Notes: a model not told the origin generated them from the sequence alone. 64,000 nt of DNA from Curvularia clavata (GCA_023920165.1 CP089274.1:2604001-2668000), one strand, 5' to 3'; positions 1 through 64,000 are shown, counted from the first letter of the stretch. Numbers and translations: made by a program.

Positions 1-137
1 CTCGTTGAGGAAGCTGATTGTGCATCTCGTGTAAGCGCAAAGATCTCAAAGGGTGCGTTCGCTTTGAGCAGGGCGTCAATGACAGCGCCACCCTGTTTAC
101 CAGTCGCCCCGGCGATTAGAACTGCTTTTGAGGCCAT
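1..137 (-). CDS. NmrA-like NAD(P)-binding protein, 5' part only (runs off window start)
   Basis: Manual translation from ATG at 137: MASKAVLIAGATGKQGGAVIDALLKANAPFEIFALTRDAQS. GATGKQGG glycine motif plus ALTR are typical of the NmrA family. Not in the ORF track. Confidence 0.85.
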   Translation of the reverse strand, partial: MASKAVLIAGATGKQGGAVIDALLKANAPFEIFALTRDAQSASST

Positions 138-782
138 TGTAGGAGTGGCTGTTGTGTAGCAAAAGCGCTACGGTGAGATAAAGTAGGGGAGAATGAGGTA
201 GCAAATTCGATGTGAGTGTAAAAAAGTGATTCCTGCAATTGATACATTTCTTGAAAGTGCTATGAACTTGTTCTTATAAAAGTTCTATTGCGATTCGTAC
301 GGTATGAGTGCATCATTCATCTCTGGACGTTACTCGTAGCGAAGACGCGAGCCGGCAAGTTGTTCACCCGATTGGGTGCACTACGTAGGTTCTCGGCCTC
401 TCGGGCTTTCGGCCACTCTCACCGAAACAATTCCTATCTACTTTAGAACTACTAGAGGACACAGGTAAGTTCTAAGCAATAAATAGACAACATATTGCGA
501 TTATTCTTATGATTCACAAAATAAATCGTTGGGAGTCTGCTCTTTGGTGTATTTTTTCTAAGAGATAGCGAGAGCCCAGTTGACCGAAAACCCAATACAC
601 TGGCTTGATCAATCAATCATCCAGCCCAAACAACCGCATCCTGTTGTATCATCCTATGGCAAAGGCCATTTGCGACTAATCGTTTATCATAAAACACACA
701 CGCTTATTTCGAATACCAAACAAATGAGACACCAGTTAAACTATACTCAAACTGGACAAGGTCTTCCCAAATGACACCGTAA

Positions 783-2246
783 CTACAAGTCCTTTGCGAC
801 CGCCTCCAAAGACTCCTTGAAAATGTTGCAAGCCTGAGTTAATTCCTCCTCGCTGATGGTAAGCGGTGGAATGAACCTCAACACGTCGAATACAGAGGTA
901 CTGAGAAGGAGCATGTTACGGCTCACACACTCCTGGACGACCTTTGGTGCTATTTGAGGCTGGCTTCCGGATTGCCTTGAGGCAGTATTTGAAGATTCAC
1001 TCTGAAGGGCTGGGCTCGCAAATTGCACACCAACCATGAGGCCAGATCCGCGGATGTCCTCGATCAGATTTCCTGCCTTGCTGCCAGACGCTTTGAGATC
1101 ATGAAGGAAGGAGAACATTTGCTTCGAGCGCGCAGCGACGTTGTCGAGGATCTTCTCTTCCTTAAATGCTTTGATAGTTGCTGTTGCAGCGGCGCATGCA
1201 ACAGCATTACCGGCATATGTTCCACCCATCGATCCAGGCTTCTGAAGGTCCATGACTTTCTTGCTGCTTGCGATACCGGACAATGGGAAGCCGTTTGCAA
1301 TGCCCTTGGCGAAAATGAGAATGTCTGGTCGTACTCCAGAGTCCTGCACAAACCACATGTGCCCTGTGCGTCCCATTCCAGACTGAACTTCGTCGGCGAT
1401 GAGAAGAATACCGTGTTCGTCACAAATCTGTCGAAGACCGTGCAAGAACTCTGGGGGAGCGGGAACGTAACCGCCCTCTCCCAGGACAGGCTCTAGGATG
1501 ATGGCAGCAGTGTCTGAAGGTGAAGTTTGCTGCTGCAGTGTGAGCCTCATTTGTAGCAGTGCCTGCTTAACCAGTTCTTCTTTGGGTGTATCTGCAGGAA
1601 GGCCAAATTGGCTGTAGTATGGGAAGGCCGAAGCAAACACGCCGCCCATCAATGGGCCGTGTCCTTCACCATAGATGGTCTTAGAACGTGTCATCGAGGC
1701 GGTGGCGTTTGTGCGGCCATGGTAAGACCCTTGCATAACGATGATGTTAGGCTTTTTGGTTGCAGCTCGCGCCAGCTTGACGGCTGCTTCGACTGCCTCA
1801 GCTCCAGAGTTCCAGAGAAAGACAGTGTCGAGCGACTCATGCGGAAGAATCGGAACTAGCTCTCTGAGAAGAGCAATTTGTGGCGCACTGAACCCAATGT
1901 TGACTTGTGCGTGGGTGATTTTGCTGCATTGTGCGGCTGCGGCGGCACTGACTTTGGGATGGCAATGACCAAGGTTTACAACGCCAATACCGGCGGTCAT
2001 GTCGAGGAGCTTGACACCCTTGTCTGTGGTAATGAAGGTGCCTTTACCATCTTCGAAAACATGCTTGGTGAGACGACCAATGCCTCTGGCAATGTGCTGC
2101 TCCCCAAAAGCCGCTGCGTCCATTTCGGAAGATGCTGGTCGTGTTGTAGAAAACGGACGGAGAGATGTTCGGATTGGGTTTGCAAAAACAGGCAGAATTT
2201 TGCGTGAGGTCGACAAGCAGCTTCTGGACATGGCGGCGGCCTTCAT
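783..2246 (-). CDS. Class-III PLP-dependent aminotransferase (4-aminobutyrate/acetylornithine aminotransferase-like), probably mitochondrial
   Basis: 487-aa intronless ORF with NSGAEAVE, SYHGRT, LIADEVQSGMGRTG, FAKGIANGFP and MGGTYAGN motifs; R/S-rich N-terminal presequence. The start could be 2231. Confidence 0.9.
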   Translation of the reverse strand: MKAAAMSRSCLSTSRKILPVFANPIRTSLRPFSTTRPASSEMDAAAFGEQHIARGIGRLTKHVFEDGKGTFITTDKGVKLLDMTAGIGVVNLGHCHPKVSAAAAAQCSKITHAQVNIGFSAPQIALLRELVPILPHESLDTVFLWNSGAEAVEAAVKLARAATKKPNIIVMQGSYHGRTNATASMTRSKTIYGEGHGPLMGGVFASAFPYYSQFGLPADTPKEELVKQALLQMRLTLQQQTSPSDTAAIILEPVLGEGGYVPAPPEFLHGLRQICDEHGILLIADEVQSGMGRTGHMWFVQDSGVRPDILIFAKGIANGFPLSGIASSKKVMDLQKPGSMGGTYAGNAVACAAATATIKAFKEEKILDNVAARSKQMFSFLHDLKASGSKAGNLIEDIRGSGLMVGVQFASPALQSESSNTASRQSGSQPQIAPKVVQECVSRNMLLLSTSVFDVLRFIPPLTISEEELTQACNIFKESLEAVAKDL

Positions 2247-2892
2247 TATGTATGGTGGCGGGCAAGCACTGACTGGGTTTGCTCAAGATGAATGTTCTTG
2301 ATAGAGGGGTCGGTGCGATCCGGATTGACGTAAGATACGCTAGCCTGCGTCGGATGCTAGACGCTCTACACGCCCTCATGTGACCGCTTGGACTCTCCAT
2401 ATTTGTAAAAGTATCCGCACACAAGCCTTTTCCCCAACTTTATAGGTACACATCCTGCCGAAAATCAAATTCTTCATTCTCTAGCCGCTTGATCAATAGC
2501 TGAATTACGGTTGTGATAAACGGCCTTCACTTCATTACGTAATGTGAAGAGGCGCCGTCGGCCAGGCAGGTAGGCTACAACTCATGACAAGCTGGATAGG
2601 TTGTCTCAGTTTGATGAATGATATGACCATGTTTTTGGATGCATCAAAAGGTCAATAACCGAGATCGGGAGTCTCTAGCCTCTTCGTGGCTTGTTCATCA
2701 GTTTCGACTACGAGCTTCGGGAGACTTGCCATGGAAGTCGACTACAACAGTCCCCCTGCCCCACACTTGCTTGTGCAAATCATACAATTGTGGAGTCCAA
2801 CAACGTCGAAACAAAAAAGAAATTAGATAAATGAATACGCTTTTGCTTGGACGAGAGTTGGTAGCCAACTGAGTCTTCACTTCCATTATCGC

Positions 2893-4183
2893 TTAGGCGT
2901 AACTCTGGTTCTTTCCATTCCATGGTGCTCCTTGCTCAGTTTTTGGCCCAGTAGCGGTTGATGTAACAGTGAACCTGGTTTCCTTGATGATGTTCTTCTG
3001 ACTGTCTCCATCGCTGTGGTCGCCATCATCGTTATCACCGAGTGTCTGAAAATTGTCCATGGGAATCCCGCGCGAGCGTGCCGATGCTTGCATATGATGA
3101 GATCCGGATGGATATGCCATTGGCCCAGAAGCGTTACGGGAATTTGAGCCGACAGATACTCTGATGCGGAGGGAGAGAAGAGGACGAAGCGCGGGCAGCG
3201 ATCCGGCGATAAGGCCGATGCCTTCTTCGGTAAGGGACCAAAAGCCGATCTTTCCAGTGCTGAACATGAATTCACCTGGATCGCTGTAGAGAGTGAGGTA
3301 TTTGAGCCTGATGATGGTAGCGGTCGAGGCGCTATGGATGGTCAGCATTGGCCAAGTAACTGATGGTGGTGTAGCAGTCTTACAAAGAAGCAAGCGCGAG
3401 CATGACAGCGACTGAAGCTTTCACCCTGGTTTTCATTTGTACGTTCCAGAGGAGAATGGCTGGCAAGAGAGAAAGACTAAAGTCTGCTGTGATCTCAATA
3501 GCTGAGTAGAACAAACTGACGTTCGTGTTCAGTTGGAGATTGCACGTGCCATCTGATTCTCCCCATAGTGTGTTTATGGGATGGCCTGTGTCGAGTCAGT
3601 CCAAGCCTTTCTGAAGATCGAAATCTAAGTGTACTCACAGATGTTCGCAATACCAACGCAAAACACAAGTGCAGCAACCATACAAGCGCCAATAAGAGCC
3701 CACAGTCCCCATTTGAAGAATGTGCGGCCAGCAGCAATACGCAAGAGCGCTACTGCAACACTGATCTTGATGAACATGGCGCTGACACAATAGAAATACT
3801 CGGCAATGTAGAAGAGCTGTATTCCAGTTAGCCCTTACTTATCTGTGGGAGGATATTCAAGGCACCCACCTTCGTTCCTATTGCCCTAGTCTCGGCGGGC
3901 AGATCGCGAGAAAGTTGCCCAGATCCGTAGAACGAACACACAATACAAAGGGAAGCTGTAACTGAGAAAAGAAGCTGGCACAGGAGTGAGTAGTTTCGCC
4001 ACTTCAGGTTCACTTTCGTTTACTTACGATTCCAAGCAACATGAGATAATCGTCCATGCCCCATGCTTTCCTCCACACTCGGACTCCAACACGCAACAGA
4101 AAGGTGACCCAGCTCAAAACCAATAGGACTATCGCACAATACAGCAATGCCACTCCATCTCCGGCTACCGCAACTGTCGTCAT
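2893..4183 (-). CDS. Fungal rhodopsin-domain (PTH11-like, no CFEM) integral membrane protein, 5 exons
   Basis: Four GT-AG introns splice into one frame: MTTVAVAG...LRVGVRVWRKAWGMDDYLM...IKISVAVALLRIA...LLPAILLWNVQM...WSLTEEGIGLIAGSLPALRPLL, all PTH11/rhodopsin hallmarks. Confidence 0.88.
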
Positions 4184-5323
4184 GATTGCGGCTTAGTGCT
4201 AATGAGTGCGGGAAAAGCGAATGAATAGTAGGATGTCAAAAAGCGGACACAACGACTATGGGGCAGCTCCCCAGAGGATTATCAAGAAAAGTGGAAGACC
4301 CATCCCAAGTGCTATAGGAGGCGATGGCCGTTTAGATCGACTCATGTCCCCTACCCCCATACGAGCACATGCACGACCGTGCGAGCAAGCATTCCATGCA
4401 GTGGCTCGACGTCTGAGACAGCATCCCACTAAGCTTTGTGTATCCTTTCTAGATCGAGCCTCACTACTCTCAATTTAACAACCAACTCCGGCAACTACTC
4501 TCGGGCCCACATATGCCCAGCTGGCTGGGAGCACAACGTTATGATGGATGCTGATGTACGGATTTAAGTAAGGATGCAGACCCTGGGCGGCGGAGATTAA
4601 GCATCGTCGCCAAGAAGCTCATCGACTCCCACAGAAATCCTTCGTTTGTACAAACCCTTTCAGCTGGGTTCTGTTCCCATCGACTGTCGGGATGTGTCAA
4701 ACGTTTCTTTGAGCATTGTCAAACCCTCCCCTTGCCATGACGTGTGTGGATCTCACGTAAATTTCTCCAATTCGGGCCGTTGGCAGATCCCGGGTCGGGT
4801 CGGCGATTTTATGCCCGGAGCTACAGTTCCGACTGGGGCCACGACCAAGCATCTGGACTGCGTTGAGAGAGGATCTTCAAATCCAGCCAAGACCACGGCC
4901 ATTCAAAGCGAACCAAGAAGAAAAGTCAGCTGGCTCGCGTACAACGCGGATGTAGGCAGGTGGCGCATCAGGGCGCAGAGTGTGCAGTACGTGTACAACG
5001 ACTCCTTCAAGTGGCCCGAGTTTCCTAACACATGGCTGGTGGGGATAACTCCTGCTCTGCCGTGTTAAACTGGGTCTCGAGCGGCGCCACCAACCCGAGT
5101 TGGATTTCTTCCTTGAAATTCTCATTCTGGACTTTCGACTATGTTTGAGAAGCCGTTTCTGGTATCGGGGCGGCAGCAGCTTCACTATGCCCGGTCTCCG
5201 TCCTATCCTAATCTGTTTGCTCGTGCGTAGACGACGTGGTCTGACTTGTTTGCATATCTTTCCTTTGTTTTCCCGTCATTTGTTTCCACATCAGCTTACC
5301 TGCATCAATCACGAGTGTTGACC

Positions 5324-6283
5324 ATGGCTTCCTTCGAGATCAATGATTCCGACCTAACCGGCTTTCAGGGCAAAGTCGCCCTCATCACGGGTAACAATCA
5401 CTCCATCCAATCATATTTCTAGAACCACAGAATTAACTTGTTACAGGTGGGTCTTCAGGTATTGGTCTCGCGACCGTCGAACTACTGGTCTCTCTGGGCG
5501 CACTAGTTGTGAGCGGCGACATCCAGCCACCACCGGCGTCAAACACCAACTGCCACTTTGTACAGACCGACGTTAGGAACTGGTCTGAATTGACCAAGCT
5601 TTTCAAGGCTGCTAAGGAGAAGCATGGCAAAATCGATTACGTTTTTGCCAACGCTGGCATTGGCCCACGCGCCGACTACCTGTCCCTTCAGGTAGACCAA
5701 AATGGCGACCCAATTGAGCCCAATCAAGACACAATAGACATCAACCTGGACAGTGTTGTCAAGACGGTCACGCTCGCTGCACACTACCTGAAGACCCAAG
5801 CAGAAGGTGGATCTATCGTGATCATGGGGTCCAGCACCGGACTTCACCCAGTTCGCGCTGTCGACTACTGTAAGCACCCATTCGCCGATCTCGTCCCGAT
5901 CACTTGTTAACCAACATATCACAGCTACTGCCAAGGCCGGTGTTCTAGGTTTCGGCAGGAGTTTTGCTCGTCTAGTTGAAGTCGCTGGTTTGCCCATTCG
6001 CGTCAACACCCTTGCGCCTTCATGGACAGCCACTCAGGTTTTGCCCGATCTCAAGAACCTCCTTGCTGCTGTTTCACACGACTGCCAGTCAGCTGCTGTA
6101 GTAGCTCGTGCAGTCGCGTACTTGATGGCCGATAAGTCGAGACACGGCGAGCTGATTTTCGCCAGCAATGGCAAGTACACTGAGATTGAAAAGACGATCC
6201 TTGCACCAGCGTATGCCTCGATCAAGGGTGATGACCTCAGTGACGATGCTGTTCTGGCCAAGGTAATGGCTCTGAGCGGCTAA
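5324..6283 (+). CDS. Short-chain dehydrogenase/reductase, 3 exons
   Basis: ATG 5324; KVALITG|GSSGIG across intron 5391-5447; VFANAGI; YSTAK (YxxxK) across intron 2; IRVNTLAP; stop at 6283. Confidence 0.9.
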
Positions 6284-7777
6284 ATGTTCTGATGCGTTTA
6301 GTTATGTAGCAAGATACCAAATTAAAACAATACTAGTACATCCGTAGCGACGAGTCAGTGTTCCTAGTGCTAACGCCCGCGATCGAACCTAATCTCGCCC
6401 TACCAAAACTAGGCAGTTTCTGTGTCAAAAAGTCAGGAAAAAGCCGATCGAGTTCCAGGTGTACTAGTTTAGTGTACCACGAATGAGAAATCAATTCCCT
6501 ACCGAGAGACATGACGTTCCCCGCAAGCGCTTACCAGACAGCCGGTGAAATAGAGTGCACATATAGAAAAACTGCGTTGAAGCCCTCCATGTCTCGATCA
6601 TATGTACAGTCATTATAGGGACATGGTAGATGACACCAAGCGCCGATCACATCTCCGGAAGCTCTTGGTTTCTCAATGCTTGGTTTCGAGATCGTGCAAC
6701 GTCTTGTTCCTGAACTTAGAGATTTCTGGTTAGTTATTCCGGCAATTCCATGTAAGCTTTCTCCAAACACCACCATTTCACATGGCCTCGCCGATGCATC
6801 CCGTTTTCAAAGACATTTAGCTTAATTCCAAGTTGCACAACAAATCCGATCCGTTCAGCCAATCTTATCGTAGACATCTAAGATCTTGCCTGACTCAACC
6901 AATGCCCACTTCTCCTTTTGTCCATCTTTTTTGGCAACGATTTCTCAGTCTCTAACTTGGTTCGCAATATGGCCGTCTCTATGCCAGCAGACATTCCATC
7001 GGAAAAACCCCAGCCTTTCTGTATGGTGCACATCCTCCTTAGCGCCTGACCGGAATCCTTATATTGCAAAGGAGTATTTCCACGCTGCGATCAAATATGC
7101 CGTTTTTTGCCGCTTTGTATCTGTTCTACGTTTCGCAGTATTCCCAATACGTCCACAAGGCCGCCTTTTTAGTTGTGTGTAGAAGAGCTCTCTTGGTAAA
7201 GTAGCAAGTGCCATCTAATGAATGGGGTTGACTGCTACCAGCATAGGGCAACATTTGCCATCGCCTCCGACAGTCCATGCCACAAAGCACATGTTAGTAG
7301 AAGCTGTGTTTTGGATTGTTTGAGTAATCGATATTGTAAAAAATAAGAGAAGCTTGTCAAGGTAAGGAGAGCGAGATAGCTGGGTATGAGGAAATACACT
7401 TCATTAACCAATATCTACGTGATGAAACAAAAGAAGATAGGCTTCGTCGTTTGCCTGCTGGCGACATATAACCAAGAACCATACATTGCTCGGGAGCAAA
7501 GGTAGATTCTCATAGAAAAATGCGCACTTCTGTGTGCTATTGGAGCATAGGTGGCATACGCAGAAGCTAGTGGCTGCGTACCAAACCATTGTCGGCAAGC
7601 TGCAGGTTGCTGAACCCTTGCTGCAAGGTGACATACTGCAGCGAGCAAGTGACATACCATGTAGTAAACACAGCTCATCTCTCGCAAAACCGCAAGAATC
7701 TCCCACGACATCTCAAAAAGCGAAATTTGGCAGTATTATTACGGAATCGTCTTTTTTGTTCAGCCCAATGCAATTAC

Positions 7778-9278
7778 ATGGAGCCTCGGCCTGATAATTC
7801 ACTATCCGCAACAACGGAGGCATTCGATGACACAAGCGAGCAAGGGAGTAGAAGAGAAGAAGCTCCTCCAGACGGTGGCTATGGCTGGGCCTGTGTAGCC
7901 GCTTGCTTCACAGTCAATTGCTTCACCTGGGGCACAGTCTCTGTAAGCCTATCATATCCTACGCAGCTGCTACAACTCAAATTCCCAATTCATTTACAGC
8001 GACTGAACTGCTCACACAGTGGATGGTCTCACTAACCCAATTCTCTAGGCATACGGCATCTATCTCTCACACTACCTAGCCGAAGATATTTTCCCCGACG
8101 CATCAACATGGGACTATTCCTTCATCGGCGGCTTCAACTTCTCTATAGCCATGCTCATAGCACCTGGCGTTACCATTCTGGTTAGAAGAATTGGTATACA
8201 CCCTACCATGACACTTGGCCTAACCCTCCAAAGTACCGGATTCATTGCAGCTTCTTTCGCAACCCGCATCTGGCACTTGTACATTTGCCAAGGCGTTCTT
8301 GTCGGCTGCGGCATCAGCTGCTTATATGTTCCCAGCCTTCCTATTCTTTCGCAATGGTTTACTAAAAAGCGTAGCTTAGCTAATGGAGTGAGCGCTGCGG
8401 GCTCGGGCGTTGGTGGTGCTGTATTCTCCTGGGGAACGGAGGCTGTTATTCAGCGTTTGAGTATCGCCTGGGCTTTACGCATTACGGGGATTATCACGTT
8501 TGTTGCTAATCTAGTCGCGGTTACGGTGATACGGGATAGGAATCATGTCATTCAACCTTCCCAGCTGGGATTTGACACTAAGCTTCTCCGGCGATACGAA
8601 GTAATGCTGCTGCTAGCCTGGGCTTTTGTTAGTATGCTGGGTTATATTGTCCTTCTCTTTTCCCTATCCGATTTTGCTTTATCTATAGGCCTTGATCGAG
8701 CACAGGCTACAGATGTGATAGGGTTGTTGAATGTGGGCACGGCAGTCGGACGACCAATCATTGGCATACTCAGCGACAGATGCCGAATCGACACAGCAGG
8801 TGTCCTCACTCTGCTATGTGGTCTTTCATGTTTTGTCTTTTGGCTACCAGCCACGTCTTTTGGACTGACTGTATTTTTTGCAATCCTTTGTGGGGCCGTT
8901 GTTGGGGTTTTCTGGATGGTATGTTGCCTGAAAACTGCAAAGCGCAAGTGCTAACGTCATCACACATAGACTATAGGCCCGCTTTGTGTCGAGGTCGCCG
9001 GGCTGAAGAGTTTACAATCGCTTTTGTCTTTGTCCTGGGCAGCAGTCATCATTCCCGCGACTGGTATGCCTTACTCGATTTACCGACCTTGCTCCTTGCC
9101 TTTCAGCTAACACCGTTCAGTTTCCGAAGGTATTGCATTGAAACTTCGGCGGCCCTCTTCATCTAGAGAGTATCTTTATACCCAAATCTTCGCTGGCATC
9201 TCATACGTAATCGCGAGTGGATTCTTGTTTCAACTTCGCAGAATGAAGGGTCGCCAAACCCAAAGTCCGATGACTTGA
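7778..9278 (+). CDS. MFS monocarboxylate transporter (MCT/Mch-like), 4 exons
   Basis: PPDGGYGWACV N-terminal motif; QWFTKKRSLANGVSAAGSGVGG; GRPIIGILSDR; introns at about 7943-8049, 8919-8969 and 9064-9120. Confidence 0.9.
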
Positions 9279-9882
9279 TAGCGCCCCAGCACACTATTTT
9301 GAGTTTTAGTAATATGTAAATCAGAAGTTACATCAAGATGTTCTTGAGTCGTAGTAGTGGAAACTAATAAAGTATCCATAAACCTCCAACTACAAACATC
9401 CAAAGATGTAGAGATAGGATCTCTAGGGCCTCAGCAGCCATAACTTCAGATGTCAGTGTTCTTGTGAGATTCCTGTATAGCGCATCAAAACTCAAGTTTG
9501 AACATCTCAACCCACCTCTTGCATTACGTGTAGGATGTCTTGAGTTGGCGCAACAGTTTCCTGCTTATAGATACACCTGTTCCCTAAAGATATATTAGGT
9601 ATTTTCAAAAGATCAAGTACATGATAATATTTCACTCCACATGGTCAGCAATTCCTGAAAATACTAGTGTAGGTGACGTTTGAGCATTTCTTGACATGGT
9701 CGCGAACAGACAATTGACGCTCAACCCAGATTGGTATTCTCCCGCGGGGATAACGCAGATACGTCATTGGGTAGGTACCTCTTCACATCCAACCTCGGCC
9801 ATTGCTACACCAACGTATCAGAATGAAATCAAACCTGATATGCTCATTCACTAACAGCTCCAGCACATTCACCATCAACACC

Positions 9883-10761
9883 ATGCCATCCCCGCCACCC
9901 TTAGTTCCCCACCCTCGATCCCGGTCCAAAACCAAACTCAGCACCAACAAAACCGCAGATCTCGAGCGCATCCGCAACAACCAGCGCCGGTGTCGCGCCC
10001 GCCAAAAAGCCTACATATCCAACCTGGAGTCTAAAATCCGTGACCTGGAAGGCGCCAGCGTTGAAAGTAGAACTCAGAAGAAGCTCGAGGAGCTCGTCGA
10101 AGAAAATGCGTCGTTGAAGCGGCTTTTGCAATCGCTAGGCTTGCGGGATGAATTCCTAGATAAGTACCATGCTGCAATGAGAATGGTGCCGAATGTGTCG
10201 TTGCCGTCGGGGGATTGTGGGCGAGCGAAGCAGCGTTTAGATGGTTTAACTGCGACGGAAGCGGTGCAGGTATTTGAGCTGAAAAAAAAAAGCGCAGGAG
10301 GCGTTTACATACAGTATGATGCTGATAAATTGTAGATACCACACATGGCAAGCAATGTAGACCATACCGCTGGCGCATTTCCAGACACTTTGATATTAGA
10401 ACAGGATTCTCTGGACTTGTCTCAAACGGATGCATCGCTGCCGTGGGATCTGATTGACTTCTCTGCTGCCTCGACTTCTGTCTCAGAGTCGGCTGAGGCG
10501 AATTTTCACATTCAGCAACTCGGTGATTTAGCTCAGGATGCTTTCTCGACAAAAGAGTCCGGCAATGTAGAGAATACGTCAGACACAACGACCCTCTGCT
10601 CGTGGGCTTTTTCGCTCGTGCTTAAGAGTAATAGGAAAGGGTATAGTGTTGCAGATTTGGACCTCAAGCTGCGTGTGGGGTATAGGTGCGGTGCTACGCC
10701 AAGTGAGGGGTGTCGTGTTGATAACAAGGTCTTGTTGGGTGTGCTTGCGGATATTATGTAG
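9883..10761 (+). CDS. bZIP-domain transcription factor, 2 exons
   Basis: Basic region ERIRNNQRRCRARQKAYISNLE followed by a zipper; intron about 10270-10335; C-terminal TTLCSWAF...GYRC...GCRVDNKVL block. Confidence 0.82.
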
Positions 10762-11180
10762 ATAGTGTTTCTGCACAGATTGACTCGTACATGGCATGGG
10801 GAGATACCAAGGCTCTCATCGTGTGGAGGAGTGAAATCACATTGTCCCCTCATGTCTACGAGGACAGTAATCTGGCAGCACAATATACCCTTGGTATCGT
10901 CTCCACATCTTCCACTAGACTAGATATGCCCAGGAGGCTCACGGATTCCACAAACCCATAAGAACTGCCGTAGTAATGATCTAGATCTATAACGAGCCAC
11001 AAGTACTTTGAAATTTCCATCTACCATTAACATCAAAATGTGCATGGCCATGACTCCGCAGTGTAATCCAGGACTTAGTCCTAAACAAGATGCCCATGAC
11101 ACAAAGCCTTAAGCCGCAATTCCTGATACCATACTCGCCTTCCCCTTCCCTTTTCTACCTTTCTTCTCGGCAGACAAGTC

Positions 11181-12636
11181 CTACCTCAGTACATTCCTAG
11201 GGTCCGTAAAAGGATTCACGTTTTCCTCCGTCTGCCTATACGGTAAATATGATTGGGTAGAATGGGGTTGCTGTGTCTCCTGATACAACTGCAGAGCAGA
11301 CTTTCCTGCAATATCGTTTTCCTCCGTGCTTCTCCCCGTCTGTATCTCCTCATGTCTTGCTAACTGGTTTCCCTGCTGCTTCTGCTGCTCCATTTCCAAA
11401 TGGCTCTCAAACGACAATAAAGTATCGTTGGCCTGCTCCAACTGCCTCTCGTGCTCCCTTTCCCGCTGTCTTGCTAGCTGATTATTCAGCTGCATCTGCA
11501 GACTCTCAAACTCTCTATCCAGCCTCTCTAGCGTATTCAACTCGCTATCCAGCTCGCCCGCCTGCTGCCCTTGTTTCGTTGCCGCAGGATTCTGTGGTGC
11601 TCCATGCTGCTCCCCCGTCCTTAGCCCTATGTTCGCAGTCGGCTGCGTGCCCAGGCTCAGACTCGTTCCAGAAGGTCGGCCGCTGTTCGCGTTTCCGCCC
11701 CGACCAGCTGGAGGGTACGTAGCTAAGCCACTCAGGTCCACGAGTGGAACCGGCTCCTGATCAGCATCAAGCATACCTCTTGCCGCTGCGCAATAGACAA
11801 CGCTGAAGTATACCGCCATACTACTTTCCCATCAGCTTCCCTTGTCTCGATAGATATATAAAGTTGAGAAGAAAAAAAAACTCACCACCAGATGCCCAGC
11901 CAACCCACGACCTGCACAGCAATTTTGGCCCTGTAAGCCCAGCGCCCGAAATATGCCAGGTCCTCCATCATCCCATCACTCCGCCAACAAGCCTCACCGA
12001 CCACTGCGCTCCGCTTTGACAGATAATTGTCGAACAGAGTCATACTCATGATGTCGATGAGAAATTGTACACAGATCAGCGCAGCTGATAACATGGCGAT
12101 ACGGTACGAGATGGGCTTGGAGCGGAAGTGTGCAGCGAAGTGAATGACCAAGGAGAGGACGAGAAAGTGAGGGGCGACCAATAAACTCATGACTATGGTG
12201 CTGTTCATAGCATCAGTCAGTAAGTGTAATTTTGTCAGACCGTTTTCTGATATGAAAACGAGGCGACTTACCCCACTCCATGAGGCGACTCCAGATACAG
12301 ATACTTTGGTCCTAACGCCCCGTTTCTCCCTGCCATGACATCCACGTTCACAAAAGTAACGGGTAGTTTCTTAACCGTCGTGTCAAACACTTTGTTTCTA
12401 AGGAAGCCATGATGTTTCAAGTTTGCCGCGCTGTCAATGTCCCAACACTGGACTTTTTGATTGATATTGAGTTGCAGGCGCGCCAACTCGACGCCGACAG
12501 TGAGATGTGTGACGGCGAGAATGAAAGAGCATGCGATTAGTATTCCGACAATGCGGCGTATGGAGCCAGGCCAGGTGGTGGAGTGACCGTGGGAGAAGAG
12601 GGAGCGTATCTTTGTCCAGATGGGAGTTCGAGCCAT
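11181..12636 (-). CDS. Hypothetical multi-pass membrane protein with Gln/Glu-rich coiled-coil tail, 3 exons
   Basis: Three same-strand ORFs separated by GT-AG introns (about 12208-12272 and 11822-11886); several hydrophobic helices; ends NPFTDPRNVLR. Confidence 0.65.
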
Positions 12637-13234
12637 GGTGGACTGGTAGTGGGACTCCAAGGTTTACTTACAGGAAGACTTACAGGAAGACTGAATTGAT
12701 CAAGGACAGTGGATGTGGGCGAGGAATAAGTAACGTGTATATCTCCGTCCTCGAGTATAGAGGTGGCGGAGAGATGGGAACCATGGGTACCGAATCATCA
12801 CCACTTTTAACATTGGTCGACTTGAGGCCAAGGGTTTTGCATCTCCAAGACCCTGATTCGACCACGGTGTGTACTCGTCAATGGAACCAAGGGAGCAAAT
12901 GGCGTCGAGCAATACAGACCAACCACATGATGAACAACCACATAAGACATGCTGTGAAGGGGGGGAGGTATCAACTTAAATTCAACTACATAAAAACATA
13001 GGGCTCGGGCGGGGGTTTACATGTTTAGACACTAGGGGACAAAGAGGCTCATAACATTAGCAAGGAGATTTTGCTCGTAATCAAGACGAAATGCCACTTC
13101 ACATGCGGCTGCGGTAGGGCCTGGGAACACGTGGCTGGAACAGGCGATCCGGCAGACGGTTTCCGTACTGGTCGAAGCGGTAGTCCTCCTTTTGCTCAAT
13201 CCACACCTGCCGCACGTCAGCGTCGAGCTGACAC

Positions 13235-14476
13235 CTACAGCTTGCTACCGTAGCGGGGAGGGTAGCCAGTGTTGTAACCACTCACCTCGCGTTCGGCATA
13301 CTTCCTGTCCAACGGAACTGGTTGGGGATTTAGTATTTCTTCGTCGCCAAAACCTGCGTCTCCTTGGAACCTACGCGCATAGTGGGCGGCACCAATGGGT
13401 TGGGGTGCGCCGTATTCTGCGTATTGTCCTCCATAGGGGCCGTACTGACCTGGGCGGTGGGTTTGGCGGGCGCTGCTCTGCTGCCAGGTTTCGCGCTCTG
13501 GGAGACGCTCTTCAAATGCTTCGGCGGGGCGGCCTAGGGGCTCCGGATACAGGCGGTTCTGCTGGTAGGTCTCACGAGTCTCAATGGGATACTGAGAGCG
13601 ATAGTGGTCCTGCTGCTCGTAACGCTCGTCGAATTGGGTCTCGTAACGGGTGTCACGGCCGTGGTGCTCCCAGTGGCTGTCGTGGTGGTGGTGGTGGTGA
13701 GGAGGAGGTGGAGGAGGAGGAGCGCGCTCATCATAGTACTGGGGACCACGCTCGCGCTCGTCAACATAGACTTCACGGTGCTCCTGGTAATGAGCCGGGG
13801 GCTGACGGTCGCGCTCTACCCAAACATCACGGTGCTCCTCTACGTGTCTGGGAGCAGCGCCGTCACGCTCAATGTAGATGTCCCTGTCAATATGGGTCGT
13901 GTGGGTCGTGTTATGGACAGGAGCAGGGGCGGGAGCGGGAGGGGCCTCTTGGTGGATTTCAATGTCGACGTGGGTTTCCTTCTTGGAGTGCTTATGCTTG
14001 GGCTTGTGGGGTTCCTCGATGGGCTCCAGCGTGGTCAGGTAGCCAAGGACTTCGCTGAGACTCTGGTGGGCGATGCTGAGTTCCTTTTCCCTGTTCTCGA
14101 GCTTTTCCTTCTCGCTGAGGAGCCAGTAGACGCGGTGCCTCATGCCAACACGGCGGCCATCTTCAATGTCGCCAGCGACGCGTTCCGTGTGTGGAGCAAT
14201 GTTTTCGAGGGCGCCGCGGACGTCGCGCATGCAGCCGTAGACCCATTTGGACTTTTCCGGGTTGGCCTCGAGGATGTCGTGGATTTCGCGGACCGAGAGC
14301 AGACGGCGCACCTCTTCGAGATCAGAGCGGACGCGGCCGATGATGCGCACGTAGACGGCGTTGGATGGGCCGACGTCGCGCACACGTTTGGCCTTTGTCA
14401 GGAACTCAGCGAGCTTGTAGGCGCCGCCGAGGGCAGTGGCAGCGGCGCCGAGGGTGACGAGCTCTCCCTTGACCAT
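13235..14476 (-). CDS. Uncharacterised protein: HeLo/SesA-like N-terminal helical domain, His/Glu/Arg-rich repeats, C-terminal -SKL
   Basis: 413-aa intronless ORF with strong C/G third-position bias. The domain assignment is by visual resemblance only (MRHRVYWLLSEKEKLENREKELSIAHQSL). Confidence 0.8.
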   Translation of the reverse strand: MVKGELVTLGAAATALGGAYKLAEFLTKAKRVRDVGPSNAVYVRIIGRVRSDLEEVRRLLSVREIHDILEANPEKSKWVYGCMRDVRGALENIAPHTERVAGDIEDGRRVGMRHRVYWLLSEKEKLENREKELSIAHQSLSEVLGYLTTLEPIEEPHKPKHKHSKKETHVDIEIHQEAPPAPAPAPVHNTTHTTHIDRDIYIERDGAAPRHVEEHRDVWVERDRQPPAHYQEHREVYVDERERGPQYYDERAPPPPPPPHHHHHHDSHWEHHGRDTRYETQFDERYEQQDHYRSQYPIETRETYQQNRLYPEPLGRPAEAFEERLPERETWQQSSARQTHRPGQYGPYGGQYAEYGAPQPIGAAHYARRFQGDAGFGDEEILNPQPVPLDRKYAEREVSGYNTGYPPRYGSKL

Positions 14477-15151
14477 GACGGGCAGAGGGACGGGCGGTGG
14501 GCGAGGAAGCTGCCGGCAACGAGGAGAGATGGATCAATGGAGTGAAGGAGTGCCTGCGTCTCTGCGGGTACCTAGCGCGAGCATGCCGCGCAGGTTCAAC
14601 CGGCAGCAGAGTGGGGATGGGCGCTTTGGTGTGGTTGTGTGAGGAAAGTTGGGGGAGGTGTCAGTTCCAGCTCAGCTCAGGGCAGCATGGACAAGGGGCC
14701 CAGTGTTGGAGCTTTGGGAGGCTGGGGCGCTAATCCGCTTTGGGTGCTAGTCGGCTGCATCTCATCACCCAGCGCGACCAGCCCGAGGTCCCAGCACGCG
14801 TCGGTTGCTGGCTGTCTGTGTTCCTGGCTCCACCCTGCGCGAACTGCTCAGCCTGCTTGTTCTCTGCTGCGTCTCAGAGGGGCTTCGTCTTCGTCCGTCA
14901 ATCATCCGGCCGGTGCAGCCGCCGTGGCTGGGCCAGACGGAGCTGAGCCGGCTTGGGTAAACAACGCGTGCGAGCATTGTTGTTGTTGTTATTTGTTGAT
15001 GCGCCGCTCCTGCCCTGCCTTGGTTGCGATTGCCGACGCTGGGCTGACACAGGCCTGGATCATCCCCGTTGCACATGCCGGCTCCGTGACAACGCAGCTC
15101 AACCACAACACGACGACTCGATGCCAAAACCTTGATTTCTGCTCTGCTCTG

Positions 15152-16845
15152 CTATCTGCCGTACTTTGCAACAAATGCCCGCACCTTGGGATCGCTCAGG
15201 CTGAGCTCGCTGCCCTCGGCGTCGAGCAGATCCCGGTCCCGCTCCTCGAGCTCCGCCTCCATCTTCTTTAGCTGCACGTCCAGTTTGGGGTTAGTCAGGC
15301 TCACGCTCCGGAATGGCGCGTGCTTGAACAGTGCTCCCAGCATCACCTCCATGTCTGCATCTGCCCTGCTCGACCGTTCGGCCAGTTTCTCATGCGTGCC
15401 CGTTGCCGTAGACTCGTAGTGGTCCTGCAGTTTTTTGCCTCGTTCAACTTGGGCTTGCAGCAGCGAGTCCTGGAGGCTTTCCATGTTGTCATGGTTGAAC
15501 GAGATGCCTGCATGTCGCAGCGCATCTTGCAGCGCCACCGGCAGATCGAGCGTGTTGTTGGGCCTGAGCTTGACCATGGGTGTAAAGGCCGTTGTGGAGG
15601 GCTTCGCTCGTTTGTGTGCAGGCGTTGGAGCTGCTGCCGGCGCATCCATTTCAGGCATGCGTTTTGCTGCCGCCGCTTCAACATGTCGCAGTGCCTGCTG
15701 GAATTCGTCACAGTCCTGCGTGCTTGTAGCCACCGTATCCAGTCGCTTGCCCATGTACTCGAGCGTTGACAAAACCTATCCATGTTAGCAAGCCTACTGC
15801 CGAAGCCCAGTGGCACCTACATAGTTGAGCCATGCACTTCGTGCCTGTCTTCTGTCCCTGTCCCTGCGTTCTTTTACATCCGTCATTGGCTTCCGTATCT
15901 CATGCTCGACAACCATCTCAGCAACAGACGCAATCTCAGAGTGCAACTCCTCGAGTTCTGCTTGCAGCGCCGCTTTTTGTTCCTTAAACTCTGCCACTGC
16001 TTCACCGGACGCACTGGTTTGCGTTTGCTGAGCAACGTTGGTCAGGTAGATGGTATCTACGCGAGCCTTGATTTCAGCAGTGCGAAAGGAAATAATGGCC
16101 TTGCACCACTGCTCAATTGACTTTTCGTCATCGCTAGCCTCTGGCTCCGTCACAATCTGGGAAACCAAACCAGGAAGCCGGCTCAGGATTTGGTCATCTG
16201 ATGCAAACCGTTCTGATAGATAGCTGTTTAACATGGACTTGTCCCTCTCGCTCTCTCGCTGTGCATCCGCCACTTGCTCTGTGATGGATGTGGCAATATC
16301 ATCGACCTGCAATATCAGCAACATGGCTTGACTTCTGCATTGTCAGCTTACCGAAGTATCAAGCCTTGCCTTCTCCTGGCCTTCCTTTCTCTTCCTCTCG
16401 TTCCGCAGGTGCTCGGCATTCAGATTGGGCTTGTCAAGTCCTCGCAGCTTCATCAAAGCATCCTTTTGCGCCTCGAGCACTTTGCACTGCTCTTCAATGG
16501 CCGTAGTCGAACTCTGCAGAGACTCAATGGCTGATGCGATTTCGTGGTCCAAGATGGGCCTGGTGGGTTCACCCTCGCTCTCATACTGATGCAACAGTCC
16601 CTTCTTCTTCAACGTCTGGTAACTGGAGGAAAGTTAGTAACCGTCAGCCGTAGTGGCTGCTGCACATACAGCTCTAGCTCTTCCTTAGTCAACAAGGTGT
16701 CTTGGTGCAGGTACTCCTCAACCCAAGCTGCGGCTTTGTGATTTGTGTCCGCATCTTCGAACGCCAGCAGGATCCTGTCAAGATCTACCTTGAGGCCTCT
16801 TTCTTCGACCACGTTCAGCAAGTGATGAGCGGCTTGCTCCTCCAT
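15152..16845 (-). CDS. Coiled-coil protein, probable augmin subunit HAUS3-like, 4 exons
   Basis: Spliced N-terminus LLAFEDADTNHKAAAWVEEYLHQDTLLTKEELELYQTLKKKG resembles the HAUS3 N-terminal domain; long coiled coils; three GT-AG introns join the four ORF pieces. Confidence 0.65.
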
Positions 16846-17055
16846 GGCACTCGGTTGTGTGTCGCTGGTTGTTGTGTGACAAGGTGCGAAAGCAGTTAGG
16901 CTGTCTACATTCGTTACGGTGGGCGGGAGTTGCCAATCGCGCAGTCGCGTTTTCCACTTTGACGCGCTTCACCACCAAAGACTCAAGATTTGTGAAAAGA
17001 CTATTCCTAACTGCCAGTTCCCAAAAAGACTATTACTACTTCAGATTCAATCACA
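16846..17055. promoter_or_regulatory. Compact bidirectional promoter with MCB-like CGCG elements
   Basis: 210 bp between divergent ATGs; CGCG cores at 16938, 16946 (ACGCGA on minus) and 16963 (ACGCG). Confidence 0.5.
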
Positions 17056-18078
17056 ATGCCTCCCGCCGCACTCGAATCCGTGCCAACATCCGAAACCGAG
17101 AAAGATACTCGATCACAAAATACCACCCAACCCAGCAACCCCGCCCACGAAGAGCACCAATACCTCTCCCTCATCCGCGACATACTCTCCAATGGCGAGC
17201 ACCGTCCCGATCGCACCGGCACCGGTACATACGCCGTCCCCTTCCCCCCACAAATGCGCTTCTCCCTGTCCCGGCCCTCCAGCGACCCCTCGCAACCACC
17301 GCAACTCATCCTCCCCCTCCTCACCACCAAGCGTGTCTTCCTGCGCGCCGTAATCGGCGAGCTTCTGTGGTTCATAGCAGGCAGCACCCACAGCGCACCT
17401 TTATCCAGTGCCGGAATCAAAATCTGGGACGGCAACGGCAGTCGCTCGTACCTCGACAGCGTTGGTCTCTCGCACTACGAAGAAGGCGAGCTGGGTCCCG
17501 TCTACGGCTTCCAATGGCGGCACTTTGGCGCGGAATACAAAGGGCACGCACACGACTACACTGGCGAAGGCGTCGACCAACTCGCAGAGATCATCGACAA
17601 GTTAAAAAATAAACCTTACGACCGCCGCATCATTCTCTCCGCCTGGAACCCCGCTGATATCAAGAAAATGGCACTTCCACCTTGCCACATGTTTGCACAG
17701 TTTTACGTGAGTTTTCCGGGACACAAGCAAGGGGAGGAGAGGCCAAGAGGCGTACTACACTCGCTGTTGTATCAGCGCTCGTGTGACATGGGTCTCGGAG
17801 TGCCGTTTAATATCGCGTCGTATGCGCTACTGACGCATATGCTGGCGCATGTGTGCGATTTGATCCCAGGAACGTTCACGCATACCATGGGTGATGCCCA
17901 TGTCTATGCTGATCATGTCGAGGCGCTGAAAGTGCAACTGGAGCGTGAACCGAGAGAGTTTCCGGAACTGAAGATTAATAGGGAGATTGGGGGTAGTATA
18001 GATGGGTGGAAGGCGGAGGATTTTGAGGTCCTGGGATACAAGCCGCATGCGAGTATCGCGATGAAGATGAGCGTGTAG
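17056..18078 (+). CDS. CDC21: Thymidylate synthase
   Basis: [44 protein letters not shown] and [18 protein letters not shown] motifs; intronless. Confidence 0.98.
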
Positions 18079-18348
18079 GTTGTTTTTTTACGCTTGGTAA
18101 GCATGTTATGTTAGTTATAGAGTTATGTTCAGCCAAGCTGAAAATAGATAAATGCCATGATTTTTTAAATCTCCTACTTTTTTTAAAAGAAACATACATG
18201 TGAATATAAACGCTCTCATGCTAGTAATGCCAACAACAAATCATCAAGGTATCATAAACGCTCCGCTTATGCATATGCAAAGCCCTAGTCCAACAAAGAA
18301 TAATACAAAAGAGGTCGCGGTTTTAAAGACAGGTAGAACTACCTTTCA

Positions 18349-19931
18349 TCAAGTCGGCAGCTCCTGCGCCTCGCTCCTCGGCCCATGATGATGCGCATAT
18401 TTTACACTTCCTGGTAACTCGCTCGTAGGACTCGCTGCATGCATTTCCGCCGTAGGCACTCCAGGAGAACCATTGTAACTCTGCTCTGCTCCATCATGCC
18501 CAGGCACATATCCGTATCCGGCCCCAGGACCAGCATACGCTTCTTTCTCTCCCATTTTCGCTGCTTTCCGTCTTCGCAGCCAGAAGATAGCGAAGCCGAT
18601 GGCGCCGAGTACGGCGATGCCACCGACGACTGGTCCAGCGATCCAGGCTTTGCTTGAGGAGGAAGAAGAGGAAGAGGAAGAGGCGCCGGAGCCACTGGGG
18701 CTATCAGTAGCAGAGCCCGAGTTGCTAGATGAAGAGTTTGAAACGCTCTTCCCATCGGTGACAGCGGCGTAAATGGCAGTTCCCAAATCACCAAGGATAC
18801 TCTCCGTCTTCTGCAGATAGCAATTGTTATATCCGCCGTCGAGCACTGTAGAAAAGAGCGCCGCTGTACACCCCTGATCGCTGGCCGCGCACGCATCCAT
18901 ACACGCCGTAAGGTTCTGTGCATGCAGATTTGTGATATTCTTTCCTGGATTCGTCTTCCCACACGAGATCTTGAACTGGGCACTGTTGGCGGTGGCCTGA
19001 TATAGTTTTTCGTCCGGACACTTTGTATCTGGGATGTCGAAGGAGATCATTTGGGCTGCGTGCATGATGCCTTGTTTCGATGTCGGAGCGACAAAGGCAG
19101 GCGTTTTCCCGTATTTCGGCCAGCAGTTTGCATAGCCGACTTGGAGGCCGGGGTTCCATGATACCGCGCGACAGAGGGGGTGTAGTCCCGCACACACCTT
19201 CAAGCATTCCTCGAGGGATTCGGTGTGGTAGAAGGCACGATAGGGTTCTTCGAGACAGTCGTACTCGTCGAAACAGTGCGGTGGCTCAGCAATGACCTTG
19301 CCGCAGTGTGTAGTGTAGGATACGCCGTTAACCCCAGGAAGGGCTTTGTCCTCCAAGTCCTTGTTCGGGCATTTCGTATCGTACCCTTTCATCTGGTCCG
19401 GGTTGGTAAGGAGGGCAGTGATGGCTTCTGGTGCGGGTGTCAAGGCGGCGGTAGAGACATTACTAGTTTTTAGCCAGCAGTGACCGCCAGGTGTTGTCCA
19501 GGTAGCGCCGAAACAACCTTCGCTCTCACCCCAGTAGCGGGAGCAGTGCTCTAAACATTCCGTGTAACTGGCGGTAAAGAACCAGACTCCTACTCCACTC
19601 GGCTCTCTTATTGCGTCTACGAGTTGTCAGTCATGGCGCTGCGGGAAGAAAGGTATCATAGGGTGCTCACCACTCAACGGTGCATTCTGCTTGCAGTACA
19701 GATTGAAGCCAAGTCCATTCTTTGACGTGTAGTTGTCTTGACAATCCGTGATTGTATCCTGCCGTATCGCGAGGTCGCGAGTGTGTGCTGCATCTGGGCG
19801 TACGGAAACTATAAGCGCGTCAGTACTCTATAATTATCAATCCTCCAGAAATTCAACATACTCGTAGGTGTTGCAAGAGCAGCGCTTAAGCATGCCAGTG
19901 CAACTAAGCTTTTTCTCGCCAGGGCCAACAT
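18349..19931 (-). CDS. Type-I membrane protein with three PAN/apple-like domains, Ser-rich stalk and single TM, 3 exons
   Basis: Signal peptide MLALARKSLVALACLSAALA; repeated C..C...C...CW/CY-L/P-K/Q units; SKAWIAGPVVGGIAVLGAIGFAIFWLRRRK TM; tail ending QELPT. Confidence 0.8.
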
Positions 19932-20882
19932 GCCGTACAGAATTTTGGGGCTCGTAAGGCGTCTTTCGCAACGGGCGAAAGTGCTGAGATGTAAAGACAG
20001 CAGCGGAGTCCCAGACTGCGGGAAAACGCTAGCTCGGGTTGAATTCCAGATATAATCCCCGCTCAAAAGGAAATAAGAGCGGCCTATCTCAAGCGGAACG
20101 GCGACACTATGCAGGTCAGGCGTCCATTGGTGGGTACTGCGACCGTTATGGCCCCCAAATCAGAACCGCCGTGAGCTCGAAAGATCGTCTCAACACTGCC
20201 CCAAAGTACATTGTAAAATATGCACTAGCTCCCAATTGACCAGTAGAGCAGGGTTATGAGTCGTCCAATTTCGCTTGGCCAAGCCTATAACGTGTATCCC
20301 CGTCTTGCATCCCTATCGTCTCTGAGACCTGTGCCTGGCTACAGCTTATCTGCGAGGTGATGATACAGTTCGTTCCTCACTAAGCGATTTGTCTTTCTTG
20401 GCCTTTTTGACTGCTTCTTTTGGATTGTCCAGTTGGGTGTGGGAATTTAAGAAGATCTCGCAGCATGATGCCTGTCATGACAGGGGAATGAAGGCCGTGC
20501 GTTTGCCAAGGCGAACACAAGGCGGAGCAATGCTATCTTTGGCGTCCACACGAGCTGCGACTCTAAGCAGGCTGTAGATATACGTCGACAATGACATACC
20601 CTGGCCATTGCTATTATTTCATACAAAAGTCCCCAGGAAGATCATGCATCTCCCTGAATCACAGCGAGAATTACACATCGTATCAGTGCCACTTCGACAC
20701 GCCTCATGCTCTCTTGTCATGGCAACATACACACAGAAACGCTGAATCTTGATGTAAAACTGTTGGATTACCACGCTGCTTTTGCAGACAACGACTTGGT
20801 ATCTAATGCAACCTGAACGCCCGACATGTTTTTCCCAGCCTGCAAAACCATAATGCAAGAACGCTGAACATTGCAAGTCCGC

Positions 20883-23009
20883 TCATCGGTGGCTGGTCTT
20901 TCCAATACCACGCTTTCCGGCAGTCTGGTGTATCGTTAGCAGGTGATTCTGTATTGAGATGTGAAGTGTAACTTACCAAGTGCTTGATCAGAGAGCCAGT
21001 CTGGTGCCTGTCGGCTTCACCCTGTCTGGCCATCCTGTTCATCTTCTTCTGCGACAACTTAGCCAGCTTCTCGGCCTTTGAAGCAGCCTCAACATCGGTA
21101 ACACCATCGTTCCTCCTGTTAGTGCTCTGGCTGCGGCCACGGCTCTTCGCGCGCTCGAGGGCTGACTTGGGTGTATCGATGTCCATAGCGTCGCCGCCAG
21201 GAGCTTCCGATCTTGAACGGGCCAAGCTACGTCCTCGGGCCTCTGCTTGGGCCTGTGCACGCTCGACAACCTTTGTAGTGTCGTATCCAAGGCTCTCAAG
21301 GTGCGATTCCATCTGCGACATTTGCTTCGCCTTCTTTGTCCTGGGAATGACGGCCCTGTTCTTCAGACTCTTGCGCATCTTGGCTTCGTTCCTGATAAGC
21401 TGCCTCTTTTCGCGAATCAGCTCGGCCTTGTATCGGATGTCTGCTTCCTCGGCATCCTCGACGTCGTCGTCCGAGTCATAGAATCCTTCTTCCTCCAGCT
21501 TCTCTTCCTCAGCCTCAAGCGCGGCAAGCTTAGCCTCGATGTCGGGATCAATGAAGTCATAGACGTTCTGGCCCTTGAACACTTCTGGAATACGGTCGTG
21601 CTTCCATTCGTCATTCTCAAGAAGGTAGTTCTTGCGAAGGTCAATGTTGTAAACACCAGCCCCACCATTCTCCTCTTCCAGATCACGCTCAAGGATGGGC
21701 CTATCGGGGTCGTCCTTGTCGTATTTCTTCTTGTTGAGCGCTGCTTCAGGGATAAAGGTCTCACGGGTTACGCCGCCCAATGGTTGCGCAACGTGAATTC
21801 GGCGCAACAGCTCACCAAGACGACCAGATGGCTCACCAGCGCTGTTGGTGCCGGCCTTAAGTTTCTCTGCATTACGAGCAGCAATCAGACGGTCACAAAC
21901 TGCGTTTCGCACAGCCATGACACCTTCAGTAGTGCTGCAAGAAAGCTCCAGCATCTCCACCTCGCCAGACTTGAGCATACCCTGCAGTTGAGCCTGTGTT
22001 TCGGGATCAAGCTGGCTAGGACGCATGAGATCAATCTTGTTGATAACGATAGAGATGAGCTTGTTTGCGAACAGAGGCTTAATGTTGTTGAAGAGAGCGA
22101 TTTGCGATGCAACCGAGTAACCGCACTGCTCACTGAGATCCATGAAGTAGAGGATATGGGCGCGGAGATGGGCAATAGCGCAAATGGACTGATGCTCAAT
22201 GGTGTTCATCTCCTCGAGAGCGTGGTCCAGAATACCAGGCGTGTCAACGGCCTGGAAACGAAGCATCTTGTAGTCGAAATGACCAACGTACAAGCTCTTG
22301 GTGGTAAAAGCATATGGCTGGACCTCAACATCGGCCCTGGAAATGGACTTCAAGAAGGATGACTTGCCGACGTTGGGGAAGCCAGAAATGACGAGCGTGC
22401 GAGTGTTGGGGTCGATAGATGGAAGACGACCCAAATGCTGCCTGACCTGCTCGAGGTAGACAAGAGGGTCTTTAAGCCTCTTGCAGATAGTAGCCATACG
22501 ACCAAGAGCAGCCCTCTTCAGCTGCTTGCACTGGAACAGAGACTGTCCATATTTGAGAAGACGAACATAGTCGCGCGCAACCGTCTCGATCAGCGACTTT
22601 GCAGTTGAGAGCTGACCAAGGGCAATGCGGAAGTGATCCGCATCGTAGAGAGTGTTGAGCAGATCGCGGTGGAACGGGTGGATGTCCTGCAGGCGGGGGA
22701 AGGCTTCGATGGTGGTGGAGAGGCGCTCGACGAAAGTTTCGGATGTGTACTTGACTTTTCGCGTGTAGAAGGCTCGAATTCTGCTAATCTTGAAGCCAGC
22801 ACGGATCTGTGTGGGCAACCTGAGTATTTTTCGTCAGCTACCTGGGCTCGGATACAGCATAGAGCTGCGCAAATCTCGGGCGCATGGGCGTGGTTTGCGC
22901 CCACACAGATGAGATGGGAAGCCTACCTTCTCTGTGTCCTGGAGAGCACAATGTCCAGGAACTCTTGGCTCGTGGGCACGGCGGGGATGTCCTTCCACTG
23001 GGTCTTCAT
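20883..23009 (-). CDS. NOG1: Nucleolar GTP-binding protein 1, 3 exons
   Basis: [47 protein letters not shown] and NKID motifs; last exon [13 protein letters not shown] with stop at 20883. Confidence 0.97.
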
Positions 23010-23275
23010 TTTGGCGACTGCGGCTTTGTTGTGGTTGTGGACGCGGTCTGCGCTTCAGAGGGAAGGGCTGGCAAAAAGTTCGAGGCGCTACCTATCGATA
23101 CCAAAAAATATTCCCCACCGCCAAGCGGCAGTTCGCCTCATGCGCGCTAGTGCCCATCCAGACATCCACCAACCAGAGCCTGTCTAGTAAAGACCCTGAG
23201 GACTCCTTAGCCATTTTTATCATTGCAGGTGTCACAGATAGTTGAGCAGTAGAATTTGATTACTTCCCTGCTCCT

Positions 23276-24046
23276 TTAGTCTAACAATTCAAAATGAGCA
23301 TCTACCGGGTTCTTCCCGTTGATGGTGAGAACATCCTGAGGACATGCACTCATCACCACAACCACATCCCGCAACGCCTCCAGAACTACATAGTCGCCTG
23401 GCTTCGTCTTTGGCTCTTCGAAACTCACGCCCCGCTTGGCACCCTCGCCCTCTTGCGTGATAGGAATATTCATAAACAAGTTGAAAGGATCAGGCACTCT
23501 AGCTCCTAGCTTTCCCTGCAGCATTTCTAGAGCTTCTTTCTCCTCGGCCGCCAGAGAAGATGCTGTAGAAAGAGAATCCAATGCGTCCCAGAAGTTGTCA
23601 GTGCAGCTCTCATGGTACCCGTTGACACCCAGTTCACTGTATCGCCACCTATCGCATGCTGCAATGAGAGTATCATGTACCCCCGGACTCGTGTCCTCGA
23701 CCAACTTCACCATTGGCGCCCGTTTCTGGCTAACCATCACATCGCCTACTGCAGGTGTAACTTTCAGCAGACTTGCGCGACAGTGGCACATGGACATGTA
23801 CTCGGGCGCACTGGCGGCAGCATTGGCGGCGGCCGAATACTTGGACGGCGAGTCAACAGTCGCGTTTGGATAAAGTGCCGCTTCGACCGTGGAAGATGCA
23901 GTTGTGAGGGTTGAAGAAGGGAGCGCAAGAGCCCAGGTGTCAACTACTTGATTGCCGTGCGTGTTTGTTATCTTTATTTTCTGGCCGGCTTTGACGACAG
24001 TGGCTGCTCCGCGGCGGGCGGGGACGGTCTGTATGGAAGAAGACAT
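23276..24046 (-). CDS. DUF1989 / urea carboxylase-associated family protein
   Basis: VPARRG, GNQVVDTW, HDTLIAACD, HESCTDN, PDPFNLFMN and MSACPQD motifs; intronless. Confidence 0.88.
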   Translation of the reverse strand: MSSSIQTVPARRGAATVVKAGQKIKITNTHGNQVVDTWALALPSSTLTTASSTVEAALYPNATVDSPSKYSAAANAAASAPEYMSMCHCRASLLKVTPAVGDVMVSQKRAPMVKLVEDTSPGVHDTLIAACDRWRYSELGVNGYHESCTDNFWDALDSLSTASSLAAEEKEALEMLQGKLGARVPDPFNLFMNIPITQEGEGAKRGVSFEEPKTKPGDYVVLEALRDVVVVMSACPQDVLTINGKNPVDAHFELLD

Positions 24047-24634
24047 AATAGATTCTCAATTTCGATTTCAAACTGAATTTTCTTGAAGAAAGATCTTAGA
24101 GAGTTTTACAGAGCGAGAGAGCTGTAGCATGGCAACGCATCGGGATATACTTATACTCCTACCCCGCTTGAGCTATCATCTGATATGCCGTGGAGCGGGA
24201 AGATAGGAAGACGGGGCCCACTATACACTCCTTAACTACTCATATCAGTGGGAGATAAGGGATCTTGCCATAGTTCTATGTCACAGTGCCTGCTCTGCGT
24301 GTCAGTATCATTGAGAATCGCGCACATCGTTCCTGAGTGTTCAACAAGAAGCTGTTGTTAGTGGCATTGTAAGACTTTTGACAATTGCTAACATAGGGTG
24401 TATACAGTGTATATGACAGACATGCAATGCTATGAATGTAGTGTTGCTGGAATTCGGAGAGCGTCGAAGAAAGGAGTACGAACGTCATGGCGGTTTCCAG
24501 ACCATCACGTGTCAAGGCCTAGGGCATCCACCGAACGGCCACCCTAGCATTCCCGAGTCGCCGCAACCCAAATTATCCCCACCACAGCTCGACTCCTTTA
24601 CCGCCAACCCATACTATTCCGCCCAGTTTTCACC

Positions 24635-26285
24635 ATGGCTGCTCTCGCGACCAAGACGCAGTCGCAAAACATCTTTGCCAAATTGAAGTCGAAGCCCGCA
24701 AACAAAGTATGTATTCATGCCAGCGCAACACTTCCAACGACACCTAATCCATGTCTAGATATGCTTCGACTGCGGCGCAAAGAACCCAACATGGAGCTCT
24801 GTACCCTTCGGCATTTACCTCTGCCTCGACTGCTCGTCTAACCACCGTAACATGGGTGTCCACATTTCGTTCGTTCGCTCCACCAACCTCGACAGTATGT
24901 GTTCCCCCTTGGGCCCTACAGGCGTATGAAGCAAGGATCTATATTGATAAAGGACAGTTTGGCAATGGGATCAACTACGTATCATGAAGGTTGGCGGTAA
25001 CGAGAGCGCGACCAAGTACTTCCAATCGCATGGAGGCTCCGCTGCGCTTGCAAGCAAGGACCACAAGGCCAAATACACCAGCAATGCTGCCAACAAGTAC
25101 AAGGAGGAGCTGGCTCGGCGCTGTGCTGCAGACGCCAAGTTGTAAGTGTACTTTGGAAACTCTGGCAGTATAGCACTAATTCTTCTGTACCAGGTATCCC
25201 AATGAAGTTGTTATCACCGATGTAGCCGAACCTGGTAGCGATGGCACCAACACTCCTGCCGGCGAAGACGACGACTTCTTTTCCTCATGGGACAAGCCTA
25301 CAATCAAGCGACCATCCAACCCGCCTTCGCGTACTGGTACACCCAAAGCCGCATCACCTTTCCTCAAGCCTGGTGCCAATGGTAACGGCACCGATCGCCC
25401 GAAATCGCCGCTTGCTGGAAGTTCTGAGACGACCACGCCTGCAGCCAAGCCTGCCGCAGTACGGAAGACCGCCGGGGGCGCTGCGCCAAAGAAGAACATC
25501 CTGGGTGCAAAGAAGAAGGGTCTTGGTGCAAAGAAGGTGGTCGCTGCTGATGGTGGACTCGATTTCGAAGAGGCGGAGCGAAAGGCCCGTGAAGAGGCAG
25601 AGCGCATCGAGAAGCTGGGCTATGATCCCGACGCTGAAGCCGCAGAGGTTGCTGCGGCCACCAAGTCCAAAGCCCCCGAAGCATCAGCAATCATCTCCCC
25701 AACTCCAGTATCCCCTCCACGTGGCGGCTTTGGTTCGACCTCGAAGCCTGAGCGCTCAAGCCAAGATATGGAGCGGCTAGGCATGGGCGTTCAACGTCTT
25801 GGATTCGGACAAATAGGTGCTGCGAAGAAGCCCGTTGCCCAGAAGAAAATGGGAGGTTTCGGCAGCGTTGGCAAGCCTGCTCAAGACAACGATGACGAGA
25901 AGTATGCACGTGAGAAGTTTGGTTCACAAAAGGGCATCTCGAGTGACGAGTTCTTTGGCCGTAATGCGTATGACCCTGCAGCTACTGCTCAGGCGAAGGA
26001 GAGGTTATCAGGTAAGTCCAACTCTAGAAACGTGCACATTAAGATTTTGTTTCCTAACCGTCTGTAGGTTTCGAAGGCGCGAGCGCAATTTCATCAAACG
26101 CGTATTTTGGCCGCCCTGAAGACGACGTTGTGGAAGAAGACTATGGCGACCTTGAAACTGCTGCGAAAGACTTTGTCCGCAAGTTCGGTCTGACTGCTGG
26201 CGATGATCTCGAGAACCTGACCAACTTGCTCGGTGAGGGTGCCACAAAGCTACAAGGCGCAGTCCGAAACTACTTGAACTCGTAG
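24635..26285 (+). CDS. GLO3: ARF GTPase-activating protein Glo3-like, 5 exons
   Basis: [46 protein letters not shown]rfGAP zinc finger; KKKGLGAKK; Glo3 motifs GISSDEFFG and AISSNAYFG. Confidence 0.95.
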
Positions 26286-26642
26286 GACAGGCAAGGAACA
26301 GATTTAATTTAGAACATAGTCTTGGCGCATGGAGGGAAACCTTGAAGGGGGCGGCACTATGGTAACGAGTTCTACATACCTGGGTTCCCAAACTATGTGC
26401 ATGTTGTTTTCCGCGCTGGATACAGGTCTAGGTCAAAGGTGTTTTAGGAGTGTAGATAAAGGAAATTTTGGAACTTTGACTCGGAACTTCAGTTATCACA
26501 TAGCCATCTGTTTTCATTGAGCACAACTAAGCAAAAGAAGAAAGGTAAAAGAGTCAAGAAAAATAACACAGATTCGTTATATGTAAACACACGACTGTAA
26601 TAACACCACAGCTCCGGCAAATCGCGATCAAGTACAGCACAA

Positions 26643-28746
26643 TCAATCATCTCTATCACCCCAGACATCCGCTTCTTCCCGTGCCACAGCATCCAAGTCA
26701 ATAAACACACCCTTTTCATTCTCCCTTGCTCCCTCTTCCTCGCCATCATCGCTGCCCTCACGCCCCTGCCGCGCTTCCTCGCGACTCATAGAACCCCATC
26801 CTGCGTCTTCCTCCTCGTCTTCTTCCTTCGGAAAAGCCGGTGACACGGGAACAAAGTCGTCCATCAAGTTACTCGGCAGGCCAGCCGGGACGGGCCGCTT
26901 AGAGGCTGATGGGGGAGGAGAGGGCGTCAAGGGCATCATAGCCATTTCGGGCTGCCGAGAGAGCTGGGGTTCCTGAGGGTCATGGGAGTGGGTTGGTGGA
27001 GTGGAAGCACCGTCGTGATGCTGTGCTGAGGGTTCGGCTTGCGTGGTGACGGGCGCTGGGGCTTGAGTTTCCTTTCCTTGCTTGGACTGGGGGCGTTGTT
27101 CTTGTCTTGAGGTTGACGAAATGGCTGGTTGGGTGTTGATCTCTTGGGTAGCTGGTAGCTTGGCGTGGTTTTCTTGCTGCTGCTGTTGATGCTGCTGCTG
27201 CTGCTGCGAGAAGGGGAAGATGGAGAAAAGGCTAGAGCTTAGACTATGTCGGTTTGGCCCACTGGGCCTTTGCTCCTTCTTCAACTCCTCTTGTCGTGGG
27301 TTTGGTGCAGTTGGAGGCGGTGCTGAGGCAGAATGCGAATGTGAAGGAGTCCTTCTCACAGCTGCAGGGCTAGGTGGCTTGGTGATGGTCGTCTCCGGTA
27401 ACGGGGCCTCGCACATCTCGCAGACTCTGAGATTTGGGTCGTTGAGGAATGTGCAGCGTGAGCATTGCTTTTTGAGCTCTGGCGTTGAGGAGCGTGGTAT
27501 TTCGGTTTCCTGGCCTGCTCGCTGCGGTCGAGGTGGTTGACGGGGTGGTGCTGGCTCAGATTCGTTGGGCATCTGATACCCTGTACTGTATTTTCGTCTG
27601 GCTCTTGAATTGGATGGCCCTACATCCGGTCTCTTGACCTGGGCGGTATTCCCACTTGTCCCAGCGTTTGGATTCGGATCAACTGAGATCACAACGTGCA
27701 CATCTCTGTTTGTTCCACACTTCATACACTGACATCGCCTTGTGACAGTCTTCGTGTATGTATCCGTAACTTCAGCAGGTGCGTCAAACCTGATCTCGAA
27801 TTTCCCAGGCGCTCCAAAACCCACAGAACCCTGGTCCTGTCGCTGCCGACTCTTCGCGTTTGTGTAACCTGCTCCTTTTGCGATAATGGGAATGATTGGA
27901 TCCACATTTCCGAATACAAGATGTTCTACATCCGGCAGTAGCATTAAGTTTCCGCTGCTCTTGATGTGACGATCGACTTCATCGCGCAATTGAAATTCGT
28001 CCAAGGAGTGCAGAACGCGGAAGTACTTGTGAAACATGTCACCGTACCATTGTCGAACCTGAACACCCTGCTGCAATAACTCTTTCGCAATAGTTCGCGG
28101 TGCAGGGCTGGGCCACAGTGCATCAATCAAATGTTTCTCCTTCAAAGCCTTGCGTACCATCAAGTCCAGTCTAGCGCATTCGTACAGCTTCTTTTCCAGT
28201 CTTTCGTGCACCTTGTATGTCGCAAATCGAATCACTATGCCCCTCACAAATCCGGCGTCTAGATTCCATTTTCGCGTGAAGTAATCTAGTGATTCTATAT
28301 CTTTCTGCGCCTGTGCCTGAGCAGGTCGAATCTCGTATGGTTTGAGATCATGTCCCATACACACCCATCGTTCGGCTTGGTGCGGAACAGCGGTCGCTGT
28401 GGACCAGAAAGATCGGATCGGGTAGTATTCGGCTTTGAAATAGTTGTAAATGAAGTCCAAAAAGTCGCCTTCCGTGAGTGGTAATGCTGCGTGACCGCGG
28501 GGGAAATCCATTTTGGAGGTTGACGGTCCACTAGGTGGCAACCCAGACTATGTGAACAATGTTGCTGCCTGGCTGAGATGAAGGAGAGGACACGCAAACC
28601 AGACGCACGAGTCGACAAGAGTAACGGTGCTTATTTACGCCTGCGCCACAGTATGCGATGATGTACTTGTAGTATCCACTGGAAGCTCTGCGAATACTTT
28701 GTTGCCAATTATGTTCGTGTGACGGGTTTCCTACGAAGTGCGTCAT
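26643..28746 (-). CDS. Uncharacterised protein with RanBP2/NZF-type zinc finger and disordered P/Q-rich tail
   Basis: 632-aa ORF with CSRCTFLNDPNLRVCEMCEA. A putative first exon from ATG 28746 splices to an acceptor near 28548; the 5' end is uncertain. Confidence 0.7.
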
Positions 28747-29645
28747 TAGTGTGGCGGTGGCTGTGCTAAACACTTCCCACGGTCACGCGTGCAGGCGTGC
28801 CGGATCCTTGAATCTCGACAACTACGACTGTCAACCGAAGCATATTGGTTCGATTTTATTTTTCACAGTATCTGTCGTGTGTCTCTCACAAATAAGAGCT
28901 CGTAAACAGAAGCCAACATTATATGCTATAAGGTTCTTGTTAGTGGAAATCGGACAGCGATCAGCCTGCCAGGGACTCATCCCAGCTTTCGCACCAGTGA
29001 TGAATAAGTCCAAATCTAGTCTCTATTATCACAGAGTCGGATTTCAATTCTGTGTGTGTATGTGTAAATAAAAAGGCGAGGTGTAGTGCCCACTACGTAT
29101 TTGTCAAGCGACAGTACGCCTACATCGAAAGAGACACGAAGAGGCGGCTGAGAGGCAGGGCTTCAAGGACGATCAAATCGGATAATATCCCGCCACATTC
29201 CAATAATCTCTACATCGAAAGGTGCTTGCATGAGGGCTTGATTAAGCGCCGTGCAAGCACAATTGATAGTTAGGGGTCGGCAAGGGATTTCTTTGTTCAT
29301 ACATATCTCACAGCTCGGAGTGACTGATTGACCAATAATAATCCTTCCACATGTCAAAAGATCGAGCAATTATGTACCAGCCTCGCCCTTTTCCGATATC
29401 CTTGTTTTTTTCAATGTTGTGCTGTGTCTCCACGATACGGAGCTCGCGATGGCCAGACACCGAGATCTCGGCTACTCCACGTTGTTTTGTTACGAGCACA
29501 TGGGCACCCGTAGTTCATGCATAGGCATAACAATGAAGTCCGAGACACGCGAGGGCTAGACCAGGCGAAAAAACAGCTCTTAAACATATACTGGTTCCTT
29601 ATAGCGGTTACACAGTCTCGTCTAACAGTCTCCGATATCAACTGC

Positions 29646-30846
29646 ATGCATTCCTGCCCTTTTTGTACAATGGTGTCTTCGAAAGCTTCAACTAAATCCT
29701 TCGTTAAAGAACCACCTATGGAGCCATGTGGGAAGTCCGCTGCTTCCAAAACTTCAACCAAATCCCTCGTTGGAGAGTCACCCGCGGATCAATGCGTGTG
29801 TGGGAAGTCCGTTACCTCGAAAGCTTCAACCAACTCTTCTGTTAAAAAGTCGCCTACGGATGCATGTGGAAAGTCCCTTGCTTCGAAAAGCTTGACCAAA
29901 TCCTTGGCTAAACAGTCAGCTACCGAGCCATGCGGAAAGTCCGTCAGATCAGCGGAAGGCCTGCAAATTGCAGAAATCGAGACTTACCCGGAGGCTGTTC
30001 ATCGATATACTCCGACCCGCGACACGAAACTGCCACAGTTGCATGATCATTCTGTTCCAGATGAGGAGGCATCGATATGCAGCACTCGCCTATCTCAAGA
30101 GCGCATATCTTTTCGTCTTGGTCCAGGCAGTGATCATTCTGGATGTGGAACAACTCTCGAAGTTCCTCCCGATCTGGTGAAGAGGTTCTATGATCATCGC
30201 CGGCGAAGGTTCTGTTTTATCATTGTCTTCACGCTATTTATACTAGGTGCGGTCATTGCCGCCAGTATAGGAGGTTCCCTTTATGTGCAAGAGAGAGCTC
30301 AAAAGTATGTCAGCCTTACTGTATCACATGTGTTGTCTTGTCATCCGGCTAACCTTTAGCAGAGCCGCAGCCGCCGCAGCCGACAAAACAGAACAGACTT
30401 TAGCACCGAACACCACAGCCGCAGCGGTTGAAGCTCCTGATGCAAGCCAAGGATCTAGCGGGACGTACTCCGCACGACCTTTTAGTGCTATTCAGTTGAT
30501 CAACTCAACATGTCCATCAACAATACTCGTTTCCAGTCAGCTGGAAGGCAAGGCGAATAACATCAGTGGCCGCTATGCCTACGACTGTCTCGATAGTACC
30601 GACATACTGGACGGTTCCGATCTCATGGCATTCACCGCGTATACTCTCGAGCAGTGTGTGGACGCTTGCAGCCAATACAGTGCCATGGCAAACAAAAACG
30701 AAACATGTAAGGCGGTGGTCATCAATTCACAGTTTCTCCAAAGCTATGAGACAGGGAATGGGGCGAATTGCTGGCTCAAGGGCACAGCAGAGAGTGCTAG
30801 CAAAGGGAAGACGGGGTACACGGCGGCGATACTGCGTAAGCAGTAG
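29646..30846 (+). CDS. Type-II single-pass membrane protein with C-terminal PAN/apple-like domain, 2 exons
   Basis: RRRRFCFIIVFTLFILGAVIAASIGGSL TM; intron 30305-30360; DLMAFTAYTLEQCVDACSQY...CKAVV...NCWLK. Start is 29646 or 29670. Confidence 0.75.
29676..29945 (+). repeat. Coding minisatellite, about 4 copies of a ~66-bp unit
   Basis: Peptide units SKASTKSFVKEPPMEPCGKS / SKTSTKSLVGESPADQCVCGKS / SKASTNSSVKKSPTDACGKS / SKSLTKSLAKQSATEPCGKS. Confidence 0.85.
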
Positions 30847-31662
30847 GATTTTGGTATCCATGAAGGAATCAAGTCAGGTACCAGGCATATCTTCTATGCT
30901 CTTCTTCTGTAAAAACAGCTTGTGTTTCACTTCGGTGTCTCATCGTCGTTAGTGTTTGTGTAACATGGTTTATTGTATTGTACTCATCGAGTTGCGGAAG
31001 TAAGCACGTTGCTTGTTGACTCGAGCCACACGTGTTGTCACCCTATGTTATATATTATCTCAATATTAATAAAAATTGATCAAATTTGGGTCTGCTTGTT
31101 ATTCCGCGCCTACAATGGCAACGCGTCACATAAATCTATCCCATCAAAGAATATTACAACACTGATGCTCCATGAGTGCTGCATACCTCGTAGCATCTTA
31201 CAGTCCATTGATCATGACATCAATCACATAGGAGACAACGACAGAATGTTGATATCAGCTCGTAGGTTGACCCGAAGTACGGCTTCATGACTGAAATTTG
31301 TGTCTATCAGAGAATGTCTTGAGCAGGAGCATCGTGACGACTTCACGCAGATGGGAATTAAGAATACAGAAGCTTCTATAATGGGTGACTTCAGGCCTGA
31401 TTCTGTTGTAAGAGTGAAGAAGGTAAGGTGGCTAAAAAGGTTGGAAAAGATAATGACACAGTGAATAAGAGAACTGGAATTATTGTGTTATCCTAGCTCT
31501 CGATCATATTGTCTAACATAAAAATAAGTTGGTTGATGAACCAATCGCTGGTCATGGTGTTTGATGTTCTCCTGCTGAAGTATTTTGGTCACAACCCGAC
31601 CCTCTCAGAGCAAAAAGGTGATCCTTCACTCTCCCAATAATCCACACAGCCAAAAAAGATGA

Positions 31663-31760
31663 TTCCGACACCGGGAATCGAACCCGGGCCTTGCCGGCAC
31701 TGTACAGTGAACTGACTCTGCGATGAGAGCGGCAAATCCTAGCCACTAGACCATATCGGA
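31663..31760 (-). tRNA. tRNA-Glu(CTC) with 26-nt intron (31698-31723)
   Basis: TCCGATATGGTCTAGTGGCTAGGATTTGCCG-CT-CTC-A[intron]C-CGGCAAGGCCCGGGTTCGATTCCCGGTGTCGGAA; A and B boxes; T6 terminator at 31652-31657. Confidence 0.96.
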
Positions 31761-32827
31761 TGTTGTTTGATTGATGGGAGAAATCTCAATTAACGTTTCT
31801 ATATCTATATACAAAAAGGTATCACGCGCGCAGCCTCCGAAAGTCCAAAATCCTGTCCGTTGATCAGATCATCCTCTCATTGACTTTTCATGAAACTTTG
31901 CATAGGTGTACCAAGTGGGGTCGTGGGGGGATCTCCCTTATCCTAGACTAACCCCACTTTCGAAAAATTTCTGAACAAGCTTTGTTGAAAAACATCCATG
32001 TATAGATCTGTACCATGCCTCATATGCTCATGTGAGCTGTCATGTCTGAAGAGAGGCGGGTACCAATATATTGCTTTTGTTGTGTATGGCGGTGTTGCTT
32101 GTGCGAGGCTGTTTTCAGCAGTTTCCATGCCTATCTTGATGTGCTTGGCGAACTGCTGTTGATAACGTTTCACCATTACTATCGCCTGTACTAGACGAGT
32201 CTTTTTCTTCTGCATTTCCTTGAATATTGCTGTTTGACACATTGAGGATTTGATATTCCTGTTTTAACGGAACTTCAAGAATCTGCACCTCAAAAAATAC
32301 TCGTGGCGTTCAGCGCAAAGGACAAAAAGCAAGAACTCATATCCCTATATAGATGACGAGTCCACCTACGCAAGACACGGACACTGTGTCACGGGACACA
32401 GAGCAAGGGATAGACTTGAGGATATGCTTTGAAAGAAATGGGCATCTGGTGATAGAGACAGAAGAAAGCAATTCCCACGTCACTGCTTTTCTGGTGGATG
32501 TGACGAAAAAAATACACAGGAACTCAACCATCCGCAAGATGACATATGTCGTGTCCAGGGTCTTACAGGCTATTGGCTGAACTTAGTGATACAGAAGAAA
32601 TCAGCCGAGTGGGTGCAAGGGGCATTGTGTGGGCCGGCATAAGTGTCGAGAATGGCAGCATTGGTCGTGCTGGGCAACACCTCGTAAAGAAAACTATCGT
32701 CCTAATTCTTGAAACAAAAAACAACGAAGTACACACCAGAAGTAACGGATATGAGAGCTGACCTTAAGTTGCATAAGGGGACTGCGCTATGCATGCAAAA
32801 ACGAAAATCCTAACAAAAAACAAAAAA

Positions 32828-32946
32828 ACATACGACAGCGGGGATTCGCCGGTGGTCACCCACCCGACTACTAGTCCGCCGGTAAACTGTTTAAATATTG
32901 TAGATCGGACGGGGTACATTGTATTCAGTTTCCTATGGTCGTATGT
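32828..32946 (-). rRNA. Dispersed 5S rRNA gene (divergent type)
   Basis: 119 nt ACATACGACCATAGG...CCCGTCCGATC...CTAGTAGTCGGGTGGGTGACCACCGGCGAATCCCCGCTGTCGTATGT followed by T-runs; all five helices can form. Confidence 0.95.
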
Positions 32947-33862
32947 GAAAGATATGGCGTAGTTGAGATGTCATATTGCGGGGTGTAGGGGCAGGACTTG
33001 GAAGAAAGCGGCAGGAGACCAAAGGACCTCGCCGTCTTGCTACAATGGAACATATGGCACTAACATGTCCGGCAACTCAAGCGAGCAAGTCGTTTTGAAG
33101 GCGAGCCGTTCAGATGTCGTCGCAATAACGTCCCTGGCGTAAACCAGGATACTCGACATGGGTAGCCGATCAAAGAAAGTAGGTACTGGCACTGCAGCGT
33201 TAAGCGGACGCGCCCCGTCTCCGTCCCCGCGGCATGAAATCCGGGTGCCAGTATGTTGGGATATGAGTGATTTCCTAGGAGTTTAAACTGACGACACAAC
33301 CGCCTTACAGCGGCCAGTTAGAACGCCACTGTCCAGTGGTGGGCAGGAGATGTGAGACTATGGCGTAGACTTGTGGCGTTGAGCAGAGCTAACGCGGGCC
33401 CTCTGGGTGCCTCTGCTCGGATTGAAATTTGTTGTCTGCATGATAGTGCCAAAGCAAGACTTGACGGACTGAACATGAACAACCTATCCGTACAGCGATG
33501 CTATGGTGGCGTCGCAACCAAGAAATGTGTGCTGGGGAAATGAGGTGTGGTTGTCCTATGCGTCCGTAAGTAGATATGTTGGGTCCACTTGCGCTGGAGC
33601 GAGAATGGACACGACAGCGCAGCAAACCACTCCTGCAGAGTGAAAGGCGCAAACCTAGATTGCCCCTAGAATACAGGCATCGTGTATGCGCGTGATCGCG
33701 AACTCTTCAAGGGACTTATGGTGAGTGATCCAGCGAATTCCTGCCAGTGATCACCTCTATAATCCGACGGTATTGGCCGGATTTACTAGTGAGACCTGGG
33801 AACACGCCATGAAACGCGTGATTAGAATAAGCAATCAAACAGTATCGTGATTTTCAGGCCAA

Positions 33863-33894
33863 GGACACTTTTCCGTTAGTATGGAAAAGTGTCC
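33863..33894. repeat. Perfect 12-bp inverted repeat with 8-nt spacer
   Basis: GGACACTTTTCC-gttagtat-GGAAAAGTGTCC. Confidence 0.9.
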
Positions 33895-36800
33895 CAAACA
33901 AAGAATGGTACCGGCAACGCACTCTGGGGAACGCACCAATGTGGAGCAGCGAGTGACACCACTACGCTACGATAGGGGCTCTGATCCAGGTCACATGTTT
34001 ACTCGCAATACCTGACGGAAAGGCGCAAGTAAAGGCGGGTCGTTTCTGTCAACCAGCCGTTCAGAACGCTAGGCGAAGACGGGTATGGATAGGGCGCGAG
34101 AGCGTGCAGGAGTTTGAGCACCAAAATCCAGGGTTCACGTCGCTAGTGGTTGCCGTTTGGAGGAGAGGGGACTGCTTGAAGCCGTCGCTCGCCGTGCGCC
34201 CAGTGCGTGCCTCGTGGAAGCCCAGGGATGAACAAACTTTTGACCCTTGCACAATACGCACGCGACATGCGATGGGTCTACATTTCTGCTTGAAGATCCA
34301 GTGTCATGGTGATGGTGGTGGTCTCATCATGTTGGGTGCACAGTACGTTGAAACCCAAAGAGGGGCTTTGCCGACTGGTCTCGACGCGTCCATGGCCTTG
34401 CCGTTCGGTGACACCCGATAAGCGTCTTTCAGGGTCGGGAGCCTACCGAAGACTTGGAAACCGGGCTGCTTTTGCAGCTAGACTGTAGAGTAATAGAGTG
34501 CATGATCTCCCGGGCTCGGAAGCTTACCTAAATCAACGCAGCCTCAGCCCCTGTGTGCGGGTGATGGAAGGCCTTACGACGTCACTCGCAGGCACCTGGA
34601 CAAGTTCCAAGGATAGCTCTTGAAAATAGAGGAGCGCCCATCGGCGGCGGGAAGAGCATCCGCTGCCGTCAAATCGGTCACCTATTCAAGAGTGGCTATT
34701 CAGCTGAAATGATCCGCAGTTGCGCCGAGCGGGCCAATATATTGTCCTATCAGTCAACGGCGGCTAGCACCTCTTGCGCTGAGGTATTGACTTTTGAAAA
34801 GGAAATCAAGGCAGACTTGTCTTTGTGGCTGACTCGAGCGAGCGGTGCGGATGCAGCACTAAGGCCATAGTGGTGTGAAGACGCAGCGTCTTGCATTAGC
34901 GTCCATGAGTGAGGCTGGTGATGGACTGCCAGTTCTTCGCATTCGCTCTGTCAAGTACGGAGCTGAGCGGCAGCCAGGACGAAAAGGAGGCCAGTTGATG
35001 GCCCCACCAGAGCACTGGCGACGGCTCTTGATCAGCACGCAGGCGCACTGTGCGTGGGATGCATTGGAAAGAAGGGGACCAGAGCTTCTGGCCGCTCGAG
35101 CGACGATTTCCACAGAGTCACTGAGCAAAAGCCATTCAAAGCTTGTGTAGTAGGGGTAGTGTAAAGATAGACGGCGCGGCTTGAAGAGAGAGGGAGAAAG
35201 AGCCGGTTGGAGTCAGCTGCCTAGGACGCAGTTATGCATGACCAAAGATGGTCCCGCATCTCGCCGGATTACGACTGGCCGCGGGCTCCTGTACTGGTTA
35301 CATGGGAAGTACTTGAGATTGGACGTTCTCAGAGAGTCCGGTAGGTTGGTTGACGCCATCAGTCGATCCCACGCTATACCCCTGCGGACGAGCCTCCCCT
35401 AGTGGCTGGCAGAGCCAAATACCAGAGGTATCAGACGCAACAGGGCCTTTTGGGCTGTTGACAATCAGGCGGTGGTGGCGATTCTCTGCGCAGTCTTGGT
35501 TGGGCAGGGCGAGTGCACAATAGTCGACTTCAGCTACCGCGGACAGCCAGACAGCTTCAATGGCCCACTGCAAGCATAAACTCTGACCAGCTGGACCTGC
35601 GTGTGTGCGTGCGTGTGTATGTGTGCGTGTGACAGACTAGACAGCCGCACATATTGTCTTTTGTGCCTTCTCAGCAACGTACAGCACAGCTGTGTCGAGA
35701 CGAAGACAGAAGCAAGGGCAGATTGTCGTCGAGTCACACCCTCGGCCCCCTTTCCCCCCGGCAGCGCGCCACTGGTTGCCGCACGAGCGACAAAACCCTC
35801 CTGCACATCGAATGGGGGGTGATTTATGGTGATAGTCTTGCTGGCCATAGGTGCGTGGTGTGTGCACCCACATGTGGGGGAAAAGGTGGAATGGAAGAGA
35901 GTGTGAGCATCCTCGGCAACGCGTCGTGGTGGAGTCGGCTGTCCGGATTCAGGCACAGCTTGAGAGGTCTAGCTTCAATTCACTCGCATCCCGCCAGGCG
36001 TCGCCCACAACGCTCGCAACCACCCAACCTCTGGCGCTGTCGTTGAAGCACAACAGGCACACCGGCTGCCTCTCTCCCTGGCTCTCCCTGCTACTTCACA
36101 TCATACCCCTCTCCCCTAGCCTACCCGGCCTCAGATCCGTTGATCCCTCCACAGCCCCCAGCTTCATCTCTATTCCTGCGGGCGGCCCTCTCCACAGTCC
36201 TAGCGCAAGCCTTCCCTAACCCCCGGTCTAGTCCCATGTCTTCCGAAGACAACTCGCACCACGGCTGCCGAATCGAAACATGCCTTTTTGCCCTGCTCTT
36301 GTAGACATCCCCAAGTCCGTGTCCGCACCCGTTCTTTCTGCGTCAGACGCCATCTGCTCTCCCTGATTCGAACCCCCATGTACCTTGCCCCCTTGCCCCC
36401 CTCCCTTCCCAGTCGAGTATAGCACAGTGTCTAGTTCTAGACTATCCATACTTTCTCTGGTCTCTTGACGCCGGATGTGGCCATTGTGGGCGCGCTATCA
36501 TTTTACTTACAGCCTTCCCATCCCTACAAGCAGTGGCACTTGTTGCCGCTGACTCTCTGTTTTTTTCACATCTACGCCAGTGGCCTTCTGGCACCTGGTG
36601 CGTGCTCCCGACCTCGTTATAACTAAACTCTACAGCCCTTACTCCACATGGTTCCCGTCGGCTTGAAAGGACCGACCCAGTTTATCTTCTTCGGCTTCTT
36701 ATACAATACGAGGCCTTGACTTCCAACAACAGGACATCTCTCATCCTACTACTACAACTATCGGTCCGTTGGCCAACCTGACTACCTCGTTGCCGGGCGT

Positions 36801-37048
36801 CTTGCCGGAACCTCCCCACACAGTAGATCGGCGTTTTCGCCAAGTTGACCACTTCCGACTTCGCTGTACTCGCTTGAAAACGGATCAACTTCATCCCGCC
36901 CGTCCAGTGAAGCTACCCTCCAGATCCAAGCTTCTCCGAGGTACGCCGTCCATCCGGCTCTCTGCTTCGTCTTGTCTTCATCGATACCCCGCTAAACATA
37001 CTTCAAGAGTCACCTTGTTTCTGATTGTTCTCCTCTTCCTCCGAAGAC

Positions 37049-40000
37049 ATGGCGAATGTACAGGCGGCAGGAGCATCGTCGGGAGGTTCAGACGATGTTC
37101 CACCAGCCGGAAACTCAGCTTCGGCACCAAACCCAAAGATGAGAAAGAGGACCAAGACTGGTTGCCTCACCTGCAGAAAACGGCGCATAAAATGTGGTGA
37201 AGAGAGACCTACCTGTGCAAACTGCATCAAGTCCAAACGTCAGTGCGAAGGATACAACCAAAGAGTCATCTTCAAACCGCCTATTGGAGACTGGCCCAAT
37301 CATCCAGGCGTAGTCAGCACCATCCAGTATCACACCTCGATGCTTCCTGGGACACGCACTCAACCATACCGAGGACCCGAGCCAAGTGCTCCTTTGCCAG
37401 AAAACGCCCCCACATCGATTCAGCCACGGCCGATTAGCAACTTCGACTACCCACAGACGGGTGCAGTGCCTCCAGCACCATCACAAGCATTTGTTGGAGG
37501 CAATCTCAGCTATACCCACGAACAGACCTATCAACAACCCCTGCATTCACCACCCCACCAACAGCCGCTTATCTCCCCCCACCACCAAGCACACTCTCAT
37601 CCATCGACCGTATCATACTTTCCTCAGCAATCTCCAGTTCAGATAAATCCACCAGAGCAGCTCAGTCAGGGGCAAAGCACAAACACTCAACCATCAATAC
37701 CCTACAATTCTGGTGCTTCATATCCACCAGTTCCTGTTTCGTATAGCAGCGATCACGAGCTGAAACCAGTGGACTCCCAGCCTGTACCTGGTCAGCAGGT
37801 GTATCCACATACATATCGATCAGACAGTCTGCAAGATCCAGACAATTCTTACCAACAGCAACCCAATGTTTCGCCGCAGAGCGATCAGTTTACTCAGTGC
37901 GCGGAGGCAAGACCAGGCTTTCAGCGATATAACAGTCTTCCTCAAGTTCCTCTCCACTCGTCACAAGCTCAAAGTTATAATTTTCCCACGGCGATATCCC
38001 ATACTGACTTTAGCTATCCCAATTACTCTGCTGTTCAGTTGCCTGCTTATGATATGAATCAGGATGTAAAGCATATGCCACAGCCTGTTCTCGGTATGTC
38101 TCGTGTCTAGTCATATACTTTTTATACCCCAATGATTACTATTATTCTTTTTTTTTTTTCTTCTCTCTCTCCCTCTCTCTCTTCGTGTCCAAATCTTCAT
38201 CCGTCACCTAATAAATGCGGTGTATGCTTTCTTTTTCTTAAATTCTCCGTGCAATATATATATAGACTCTTTCATACGCACTCATGTGCTCAGATAATCA
38301 AACATGTCGTCACTATGTCATGGGGCAAGACAGCTGACTGTGATGAGCAGAAGACGCTACCGACGCACCCAAGCCGGTCGAATCTCATGTACAACCCGCT
38401 GAGCCTCACGCACAATTGCAATTAAGCGGATTCGGTGGCGAAGATCATCTCAGCCCTACACAGGTGCTTGACGAAGCGGCGGTAGAGTTCGAAGATGACG
38501 ATTACTGGGACGTGCATTCTGACGAGGATATGATCGACGCGGAGACTTGTGAGGACGAGAATGCTCTGCTCACAAGCAGGGAGTTCAGTACTATTCGGCG
38601 CATACATTTAGAGAACTCCAACGAGCTCGGTATCAGACGGTACGATGCCTTCTTGTACGATGGCCTACTATCGCACTACAAGCCTGAATACGCGGCAAGC
38701 CCTCTGCGTAACCCAAAGACAGCAAGAGTGTTTGCACATTTCATACATGTGGTAAGTGAGACACAACCCAGAGACCGCCTAGTATCTGTTAGGGGGGGGG
38801 GGGGGGAGTGCACTCTCTAGATACACGCAGATTTCCAAGCTAGTGAACAAGTATCTGATCATCCCTACAGACAGCACCAACACTATCGATCTTCGAACGG
38901 AACCCCAGAGACCCGACTCTCATATTCGAAGGTGCAACGCCGCCAGCCCAGCAAGGACTATGGACATACAAACTGCCCCTGAAGGCATTGAATCACCAGG
39001 GTCTATTACACGCTATGCTGGCCCTTGCGAGTTTGCACATTGCACGACTACAAGGGGCCTCGATTACGCCGTCCTATAAACACTACGCATACTCGCTCAA
39101 ACGTCTCGTTCGCTCGCTTGGACATCCGACAAAACGTCTGTCCATGCTCACACTGGCCAACTCATTACTGCTGGCTTGGTACGAGGTGTGGACAGCAGAA
39201 CACGTCAAGTGGGGTACCCATGTCGTCGGTGCTCAGCAGCTCATCACTGAGCTTGACTTTCGGTCGCTTACTCGCGAAGCAAGACGCATGCAGGCTGCAC
39301 AAACAGCAATGGAGCGACAATTTCCCTACCAAAACCCAGAGATGCTGATTGATCAGCGGCAGTTTGATCAAAGGCTGAAAGAAAACGCGATGATGCCAGA
39401 CCAGAACCTTGTGAGCGTCATTGTTGGAAACAAGGTCAACTATGATGATTTTGGAATGGTTTTCGAGGACGATGGGACAAGCCATGATACCAAGCCCAGC
39501 ATCACTGGGGGACTGGATTTGCACAGTTATGCGACGCTGCAAGATCTGTTCTGGTCGTTTGCTAGACACGATGTGTTCCAGAGCATTGTAAGCGGGAGTG
39601 CTCTCATGTGGGTAGCTCTCTTTTTGGTTCTTTGATCCACGACTAACAAATCGCAGTCATCCATATCATAAGTGGTCGGATTGTCCTCCGCGGTCCCCAA
39701 TCGGCCGCATCGATGCTCTTTACGGCAGTCATGACCATCTTCTATTGCTTTTAGGTCGCGTTGCAGATTTCACCGTCAAGGATAGACCACGTAAGGTCCG
39801 ACAAGTTGAAGCTGACGGTGGCTGGCGACCTCGCCCTGGTATCCCTGGCTTCGGTAACATGGGACCGCCTTCGGGTGGTCCTCCCGGCGGTCCTCCACGC
39901 GGTCCCCCAGGCGGTGCCCCAGGTGGTCCTGCAGGTGGCCCTCCTTTTGGTGAACGGTCAGGTCATATGCAAGGCCCACCACCGGGATGGAAAGGACCAC

Positions 40001-40989
40001 CCCCGCCAGGCTCTGGCCCACCACCTCCTTCAGCCATGCCCAAGTTCTTCGGAATGGCCCCTGCACCAACCATAGCACCACCAATGTCCAGCTACGAGAA
40101 CCCAAACTACAAACAATCACAACCAGCTCCAGAGATACCTCAAGCAAAGCATGACGACAATCTTTCCGTCGCTTATGAAAACGCAGTTGCAGAATGGCAA
40201 AGCATAAGTGATGCACATGCGGCAGTCGAACGCATATTCGAGACTACAGAGGGCTTTGCACCTTTGCCAGAGGACATCTACCCACCACCTCCAGGAGAAC
40301 GACAGCATGCACAGAGCAACATGACACCTTTTGGACCCGCCATTTCGCACCGGAGTTACGACATCTCCATTTTGTGGACGCTACTCTACCTTGCCAAAAT
40401 CATTCTCTTGCGTTCGCACCCCGGCATGCCTCCTGCAGCGCAAATGGCGGCAGGTGTGTGCGCGTCCGCCACTGCGCCCTACTGTACTCTCATAGGCCGC
40501 ATAACAGCCGGGTTCCAAATCCCCATCTCCGAGGACCTGTCTCCTTTCCTCGGCGCCATATTCACAGAAGCAACCATGTCCATGTTCTTCGCTGGTGTCA
40601 CCTTTAAGGACTCTACCCAGCGAGAGTGGCTCATCACGCGTCTCTTGGAGATTGAAAGGAGAATCGGCTGGGCTAGTGCGGGCATGATTGCAAAGGCGTG
40701 TGAGACGGTATGGGAGACGCAGGCGGAGATGAAGAGGGGGCCGCCTTATGTGAGGAGAACGAGGCGGACTATGAGGTTCAATGAGCAGGAGGGATACGTG
40801 GAGGATCCAGCGTACAACGAGTCCAGTGGTGGTCAGGGCAGCTCCGGTAGTGGTGAGAAAATAAGAGGGAGGAGTGGTGGACAGACGGAGAAGAGGTTTT
40901 TGTTCAGGAGCAAGCTACCTCCTTGGGCCATGAATCTCATGGGTACCGATGAAGATCTCAGGATGGGGATAGAGAAGGTTTCATTGTAA
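37049..40989 (+). CDS. Zn(II)2Cys6 transcription factor with fungal-specific TF domain, 4 exons
   Basis: RKRTKTGCLTCRKRRIKCGEERPTCANCIKSKRQCEGY; introns 38095-38350, 38752-38870 and 39608-39656 restore frame; LLHAMLALASLHIA motif; Pro/Gly-rich insert. Confidence 0.93.
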
Positions 40990-41218
40990 GAGGAGTAGGA
41001 TTTAAAAGGAGCGTGTCCCAAACCAGTCATCATCCATGGATGAGATGTTATCACGTCTTTGCTTGATAGGGTAGTGTGACAAATGCAACGCTTCCGTAAA
41101 CAACCCATTGTTTACAGCAGTAGGGGTGGGAGATTGATCACCTTTTTGCTCTGATGGGGTTAAGGGGCAGACACAACACCTCAAAAAACAATCCAAGTTT
41201 TCAAAAATACATTATACC

Positions 41219-41842
41219 CTATTTGCTTAGACCCAAATTTTTCGCCTTGTCATATTTCCTGGTCGCCCTCTTGGCCGTTCTCTCTTTGAACAAATTCTTC
41301 CAGGAAGAAACACGGAGAAGGCTCATTTCAGAGCTTGACCGACTCACATTAGGGGTGCTCCCGTTTGACCTTGAGCCGTCCAGCTGCCGTGTGCGCGCCG
41401 CTGTGGCGTGTGCGATTCGCTGCTGCTGGCGACGGAGTTCCAAGAGACGTCGTACGTAATCCTCTTCTTCTTTCAGACGCTGCTCCCTGCGGGCGGTGTA
41501 AACGTCGTGTATAGAACCGCGTCTCTCGAGGCGATAGGGGTTTTTGGGATGCCATGGATTCAGCTGCGGTCCGAGCGCAACCCTCTCAGCAAACGTTGGT
41601 GGCGGTATGGGCTGGGAACGTCTTCTTGGGATGGCAGATTGCTGTGATATGTTCGTGAGACCAGATCCAGTCGAGTAAGCCCTGGGCAAGCCTGGCCTTC
41701 CGTATGGAGAATTTCGGGTGTCCATAGGATCGAGTGGTAAGCCTAGTAGATATCGCCTGGTCCAGTATTCTCGGGGCGGACCGTAGAAGCCCACAGCGTA
41801 AGGAAACAGTGTGGCGGCTTCAAGACGCACCTGCTGCTTCAT
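41219..41842 (-). CDS. Hypothetical basic protein (5' end uncertain)
   Basis: 207-aa ORF. Its ATG lies within a branch/acceptor-like CTAATGAAGCAG, so the true start may be an upstream exon or the internal MDTRNSPYG. Confidence 0.5.
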   Translation of the reverse strand: MKQQVRLEAATLFPYAVGFYGPPREYWTRRYLLGLPLDPMDTRNSPYGRPGLPRAYSTGSGLTNISQQSAIPRRRSQPIPPPTFAERVALGPQLNPWHPKNPYRLERRGSIHDVYTARREQRLKEEEDYVRRLLELRRQQQRIAHATAARTRQLDGSRSNGSTPNVSRSSSEMSLLRVSSWKNLFKERTAKRATRKYDKAKNLGLSK

Positions 41843-42954
41843 TAGTAATCTGTTTCTTCTTGCTGTATGTGTGGGCCGTTGACTAAGGAGCGGAAGACAG
41901 ACTCAGGAAGAAAGTATTAGAGCCGTAGGGCTCGTATCCGAGTGTCGTCGTGTTGTGGTAAGCTGAAGCCGGCACAGAAGAGTGCTTAACGGCGGCCTGA
42001 CAGCTCTGGCACTGAAGGAGACGTTACCGTCAGCGTCCTTGCTAGGTAGAGAATTGGCGTGAGAAGAAAAAGGCGGACTGGTGGCTTCAGTGGCGAAGGC
42101 GACGGTAGACTAGTTGTGCCTGCAGGATGGAGGCTTGAAGTGAGAAGAAAACGTGTTAGGAGATGCAATAAAACAATCGCAGTGTTGAGAGTGCTCAAGT
42201 AGGATGTTGTTGTCCGCCTGGCCAACGAGCAATGGAGTGTGAGGGAGAAGAAGAGAAAAAACTGGAGGAGAGAGAAGGTAAAGGAAGCTCAAGCACAACG
42301 CAACTGCAGCAGTGGCAGAGAGGCTGCCGGTAGCCGCAGCCCAGTGAGGCAGCAGCACGTAAATGTATGCGGCAATGACACTACTGAAATCACACAGTGT
42401 CAGGGTCCCTGTTTCCTGCCCAACACTCACATCTTGCAATCGCCTGGACACAGAGTACCTTGTTTCTCTATGAGCGCATGAGAGACCAAGTCTTCTCACA
42501 TGGCTGACGCTTTAGGAAGGCTCTAGCTGGACACGGCCATTGTATGCTACGAAGCACATGTCATCTGATGCCAGTTGGCTTCACCGTCACTACGAATATC
42601 CTATTTTGTTGCAGTCAAATGTGAGCATATCGGAAAAAAATTCAATGCTATCTTCGCAGTAACGAGAAACCCACTTTAACTCAACAATGGTATCCTATCC
42701 TTTCATATTCCCCTCATCCATGCAAATGCCAACACACAAACGCTTCAAATACAATTATGCTCTTTTGGTATTGAATCCACCCTAAGTCACATGCATAGTG
42801 TTCCTACAATCCGAAGAATGAACCTACCTACATGGGCACTACGGACAGCTTCGACATGGCTCTGTGCCGAACTAGCGTTTTGACGACCTCCTTATTCCCA
42901 GGACATGGTGTTCCCGCTGCTTTCGGACGAAAGCGATGATGAATCGTCCAGCCA

Positions 42955-45900
42955 CTAACCAGAGAATCTAAACCGCGAAGCCTCCAGTCTACCAAGACCC
43001 TCTCTGGGGGCCACATTTCTCCGGCGGTAGCTAGTCGTGAAGTCTTGTAGGATCGTCCTGATCATCCTAACATCACCAGTCTGGATGCGTTGGCGAATGT
43101 TGTTAAGAAAGCGTTCACTTTCTTGGGGTGTGATGCTGCCCTGTGGTAACATGGCCACAGTGTTGGCAACCCACTGTGCGACTTGTTCAGGCATAAGCTC
43201 AAACAGATCCAGAAGCACGCCAGAGGAGTCGGCAAAACAGCCCTCAGGGAAACTGTACATCATACCCGTCATTATACGCTGCACAAGATCGACACCGGCA
43301 CCCATGACAAGCTGCTTAACGCGATCACGTATCTGCTCTGGAACTTCATGACGCGTATTATCAAAAGTGGATGAAGGCGATGAGTTGCGACCATAGCCGA
43401 GGAGATCGCGAAGGAAGTGCAGTACCGCGATGATGGGGTCCTCTTTGAGCAGGGTGAGGGAGCTGCAGGCTGCGAGGAGAATGGTCTCCATGAGCGGAGA
43501 CATGATAGACTCTGATGGGAAGTAGAGCACCATGTCGGCTGCGAGACGGAAGTAGTCCTCGATGAGATCAGGGAGTTCTTCCGGTGGCAGGTCACTGAGG
43601 ATTCTCAGGAAAGTCTTTGCTTGCTGCTCATAGAACTGGTAGACACTGTTTAGCAGATCTGGGTTAACATCTTCTACGCCCTGAGAGAATTCTCGCACAA
43701 TCGAGGCTGTTGCCCAAAGGAAGCATCCTTGTCTCGATTTGTCGAAGCCTTCAACCAGTTTCGTGGCAAGGGGCGCCAGAAGTGGTCGCATCGCTGTCTG
43801 GTAAGAAAGCACCATATACCGCCAGCACCTACATACACGCTCGAGGATCGGTATGCTTGTATGGAAATGGCTGATCATGTTTGCAAGAGTGTCGAAGATT
43901 TCTTGGCAGTACTTGACGGCTGGATGGTCTTGGCCTGGTGGTACCTCAGGGCGCACCATTTCAAAGAATATGGTGAGCAGGTTGATCTTGTCGGCAATCA
44001 GTTTCTGGTCTGGTTCGTCCTTGGCTTGTTGAGCGAGCTCAATCAAATGCGCCATAACAGGGTCAAGATAGAGCTTGAGTGTTGCATAGAGCTGGTCGTT
44101 GGGGACCTTGGCGACGACAGATGCAACACCTTCGGTAATCTCTTCCTGACTACTGATAGGCAGCTTGTTCAAGTTCTTTGCATAGAACTGCTGCAATGGG
44201 CCGACAAATGGGACCAACAGGCTTGCGCAGTCGTTGCAGAAGAACTTGAATGACAGGGCGGCAGCTCGGATAACATCCTTGGTGGAATGATCAAAAGCTG
44301 CCATGATGTAGTCCAATTGCATCTGTAGTGTGTCGGGGTGCTGAGCTGTCCATTCCGTGTACCTTCCGAGAGCCATTACAGCTTGGAAGCGCAGTTTGTT
44401 GTGGTCGGGTATGCCCGCAATGAGCGGAATCAGGCGTGGCAGCATGATGTTCTCATCCGGAGGCACCATGCGACCCATGGCCCGAACAGCAAATAAGGGT
44501 GCTTCCAGTTTCTGCCACTCAGGTACACTGTTCGGGCCAGCTTGAGCGCCGTAGATTTGGACCCATTGTTGAATGAGATCGTAGGGTTTTTGGAGACATT
44601 CGACAACACCCATGACCTCACAACAATCCTTGAGAACATCACCCATTTGGTGGCGGAACTCGCGAAACTTTTCCTCCTGCTCGCGATCACCCTCGAACAA
44701 ATCCTTGTCATCGCCACCGTCACCGTCCGGCTTGGGGAATTGAAGGTGGCCAATCATAATGTCGACGAGTTTGGAGTAAATGTCGACGCACTGATTGCGG
44801 GCCTCGGCGTATTTCTCGAGCGTGAGATACTGCTTGAGGTCGTACCAGAACTTGAATGTGTGGGAAATGGCATCTCTCTCCTTATCCAACGCGGCTATCG
44901 CCAATATGGCTTCGACCAGTGCACGGAAGTCGGTGGGAAGGCGCGCAATGAGGATTACCCAAGATTCTCCAGCCTCGGCAAATATCCTCGCAATGCCCTT
45001 GAACTTTTCAGAGTCCTCCTCTTGTGCTGCTTCTGCGAGCTTCGTCTGGAGGCTGATGACTTGGGGATAGAGGACCATTATCGAGTTGAGGGTTTCGTCT
45101 ACATCTCTGGTCTCGGCAAGGAGGGCGCTCAGACATTCCACCGCAGCCTCGAAAGGATCTTCGTGCGAGAGGCCATCAAAGATGATCTTCAGGAGAGCAG
45201 AGTTGATGATAGCGTCCAACGGGATCTCACGTATCCAGGAAGTGATGCATTGGAGTAATTGGGGATTCTGGGCGGCTGCGGCTAGGGGGCTGTTAGTGGG
45301 ATCGGGCTCAAGCGTATGAGGGGGCAAACGTACGTGAAGAGGTTCCATATCGTACGAGGAGTTCCAGGGCTTGTTGGGCGTTGTCTTCAATCAACTCAGC
45401 CGTCCTCATAGTCAACTCGTGTTCCTGACCACACCACATTAGACTACAACTCTGCTAGCATGCGTCGGCACCGCGGGGAATTGCCGTAGGCTGTAAATGG
45501 GGCGCGGCTCGATCGGACGTACTGTGAGTGCGATCTTACGTCCATGAGTGACTTCTTCGGGGAGAACGCGGAGAAAGTCGAGGACGCAAGGTAAGGTTGC
45601 TGGGTCGGAGCCGAGTGAGGTGACGATATCTTTGAGGACATCCTTCCACTCGGTCATCTGAATTGCGAGATTTGCCAGGCACACGCACAGCTGCAAGCGT
45701 ATCGGCTTGGGTCCAGCGTGGAATGTGGCCAAGTTTCGCATGATGGAGGCTCGCAGCTCTGGAAGCTGCGCGCGGGGCACTTGGTGCAGGTCGTAGACAA
45801 TCTGATGACCATTAGGAAGGGTGAATTTTGGTGAAGGGTACAGCGACCTACCTTGCCCTTGAGCGTGGTGGCAGCAAAGAGCTTGGCTGCTGCATCTGCA

Positions 45901-46120
45901 GAGTTGGACTCGAGCATCGCCAATGTGGTTGTCCATGCCTCTTCCTGCGCCCTAATCAGCCCTGTGTGCCTCTCCGTGACGACGCACTGCTACATACCGA
46001 CTTCTGAAACTGCTCCAAGAACTTGTGTGCCTGCTCTTTCTGTGCGCGATCCGCCGACGACGCCATGGTGTTGTGCGCCGCCAGCACGGGCTCAAACACT
46101 TGCTGTCCGTTGGCAGCCAT
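42955..46120 (-). CDS. MTR10: Karyopherin Mtr10 / transportin-SR, 5 exons
   Basis: MAANGQQVFEPVLAAHNTM...FLEQFQKS; FAATTLKGK; FLRVLPEEV; FREFRHQMGDVLKDCC; four GT-AG introns. Confidence 0.95.
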
Positions 46121-46543
46121 GGCGAGGGCGTTTGAAGGGGTGGACTGTGATGGTGGGGGAACAGATGCGGATAACTGCTCAGAGAGAGACGGCCGGGCGG
46201 GAGTTATTTTGCGCGCATGCACTGGCTGTGGGATGGAGGGCGGCAGACAGAAAACGCAGGCGGCGGCGATGCGGCAGGTTTGGTGGTGTGTGGAAGTGGT
46301 GACGGCGGTAGAAGTGGTGGAGGTGGTGGGGGGTGAGTTTGCTCGGGCATGGGCAGGTGCGTTTCGTCGCGCATAGGCAGTGCATGCAAAGATCCCCACG
46401 TTAGCGCCAAGCATTGTGACCGCTCACTCGCGCCAGAAATGTTTCCCGACTGCACTCCATCCCCCCAGCTATTGCGAACCCTGCGAACCCGGCTCCAATT
46501 CTAAGAACGCGCAAACCAGAAGACCAGCAGCTCGATTCACAAC

Positions 46544-46981
46544 ATGACTGGACGCGGAGGTCAGTATGCCATGTTTTTGGGGCGGTAACCATAGCTAACG
46601 TGTTGCAGGTCGCGGCGGAGGTAAAGGTACGATGGCTGCCACCACATGCTTGCACCAAACGACACACTGACAAGAGTCCAGTCCTCCTTCCACCTATCAA
46701 CTTTATTTTCAAGCTCCTACAATCACGAGCGACCATATCAGTATGGCTGTATGAGAACCTGGGCATGCGCATCGAGGGAAAACTGAGGGTACGACAGCCG
46801 TTTGCTATTTACGTCCAGGCAGCTAACGGACAACCAGGGCTTTGACGAGTTCATGAACCTTGTCATCGACGACGCCATCGAAGTCACGCTTGCGAAGAAG
46901 GACGCACCCGAGGAGAGGCGCAAGATTGGCCAGATCCTGTTGAAAGGAGACAACATTTCCCTAATCCAGCAGCTGCAATAG
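46544..46981 (+). CDS. SME1: Small nuclear ribonucleoprotein SmE, 4 exons
   Basis: Spliced [63 protein letters not shown]...[18 protein letters not shown]. Confidence 0.95.
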
Positions 46982-47107
46982 GCGCCACTGACGGACGCAT
47001 TGCTTGTCGCAAGTGCAGAATCGCATACATGAGAGAAGGCGCATGATTGGCAGGACTTTGGAAGGCAGCGAGGGTGCACGATTTTGTTTAGCAAACATGG
47101 GAGAGGC

Positions 47108-47902
47108 TCAAGCACCTGCGCGACGGAGCTCGCCAGCACCGGTAACCAAGGCGTCGAGGCGAAAATCGGACGAGTCCATGGGTACCGACTCATTTAGTGG
47201 AAGCAGCTGCTCGGTCAACGACAGGCCAACTTTGACGTGGTTAGTTAGCCCTCCACATACAGAATACCAGTAGTTCTTACCGCGAAAGGGCATGCGCGAT
47301 ACATGGTGACATCGGGTCAAGAAGAAGTCGTAGAAGCCCTTGCCGTGGCCGAGACGGCCAAATTGCGCATCAAAGGCCATGCCAGGCATGACAATCAGAT
47401 CGAGGCCGTCTGTCATAGCCTCCGTCTTGCCGTGTGTGAGACCCGTACCGCCAAAGCAGTTGGCACGTGACGAAATGGACTCTTCGCTCGGCGTGGGAAT
47501 GCCCCATTTGTCTGGTCGGAGCGAGTCAAAATCGGTCATGGAGTGCAGCTCGAGCATGTCCATGATGGACTTGGGCTGGCCCTGGCTGGGAGTCTCTAGG
47601 GAGTACGTGTAGGGAATGAAGACCTTCTTGCCCTGGTCCAGCGCATTGCGGACAATGTCGGTTGTGGAGATTTCACCTCCAGGCATAGATAGATAGACGC
47701 TGATTCTACGGGCAGCCTGGTACTCGGGCATGGCGAGCAGAGTCGCCGTGGCATTGTTTGCTGGGCGGCATTAGAAGAGCGACACACTGCTCCGCTGGCT
47801 TGACGTACTCTGCGAGGCAGCGGCGGCATCAGGCAGTTTGCTGAGTATCTCCCGCATCTTCTTTCGCAACTCCTTCTTGACTGCTACGAGCGACCCCGCC
47901 AT
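47108..47902 (-). CDS. FAU1: 5-formyltetrahydrofolate cyclo-ligase, 3 exons
   Basis: MAGSLVAVKKELRKKMR; ISVYLSMPGGEIST; DLIVMPGMAFD...RLGHGKGFYD; VPMDSSDFRLD. Confidence 0.93.
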
Positions 47903-48370
47903 GGTGTGCGTTTGTGCGTTTGATAGCGAATGTCACGGTGTTTCAGAGCCAGAGCGAGAGCCAGACTAGACCCAGAGCCGTTGCGTAGCCGCCAAGCGCA
48001 AGCTGTGGGTGACAGCAACTCGTACGCAGCGGGCTAACGTGGTATTGGCCTGGATGGGCGTGCCGTTGAATAAGCGCAGTCCAGCCACCAGCAATCGAGA
48101 GAATGGCGCGGATGCGGGTGCGGGCAACGAAGGCCGGTTCTGTCCATGGCAGCCGATGATCTGCAAGTAGCCGCGCCATCCTTGTCGATGCGTCCCAAGC
48201 AAGGAGGCGGCGACACTCAACATGCCCAGCCCACGACTCTCCTTCTTTCGACATCCACCCGCCGTCCACATACATCCGCTCACGCATACACGTCCACGCG
48301 CTCGCTATCGCCCTCGCGCCTACATTTAAACGCCCACACTCGTTAAGAAACACGCGCACTCCCCAGAAAG

Positions 48371-49260
48371 ATGCTTTCCCGGATAGCAGCCCTACTCCTC
48401 TCCGGAGTCGCCGTACTGCACGCGCAGGCCCAGACTGCTGCTGCTCCCGCCGAGCTCGTAGGCACATGGACAAGCAAGTCAAATTCGACCATGACCGGCC
48501 CTGTATGACCTTTGGATTGCGACATGCGCGGGAGCGTCGAGGCTAATTGCTGACACAGGGCTTCTATAACCCCGTTGAGGACAAATTCACCGAGCCGAAG
48601 CACACGGGCATCAGCTACTCCTTCACAGCTGACGGCTTTTACGAGGAGGCTTACTATCGCGCAGTCGCCAACCGTACGTGCAAACCGGTAGCCAAGTCCC
48701 TACTGTGACCAGTCTACTAACGACGCCTACAGCCCAGAATCCAAAATGCCCCAAAGGCATCATCCAATGGCAGCACGGAAAATACGAAAAACTCAGCAAT
48801 GGCTCTCTGGTCTTGACCCCCATCAAAGTCGACGGTCGACAGCTATTCTCGGACCCATGCACGTACAAGTATTCCATCTACACACGCTACAACACTACAG
48901 AGTTGTTTGATGTATGTATCTGCTATCTCCAAGCCCCCATAAGCACAGATGCTGACATCTGCACAGCACTACGAATACGTTGCTTCCGATGCCTATGCCA
49001 AGATACCCCGCCTCACCCTTTACAAAGCCGACGGCGCGCCCATGATGCCTCTGTACCTCGCCATGTCCCAGCCCCAAATGCTGCCTACCACCACGCTCAA
49101 TCCCCTCGTCACTCAGACCACCGCCCCCAAGAAGTCCAAGCGCGGCGAGCTCCCCTCGAACCAAGAGGCCATCTTCAAGCGCGCGACCAAAGCTGACCAA
49201 TGGTGGTGGTTTGGCGTCCTCATGACTGCAAGCGGAGGCTTGCTTTACTATTTCTTCTAG
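48371..49260 (+). CDS. ROT1: ER chaperone Rot1, 4 exons
   Basis: Signal peptide; LVGTWTSKS; TGPGFYNPVEDKF; WQHGKY; LTPIKVDGRQL; PQMLPTTTLNP; C-terminal WWWFG TM. Confidence 0.93.
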
Positions 49261-49779
49261 GAGACGATGGACATGATAGATGTTATCTGCGGGAAAATGA
49301 CAAGGCTTCGTCTTGCGATCAAAGGTCTGTAGGATACGAGTCGGAGTTTTGCTTTGCGTCAAAAGATGGTTTCGGGCGGCAGGACACGCTCTGGGAGTTT
49401 GTGTGGCATCATGATAATGGAGTTTGCGACTAGCAGTTTTTTTTTAAACTAATGTACTCATATGGTTTTGGCGTTGGAACTCAAACGGCCTGTTTGAGCT
49501 GCTGGGTTTTTAGCATGGGAAGGCAATGAGTATGGGGGGTTGGGTGTGGCATAGTATGTAGTGAACATTGGGCGTTAGCGGTGGGTATAGAATTATCGAT
49601 AGTTATCAGTATCGTTTTCTACGAGGAAGTAGAAAGAATAAAAAAAACCACAACTTGATATCGCATTCTTCTTGGCTGCAAACTGAGTAGCCGGGAGCGA
49701 GAGCAATGATCCAACTTCTCGCTCCTTACCTCTGCTATGATTCTCCTCATACACACTTTCCCTTTTCTTCCCTTCCCAT

Positions 49780-51400
49780 CCGCAAGTACTTCAAAAATAG
49801 CATGCCGACACAAACAAGTCGCACAGTTAGGAAGTGAGATGGATACTGAACCCTCATTCACTGGCCTTTTTCGATGGACAGAGATCACTGACTACGCCCC
49901 CAGCTGTATGAGAAAATACCTACCTACCTAGACTGCTACAGTAGGTGTAATGATGAATTTCGATACTTTCTTTTGACTTGCTCTCTCATTTCATCATCTC
50001 GATCTCCATCTTCGTCATGCATTTGCTTATTCCCGTTGCTTTTCAGTTCCGCCTAACCTCGCCTGGTCTCCGGGGTGACAATATGGAGCTGGTTTGAAGG
50101 TATGCCATGCGTCATTTGAGCCGAGTTTGAATTTTTTTTCGATTTACAAGAGTGGATGAGGAATAAAAGTAACGTGTGTCTTGCGATCAGTTGAATACGA
50201 GATTCTGGGGTGTGTCGGCGGTTTTCTGGCGGCTGCGTGCTTCGCAGCATGGAAGATGAGGAATAGAAAGAAGAGAGATGATGCCTGGGTAGAGACTAGT
50301 GAACGGAGAGTAAGGGAATTTGACAAACTTTCATTCATTTTACCAAGCACTCGGCTATATCACTCTTTGACCAAACCCTACTTCGAGCGTGCCCCAGAGC
50401 ACACATATCTGTGATGCCGAGTACATCCTGAGAACATGCGCCACAACCACATTCTAAACGCCTCCAGAACAACGCAGTCTTTTGCCTAATATCTCTGGTT
50501 CTTCGAAGCTAACAGAATTTTCCAGAGCCTACTCAGTTGTCTAATTTCCATCTAGAATATGTCAGCTATTGATATCGTGGTGTGAAACGGACAGAGATTG
50601 TTACGTGTGTGAGCAGCTGGTGCACCGGAAGAAGACTGTCGTTCCTTCGTCAGCCGAACGGAGTTGCATTTCTCTGAATCGCGTTTCCGAGGCGCTTCAA
50701 GCAGGACATGTCTCTGAAGTTTGGGCCCATGTCTCTATATCGCCGCTTTGAACTGTCTGGATATCGCTCCGCTTGCTTCGCAGTAGCGAGGGAAATGCGT
50801 CTGGCTTAGACGATGTCTGAGTGGATACAGGCCATTTATCTGCAAAGCGCTATCTGTTAGCATTGCATCGTCGGAGACCTTTTTCGGAACTTACTTGGAT
50901 TGGAGGCGTTGCAGCACTGGCACACGATGCTCTTCGCCGTCGGGTCCGCCCTCTCTAACAAGTCTCCACAATCGGTGCAAAACAGTAGAGTTCCGACTAA
51001 TGCCATCATGAAGTGTTGGTTGTCAGAAGAGGATGCTGCAATGCTGGCTCGTGAGCATCAAGTATTGTTACGCAAACCTATTCCGACAAACGACGATGTA
51101 GGTCAAGGCAAAATCACTTTCATCGCCTGAAATCTAGGTAGCAATGACAAAAGGTAAAGGCAAAAATTACAGTTGGCGGAAAGCTTAGTATTTGAGGTTG
51201 TCAAAAGCCTATTGGCAAACGACGATACCCTTCAACCATGGTAAAGGTATGGCCCACCCTTGCATACGATTGAAAGATAACGCGAAAGAGACGTACAGGC
51301 AGCCTAGAGATGTTTGTCGTAGGGATGTCAAACGGCTGTTGGCAAACGATGACAAGCTCCTGATATGATGAAAGTAAGGCTCGTAAGTATCTACACTACA
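49780..51400 (+). pseudogene. Putative degenerate NACHT/ankyrin (fungal NLR-like) gene relic
   Basis: Broken, colinear fragments GLFRW, VAFQFRLT, ILGCVGGFL, LSFILPSTRLY, LYIAALN, EVVKSLLANDD and DVKRLLANDD; many stops and frameshifts. Confidence 0.35.
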
Positions 51401-51671
51401 CGACCATGTACTTGATATCCTGGCACAGAACTCCGTGTTCTTGAGGCTCTTTGTATACCTTGAAACATGATTTCAGTTTGTTCTGGCTGCGATAAATGCG
51501 CACTGTCTTGGTGAGGGCAGGTGCTGTCTAGTCGTCGAGAGCAGGGGCAACTTTGCTACCCGCGTTGCTCAACCCTGCCGCAGCTGTAAGAGGAAACAGG
51601 AGAAGGAGGCCGAGCAGAGAAAAAAAAAAGAGAAATAGCAATCCCTTGTTAAGCCAACATTTCCCTAACCT

Positions 51672-52534
51672 ATGGAGGATAAGGAGTCGGAGTACGCCCT
51701 AGAGAGTAAGCGAACAAGAGTACTCGGTACGTATCTCCTTGAGTTTAGATGGTTAAAGACTAACGCCTATAGCGAACGCCCGCGCGATCTACGGGTCAAA
51801 TAGATGTCTAGACGTGATAACCTTCGCCCTGACTTCGTCGAGAAAAGTTGGGGCATGCATCATTGAGCACAATCCATCCAGTAAATCATATATCCACTGC
51901 TGCTCTGCAAAGGAAGCCTCGCGTCTGGCTGCTATGGAACATTTGCTCGTCATCACCGAAGACTTGCTTCAACGACTCATGGACACCGAGGGGATCACAA
52001 GCAGTGGATGGCTGCCCTCTACTCCGCAGTCCCAACATGCCGCAACATATGGAAGTGCACCCGAAAGCACAGTAGGTGGCAATGGAACTGGTAGCGTGGC
52101 AAACAGTGAGCAGCAGAGCCGGAGGAGCAGTGCTCAACCCCAAGAGTAGGAACCCCTCGAACCGTTTCGACCTTTCTGTTGAGGCTCCGTCTGGTAAGAT
52201 GCTTACGAGTTACAGCATACTCTCCGATCACGTCCATGGCTCGCAGCAATCCTTGCAGTTGCCACAAGGGCTCTCACATCCACAAACCAACCCCTCTCAA
52301 CTCCCATTTGTCAACGATTTCAATTCACCGAACTCACCCTACCACATCCAGAAACCAAGACTGCCCAGGAATAGCAGCGAGACAGCGTTCCCAACCGGTA
52401 CACCAACAGCAATCGTACAAAGAATTGCCAGGACAAGCAGCGATTTTATCCAACATCCCAAGCCGCTACCTGTCGGTCAATTTCAGGGCCCCAGACGTGG
52501 CAGGTTGCAATGGAATCTGGGCTCTGAGGGCTAA
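51672..52534 (+). CDS. Hypothetical protein (ends at 52149, or at 52534 if a second intron or frameshift applies)
   Basis: ATG 51672; canonical intron 51727-51772 (GTACGT..CTAAC..TAG) joins in frame to ORF 51814-52149; a +1-frame ORF continues to 52534. Confidence 0.6.
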
Positions 52535-53010
52535 GGACAATGTTGGGACGATTGAATTTGGAGACTTTGGGAGAACATTCCTGAGAAGGGACGAGAACAC
52601 CTATAGCTCATTGCTCTCTTATCAATAACACAGAAATAAGTTCCTTTTTCCAATAAGAGAACCCCTGCTGATGAGGTGTGCGAAACCAATATGTTGTTCT
52701 GTTGTGTGCCTTGAAAACAACGGAAATAGGTCTGGATATGTGCGAGAACATTTTCGTTTTGGAAAACCTAGTAAAGTAGCCAGATACATGTCGATGACTC
52801 GGTTGGATGCTGTAGTACCATGGCCAAATTGGATGTAGATGGCAACCTCCAAAGGGAGATGCCAGGTGCTATTAGCGCGAAATCTTGGCGGCGCAGCGCA
52901 CACAGAATTGCCCCACCGGCCGCCACTTCTTACCGTTCTATATCTGACACAGCGCCGACCACACCACAGGACCGACGCCCATACACAACAGCATATCCAT
53001 ATCCGCAAAG

Positions 53011-54054
53011 ATGTCACGACCTGCAGGGTGAGTCTTTCCGTGCTGTTGGCGCCTATGCGCAAATCGCCGCCCTCCCGTTTGGCGCACCGAATCGCCTTCC
53101 GCCTCTTCCTTTCCCACCTCTTCTGCCTGTCCGACCTTCGACAAAGTGTTTATGCTGACTAGTGTCATGTAGCCGCACCGACTGGGCGGAAGAAGACGAC
53201 GAGGAGTCTCTCACCTCCCTCCCACCCAACCAAGTCATCAAGAACAAGGACGGAACAGAGACAATCATTTCCTACCGTATCGAGGACGGCAAGAAAATTA
53301 AGACCACCCGCCGAATCAAGAAGACTGTCGTCAAGCAAGTCGTAAACCCACGTGTCGCCGAACGAAAGCAATGGGCGAAGTTTGGTCAAGAGAAGGGCAA
53401 GCCCGCCGGCCCACAAACAGACACAGTCTCCGTAGCTGAGAACATTGTATTCCGACCTGTAGCAAACTGGAAAGCCAGCACCGAGGACAAGGGCGACGAA
53501 GCGAAGAAGAAGGCCGAGCTCAAGAACGCAAAGATCAAGTGTCGTATTTGCCAGGGCGACCATTTCACCACAAAATGTCCCTTCAAGGACACCATGGCTC
53601 CAGAGGGCGACGTTGCGCCTGCCGACATGCCCGACGACGCGCCCGGCGTTGGCGCATCGGGCGGTCTGGGATCTGGATCTGGAGGATATGTGCCCCCACA
53701 TCTGCGTGGACGCACTGGTGCTGGCGAGAAGATGGGTGGCAAGTTCGATCGCGACGACAGTGCGACGCTCCGTGTTACCAACGTTTCCGAGTTTGCCGAA
53801 GAGCAAGATCTGCGCGACATGTTCTCAAGATACGGACATGTTACCAGGGTCTTCTTGGCCAAGGACAGAGAGACTGGTCGCGCCAAGGGATTCGCTTTTG
53901 TCAGCTACGCAGACAGGTCAGATGCTGCCAAGGCGTGCGAGAAGATGGACGGATGTAAGTTTTGCTGGATATGTATGTTTTGTGACTTTGCTAACCAATT
54001 GCAGTCGGTTTCGGCCACCTTATCCTTCGTGTCGAGTTTGCTAAGAAGGCTTAA
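53011..54054 (+). CDS. TIF35: Translation initiation factor eIF3 subunit g, 3 exons
   Basis: [57 protein letters not shown]...KGFAFVSY; last exon [16 protein letters not shown]. Confidence 0.97.
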
Positions 54055-54606
54055 GTGATTCGCGATGATTACCAGATGCTATGTAATTTGGCGTTCAGGG
54101 CATGGGACTGGGGACTGAGAAAAAGGTCTTTAGAGTTGGCGATGGTTATTTTCTATGAGCTTGCACGAGGTAGATGCTCCTCACGTGTATCAAAATGACG
54201 GACGCTTCACGTTAGTCTCCATGATTCTGCATTACGCCACCCAGTTTCAGTTCCAGTCCATGGCATCAGGAGATGAGAATACCTCTGCAATGTCGATTGC
54301 CAAACGGCTTATCATGTCATGTATTGTGCAATGTCTGTGGCTGTGTGATTGAGAGCAATGCACTGATCGGAGCACACAGGGACTGTTAAAGGGATCAGGG
54401 ATCAGGGATCACAAGAAGATTCTGAGAGAGAGAGAGAGGGAAGGAAAGACGTCTAATCATATTCAAAAAGAACTTTTCTCGTCACAACACAAGGTGAAAA
54501 GCAGACGACATTGAGCCAGCATATGCTCTTGTGCTTGCTCTGGCATGCCTACTTGGGCTCGGCCATCATGGTATCATAAATCTATCCCCAAGCAACCCTT
54601 CCAGTC

Positions 54607-55308
54607 TTAATCACTAGCTCTGTACTTAGCCCTGTACTCATCCAGCCTCTTCAAATCCTCTTCTCCGCCCAGACTCCTCAGATACTCGACGACATCGTCC
54701 AGTGTGAGGATAGCCAGGACCGGGATACCGTACTGCTTCCTGACCTCTCCAATTGCACTTGGGCCAGGCTGGCCATCGTCATCAGTCGCAGTGGGTGTCT
54801 TCTCTTGCCTATCAAAGGCAACAATGATGCCAACTAGCTCTCCACCTTCCCTCTTGATTATATCAATAGCCTCGCGGATTGCCGTACCCGCCGTAATGAC
54901 GTCGTCGACGATGACAATCTTCTTTCCCTTGAGACTCGCACCAACAATGTTACCGCCTTCACCATGGTCCTTTGCCTCTTTGCGGTTGAAACTGTAGCTC
55001 TTTTGTCCGTACTTGGCGAGATCCAGATCAGCCAGTTTGTCGACGGATGCGGCTGCTAGGGGGATACCCTTGTATGCAGGGCCAAAAAGGACGTCCCATT
55101 GGAACGAGGGGTCCGCATCACCGTGCGCTTTCAGCGTGTGTGCGTAGGCAGAGGATATGGAGCGCAGGAGGTCTGCACGGTGGAACAGCCCCGCATTGAA
55201 GAAGTAAGGCGATATGCGCTTAGATTTGAGGGTGAAAGTGCCGAATTTGAGGGCGCCGGCGGAGACGCAGTCCTTGAGAAAGTTTTGCTTGTATTCTGGA
55301 AGCGCCAT
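54607..55308 (-). CDS. URA5: Orotate phosphoribosyltransferase
   Basis: [67 protein letters not shown]. Confidence 0.97.
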
Positions 55309-55659
55309 GATGGGAATTGTGACCTTTTTTGCGAGTATGCGTATATGTTGTTGGCCTCGGGCGTGGTGGGCAACTTTTGTTTCCGAGCTCGGAAGCAGAG
55401 ACCCTTCGAGAAAGGTCCGTGCGTCACATCGTTCCGTCACTGTTCAATGTTGCTCGCCAGAAGTTTTCGCGACATCACCGCCGACGCACCCCCAGCACAC
55501 GCCGCCATTGCCTGCGCGCTTCTGTCCCTGCGTCATCATACGCTTTTCCTGATTCATTCTTCCTTCCCTTTGTATCTTGTGAACTTGGGGCGTCTTGCCT
55601 GTCTTTAGGCGCAGCCGTCTGCCTTTTCTCTTACGCCGTCACAGCCCGACCTCTCCAAC

Positions 55660-56448
55660 ATGGCTATGTAGGTTCTTTTTCCTTATTTATGCATCATATC
55701 AGTCTCGGAAATACTGACAATTATTTCAGCTGGGACACATTAACAGGGCGCAAGTCCAAGGAGGCAGCACCACAAACGCCACAAAATAGCGACTTTGTGA
55801 AAGAAGACACTTTCCAGCCCGCACCCTTCGACCCCAATACCGCCATTCAAAACCCCTCTGAGTTCATTCTCGACCCCACACAACTGCACCCGCTTGCCGG
55901 CCTCAACCAAGAAACACTCGAATACCTCTCGCTCGAAGACCAACTTCCGTCCGATCTACCTGGCTCGCAATCCGCTCTGCCGTCCCGCGGCTGGTCCGAC
56001 GACTTATGTTATGGCACCGGAGTATCGTACCTGACGGCGCTGACGATTGGTGGTGCATGGGGACTTGCCGAGGGCCTTCAGAAGAACCCACCTAGCATGC
56101 CACCACGGTTGCGGCTCAACGGTGTGCTCAATGCGATAACGCGGAGAGGGCCTTTCCTGGGAAACAGCGCGGGTGTGATTGCCATGGTCTACAATGGAAT
56201 AAACAGCACCATTGGATACTACAGAGGAAAGCATGAGATGAGCAACAGCATAGTCGCCGGTGCCCTGAGCGGTGCCATCTTCAAGAGCACAAGAGGGACA
56301 AGGCAAATGGCTATCAGCTCGGGTATTTGTGCGACTGTAGCGGGATCCTGGGCGGTAAGTTGGACAGTCATATAAGACAAATCATTCGCTAACACTACCT
56401 CAGATAACACGCAAGGTCTTTTTCGAGCCGGATCAGAAACAAGAGTAG
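55660..56448 (+). CDS. TIM23: Mitochondrial import translocase Tim23, 3 exons
   Basis: 8-nt first coding exon (MAI|WDTLTG); LHPLAGL; LPSRGWSDDLCYGTG; LNAITRRGPFLGNSAG; GAIFKSTRG. Confidence 0.96.
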
Positions 56449-57372
56449 ACGAGAAATGATGATATCCTGAGCCACTTGTTCCTATCGAACGTATACGTCG
56501 CGAGTTCTTGGAGGGATTGATTGTTTAAAAACCTCCTCCTTTCTCCGTTCGGTATTCTTTGCATCTACATATATGGTCAATCTTGACGTAACCCTCACCA
56601 CTCTACGGGCGGCACCCCCCGCTTCCCACTGTACAATAGCTGGCGTTCATGGATGAAGACCGCATGAGGTTTAGAGAAAAAAAGGCATGGTGTTGGGCTT
56701 CTGGGTCTTTGGGCGACTAGCTGTGTATTGTATGTATGTAAGACGAATTGATGGAGCAAATTAATGATATTCGATCAACAAGATTGTTTTCTGTGACTTG
56801 AGCTGTTGTATCAAGACAAGAGAACGACACAGCACGAGTTCTCAGTACACTCCTACCCAGTCCTCACACAGTGGTGCGGCTTACAGTGGAGCCAATGCGC
56901 AGTGGAGGGGGCCCGCTCCTAGCGCGTGCCCCTGTAAACTGAACCCTTGTGCCTCAATCAACACGGTCGCCTCTACGCACCATTGTACTATACGGCCAGC
57001 GGCATGCGCCCTGGAATCCCTTACTAACGCTACGGCTACCGGAACGACTTTGCCTGCAGCTTCTTATTGATCGGCAGTAGGCTCTGCCTTGGCAGATGGG
57101 TCACGTTCCCTACCTCTTCTCTCACTTGAGAGGTGTCCTAAAGCGCCGAGTCGAGCTCCACCACCGCCGTTGTATATTACAGGGCCCCGGGTCAGCGTCT
57201 TTCCACCAAGCATATCGTTCCTTTTCTTTTACATGACACTTTGGCCCTTTGCATTCTGCCTGGTTTGATTCTCTAGCCAGCACGCAGGAGTGTTGTTGCT
57301 TGTCATCCCAAACAATACTTTTGCCATTGTTGATTTCAATGAGCGACCATAGTTCCCAGGAACCACCTCACC

Positions 57373-59271
57373 ATGCGTAGGATCAAGTTGCCCCGCGGGG
57401 GGCAGTACCAACAGCCCATGTCTCGACAACACAAGCGCATTCTACTCTATGCATTGGGCGCCGCCGTCTTGTTCGGCGTGTGCTACCGCTTCTTTGGCGA
57501 GCCCATCGACCCATTTGCCGTCCCGTTTGAAGACCACGAAGCATACATGCGCGAGGGACCCAGTCTCTCGAGCCTTGAATCTGAGCAGTCATACGACTGG
57601 CGCAAAGCCCCGTTTGTGAATCGCATCTCGTCCTATATACCGCTGCCGACCAGCAAGCCTCGTGTGCTCCCGCGCATTCAGGCTAACTACTTTCCCGAAT
57701 CGCGTGCACAACGGAAGCAGAGGGAGGAGCGAAGAATAGCAGTAAGAGATGTCTTTGAACGTACTTGGGACAGCTATCGGACGTTTGCTTGGGCGCAGGA
57801 TGAGCTCAAGCCCATCACGGCAGAGGGCGAGGAGAGTTTCGGCGGATGGGGCGCAACATTAGTGGATTCACTCGACACACTATGGATCATGGGTCTCCGA
57901 GACGAGTTCGACGAGGCCGTGGAAGCAGTCGCTATGATCGATTTTGGCAGAACGAACCTCACGAGTATCAGCGTCTTCGAAACGACAATCAGATACCTGG
58001 GGGGATTGCTGAGCGCATACGACATGAGCGAAATGCCCATCTTGCTTGAGAAAGCAATCCAGCTGGGCGAGATGCTCTATCGGGCGTTTGACACGACGAA
58101 CAACACGCCGCTGGGCTGGATGAGCGTGGAGAAGGCCAAGAGGCCAGGGAGAGACGCGTTCGATGCCGAAACGAATATATGCTTTGCTTGCCTTGGTTCG
58201 TTGACCATGGAGTTTACACGCCTTGCGCAGATCACATCAGAGCCAAAATACTACGATGCCGTGGCCAGAGTCACCCGACTTATGGATCGTGCCCAGAACA
58301 CTACGAAGCTGCCAGGACTCTGGCCGACCATGGTGAATACCGCGCAAGAGGACTTTAGCCAGTCAAGCTCCTTTTCTATAGGTGCGCTTGCAGATAGCAC
58401 GTACGAGTACTTCCCCAAGATGCATGCGTTGCTGGGTGGCGTGGAGCCAGTGTACGAGAAGCTGTATCGCGACTCTGCGAAGAAGATTGATGAGCACATG
58501 CTTTTCCGGCCCATGGTGCCTGACACGGTGCATGGCGAGGACCTATTGCTCTGCGGCGACGTCTCTGCTTACGCCGATGAAGTCACTCTAAGCCCAACCA
58601 TGCAGCATCTCACCTGCTTCATCGGCGGCATGTTCGGTCTAGCTGGCCGTATCTTCTCCATGCCAAACCACGTCGACATCGGCGCGAAGCTTACCAAAGG
58701 CTGCATCTACTCCTACGCCGCAACCCCTACCGGTATCATGCCCGAAACTTTCGACATGGTCCCTTGTAAATCGCGCACCTCATGCCCATGGAACCAGACC
58801 TCCTGGGAAGAAACCGTCATGATGCACTACAGCACCAAATATGTCGACACCATCGAAGCCGCAGTCAAAAAATACAACATCCCCCAATCCTTCACAAACA
58901 TTCGCGACAAACGTTATCTCCTCCGCCCCGAAGCCATCGAATCCGTCTTCATCATGTACCGCATTACGGGTGACCGCAGCTACCTCGACAGCGCATGGAG
59001 CATGTTCAATGCCATTGTTGCAGCGACAAAGACACCATATGCCTACGGCCAGGTCAAAGACGTCACATTCTCCGCATCGTCATCGTCGAGAACATCGGGA
59101 GAGATTCCTTACACCAGAGAGGACAACATAGAAGATAAGATGGAGTCGTTTTGGACGGCCGAGACGCTCAAGTACTTTTATCTGATTTTTAGTCCGAGAG
59201 ATATGATTAGTTTGGATGAGTGGGTGTTTAATACCGAGGCGCATCCTTTTAGGAGGCCGAAGGCGAGGTAG
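57373..59271 (+). CDS. Class I alpha-1,2-mannosidase, glycoside hydrolase family 47
   Basis: Type-II TM; AWAQDELKP; GATLVDSLDTLWIMG; FETTIRYLGGLLSAY; DSTYEY; LRPEAIES; MESFWTAETLKY; NTEAHP. Confidence 0.96.
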   Translation: MRRIKLPRGGQYQQPMSRQHKRILLYALGAAVLFGVCYRFFGEPIDPFAVPFEDHEAYMREGPSLSSLESEQSYDWRKAPFVNRISSYIPLPTSKPRVLPRIQANYFPESRAQRKQREERRIAVRDVFERTWDSYRTFAWAQDELKPITAEGEESFGGWGATLVDSLDTLWIMGLRDEFDEAVEAVAMIDFGRTNLTSISVFETTIRYLGGLLSAYDMSEMPILLEKAIQLGEMLYRAFDTTNNTPLGWMSVEKAKRPGRDAFDAETNICFACLGSLTMEFTRLAQITSEPKYYDAVARVTRLMDRAQNTTKLPGLWPTMVNTAQEDFSQSSSFSIGALADSTYEYFPKMHALLGGVEPVYEKLYRDSAKKIDEHMLFRPMVPDTVHGEDLLLCGDVSAYADEVTLSPTMQHLTCFIGGMFGLAGRIFSMPNHVDIGAKLTKGCIYSYAATPTGIMPETFDMVPCKSRTSCPWNQTSWEETVMMHYSTKYVDTIEAAVKKYNIPQSFTNIRDKRYLLRPEAIESVFIMYRITGDRSYLDSAWSMFNAIVAATKTPYAYGQVKDVTFSASSSSRTSGEIPYTREDNIEDKMESFWTAETLKYFYLIFSPRDMISLDEWVFNTEAHPFRRPKAR

Positions 59272-59979
59272 GCAGATGAAAGGGACGTGGAGGTAGAGTT
59301 GACGATAGAGTTTCGAGTAGCACTGTTGAACGTCTAGAAGAGTGCCATATCATGCGTGGAGAGAAGAAAGCGTTTGCTCTTGTGATTCAGCTTCGTTGCT
59401 GAGTACATATGGATAGAGGATTGCATTGAGTCGGCGTTTGGTTAGTTGGTGTTTTGCGCTTTTAGTCTCGCGAATGAATGATACAGATTTTTTTCTGTAA
59501 CCTGAGTACTTAGTTTTTGTTTTCTGTGTAGCGTGTGCTTGCTTTGAAGAGAAAGTCAGATGTGGTTTTGATGACGTGCTTTAGCAAGAGAGTGTTGCAC
59601 TTTTTCTCTTACTTGCTTCAGGCCGCTGCATTGCACGTCAAGTATTTTCCGTGATATCAGTCAGTCTCTCCACGAGTAAAGTGAGAGCGGGAAGTTTGTT
59701 TACGTCTTATCTCGATATGCTTTTTGCCAAGTCTGTTGGCTGTTTTGGGATTTGAGATAGACACCATGTGATTTTAGTTTGTCACTTCACTGGCTTACGT
59801 CACGGTCATGCTGGCTTGTCCCCAACCAGAAACCATGTCTAAGTAGCAGAGAAGGCACATGGTGATGCAATGTTTCTGAGGAATTGAACCAGCTGTTCAA
59901 AGATGTCTTCATATTTCTCAGAGAAAGCTCCGATTCATCAACCCATATCTACAAAGCCAATCCACTTCCTCAAACTCCC

Positions 59980-60693
59980 TCACCATGGCACAATCTCCCC
60001 ATCATGCCTATAAAACTTTCCACTGTCCACATCCTTTAATCCCGCCACCACATCCAACATGCCCCTCACGCTCTCCTTCGCCTCCAAAACCGCGCCCTCA
60101 CCCCCCATCCTCGTCTTCACCCACCCGGGATCCATACAAATAACCTTGACCCCATTCCCCTTCAAATCCCTACTCTGATGCACTGTAAGCATATTCAGCG
60201 CCGCTTTTGACATGCTATACGTGCAGCACTTTGTCACTTCAGTCGCAACCGCCAAACTCCCGAGACCGGAGGTCATATTCAGCACCGTCGCGCCACGAGC
60301 CAGATACCTTCGGAGACTCTGCACAATCTTTGCAGGACCCATTACATTGGTCTGCATGTGCATTGCCAGGCTATCTGACTCGAGTGTTAAGCTGGTATCA
60401 GAGCTTGTGGCATTGATACCCGCGACGTTGAAGACAAAGTCGAGATTACAGCGCTTCTTGCTGAGGATCTCGGCGACGCGGAATTCTAGGCCTGCAAGCG
60501 AGTCGAGAGAGCTGACGTCGCAGTCGACAATGTGAATGTTGGAGTGTGTGTTTAGGGCGTTGAGGGGGGAGAGATCCACGCTGGATTTTGAGCGCACGCC
60601 TGCGATGATGGTGTTGGAGGGGTGGGCGGCGAGTTGGCGCACGAATTCAAGGCCTATGCCGCGGTTTGCGCCAGTCAGGAAGTAAGTACCCAT
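59980..60693 (-). CDS. Short-chain dehydrogenase (CsgA/sniffer-like)
   Basis: MGTYFLTGANRGIGLEFVRQL; YSMSKAALNM; MDPGWVKTRMGG; ends IVPW. The frame stays open upstream to 61011. Confidence 0.9.
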   Translation of the reverse strand: MGTYFLTGANRGIGLEFVRQLAAHPSNTIIAGVRSKSSVDLSPLNALNTHSNIHIVDCDVSSLDSLAGLEFRVAEILSKKRCNLDFVFNVAGINATSSDTSLTLESDSLAMHMQTNVMGPAKIVQSLRRYLARGATVLNMTSGLGSLAVATEVTKCCTYSMSKAALNMLTVHQSRDLKGNGVKVICMDPGWVKTRMGGEGAVLEAKESVRGMLDVVAGLKDVDSGKFYRHDGEIVPW

Positions 60694-61670
60694 TTTGGGG
60701 CGCCGCAGGGTTTTGCTGCGGGTTGGTTCGTGGCCTTTTGTGGTGGTGGTGCGGTTGCTACTGCTGCTGCTAGAGCGCGGCTTGGGGGTTATAGTGATGG
60801 TTTGGTGGGATATTGGTGCTGCGTTGGCGAGTGGCAGGGCACCTGTTGATACTGCGTTTTTTGTTTTCGACTGCTGTGGATAGGGACGAGAGAAGTTTGG
60901 TGACGATGCGGATTGACTTGATGAAGTACTGGTTTGTCTCCGCGGGTAGGCTGTTGGGGCGGCATCGTGCCGTGTGTACTGCATGCTCTCTACTTCCACC
61001 GGGTAAATCATCTTTTTTTCAATGACGTTGAGAATATAGTATTGTAGGGATAATTATTTCTTTTTGACTAGTCGGTCGTGACTGTTCATGGGTTGTATAC
61101 ATTTATGTACCTGGATGTATTAGACGCACGCACCATGAGTTTGCTTGAAGGGCAGACCCGCAAAATCATTTTAAAGTGTCAGACAAGTCACTCCTGTTAC
61201 AAGAGCGTTCATGCGCCGCGGACCATCGAGCAGAAATGAGGCTGCGACGTTATGCTCGCTCAGATGATGTGTTTCAGATCGCCTGACAGCTGTAAGAGTT
61301 CGCGGGTCTGGGTTTTTGACAGGTGTGAGGCTCATACCAGTGGTGGCACGTTTATACAATGGTTTTCTATCCAAGCAACTCGACATGGCAACCTTGACTA
61401 GATAGAAGAACATGAGGACATGATGCATGATTACTATATCGCATGTATGTGTAAGAATTAGTACAAGTATTACAAAAACTATGGACATCGAGGAACAACC
61501 TCTTCCTCCGTCTGCGGCATTTGGCAATCTTACCGCTGACCGCGTGATGCGAAGAGCATGAGTTTCATCCACCATCGTGCCACAACCAACCCCTTGGTCA
61601 TTGCACACAAGCGCGGAACTACATATAAACCTTCCGCCACACCCGCCTTGGTACAATGATCGTGACATAC

Positions 61671-63051
61671 TCATTCGACGTGGTCAACCTTGCGTTTCTC
61701 GCTTGCGCCCTTGATTACCCTGGATAGGTCCACGACTGCATCAATTAGCAACTAGCAAAAGAGTTGTTCGTCCATTTGGTAACTTACGAGGCAGGTCGAA
61801 CGGGAAGTCAACGCTGGCCAGCATGATAGCAAAGAAGATGTACCATCCTAGCAAGCAGGTAACGAAGCAAAATGCACCCGCAGCCTCAGCAAGTTTCTTG
61901 GCAAGATTCGGGTTTCCGTTGGCAACTTGGAAGTAGCTGCCTGCTAGGAGACCAAAGGCTGGCGTTAGGGTGAAGAAGATGAGGAAGAAGAAGAGGTTAG
62001 TACGAATCGAGCAAATGAGGAAGACGAAGCATAGTATGCCCATTGCGATCTGGAAGTATGCTATAGCAGGTCAGAAGCATGCACATATTTCACCATTACT
62101 GAGGACATACCAATGCCGGCATTAAAGCCAACTGACTCAAGACCTGTGCTGCCTTGCACTGCGGGATTGGCATACGCCCCATACGCATTGTAAAAAGGCT
62201 GGAGGGTAGCAGCGAAGCCCAGCCAGAAAGCACCGAAGGAGCAGAAGACGACAAAGGGAAAAGTGTTGCCTAAGATCCACTATGAAGAATTAGTATCATC
62301 TTCAACGAAGAGAGGGCATTGTGCTTACTTCACCAAGACCGCCGAGAACCATCAAAAGACCTCCAGCAAAGTAATACCATCCAACGCTTGATGCACCATT
62401 GCCTCCAGCGCCTCGCCAGCCCATTAGAATCATACTCAGTGGATGGAGAGACAACAAGAACCCAATGAGAGCACTGCTTATATTAGTGACCAGCAATGTA
62501 CTCAAGAATAGGGGAGAGGGGCGTACAGTGGTGTGGGGTTACCAAAAGTCTTTCGTAATTCACCTTTGACTTTGTTCTGAGGCGAGAGATAGAGTTTCTC
62601 AAACAGCTCTGGTGAGATGGAGATGCTGCCTGCCGTGCGGATCTGATGAAGCGCGGTGTTAGAATCAACCGATGCGTCGAGATTGAGTTGTCCAGGATAG
62701 CCATTGCCATATGCTACATCCCGTCAGTTCGCAACTGTACTGAGAGTTCAACACGTGCTTACCATCGTGTCGTGAGAAGTCCTTCTCTAATCCATTGTGT
62801 ACATCCATTGGTCTTGCCATTGACTCGTTCCTTGCGGTTGAAGCTGACAGTGTCTCGGCATCTCGTGCAGTTGTTGAGCCAAGATGGGCGTCGTTTGTGA
62901 TATCCTTTTGTTGGTGATTCGAATCCATACAGGCTGCGTGGTTATCAAAGACCGTTCTTCCGTTGGAACTGGAATCTGAGTTGGGGTGTTCTTCGTGATG
63001 GGGAAGGGAGGGGACAGTAGTTGGGGATGGAGAAGTTGGATAGCTAGACAT
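61671..63051 (-). CDS. GPR1/FUN34/YaaH (SatP) family acetate transporter-like (AlcS/AcpA-like), multi-exon
   Basis: ISISPELFEKLYLSP; FGNPTPL; WYYFAGGLLM; GNTFPFVVFCSFGAFW; LICSIRTN; last exon ends at TGA 61671. Start is 63051 or 62928. Confidence 0.9.
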
Positions 63052-64000
63052 GGGGGGCTAGGAGACTGAGGAGAAGGGGTTGATATACAGTGAGCGAGAC
63101 AATCGGTGGAGGGAGTAAGAGATATGAATATTCGGGAGACCCGGAGCACGGATCTCAATCGCAAGAAGGCATAGCTGCGGACGAAAGCAAGTGATCATCA
63201 CCAAGCATGCACAATCCACCGTATGAACGTCCCAGTACAGTAGCAATGCGACAGCCAACCGTTGCGGCTCCGCCTTCAACATGGTACGTAAGATTACATT
63301 GGCTGGAGGCAAATCTATCCAAACTAGAGCTGGTCAAGCGTCCAAACTTTGATTCGTCTGGTCATGAGGAGGTGTTTCGTAGTCGAGAACGTGGCTTTAC
63401 AGAGAGATCCTGGCGACCGCAGCGGGCGGGGGCGTGTCGCGCAGCCACTTGGGAAATGTTGAGTATCCTTCCAGAGCTTCGTCTTGATGTATGCCACAGC
63501 CTGGCACAACACTCACACGTTGGTTACGGAAAACGTTGATCCAAATGACCCAATAGAGCGCCGTACCAAGATCTGTTCACTCTGCGCCATCAAGACCCGG
63601 CGATCACGATGCCCAAACAAGTCACAATGGTAATGGTATGCATCAGGGACCATGACATGATCATGACCCTAACAGGCAACGACCCGAAGAGGATCCACAG
63701 TTCCAGTGAGTACTAGGATCGATCTCGAAGAGTCGAGCGGAGAAGCGGCATGAGGATACGGGGATTACGTGCGGAGCCTGGACTTGGAAGCCGAGCGATC
63801 GGCAGACCGGCACTAATGGACTTGACTTTGCGGGGAAAAAAGCTAAAAACACTAACCCCGGACGCAAGGTTCGCAGCCTTATTTCCCCATATCAGAGTAT
63901 CTCATGTCTCAGCAGGTGTTCCTCACACGGCTCCTGCTGGCCATTGAAAGTGACATAAGTTGCTTGTGTGGCCGTGGGATGGACTGGAGCAATCCAATCA

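Follow-up and report, generated by a model that had tools for sequence, protein, structure and literature searches.

The gene described here lies on the minus strand of the window (the whole 64-kb stretch of DNA that was analysed), as a conserved orthologue amid housekeeping genes. The 28 ORFs of the window that were scanned, each of at least 130 aa, include thymidylate synthase, NOG1, an importin, eIF3g and Tim17. The gene itself holds an ORF of 413 aa (13235..14476, minus strand), which has an ATG start and ends GSKL*, in agreement with its earlier placement; the four repeat motifs, the P7-H6 run and the Y/Q/G-rich tail that the first-pass annotation listed along with this ending are all present. 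The features of the locus, from the 5' to the 3' end of the transcript, are these:

14477..14678, minus strand: 5' UTR (RNA contigs end between 14627 and 14678)
13286..14476, minus strand: coding exon 1 (397 codons), from the ATG to ...YAERE (ORF; donor GAG|GTGAGT after the ERE codons; joint in RNA contigs)
14012..14476, minus strand: predicted N-terminal helical-bundle domain, residues 1-155, with a Gly/Ala-rich first helix (AlphaFold2 and homologues)
13727..13984, minus strand: repeat region, residues ~165-250, with [H/E][R/E][D/E]-V/I-W/Y-V/I-[E/D] units and Pro-rich spacers between them
13682..13720, minus strand: P7-H6 low-complexity run, residues 253-265
13318..13449, minus strand: optional in-frame intron (exitron) of 132 nt, which takes out residues ~343-386, a Y/G-rich stretch (RNA joint)
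13207..13285, minus strand: 3' intron of 79 nt (GTGAGT ... CTGAC ... CAG), both spliced and retained (RNA contigs and sequence)
13235..13285, minus strand: intron-encoded alternative C-terminus, VSGYNTGYPPRYGSKL followed by TAG, with the first PTS1 (ORF; related loci)
13099..13206, minus strand: coding exon 2, VWIEQKEDYRFDQYGNRLPDRLFQPRVPRPYRSRM followed by TGA, with the second PTS1 (sequence; strong conservation in relatives)
12957..13098, minus strand: 3' UTR to the poly(A) site (RNA contigs end near 12957; a T run is a loose end in run X12)

The 5' UTR contains one short uORF (14534..14584). At the other end of the gene, the codons for ...YAERE are followed on the minus strand by GTGAGT, and 79 nt downstream lies a CAG with a CTGAC branch-site motif 14 nt ahead of it. 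Past this CAG, another frame encodes VWIEQKEDYRFDQYGNRLPDRLFQPRVPRPYRSRM*. The last 16 residues of the 413-aa form (VSGYNTGYPPRYGSKL, 13238..13285) are therefore encoded by the intron when it is retained, and the spliced mRNA instead enters the second exon, so that its protein has 432 aa and ends RSRM*.

Transcripts were followed in the Logan contigs of four public runs (two recorded as metatranscriptomes and two guessed to be RNA), which were mapped over 12950-14700. The joint of the 79-nt intron (13203->13283, cut +3; GT..AG on the minus strand) is found in all four runs, at depths of 5.5, 10, 13.4 and 2.2, and an unspliced contig (13179-13312) in three of them, at depths of 7.57, 13.7 and 22.3, contig depth being a rough guide that is unfit for ranking. 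In the fourth run, the spliced contig occurs alone at this intron. Because the depths are rough, we go no further than to say that the two forms occur at comparable depth; the share of retained RNA is uncertain, and unspliced pre-mRNA could add to it. A second joint, that of the 132-nt intron (13317->13450, GT..AG on the minus strand), is seen in two of the four runs at depths of 4 and 4.7, alongside an unspliced contig at 10.2 and 12.4. RNA cover runs from about 14627-14678 down to about 12957, where run X12 has a poly(T) loose end; these limits fit a polyadenylated transcript and not contaminating DNA. The gene is a two-exon gene that is expressed in a Pleosporales fungus, with -SKL as the terminus of the intron-retention isoform and -RSRM as the terminus of the spliced protein.

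C-terminal ends of the two splice forms

Both ends match the PTS1 pattern [SAC][KRH][LM(IF)]: the retained form closes with -SKL and the spliced form with -SRM. Both tripeptides are preceded by basic residues (...PPRYGSKL and ...RVPRPYRSRM, respectively). Upstream positive charge is named as the main PTS1 enhancer in the abstract of PMC9542071. The C-termini of relatives are of two kinds, which either stop a few residues past EREV, as in the unspliced reading, or run on through WIEQKEDYRFDQYGNRLPDR...RSRM. Among 121 family proteins, the commonest C-terminal tripeptides are SRM (36), SKL (17), SRL (17), SKF (7) and SRI (5). The strict pattern [SAC][KRH][LMIF] is found on 48 of 73 ends of the intron-retained type and on 39 of 48 other ends, which are mostly spliced (TRL stands on four more of the 48), against a background of 15 in 2875 stop-delimited frames of at least 10 aa across the whole 64-kb window (0.5 %). 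The first-pass annotation had made the keeping of a PTS1-type ending in orthologues a test of its proposal, and these counts bear it out; since both splice forms end in a PTS1, the support for such a signal is stronger than was first guessed.

Relatives were also compared at the level of genomic DNA, taken from metagenome contigs. Eleven genomic loci were listed, the window included; two of them (L001 and L002), alike in their ends and intron length, were counted once, one (L019) is without an extracted intron, and the intron was thus extracted from nine distinct loci. Its length in the related loci ranges from 55 to 87 nt. A strict PTS1 is present at both ends in seven of the genomic loci, the window included (SKL/SRM in five, SKF/SRM and SRL/SRM in one each, retained end first). 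In two loci, the retained form ends GRL or PRM and the spliced form SRM, and in the two most distant loci, a PTS1 is present on the spliced end only. Four further loci of relatives are represented by spliced transcript contigs.

The unspliced tails of relatives vary widely in length and sequence (e.g., SGHRYSKL, RAFRRSRL, SAHRHAFIRSKF, RSYPYPKSRM and WRSRL), with the frame and the signal kept. Among five Pleosporaceae-like introns, the differences ahead of the stop codon are 3-nt indels and synonymous changes (CTG/CTC, CGC/CGT, TAC/TAT), which leave the reading frame and the S-K-L stop intact; beyond the stop codon, the sequence is freely variable. On this comparison, the intron-encoded tail evolves as coding sequence does when selection acts on it.

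Exon 2 is far more conserved among relatives than the intron tail, and retained-type ends that lack a strict PTS1 cluster in the most distant relatives, so that the PTS1 of the retained form is characteristic of a subclade. These two observations, together with the one run of four that has a spliced contig alone, would suit an account in which function belongs to the spliced -SRM protein alone, the retained RNA being splicing noise and its -SKL a harmless by-product. We regard this as improbable, because noise of this kind is at odds with the strict PTS1 on 48 of 73 retained-type ends (background 0.5 %), with tails that diverge and yet retain frame and signal, with coding-part indels in multiples of three accompanied by synonymous changes, and with retained and spliced contigs of similar depth in three runs from three studies.

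The N-terminal domain: family, fold and the HeLo question

At E<=0.001, the protein has 144 relatives. The best 120 of these have no Pfam domain, and every named one among them is hypothetical or uncharacterized. The genera belong to the Pleosporales and include Decorospora, Alternaria, Pyrenophora, Parastagonospora, Plenodomus and Ascochyta. An exhaustive phmmer search returned 212 cluster representatives at E<=0.001, nearly all of which match residues ~7-155 only and continue into tails of 200-900 residues; 40 relatives of up to 938 aa that were scanned gave no Pfam family at E<=0.01. The 39 rows with a strict PTS1 all belong to a single 67-row clade of the domain tree (support 99), and the 83 rows outside this clade have none. 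This clade extends to Dothideomycetes beyond Pleosporales and to Clonostachys, and several species, as judged by species names, have a PTS1 member as well as non-PTS1 paralogues. By sequence comparison, then, the N-terminal domain defines a large Ascomycota family without a Pfam model, in which PTS1 ends are confined to a single clade. A full-text literature search returned no mention of SNOG_12581, and a search on PTS1 with intron retention in fungi gave, among the papers listed, none on the present family, which is without annotation in the databases and literature searched.

AlphaFold2, given 150 aligned sequences, places helices at residues 6-60, 63-71, 73-105 and 112-150, with pLDDT above 90 for residues ~40-150 and lower values (45-84) in the first helix. 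For a spliced homologue (P0003, 85 % identical), the predicted helices are 6-33, 35-60, 63-71, 73-98 and 112-150, with a break at residue 34. The N-terminal ~150 residues are confidently predicted to form a long helical bundle. Homodimer prediction for residues 1-160 gave a score of 0.01 (mark 0.32). A classical transmembrane anchor is argued against by hydropathy, as the top Kyte-Doolittle 19-residue mean, located at the extreme N-terminus, is 1.07 and lies under the usual transmembrane threshold.

In its general layout, the protein resembles HeLo, HELL (PF17111), SesA and MLKL proteins: its ~150 N-terminal residues, predicted to form a helical bundle whose lead helix is hydrophobic, precede a non-globular C-terminal part. 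Like HeLo-type domains, it is restricted to filamentous Ascomycota. The first-pass annotation had gone further and called residues 1-150 HeLo/SesA-like. The helical bundle is borne out by AlphaFold2; the HeLo/SesA-like identity is left with weak, sub-threshold leads and no Pfam match. Pfam gives the query no family at E<=10, and the HeLo, HeLo-like, SesA and MLKL_N profiles (PF14479, PF17111, PF17107, PF22215) have no match at threshold in the query or in the relatives scanned. Below threshold, HeLo scores in a consistent register in 7 of 113 and 4 of 98 relatives, with a best value of 14.9 bits against a cut-off of 23.2, and MLKL_N scores in 1 of 113. Such scores also come from GatC, a small helical protein of an unrelated family, in 7 of the same 98 relatives (best E 6e-4), and the recurrent weak HeLo scores among homologues are therefore at the level of noise. 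A sequence-profile search of the PDB gave chance matches only (huntingtin poly-Q, E 0.62; GatC, E 1.2). A profile search with a mixed family alignment recovered the close family alone, all without Pfam domains, and is thus uninformative on a HeLo link; a profile of distant members had 114 matches, again all without Pfam domains.

The nearest named language-model clusters carry PigL_N/PF17111 (10-32 % of members), SesA (13 %) or HeLo (56 %), at scores of 0.81-0.84, where anything under 0.9 serves as a lead only. Two family members bear the UniRef name 'Fungal N-terminal domain-containing protein', which we take to belong to PF17111. PMC9815663 equates PF17111 with HeLo-like. The Foldseek comparison that had been suggested for residues 1-150 yielded nothing at E<=0.001 with the model, and the best VIA-align matches are generic bundles with Z of at most 10.3, below the caution mark of 13 for helical bundles; they include designed 3-helix bundles (Z 10.2, rmsd 2.6 over 100 residues), vinculin, talin, FAT and ApoE. 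Many matches share a Z of 8.2, among them a chain of a wheat CC-NLR resistosome. Among the matches listed (Foldseek, and the best 50 of VIA-align), there is no HET-s, MLKL or other specific family, which is no proof that the folds differ.

These results have to be weighed against the reading in which the N-terminal domain is a four-helix permeabilising module of HeLo/HELL/MLKL type and the protein is a cell-death or septal-plugging effector of the peroxisome or Woronin body, triggered by amyloid-like repeats. Four helices in ~150 residues, the first of them hydrophobic and rich in small residues, are what such a module would have, and the language-model clusters, the UniRef name, the sub-threshold HeLo and MLKL_N scores and the resistosome chain all point the same way. 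The profile and fold searches do not single it out, however: the best relative stays short of the HeLo cut-off, GatC recurs in the same proteins, every language-model score is below 0.9, and generic bundles lead the fold searches. Other properties also set the protein apart from HeLo-type executioners. Its C-terminus is a PTS1 and not an amyloid signalling motif, its repeats are predicted to be disordered, and no NACHT or NB-ARC gene occurs among the 28 ORFs of at least 130 aa in the 64-kb window, a scan that the short exons of an intron-rich gene could escape. No Pfam domain occurs in the 40 relatives scanned. The gene is kept as an orthologue amid housekeeping genes, in contrast to the HeLo-like genes of PMC9815663, which are linked to NLRs and have amyloid motifs. 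We therefore think it unlikely that the domain is such an effector module. A literature search on HeLo domains, peroxisomes and Woronin bodies gave no paper tying HeLo domains to peroxisomes among the matches listed.

The disordered region and its repeats

Residues 160-413 are predicted to be disordered, with no predicted secondary structure and pLDDT of 43-67 (below 60 in the repeat region); in the model of the spliced homologue, the exon-2 module alone reaches pLDDT 64-72 past the bundle. The composition of this part is dominated by Pro (12 %), Glu (11 %), Arg (10 %), His (9 %) and Tyr (8 %). The four motifs lie at residues 169-175 (HVDIEIH), 195-205 (HIDRDIYIERD), 215-223 (HRDVWVERD) and 233-242 (HREVYVDERE), and the Y/G/Q-rich stretch begins at residue 343. 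A loose repeat pattern matches residues 159-413 three times; shuffled sequences average 0.0165 matches, and none of 2000 shuffles reached three. In relatives, the repeats appear as conserved E-R-E-V-W-V-E-type units with G-P-R-R-like spacers; the copy number varies by species (0 to 5 pattern matches per protein in 123 proteins), and the last unit crosses the exon junction (ERE|VWIE).

An amyloid role, which had been proposed for the repeats, finds no backing here, as they are predicted to be disordered and no NLR gene occurs among the long ORFs of the window that were scanned. No computed result points to self-assembly of the protein. The His run fares no better as a functional feature, since the P7-H6 run is absent from most relatives. 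Its length also differs between sequences, the contigs of the four runs being without 3 or 6 nt at 13682.

Putative peroxisomal role and comparison with known systems

We propose that the protein is imported into peroxisomes and is made as two PTS1-bearing isoforms, a reading that we hold to be probable, with import itself taken from the sequence of the C-termini. The signal would most likely be read by Pex5. When the 79-nt intron is retained, translation would run 16 codons into the intron and stop after -SKL, to give the 413-aa form; when it is spliced, a conserved 35-residue exon would be added, to give the 432-aa form that ends -RSRM. The two isoforms would thus differ only in the conserved WIEQKEDYRFDQYGNRLPDR module, and the minor in-frame splice would also delete the Y/G-rich stretch. 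As each splice form ends in a PTS1, every isoform would bear the import signal, and selection may well keep it there.

Fungal PTS1 isoforms that arise by alternative splicing or read-through were reportedly described by Freitag et al. in 2012, with one isoform cytosolic and one peroxisomal, and in the malate dehydrogenase of Yarrowia (PMC3372373), a PTS1 likewise arises by alternative 3' splicing. There too, one cytosolic and one peroxisomal form are said to result. The present gene is like these cases in that the 3' end of the mRNA, with an intron removed or not, decides the signal. It differs from fungal cryptic PTS1s in that its retained and spliced forms both carry a PTS1, and splicing therefore alters the body of the protein and not its address. 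A PTS1 made by alternative 3' splicing is thus already known in fungi, and the tagging of both forms would be the reverse of the known fungal cases, in which one form is reportedly cytosolic.

It is also conceivable that the protein is not peroxisomal, the C-terminal tripeptide being masked or otherwise used, and that it acts in the cytosol or at another membrane by means of its N-terminal helix. An amphipathic helix in that position could indeed send the protein elsewhere, and non-PTS1 paralogues of the domain occur under the same species names (Boeremia, Neocucurbitaria, Periconia, Aaosphaeria, Lojkania). Two independent ends, however, keep the textbook PTS1 pattern and its upstream basic residues across many species, and we know of no other function that requires exactly [SAC][KRH][LMIF] at a free C-terminus. 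For these reasons, we consider a non-peroxisomal protein very unlikely.

What a peroxisome-imported protein of this kind would do is a matter for more tentative suggestions. A hydrophobic N-terminal helix is unusual on a peroxisomal matrix protein. The bundle at the N-terminus, whose first helix is amphipathic and rich in Gly and Ala, would dock on a partner or on the membrane from its lumenal side, and the Arg/Glu/His/Tyr-rich repeat region would serve as a multivalent disordered scaffold or protectant. This combination is a guess by analogy with the peroxisome-associated disordered stress proteins of Alternaria, which are unrelated, and we would sooner expect it to fail than to hold. In PMC3788798, AbDhn1 and AbDhn2 of Alternaria brassicicola are described as disordered, peroxisome-associated stress proteins, with an optional in-frame intron in AbDhn2; fungal dehydrin-like proteins in general are given there as having DPR motifs, as rich in Gly, Ser and Thr and poor in Trp, and as having no folded N-domain, and for DprA and DprB of Aspergillus fumigatus the paper states that a peroxisomal targeting signal was looked for without success. 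The present protein is like AbDhn1 and AbDhn2 in being a largely disordered, repeat-bearing Pleosporales protein that is predicted to be peroxisomal, and like AbDhn2 in its optional in-frame intron. It is unlike the dehydrin-like proteins, as described there, in its richness in Pro, Glu, Arg, His and Tyr, its Trp-containing repeats, its folded N-domain and its lack of a Pfam match. A dehydrin-like (DPR) identity was considered and rejected by comparison with the composition and the motif description given in that paper.

HEX-1, the PTS1-bearing core protein of the Woronin body, is specific to filamentous Ascomycota and has an eIF5A-like beta fold. The present protein shares with it the PTS1 end and the occurrence in filamentous Ascomycota, but its predicted architecture is an all-helical bundle followed by a disordered region, and there is no HEX-1-type Pfam match for the query, so that the Woronin-body analogy made in the first-pass annotation finds no support.

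A bolder variant of the membrane-docking idea would make the N-terminal bundle a very divergent membrane attacker of HeLo/MLKL type that is sent into the peroxisome lumen. The intron-encoded PTS1 would then bar cytosolic isoforms, and the protein, acting from within, would permeabilise the membrane of the peroxisome or Woronin body or remodel it. We give this little credence; if true, a lumenal module of HeLo/MLKL type would be an organelle-directed executioner of a kind not yet described.

If the preferred reading, a peroxisome-imported protein with a PTS1 on both splice forms, is confirmed, the gene would provide a short intron with its own coding tail and targeting signal, in which splicing alters content and not destination. 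It would also add a lineage-specific peroxisomal protein across the Pleosporales, an order with many crop pathogens, and the lack of an enzyme-like domain would hint at an uncharted structural, protective or membrane role of peroxisomes. The interest of the N-terminal domain extends beyond this gene, as the large Ascomycota family that it defines (the 212 cluster representatives above) has several paralogues per species name. Finally, public models of the gene disagree, some of them being spliced and some unspliced, and these can be corrected.

Conserved features of the N-domain family

Six polar residues, D52, E55, R58, R115, W118 and H137 (query numbering), are near-invariant throughout the N-domain family in the family alignments A1, A3 and A4. 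They could make up either a polar network inside the fold or a site for binding. Many of the non-PTS1 paralogues in this family (P0188, P0205, P0210, P0217, P0218, P0225 and P0239, as well as others) have a conserved basic C-terminal tail (RRRRAR..F, RRA[KR]QDL...), and the sequence of this tail hints at another C-terminal signal, common to these proteins.

Variation in the C-terminus, optional introns and His/Pro run

In one relative, represented by the metatranscriptome contig L014, the transcript ends in ...VWVEQKEDYLRRVREQAARPLLPARVRLRA at the end of the match and the PTS1 is lost; the protein P0097 has an identical end. The L014 end reflects either a frame-shifting alternative splice within exon 2 or an assembly error. 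The Alternaria tenuissima gene model P0012 lacks exactly the segment that is excised by the minor 132-nt splice (13318..13449), and public annotations of the gene therefore disagree at both optional introns. The His/Pro run (13682..13720) is variable in length across the contigs of four sequencing runs, which are shorter than the window at position 13682 by 3 nt (X9 and X10) or by 6 nt (X12 and X13).

Overlapping frames and neighbouring genes

The 5′ UTR contains a single upstream ATG, which opens a 16-codon uORF before the main start. Two long open frames lie on the opposite strand, and are probably a by-product of the biased, repeat-rich codon content of the gene; the GT..AG of every RNA joint at the gene is that of the minus strand. 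The genes around the -SKL/-SRM gene in the window are ordinary. The upstream neighbour resembles a coiled-coil protein, and has no Pfam family except for a weak match to CATASP (E 8.5e-4).

Open frames at the gene and neighbouring genes in the window
13081..14058, plus strand, antisense open frame of 325 aa
13538..14545, plus strand, antisense open frame of 335 aa
14534..14584, minus strand, uORF
15152..16342, minus strand, upstream neighbour, two adjoining open frames (207 and 182 aa)
17011..18078, plus strand, thymidylate synthase
18349..19626, minus strand, PAN-domain protein
20803..22833, minus strand, NOG1 GTPase
42955..45390, minus strand, transportin/importin-13-like protein
57343..59271, plus strand, GH47 mannosidase
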